Made by a program: the position numbers and the translations under genes | Shown: piece after piece, positions 1 through 6,387 of the stretch | Layout: the number at the start of each line of letters is the position of its first letter | How positions within the stretch are numbered: position 1 is the stretch's first letter | Notes under the pieces: generated by a model | Database searches by the model: none | Told to the model about the DNA's origin: nothing | Seen by the model: only the letters and a program-made list of their open reading frames with translations | Source of the DNA: a plasmid | Sequence record: NZ_CP064763.1 | Length of the DNA: 6,387 nucleotides | Strand: one strand, 5' to 3'

Positions 1-936
1 ATGAGCAATGAACTTGTAAAATATGATCCTGAACTTAATACCATTCCGTTACGTAAATTCACCCCTATTGAAATGAATCTATTTTTTTCAATTATTTCTC
101 GTATGCGTGATAAGGGAGATCAGACAGTTAGATTTTCTTTTGAACAACTTAAAGATTTGAGCAACTATAAACCGACTGCAAATAATCGCTTTGAAGATGA
201 TATTCAAAGAACCTATGAAAAGTTAATGGGACTTCATTTTGGAAGACGTAGTAAATCTGGATTAAATAGAGAAATGTTTGTTATGTTTACTAAATTCAGA
301 ATTGTTGGTGAAGCTGATTCTCCTTATATAGAAATTGAAGTATATAAAGATGCTTTGCCACTTCTTAATAATTTAGACACGTGGGTTAGATATGCTTTAG
401 CGGAATTTAGAGATCTTCGAAGCAGTTATGCTAAAACCGCTTTTAGATTGTTAAAAGGTTTCAGAACAACCGGTTATGCTTTTTTATCAAAAGAAGATTT
501 TTTTGAGTTACTTGATATTCCTAAAAGTTATTGGAAAAAACCGGGAGACGTTGATAGATACGTTCTTAAACCAATCAGAGAAGAATTGACCCCTCTTTTT
601 AGAGGCCTAACTGTTCGAAAGAAATATGGTAAAGGCCGCGGGAAACCAGTGATTGGGTATTCTTTTACTTGGAAGCCTGAAAAGAAAGACGCTAACGACT
701 TCTCACAAGGTCAATTTCAAGATGAACGTCAAAAACTATTTAACATTCAGCATAATGGTGAATTAACAGAACAGGAAAAATGGCGTGCCATTGATAAAGT
801 TAAGGGGTTAACTCTAGGCTCTACTGAGAAACAAGCATTGGCTGATAAACAGGCCGAGCACGATAAAAAAATAAGAGATCAAGCAAGACAAGAAGCACTT
901 GCTGAACTCCGAAAGGGGTTTGGAAATCACGCCTAA
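1..936 (+). CDS. repB: Theta-plasmid replication initiator protein, Rep_3 family (lactococcal RepB-like)
   Basis: 311-aa ORF. N-terminal half (MSNELVKYDPELNTIPLRKFTPIEMNLFFSIISRMRDKGDQTVRFSFEQLKDL...) has the pattern of Rep_3 initiators of LAB theta plasmids. Charged, Gln/Ala/Lys-rich C-terminal tail. RBS GGAGG at 6376-6380 plus iterons at the 3' end of the window, as expected if the plasmid is circular and the window starts at the repB ATG. Confidence 0.85.
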   Translation: MSNELVKYDPELNTIPLRKFTPIEMNLFFSIISRMRDKGDQTVRFSFEQLKDLSNYKPTANNRFEDDIQRTYEKLMGLHFGRRSKSGLNREMFVMFTKFRIVGEADSPYIEIEVYKDALPLLNNLDTWVRYALAEFRDLRSSYAKTAFRLLKGFRTTGYAFLSKEDFFELLDIPKSYWKKPGDVDRYVLKPIREELTPLFRGLTVRKKYGKGRGKPVIGYSFTWKPEKKDANDFSQGQFQDERQKLFNIQHNGELTEQEKWRAIDKVKGLTLGSTEKQALADKQAEHDKKIRDQARQEALAELRKGFGNHA

Positions 937-1628
937 AACTATTAGAGAACTTGCTACAGTTGCCATCACATTTTCTATGTGGTGGTTTTTTATTTGTTTC
1001 ATGACATCCCTTGTATGCCTTAATACATATAACATTATATGGATATTATTGAACCGCTTAATAGGAGCGCTCTCTCAAACACTCCAGGTCTAAAAAACTC
1101 ACTCGCCACTTTTGGCGTGCCAGATTTTAGATATTTAATAATTCTGCTTTTAAATACCAGAGGGGGTGTTGATTTTACACTTCTTTTTAGATATTTAAGA
1201 GTTATGCTTCTTGTTGTTCAGCAATCAACCTGGCAGAACGATTCGTTCACTCAATTCATTTTCATCATCATGATCTGTTTATGTTTTAGTTTTAGTTTAT
1301 TTAATGCTATACAAGTGTCTACACTATATGTAGACAAGAATTGAATTGCTTCACATTTTTTTGGTCTGCAGTACTGATTTGGTACTTCAGCTTATCGTCA
1401 TCATCTACATGATCTCTGACAGCCTTAGCAGCTGGTAACTTTCTAGGAGGTTCAGTGATAAAATCTCCCTTCGACACTTGTGCCGAAAGATATTTACTAA
1501 CTCTTTGCCATCTGGCCACGACATTGCCAAAAGTGGCAACGGTATAAATTCCTACATGGCTTTTCGCCAAAAACGGCGTAAAGTCCTCAATCTCTTCAAA
1601 GCAATAATTATTAAACTTTTAAGGTTCA

Positions 1629-1868
1629 ATGATTGCTGTAAAAAAATATAAATCACTTCAAGAATTATGTGATGGTGACATTGTTATTTTTCAAGATGGT
1701 GGAGATATGTCTGTAAAGAGGTATTACAACTCGCCTAAAAATAGAACAATTACATTCAATCCAGATTCAAGCGACACTAGATTTTACCCAATAACGTACA
1801 GATATGAAGATTTAGATGATATTAGAATATTAGGTAAAGTAGTCGTTTATACAGTAAACTTAAGATAA
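1629..1868 (+). CDS. Small (79 aa) protein resembling a minimal LexA/UmuD-type S24 peptidase C-terminal domain
   Basis: MIAVKKYKSLQELCDGDIVIFQDGGDMSVKRYYNSPKNRTITFNPDSSDTRFYPITYRYEDLDDIRILGKVVV aligns by eye to the LexA/UmuD catalytic domain. Matches: V-K-x-x-S-(L/M) ... DGD-(I/L)-(V/L) ... (T/S)-VKR-(L/Y) ... L-x-P-x-N ... P-I ... I-x-G-K-V. A candidate Ser and Lys dyad is retained, but GDSM is replaced by YKSL and one beta-hairpin segment looks deleted. Weak RBS (AAGG, 4-nt spacer). In-frame stop immediately upstream, so there is no N-terminal DNA-binding domain. Confidence 0.45.
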   Translation: MIAVKKYKSLQELCDGDIVIFQDGGDMSVKRYYNSPKNRTITFNPDSSDTRFYPITYRYEDLDDIRILGKVVVYTVNLR

Positions 1869-1884
1869 AAATTTGGAGGCCAAT

Positions 1885-2076
1885 ATGAAAGATGAGCCTG
1901 TAGATATTCGCGATGTTCTATTAAAAATGGCTGGTAAAGCATTCATTGATAAAACTGTCACCTTTGATGGTGACCCACATGCTTACACAGGTGAAGCTGC
2001 AGTCAAAGTAGGTCTAGATATAGTGGATTTAGTCGAACGATTTGATAGAGAATTTAGTTATAAAAAAAATAAATAA
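1885..2076 (+). CDS. Hypothetical protein (63 aa), second gene of a 3-gene operon
   Basis: ATG at 1885 preceded by GGAGG (1875-1879) with a 5-nt spacer. The ORF track starts at TTG 1873, but ATG 1885 has the better RBS geometry. Protein MKDEPVDIRDVLLKMAGKAFIDKTVTFDGDPHAYTGEAAVKVGLDIVDLVERFDREFSYKKNK is not recognisable to me. Confidence 0.45.
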   Translation: MKDEPVDIRDVLLKMAGKAFIDKTVTFDGDPHAYTGEAAVKVGLDIVDLVERFDREFSYKKNK

Positions 2077-2090
2077 GGAGTTTTACTATC

Positions 2091-2393
2091 GTGGGGATAT
2101 TTACAAAAAGTCAAAAGAATTTATCTGATTCTATTTATATAAAGAAAGTTAAACCCTTACTTAAAAATGACGGTCTCAAACATGTCGTCATGATTAATAG
2201 CTTTAGCAAATGGCTTAATCAAGACTTTAATGCTGAAGACAAATACACCACTCAAATAGATGGCATACTCTCAAGCATGCAAAATGATGGGTATGAAATC
2301 TTAGATGTTAAATTCGATTCATTACAGAATCAAGGTTTGCTGAAAGATATGGAAGGTTTTCATACCTTAATTATTTATGTTTTTGTACCTTAA
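2091..2393 (+). CDS. Hypothetical protein (100 aa), third gene of the operon
   Basis: GTG start at 2091 with AAGGAG (2075-2080) 10 nt upstream. First in-frame ATG is about 33 codons downstream. Followed by a terminator-like hairpin. No recognisable family. Confidence 0.4.
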   Translation: MGIFTKSQKNLSDSIYIKKVKPLLKNDGLKHVVMINSFSKWLNQDFNAEDKYTTQIDGILSSMQNDGYEILDVKFDSLQNQGLLKDMEGFHTLIIYVFVP

Positions 2394-2427
2394 AGAATTT
2401 AGAAACAGTAAAACCTCAAATACAAAA

Positions 2428-2455
2428 AGACCAGTTAACCACTGATCTTTTTTTG
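2428..2455 (+). terminator. Putative rho-independent terminator of the 3-gene operon
   Basis: agaccagt(2428-2435)-taacc-actgatct(2441-2448): 8-bp stem with one mismatch. Followed by the T-run tttttttg. Confidence 0.4.
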
Positions 2456-2500
2456 TTTGTTATAATACTATAATGATATAAATATATACGTGGAGGGTTT
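2452..2500 (+). promoter_or_regulatory. Putative promoter and RBS region of the Ltp-like gene
   Basis: Two TATAAT hexamers (2461-2466, 2469-2474) downstream of TTGTTT (2452-2457). Spacing to a -35 is not canonical. RBS GGAGGG at 2493-2498, 7 nt before ATG 2506. Confidence 0.3.
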
Positions 2501-2505
2501 TAGAT

Positions 2506-3066
2506 ATGAAAGATAATAAAAATAAGAAACCATTTTATAAAAATTGGTGGTTTTGGGTAATTTTTATTGTAGTTATTGTAGTCATTGGGGAAATGGGTGG
2601 AGGTTCTTCTAAAGACTCAGACACCAAGAGTTCATCTGAAAAAACAGAAAAAGTAGCGAAAAAGTCTAGTCCGGAGAAGAAAACAACTACAAAGTCTGAA
2701 GATACAAATAATAACAACAGTGACAGTACTAATACATCGACAAATAAAAATGACAAAGTATCACCTGATGATAAAAATGCCCTAGCATCCGCAAAAACTT
2801 ATTCAGATACTATGCATATGTCAAAACAAGGAATATATGATCAATTGACATCTGATGCCGGAGACAAATTCTCACCCGAAGCAGCTCAATATGCTGTAGA
2901 TAACCTAAAAGCTAACTATAATGAGAATGCATTAAAATCAGCAAAAACTTATCAAAAAGAAATGAATATGTCTACTGAAGGAATTAGAGATCAATTAACT
3001 TCTGATGCTGGGGAAAAATTCACACCAGACGAAGCTAATTATGCAATTCAACATTTAAATGATTAA
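2506..3066 (+). CDS. Membrane-anchored protein with two Ltp-family (phage superinfection-exclusion lipoprotein-type) repeats
   Basis: 186 aa. N-terminal basic stretch plus hydrophobic helix (WWFWVIFIVVIVVIG), with no Cys, so a signal anchor rather than a lipobox. Then a Ser/Thr/Lys/Asn-rich linker. Then two tandem repeats, ALASAKTYSDTMHMSKQGIYDQLTSDAGDKFSPEAAQYAVDNL and ALKSAKTYQKEMNMSTEGIRDQLTSDAGEKFTPDEANYAIQHL. These match my memory of the Ltp repeat (A-x-x-SAK-x-Y ... S-x-x-G-(I/L)-x-DQLTS ... G-x-KF(T/S)-x-(E/D)-(A/E)-x-YA(V/I)) from Streptococcus thermophilus phage TP-J34 Ltp and LAB homologues. Confidence 0.7.
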   Translation: MKDNKNKKPFYKNWWFWVIFIVVIVVIGEMGGGSSKDSDTKSSSEKTEKVAKKSSPEKKTTTKSEDTNNNNSDSTNTSTNKNDKVSPDDKNALASAKTYSDTMHMSKQGIYDQLTSDAGDKFSPEAAQYAVDNLKANYNENALKSAKTYQKEMNMSTEGIRDQLTSDAGEKFTPDEANYAIQHLND

Positions 3067-3159
3067 CCACTAACATATATATACCAATGAATAATTTGAT
3101 GATTATTATTAGTTTGTTTTGATTTAGTTTAGTTAATGTGTTCGTTATGCCGTTCGCTT

Positions 3160-3180
3160 TGTTGTTCAATATGAACAACA
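3160..3180. repeat. Perfect 9-bp inverted repeat (tgttgttca-ata-tgaacaaca)
   Basis: Seen directly. No T-run on either side, so it is not an obvious terminator. Lies in the noncoding stretch upstream of the hsdS remnant. Confidence 0.5.
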
Positions 3181-3212
3181 CAAAGCTATCTGTTAGTTCT
3201 GGAATTGAATAA

Positions 3213-3299
3213 CTTGATCATCTCATCACTCTTCATCAGCGTAAGTTAGATTTGTTGAAAGAACAGAAAAAAGGCTTTTTACAAAAGATGTTTGTTTAG
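3213..3299 (+). pseudogene. hsdS: Remnant of the 3' end of a type I restriction-modification specificity (hsdS) gene
   Basis: Frame 3213-3299 translates LDHLITLHQRKLDLLKEQKKGFLQKMFV* with an in-frame stop immediately upstream. This matches the conserved C-terminal coiled-coil tail of HsdS subunits (...TLHQRKL..LK...K.LLQ.MF) as I remember it from lactococcal plasmid hsdS genes. No start or RBS, and no upstream target-recognition domain. Confidence 0.45.
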
Positions 3300-3340
3300 G
3301 GTCTATAATTACCAAATCGCCCCTCAAAAACATTGAAAGA

Positions 3341-3390
3341 ATAACCCCTAATATCTATAATGTAGATATTAGGGGTTATTTATTTTTATA
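3341..3390. terminator. Bidirectional rho-independent terminator
   Basis: Perfect 17-bp arms ataacccctaatatcta (3341-3357) and tagatattaggggttat (3363-3379), loop taatg. Followed on the + strand by ttatttttata. Lies 30 bp beyond the stop of the minus-strand toxin gene and downstream of the + strand hsdS fragment. Confidence 0.55.
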
Positions 3391-3408
3391 TACCAGAAAT
3401 AGCTTCTT

Positions 3409-3765
3409 TTATTCGTTATTTTTTCGATACCTTTTAGAACGATTTTGACCAGGAAATAAACGATCATGTGATCCGACTCGAATGCCAATTAAGACTAGTT
3501 CATCTTTATCAATCGTATAAACCACCAGGACATCGTTAGTTTCGCTTGGTGTTTTGTTTTTCGGGGTATCTCGTAAGTGAAATTCATTATAACCGCTCAT
3601 TCGCCGATTAAGCTCATGATCTTCAAATTCTGGTGGTAATTGTTGTTGCTCAAGCAACAGGTCAATGGCTGCTCGAACTTCATCAATAATAGATTTGTCT
3701 AAACTGGCTAACCGTTTTAGATCAGCATTAAAGGTTGCACGTGGTTTAAATCTTAGTTTTTTCAT
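3409..3765 (-). CDS. Type II toxin, RelE/ParE superfamily (YafQ-like mRNA interferase)
   Basis: 118 aa. The segment FEDHELNRRMSGYNEFHLR...VLVVYTIDKDELVLIGIRVGSHDRLF parallels E. coli YafQ (KDHPLQGSWKGYRDAHVEPDWILIYKLTDKLLRFERTGTHAALF). The start ATG overlaps the stop of the upstream antitoxin ORF (TAATG arrangement, coordinate 3765 shared). Confidence 0.75.
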   Translation of the reverse strand: MKKLRFKPRATFNADLKRLASLDKSIIDEVRAAIDLLLEQQQLPPEFEDHELNRRMSGYNEFHLRDTPKNKTPSETNDVLVVYTIDKDELVLIGIRVGSHDRLFPGQNRSKRYRKNNE

Positions 3766-4043
3766 TATTTAAACTGACCCCAATAATCATCATCTGATTC
3801 AACAATTTCATCGTCAGGTAAAACATGGCGTTTAATTAACTGATCACGTGCAATTGCATATTCTAACGAACCTTCTTTAGCTTTTAATGCTCTTTCTAGC
3901 CAGTCCATTTTTTCTTGTGAAACGATGGCTACTGCGCGACTATTTGAACGAGCAATATAAACGGTTTCGTCTTCGTCATTAACTTGATCTAAATATTTTT
4001 TTAGGTTAGCGCGAAAATCGCTCTGTGTTAGTGCTAATGTCAT
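3765..4043 (-). CDS. Type II antitoxin, Phd/YefM family
   Basis: MTLALTQSDFRANLKKYLDQVNDEDETVYIARSNSRAVAIVSQEKMDWLERAL... follows the YefM pattern (..s.sEaRqnL...v.....pv.Itr.g...avl.S.eey.sL). Acidic C-terminal tail. I place the start at ATG 4043 with GGGTGG 5 nt upstream; the ORF track starts at the in-frame GTG at 4052. Translationally coupled to the toxin gene. Confidence 0.75.
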   Translation of the reverse strand: MTLALTQSDFRANLKKYLDQVNDEDETVYIARSNSRAVAIVSQEKMDWLERALKAKEGSLEYAIARDQLIKRHVLPDDEIVESDDDYWGQFK

Positions 4044-4059
4044 ATTTACCACCCTTTCA

Positions 4060-4099
4060 TTGTACTTAATATTGTACTTTAATTTGTACTAAAAATCAA
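4060..4099 (-). promoter_or_regulatory. Toxin-antitoxin operon promoter with overlapping TTGTACT direct-repeat operator
   Basis: On the minus strand: TTGATT (4094-4099 on +), 17-nt spacer, TACAAT (4071-4076 on +). That is a near-consensus sigma-A promoter. Three direct repeats of ttgtact at 4060-4066, 4072-4078 and 4084-4090 (12-bp period) overlap the -10, spacer and predicted TSS. TGTAC is the core of the TGTACA half-site used by YefM-family operators. Confidence 0.5.
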
Positions 4100-4120
4100 T
4101 TTTTTTAAGGAGCTAAAACT

Positions 4121-4708
4121 ATGCAACAAGTTGTCTTACCCATCAAAGATTCAAACGTTCTTAAAGAGGTTCAAGATACGTTACTCAATAACTTTAAAGC
4201 TGGCCGACGTAACTATACAGTTTTTCAAGTTGGCAAAGCGACACTGTTGCGAGTCAGTGATGTCATGCGCTTAAAACAGATCGACATTTTTAATCCGGAC
4301 GGGTCTATTAAACAAAATGCGTTCATTCACGATCGAAAAACGGGTAAGCCTAATACCTTGTACCTTAAACCAGTTCAAACAGAGCTCTTATTGTATCGCC
4401 AATGGCTACTTGATCATCAGCTGGATTCTGAATGGCTCTTTCCTTCCATTCAACACCCCGAACGCCATATCACGGAAAAACAGTTCTACAAAATTATGAG
4501 TAAGGTTGGCGAGCTGTTAGGCATTAATTATCTAGGGACCCATACAATGCGCAAAACCGGGGCTTATCGTGTCTACACACAATCAAACTATAATATTGGC
4601 TTAGTCATGAATCTGCTCAATCATTCCAGTGAGGCGATGACTTTAGCTTATTTAGGCTTAGACCAGGCTAGTACTGAAACGATGCTGGATCAGATTGATT
4701 TTGGTTAG
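4121..4708 (+). CDS. Small tyrosine site-specific recombinase (phage-integrase catalytic domain only)
   Basis: 195 aa. Catalytic signature visible: box I Arg region (ATLLRVSDVMRLKQIDI), HTMRKTGAYRVY (H-x-x-R), and LLNHSSEAMTLAYLG (second His and nucleophilic Tyr). RBS AAGGAG at 4097-4102, 8-nt spacer. No N-terminal core-binding domain. Confidence 0.8.
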   Translation: MQQVVLPIKDSNVLKEVQDTLLNNFKAGRRNYTVFQVGKATLLRVSDVMRLKQIDIFNPDGSIKQNAFIHDRKTGKPNTLYLKPVQTELLLYRQWLLDHQLDSEWLFPSIQHPERHITEKQFYKIMSKVGELLGINYLGTHTMRKTGAYRVYTQSNYNIGLVMNLLNHSSEAMTLAYLGLDQASTETMLDQIDFG

Positions 4709-4720
4709 GAGGTTGTCCTT

Positions 4721-5080
4721 ATGGATTTAGATTTTAAAACCAACAAATATGAGCTGTTTGATGATTGGCATCAAAATAAGACTAAACAAGCCTTTACACA
4801 AAAGTTGCAACAACAAGCTCAAATTGAAAAAAAACACCTGCCACAATTATTGTCGCGTGAAGATTTAAAAATTCGTTGGCAGATGAACTCTCGTCAAAGT
4901 GTTCACCAAGTTACTAGTAAGCCTGATTTTCCACAACCCGTTTTTGCTTTTAATCATGGTAAGACGCCGCTTTACTTAGCAACTGAAATTCAAATTTTTG
5001 AAATTAATCACCCTTGGGTGATAACTCCCGGTGCTCGTCTTGCTTATAGTCATTGGATCCTTCGTAATGTGATTGATTAA
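4721..5080 (+). CDS. AlpA/excisionase-like HTH DNA-binding protein
   Basis: 119 aa. Segment LLSREDLKIRWQMNSRQSVHQVTSKPDFPQPVFAFNHGKTPLYLATEIQIFE matches the AlpA/Xis-type winged-helix pattern (L...e.a..lg.S..t.yr.....FP.P...g.r...W...Ev..w). RBS AGGAGG at 4707-4712 overlaps the recombinase stop, so the two are translationally coupled. Confidence 0.6.
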   Translation: MDLDFKTNKYELFDDWHQNKTKQAFTQKLQQQAQIEKKHLPQLLSREDLKIRWQMNSRQSVHQVTSKPDFPQPVFAFNHGKTPLYLATEIQIFEINHPWVITPGARLAYSHWILRNVID

Positions 5081-5134
5081 TCTTGAGATTTGGCTCTAGG
5101 ATTTTTATCGTTGGCGCTAGCCTTCTAATACAAA

Positions 5135-5158
5135 TAATCCCCATCAAAATGGGGATTA
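5135..5158. repeat. Perfect 9-bp inverted repeat (taatcccca-tcaaaa-tggggatta)
   Basis: Seen directly. No T-run follows on the + strand. Lies about 55 bp after the AlpA-like gene stop and immediately before the oriT-like palindrome. Confidence 0.5.
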
Positions 5159-5165
5159 AATCTAT

Positions 5166-5200
5166 CCTTGACAAGTGTCAAGGGTGTAAGTGCGCATTGA
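5166..5200 (+). other. Putative origin of transfer (oriT), MOBQ-type: 18-bp palindrome followed by TAAGTGCG|C nick-site core
   Basis: CCTTGACAagTGTCAAGG (5166-5183, perfect 8-bp arms) is immediately followed by GTGTAAGTGCGCATTG (5184-5199). The RSF1010/pIP501/pGO1-family oriT architecture is an inverted repeat followed within a few bp by TAAGTGCG|CCCT. The first 9 nt of that nick core match here. No relaxase gene in the window. Confidence 0.45.
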
Positions 5201-5508
5201 CCTCGTTTCACTCGGTCTGCTGATAACCATAAAATCAATTTTTGCCGTTGTTGAATGGAATGTATTCTTAATTCAATTTATGCTTACACTTAACTGAGTT
5301 TGTTATGCTTTAAATGCTAAAAATTGTTGCATATCCCGCTGCTTTCAACCAATTTTTTTTAATTGCTTTATGCAGAGAATCTTCATAAACCTGGCAACAA
5401 AATTTGAATAACTAACTTTAAGAACTGCGTATCTAATTTAAGATTATTATTTTAATGTTAGGAGTAATTAAGCTGGACTAAAAGAAAGTATTAAAACCCA
5501 TTGATGAA

Positions 5509-5667
5509 ATGCTTGCTGATCCTTGGGAAGTTGATATTCAAGAATTGTTTGAAGCTTCTGTCAATGAACCTGACGAGATCAAAAAGAATTTGTATGATTC
5601 CCTGTATACTTATATTTTGCAAAAAAGACAAGAAGATATTATTAATCGTCCTGGCTTCGTTATTTAG
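5509..5667 (+). CDS. Possible small ORF or 3' remnant of a lost gene (frame open from 5482)
   Basis: Frame 5482-5667 translates KESIKPIDEMLADPWEVDIQELFEASVNEPDEIKKNLYDSLYTYILQKRQEDIINRPGFVI*. The composition is protein-like, unlike the low-complexity frames the ORF track reports here, and it ends 1 nt before a terminator. The only ATG (5509) has no RBS. AGGAG at 5460-5464 is followed by an in-frame stop (5479-5481) before the frame opens. Confidence 0.25.
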   Translation: MLADPWEVDIQELFEASVNEPDEIKKNLYDSLYTYILQKRQEDIINRPGFVI

Positions 5668-5700
5668 CCCTCTAAGAGCCTGCTGAGGGCTTTTTATTTT
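5666..5700 (+). terminator. Rho-independent terminator
   Basis: agccctc (5666-5672) pairs with gagggct (5685-5691). Followed by tttttatttt. Confidence 0.5.
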
Positions 5701-5705
5701 TGCTT

Positions 5706-6110
5706 TGGTATAAATATATATAAACAGTCTCAAAATCGCTAGAAACGAGAAATAAGGCCCTTAAAAACGAATATAGCAGTTAGATTCTTGTTGAGATTCA
5801 GAAAAACTAACTGTTTGCTGTCAATGGTAGCGGACGAGCGTAGCGTGGGAGCATAAGGAATTGACAGCTCTAAACCAGTCTTAACACTGAAATGGCAAAA
5901 GCCAAAGTTTTATAGAAACTTTGCTTTCCTGCCTAACGGCGAGTGAAAAAGCGGTCAAGCTGGTTCAGCTTGGACGGGGTACGGGGCGTCAGCGCCCGTA
6001 TTGAATGTGGCTTGCCACACCTTTTAGGCAACGAACAGAGTGAGGCGCAAGGAGCATAGCGACTGGAGTTTAATGTGAGCCGGTTTTTGGCTCACTCCTT
6101 TGTATTTTTT
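5706..6110 (+). ncRNA. Candidate structured non-coding RNA (unknown family) upstream of the replication origin
   Basis: About 400 bp with no ORF of 60 aa or more in any frame, despite visibly higher GC than the rest of the window. Possible extended -10 TGgTATAAA at 5706-5714. Five perfect stems. (1) cagttag 5777-5783 with ctaactg 5806-5812. (2) gctgtcaat 5817-5825 with attgacagc 5860-5868. (3) caaagttt 5902-5909 with aaactttg 5915-5922, nested in ggca/tgcc. (4) caagctg-gtt-cagcttg 5958-5974. (5) gtggc-ttg-gccac 6008-6020. One imperfect stem acggggcg-tcag-cgcccgt 5981-5999. Ends in a strong terminator at 6065-6110. Confidence 0.3.
6065..6110 (+). terminator. Rho-independent terminator closing the candidate ncRNA, just upstream of the ori repeats
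   Basis: ggagt-ttaat-gtgagcc-ggttttt-ggctcac-tcc: a 7-bp GC-rich inner stem plus an outer 3-5-bp extension. Followed by tttgtattttttgtttc. Confidence 0.6.
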
Positions 6111-6140
6111 GTTTCTAGATTTTAATCTCGTACAGCGGTG

Positions 6141-6184
6141 CCTCTTTTATACCTCTTTTATAAACCTCTTTTAAACCTCTTTTA
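6141..6184. repeat. AT-rich short direct repeats of the replication origin (cctctttta, 4 copies, period 11-13 bp)
   Basis: Copies at 6141, 6152, 6165 and 6176. Lactococcal-type theta replicons (pCI305/pWV02 class) carry a short repeat in an AT-rich block (3.5 copies there, 4 here) immediately upstream of 22-bp iterons. Confidence 0.6.
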
Positions 6185-6222
6185 GACCCCTATTGAGGCT
6201 TACTCTCCCAAGGCTTATAGAA

Positions 6223-6324
6223 GTTTATCAACGAGGTTTTGTCTGTTTATCAACGAGGTTTTGTCTGTTTATCAACGAGGTTTTGTCTGTTTATCAACGA
6301 GGTTTTGTCTGTTTATCAACGAGT
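6223..6324. repeat. 22-bp iterons (gtttatcaacgaggttttgtct, 4 full copies plus a partial), origin of replication for RepB
   Basis: Perfect tandem copies starting at 6223, 6245, 6267 and 6289. Degenerate partial copy from 6311. Sits upstream of repB across the circular junction. Confidence 0.8.
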
Positions 6325-6325
6325 C

Positions 6326-6387
6326 TTTTAATGGTGATCGTTGATAAACAATCGTTGATTTTATATAATAGTTATGGAGGTGTGATT
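6326..6387 (+). promoter_or_regulatory. repB promoter/operator with inverted partial iteron, and RBS
   Basis: tcgttgataaac (6328-6339) is the reverse complement of the iteron 5' half gtttatcaacga. atcgttgat is directly repeated at 6327-6335 and 6341-6349. TATAAT at 6364-6369. GGAGG at 6376-6380, 7 nt before the ATG at position 1 if the molecule is circular. Confidence 0.5.

Follow-up and report, generated by a model that had tools for sequence, protein, structure and literature searches.

A probable single-strand origin of the pBAA1/pTA1060 type next to the theta origin of a Rep_3/iteron plasmid

Priming at the ssoT class of single-strand origins (sso), carried by the rolling-circle plasmids pBAA1, pTA1060, pTA1015 and pTA1040, probably depends on host RNA polymerase and would then be sensitive to rifampicin. 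The boundaries of one member have been published, as the pTA1060 sso corresponds to NC_001766 6349-6549 (Wright et al. 2015, PMC4595007). As summarised in the same paper, the ssos of pBAA1 and pTA1060 convert single- to double-stranded DNA in an orientation-specific manner, and three stem-loops are important for the activity of the pBAA1 element (Seery and Devine 1993, cited in PMC4595007). A further element, sso1 of ICEBs1, was mapped between nicK and ydcS (Wright, Johnson and Grossman 2015, PMC4595007). When supplied to a rolling-circle plasmid that lacks an sso, it improves stability and decreases the Ssb-bound plasmid DNA 25-30 fold, in both cases in one orientation only (PMC4595007).

A second line of work concerns the Bacillus-plasmid motif, for which Weinberg et al. 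2010 proposed a cis-antisense copy-number RNA and which Rfam holds as RF01691, "Bacillus-plasmid RNA", typed as an sRNA. According to the Weinberg supplement, it is a single hairpin with a loop of variable interior but conserved 5' and 3' ends, located on plasmids upstream of repA or of mobilisation genes, the sole chromosomal copy lying upstream of ydcS in B. subtilis. Since sso1 was published between nicK and ydcS, this chromosomal copy occupies the position of ICEBs1 sso1. A link between RF01691 and an sso was not found in the literature searched, nor was a report of an ssoT-type element beside a theta origin.

We analysed a plasmid stretch of 6,387 nucleotides (record NZ_CP064763.1, hereafter the window), in which an earlier note had singled out positions 5706-6110 as a candidate novel structured RNA gene, ~400 nt long from promoter to terminator. 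The features discussed below are the following.

1-936, + strand: repA (Rep_3 gene), following the theta origin
5166-5197, + strand: orphan oriT-like site, consisting of the inverted repeat CCTTGACA/TGTCAAGG and then GTGTAAGTGCGC, 633 nt upstream of the sso
5674-5694, + strand: terminator-like hairpin closing the upstream small-ORF region
5706-5813, + strand: upstream part of the interval, with the extended -10-like sequence TGGTATAAAT at 5707-5716 and a hairpin at 5777-5813
5814-6032, + strand: whole putative ssoT-type unit, supported by the pTA1060 element order, the alignment with plasmid L002 and 94.8% identity
5817-5877, + strand: stem-loop I, RF01691 match
5817-5825/5860-5868, + strand: P1 of stem-loop I
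5826-5829 and 5853-5859, + strand: internal loops of stem-loop I, GGTA and ATAAGGA
5830-5831/5851-5852, + strand: P2 of stem-loop I
5835-5847, + strand: P3 mini-hairpin of stem-loop I, triloop GTA
5884-5891, + strand: unpaired linker ACACTGAA, (near-)invariant among close relatives
5894-5933, + strand: stem-loop II, inner helix 5903/5904-5910 with 5916-5922/5923, outer helix 5894-5902 with 5923-5933
5929-5945, + strand: motif CTGCCTAACGGCGAGTG, a family landmark
5956-5972, + strand: hairpin CAAGCTG-GTT-CAGCTTG, 99.4% of cells paired
5981-5999, + strand: imperfect hairpin rich in GC, ACGGGGCG-TCAG-CGCCCGT, containing a single bulged G and a covarying closing pair
6000-6019, + strand: ATTGAATGT and short hairpin (6006-6010 with 6015-6019)
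6026-6110, + strand: conserved tail including the terminator-like hairpin, assigned to the theta replicon and not to the sso
6075-6095, + strand: terminator-like hairpin with a T run to ~6110
6141-6332, + strand: pUCL287-family theta origin, with 11-bp repeats at 6141-6188 and 22-bp iterons (x4.5) at 6223-6332

As a description of the DNA, the earlier note holds well. The GC content rises to 0.49 at 5801-6000 and 0.52 at 5901-6100, compared to 0.27-0.43 in the rest of the window. No ORF of at least 40 aa lies inside 5734-6110, where the longest has 38 aa, and an 80-aa minus-strand ORF (5491-5733) reaches only with its 5' tail into the start of the interval. All the stems that had been listed exist, among them CAGTTAG/CTAACTG (5777-5813), GCTGTCAAT/ATTGACAGC (5817-5825/5860-5868) and AAAGTTT/AAACTTT (5904-5922), some of their coordinates having been approximate (the stem given as 5958/5968 occupies 5956-5972). 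The two bracketing terminator-like hairpins and the extended -10-like sequence are likewise present; a promoter scan found no -35/-10 pair within 5706-5813. A protein-coding remnant was considered and rejected, as the ORFs inside the region do not exceed 38 aa and the substitutions keep the hairpins.

The Rfam scan that had been proposed gave a split outcome. The suggested lactis-plasmid RNA (RF01742), likewise a Weinberg-2010 motif from plasmids of lactic acid bacteria, was ruled out: even at E <= 10, neither strand of the window gave a match anywhere. RF01691, on the other hand, matched 5817-5877 on the + strand over its full length (model positions 1-61/61) with 74.1 bits and E = 6e-16, the curated gathering score being 31 bits. 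The guess at a Weinberg plasmid motif was thus right as to its origin and wrong as to the family. The supposed novelty did not survive either, since the RF01691 seed already includes near-identical Lactobacillus plasmid copies (e.g. NC_004944.1). Specifically, in stem-loop I GGTA and ATAAGGA enclose a variable interior, as in the description of the family, and repA, read from the same strand, starts ~570 nt further downstream, which fits the plasmid setting of RF01691. Our own covariance model R1, built from Bacillus-type copies, scored 46.6 bits at 5814-5871.

In pTA1060, RF01691 matches positions 6354-6409. Because this match falls within the published pTA1060 sso, stem-loop I of the window corresponds to part of a functionally defined ssoT. 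The correspondence extends over the whole unit, in which stem-loop I is followed by the linker, stem-loop II, the CGGCGAG motif, two hairpins and ATTGAATGT with its short hairpin; the order shared with pTA1060 is stem-loop I, CACTNAA, stem-loop II, GCCNAACGGCGAG, GC hairpin and ATTGAATGT plus hairpin. At the linker position pTA1060 has CACTCAA, while ACACTGAA itself is also found in the divergent copies L002, L040, L131 and L132. The pTA1060 counterparts of the CTGCCTAACGGCGAGTG landmark, of the GC hairpin and of ATTGAATGT are GCCAACCGGCGAGGGA, CCCCCCGG...GGGGGG and GATTGAATGT, the last one again followed by a hairpin. In a set of 113 elements from Bacillus, Staphylococcus, Listeria, Enterococcus and Lactobacillaceae, GGCGAG occurs 58-73 nt past stem-loop I in 82. 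As to the further stem-loops of an ssoT, the window has stem-loop II with GGCGAG and the GC-rich hairpin in the same order, the counterpart of pBAA1 stem-loop III being assigned by position and not by alignment.

The stems vary in sequence and are maintained as stems. Among 22 diverse sequences, 98.4% of the stem-loop I cells are paired and 8 of the 14 pairs are altered on both sides, with a covariation score of 0.438 compared to 0.129 in shuffles (none of 500 attains the observed value) and 0.03-0.06 for slid partners. Stem-loop II, the register of which was lost in the cross-genus MAFFT alignment, was scored by direct hairpin search with shuffled controls. Its 42 distinct family members display 23 different stem sequences, with a mean of 8.3 consecutive pairs (4.07 +/- 1.0 in shuffles) and at least 7 bp in 40 members, compared to 2% of shuffles; among close relatives it is invariant, with 99.6% of cells paired. 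The downstream stems are paired in 98.6% of cells, above all controls, and where only one side of a pair has changed, the outcome is a G.T wobble on the + strand. This holds for the short hairpin at 6006-6019, in which two pairs are also altered on both sides (GTGGC/GCCAC to GTGAC/GTCAC). The CAAGCTG hairpin is closed by C-G or T.G among relatives and is replaced by CAAGCG...CGCTTG in L025. The closing pair of the GC hairpin is T-A (n=30), A-T (n=6) or G.T (n=8), and L131 and L132 carry another GC hairpin (GTGGGT/ACCCAC) at this position. The covariation across homologues that the earlier note had called for is thus present, and it is strong in stem-loops I and II. We rest the claim of more-than-chance structure on the Rfam match and on this covariation; the folding energies (z-scores of -3.2 and -4.1 for + and - strand DNA, -1.4 and -3.25 for + and - strand RNA) were not used as evidence, as they are only moderately unusual and show no strand specificity.

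Conservation and recurrence define the limits of the element. Across 32 plasmids, the mean identity of 5814-6032 is 94.8%, exceeding the 81% of rep and the 81% of the neighbouring non-coding DNA, which indicates that the element is under selection. The identity is lower in 5706-5813 (mean 87%, range 74-98%), and reaches 93.9% in the tail 6026-6110. The upstream part accompanies stem-loop I in L001 and L003 and is missing from the rolling-circle and ICE copies. The tail is missing from the rolling-circle copies L002 and L040. In Enterococcus Rep_3 plasmids, a block AATGTGAG-hairpin-CTCAC precedes the 11-bp repeats, GGG/CCC taking the place of GCC/GGC in the stem, and the tail hairpin has one covarying pair; this 3' hairpin belongs to the theta-origin side and not to the sso. 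Three rolling-circle plasmids, L002, L130 and L040, carry the complete unit in the interval from mobV to rep; the mobV-rep region of L002 aligns with it up to ~6022, so that in a Lactobacillaceae rolling-circle plasmid the unit stands at the usual sso position. In an ICEBs1-like element (L008), the motif begins 52 nt past the Rep_trans relaxase gene (56.9 bits). Thus, the claim of a discrete structured element beside the origin, distinct from spacer DNA, stands; its extent is the conserved unit of ~5814-6032 instead of ~400 nt.

The element has a constant polarity. The motif is on the strand of the Rep_3 gene in 40 of 40 loci, of the rolling-circle Rep gene in 6 of 6 and of mobV in 8 of 8, counts that include related sequences and are not independent events, the plasmids being mostly closely related. 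In 34 loci the unit, on the strand of rep, keeps a fixed distance of ~557-570 nt to the rep start downstream of it. These loci include Staphylococcus Rep_3 plasmids, which have unrelated iterons and a Rep of only 37-39% identity. It accompanies ori and rep down to ~79% overall identity. In the window, the oriT-like site, the sso, the ori and rep are all on one strand.

All together, these data indicate that ~5814-6032 (+ strand) is very probably a single-strand origin of the pBAA1/pTA1060 (ssoT) type, that is, a strand-specific DNA priming signal. The single-strand initiation site, which the earlier note had named merely as an alternative, is accordingly the best-supported reading. Family membership, structure, strand bias, context and conservation are established for the window itself; orientation-specific conversion of single- to double-stranded DNA, established in relatives, would extend to it by analogy. 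In the double-stranded plasmid the DNA element would be silent. Once single-stranded, the + strand would fold into stem-loop I, stem-loop II and another two or three hairpins with conserved unpaired motifs between them, GGTA... and ...ATAAGGA being the internal loops of stem-loop I. The fold would be recognised by a host priming enzyme, most probably RNA polymerase by extension to ssoT from other sso types, and the short RNA primer would be extended leftwards, towards lower coordinates, by DNA polymerases, giving the complementary strand.

Since theta plasmids make no single-stranded circles, the occasion on which an sso would be used in this plasmid has to be deduced from its surroundings. 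We favour, at about even chances, a role after mobilisation from the oriT-like site. A Gram-positive oriT consensus has been reported as NcgtNtaAgtGCGCcCTta (PMC10333310). The 41-nt core of the oriT-like site occurs in 1170 plasmids, mostly typed as mobilizable or conjugative, and adjoins mobQ in pPECL-6. Of 54 occurrences, 47 have the core and the sso on one strand. From what is known of RSF1010/pIP501-type oriTs, we take the nicked strand to be the same as the sso strand. With a nick on this strand 633 nt upstream, the sso would therefore enter the recipient within the first kilobase transferred, and the + strand would be single-stranded at that moment.

A possible but less probable occasion is theta replication itself. 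RepA and a helicase would open the AT-rich/iteron origin, leaving the + strand to its left single-stranded, and a signal there would prime the leftward leading strand, resembling the ssi signals of Gram-negative oriV regions (Nomura 1991, as cited in PMC11541004) or ssiA of pAMbeta1. The geometry fits, as judged from polarity, because a + strand primer would be extended away from the origin, and the fixed distance to rep and the joint inheritance with ori and rep point the same way, given that a function after transfer would need no nearness to the origin. However, homologous replicons function without the element: it was not found in the Enterococcus Rep_3 plasmids L133 and L134 and in pPLP-1 (L135), even with search filters off. 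The minimal origin published for the pUCL287 family consists of the repeats and repA, and the published origin descriptions are without an sso element (PMC5702455, PMC7117683). The element is thus not essential for theta replication, and rolling-circle plasmids and an ICE, which have no theta origin, use the same unit.

The reading as a structured + strand ncRNA, transcribed from TGGTATAAAT to 6075-6110 and acting on copy number or maintenance, appears highly improbable. It agrees with the Rfam sRNA type and the cis-antisense proposal of Weinberg et al., and the covariation by itself fits it equally, since + sense RNA and + strand DNA are indistinguishable in this respect. Terminator-like hairpins lie on both sides of the region, and the L002 element is probably transcribed, as it is located in the mobV 3' region ahead of a terminator-like hairpin. 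In addition, TGGTATAAAT is kept in relatives, which says little because the whole block is ~90% identical. Against this, the unit recurs in rolling-circle plasmids and ICEBs1-like elements without this promoter or the 6075-6095 terminator, conservation is lower in the putative promoter region (87%) than in the sso (94.8%), and the 3' hairpin is common to theta origins without the element. Moreover, the studied relatives are single-strand DNA origins whose activity after cloning is confined to one orientation (PMC4595007), a condition that would not apply to an RNA gene with its own promoter; the opposite strand holds no gene on which a cis-antisense RNA could act, and + strand RNA folds no better than shuffled sequences (z = -1.4). 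The promoter-to-terminator RNA gene of the earlier note is therefore less well supported than the single-strand origin.

Finally, the least probable reading is a relic or hitch-hiker that does nothing for the plasmid today, be it the remnant of a past rolling-circle/theta cointegrate or a hotspot of recombination: stem-loop I with its upstream flank stands alone in some plasmids, the downstream GGCGAG module is absent in 31 of 113 copies, related replicons dispense with the element and the recombination site RSB is known within sso elements (PMC5703833), but this is the best-conserved non-coding backbone segment (94.8% vs 81% across 32 plasmids of many species), with compensatory or wobble changes that keep the hairpins and an invariant orientation.

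Going back to the single-strand origin, we consider it conceivable, at slightly less than even chances, that ssoT has been selected as an integral part of a theta Rep_3/iteron family widespread in Lactobacillaceae and Staphylococcus, with the order oriT-sso-ori-rep on one strand, serving establishment after mobilisation or leading-strand start, and that RF01691 is a DNA element. If so, non-rolling-circle plasmids would depend on a host-primed single-strand DNA origin after mobilisation in trans, as a Gram-positive counterpart of the Frpo/leading-region strategy, or would use it for leading-strand start at a theta origin. The conservation of the sso above that of the neighbouring rep gene turns its function in a theta plasmid into a testable question. 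The apparent new ncRNA being a known motif, the main value of these results lies in annotation: the Rfam "Bacillus-plasmid RNA" (2010) and the work on ssoT and ICEBs1 sso1 (1993-2015) describe one object, and RF01691 would be wrongly typed as an sRNA if the DNA reading is true. Replicons of the pUCL287 family serve as vectors for lactic acid bacteria, and an sso together with an orphan oriT bears on vector stability and on the mobilisation of plasmids and their cargo between food and gut bacteria.

By comparing the element with other known systems, its affinities become apparent. The ssoA elements (pT181, pLS1/pMV158, pE194) are also folded, orientation-specific single-strand DNA signals used by host RNA polymerase (PMC5703833), and the consensus of CS-6 in their terminal loop is TAGCGt/a (PMC10333310); a conserved RSB sequence at the stem base is a further mark of this class. 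The window has TAGCGT at 5841-5846, within the variable triloop region, where relatives show GCAAAGC, GCGCAGC or CCGAAGG. Because TAGCGT is replaced in most relatives and thus not conserved in the family, and pE194 and pUB110 have no RF01691 match, an ssoA identity was rejected. The Frpo/ssi single-strand DNA promoters of Gram-negative leading regions are hairpins of the transferred strand near oriT, used by host RNA polymerase (PMC11541004). The window has TTGACA in a duplex, in the P1 3' arm of stem-loop I (5861-5866), and its sso lies 633 nt behind the oriT-like core. There is no sequence relationship between these promoters and the window; inspection 15-18 nt from TTGACA on either arm gave no convincing -10 partner, so that a single-strand promoter in stem-loop I was dropped, and no leading-region gene is oriented for reading from the sso of the window.

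The closest likeness is to the ssoT elements of the Bacillus plasmids. Both have the stem-loop I frame GTCAAYGGTA...TAAGGARTTGAC, and what comes after it is arranged identically: stem-loop II, GCC.AAC.GGCGAG, a hairpin rich in GC, then ATTGAATGT with its hairpin. The strand shared with rep and mob is a further common feature. The window differs in a longer P3, an additional CAAGCTG hairpin, low nucleotide identity outside these landmarks and a theta-type Rep_3/iteron host replicon in place of a rolling-circle one. Compared to RF01691 as modelled in Rfam, one hairpin with an unstructured loop, the loop here contains two covarying inner helices, and the hairpin would represent the first part of an sso of ~220 nt. 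ICEBs1 sso1 belongs to the same family. It directly follows the relaxase gene of ICEBs1, whereas the window offers only an orphan oriT-like site, with no gene for a relaxase. As an sso that helps an element other than a rolling-circle plasmid to become established after conjugation, sso1 provides a precedent.

Screening of the whole window against Rfam at a permissive threshold returned one significant match, to RF01691, the "Bacillus-plasmid RNA" (5817-5877 on the + strand, 74.1 bits, E = 6e-16, gathering score 31 bits); the lactis-plasmid motif RF01742, which the earlier note had named as a candidate, gave no match. RF01691 was defined by comparative genomics, with a tentative reading as a cis-antisense RNA that controls copy number (Weinberg 2010), and its seed alignment already includes Lactobacillus copies, e.g. 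NC_004944.1. The family also matches the B. subtilis rolling-circle plasmid pTA1060 at 6354-6409; this plasmid's single-strand origin (sso) is NC_001766 6349-6549 (Wright, Johnson and Grossman, PMC4595007). Since the match falls within that origin, the Rfam hairpin is its first stem-loop. The element, put forward earlier as a candidate novel RNA, is already known, both as RF01691 and as an sso of the ssoT type.

The supplement of the 2010 paper places the family's sole chromosomal copy upstream of ydcS in B. subtilis. The sso1 of ICEBs1 maps "between nicK and ydcS"; in one orientation only, it stabilises a rolling-circle plasmid that has no sso, clears Ssb-GFP foci and cuts Ssb-bound plasmid DNA 25-30 fold (PMC4595007). 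A chromosomal Bacillus copy, in L008, scores 56.9 bits and begins 52 nt past a Rep_trans relaxase gene, in the order FtsK-like coupling-protein gene, relaxase, motif, small ORFs and TcpC gene, which is the ICEBs1 arrangement. Through pTA1060, ICEBs1 sso1 and this locus, RF01691 is tied to a well-studied DNA element; those members of the family that have been studied, to which the window element is related, act as single-strand origins in an orientation-specific way. On the opposite strand of pTA1060 (6191-6260, minus), some 90 nt upstream of its sso, lies a match to RF02924, "skipping-rope RNA" (50.4 bits, gathering score 36.7); this second computationally defined "RNA" motif beside an sso may also be a DNA-level element.

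The 6387-bp window appears to be a whole small plasmid, and the element is the non-coding stretch immediately upstream of its origin repeats:

1-936: Rep_3 initiator gene (Pfam Rep3_N and Rep3_C)
5166-5197, core to about 5224, + strand: oriT-like site, inverted repeat CCTTGACA-AG-TGTCAAGG, then GTGTAAGTGCGC
6141-6188: 11-bp repeats, at the window's end, upstream of the Rep_3 gene
6223-6332: 22-bp iteron, 4.5 copies, upstream of the Rep_3 gene

These repeats and iterons have the same layout as the origin of the theta-replicating pUCL287 family (PMC7117683, PMC5702455). Further genes encode a YafQ/Phd toxin-antitoxin pair, a tyrosine recombinase of 195 aa and an Ltp-type surface lipoprotein; the latter (2506-3066, 186 aa, two repeats) resembles phage superinfection-exclusion proteins. 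A 79-aa ORF at 1629-1868 matches an S24 (LexA-like) peptidase in the C-terminal part of the latter only, probably as a fragment. The minus-strand toxin gene (3409-3765) is followed, directly past its 3' end, by a nearly perfect hairpin of some 20 bp at 3335-3387 (AATAACCCCTAATATCTA...TAGATATTAGGGGTTATT), probably a bidirectional terminator, which yields spurious sub-threshold miRNA and rliE matches in Rfam. The recombinase and a 119-aa ORF without Pfam match (4121-5080, + strand) lie upstream of the sso at -1116 and -744, a position and orientation constant in many plasmids, where the backbone order int, orf119, oriT-like site, sso, ori, rep is conserved. Homologous plasmids have an annotated hypothetical protein of 70 aa at the place of 5455-5667 (L001 1442-1654, L003 2991-3203). 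In the window, the frame from the ATG at 5455 ends at a stop at 5479; the gene looks disrupted, with only ORFs of 52-61 aa left.

The observations of the earlier note on 5706-6110 are confirmed: GC content is 0.49-0.52 across 5801-6100 vs 0.27-0.43 elsewhere in the window, 5734-6110 contains no ORF as long as 40 aa, all the listed stems are present at slightly corrected coordinates, and terminator-like hairpins at 5674-5694 and 6075-6095 bracket the region. Because the folding energy is only moderately unusual and favours neither strand (z-scores of -1.4 to -4.1 by strand and energy model), the case for a real element rests on sequence comparison. In PLSDB, 416 plasmids, chiefly from Lactiplantibacillus, Pediococcus, Latilactobacillus and Levilactobacillus, conserve 5700-6120, 252 of them at near full length.

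The likeness to the pTA1060 sso exceeds the Rfam hairpin, as both share one order of parts: stem-loop I, a CACTNAA linker, a second hairpin, GCC-NAAC-GGCGAG, a GC-rich hairpin, and ATTGAATGT followed by a short hairpin. A search with a degenerate stem-loop I pattern, one genome per species, found at least 120 loci; among the matches listed are Bacillus, many genera of Lactobacillaceae, Staphylococcus, Enterococcus, Listeria, Granulicatella and Tetragenococcus, and GGCGAG follows stem-loop I by 58-73 nt in 82 of 113 elements. In a Lactobacillaceae rolling-circle/MobV plasmid (L002), the unit occupies the mobV-rep intergenic space; its stem-loop I is a variant with enlarged helix P3 (32.7 bits with R1, a model built from Bacillus-type copies), and the following sequence aligns to window 5878-6022. 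Three additional rolling-circle plasmids (L130, L040, L132) carry it. From the pTA1060 part order and these rolling-circle copies, the unit was bounded at about 5814-6032.

The remaining 31 of the 113 elements among the matches listed have no downstream GGCGAG module, and some plasmids (PLSDB hits H26-H35, loci L001 and L003) carry stem-loop I and upstream flank (5700-5887) without the downstream modules, which suggests a recurrent recombination breakpoint directly after stem-loop I. Three Staphylococcus contigs (L024, L055, L115) are pSK639-type Rep_3 plasmids with five 22-23-bp iterons and an RF01691 stem-loop I about 560-620 nt upstream of rep (64.8 bits in L024), followed by their own second hairpin and GGCGAG motif; a staphylococcal plasmid review mentions no sso for this family. 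Eight loci in Actinobacteria and Proteobacteria assemblies, of Streptomyces, Amycolatopsis, Kitasatospora, Sphingobium, Desulfovibrio and Paenarthrobacter, on tiny, low-coverage contigs with stem-loop I identical or near-identical to Bacillus plasmid copies, look like vector or contaminant DNA, not true hosts.

The element has the family's conserved fold, is strand-biased and is under purifying selection. The "loop" of the RF01691 hairpin is itself structured: in a MAFFT alignment of 22 diverse copies, with helices P1 (10 bp), P2 (2 bp) and a P3 mini-hairpin, 98.4% of cells are paired and both partners change in 8 of 14 pairs. For covariation, the score is 0.438 vs 0.129 in shuffles (0/500 reach 0.438) and 0.03-0.06 with slid partners, the five inner P1 pairs being set by the search pattern and hence uninformative. 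The second hairpin, with 23 distinct stem sequences among 42 distinct elements, keeps on average 8.3 consecutive pairs, compared to 4.1 +/- 1.0 in shuffles. Among 46 close Lactobacillaceae relatives, most pairs of the downstream stems are invariant (98.6% of cells paired), both-side changes occur at four pairs, and the score exceeds all shuffled and slid versions; where only one side has changed, the outcome is nearly always a G.T wobble on the + strand, and on the opposite strand it would be an A.C mismatch. At its apex, P3 has a GNA triloop (28 of 34 triloop cases) or GAAA; C(GNA)G and GCGAAAGC DNA mini-hairpins are unusually stable, which for this apex is a hint only.

Mean identity across 32 plasmids with both sso and rep
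sso core: 94.8% (range 91.5-99.5)
tail (6026-6110): 93.9%
upstream flank (5706-5813): 87%
rep: 81% (range 75-99)
neighbouring intergenic DNA (5231-5454): 81%

The iteron region has largely diverged past alignability in these plasmids. By these identities, the sso is therefore the best-conserved non-coding part of the backbone. Judging from homologous replicons, it is nevertheless dispensable for this replicon type: with filters off, stem-loop I was not found in two Enterococcus plasmids (L133, L134) and L. plantarum pPLP-1, whose ori and rep are homologous. The upstream flank, less well conserved and missing from the copies in rolling-circle plasmids and ICEs, is not part of the sso.

The tail, including the hairpin 6075-6095, is absent from rolling-circle copies. 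Enterococcus Rep_3 plasmids have no stem-loop I, yet they keep AATGTGAG-hairpin-CTCAC right before the 11-bp repeats, with the stem GCC/GGC changed to GGG/CCC. The 3' "terminator" is for both these reasons a feature of the theta-origin side. The tail also contains TTTTAGGCAACGAAC and GAGTGAGGCGCAAGGAGCATAGCG, is partly common to Enterococcus theta origins, and in one plasmid (L089) holds a 28-nt tandem duplication.

With each locus turned to put the motif on the + strand, rep is co-stranded in 40/40 Rep_3 and 6/6 rolling-circle cases, and mobV in 8/8, counts that overstate independent events since many loci are close relatives. The motif starts 557-570 nt (up to 790) before rep in 34 Rep_3 loci. 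The Rep_3 loci counted include three Staphylococcus plasmids, in which Rep is only 37-39% identical, and iterons and downstream hairpins are unrelated in sequence. The oriT-like site, of MOBQ/pIP501/RSF1010 type, lies about 633 nt upstream of the sso on the same strand and fits the published Gram-positive oriT consensus (PMC10333310). Most of the 1170 PLSDB plasmids that share its 41-nt core are typed as mobilizable or conjugative; the core adjoins a MobQ relaxase gene in pPECL-6, and is co-stranded with the sso in 47/54 occurrences. The window holds no relaxase gene, and the site is therefore an orphan.

An sso mechanism is very probable for the window element. Once the + strand is single-stranded, the fold would recruit a host priming enzyme, probably RNA polymerase, as in other sso classes (PMC5703833, PMC4595007), and the primer would then be extended leftwards. 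Within this mechanism, we prefer a role in transfer, at about even odds overall, with the sso used after mobilisation from the oriT-like site. That site is predicted to be nicked on the strand with GTAAGTGCG/C, by analogy to RSF1010/pIP501-type sites; in that case the + strand would be transferred with its 5' end leading, and the first kilobase to enter would include the sso. More tentatively, the adjacent theta origin may unwind and a primer on the + strand start the leftward leading strand; the constant closeness of sso and origin favours this, and the element's dispensability and its use by rolling-circle plasmids and ICEs favour the transfer role. The earlier interpretation is partly borne out: the discrete conserved element stands, most probably as the single-strand initiation site then offered as alternative, and the headline non-coding RNA is unlikely. 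A structured RNA on the + strand is very improbable: TGGTATAAAT (5707-5716) is conserved, a terminator-like hairpin lies downstream, transcription as a 3' region is probable for the L002 element, and covariation does not tell RNA from single-stranded DNA, but the unit recurs without these signals, which are less conserved than the unit or part of the origin, its relatives function in one orientation only, the opposite strand carries no gene, and folded as RNA the + strand shows no unusual stability (z = -1.4).

In the literature searched, the Rfam family name occurs in the 2010 paper only, so that the Rfam-RNA and sso literatures are seemingly unconnected. Beyond the databases, our data link this "RNA" to the sso literature and place it, strongly conserved and origin-adjacent, on theta plasmids with an orphan oriT nearby. 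Precedents for use after transfer are pMV158 and ICEBs1, whose sso elements are important for establishment in this setting.
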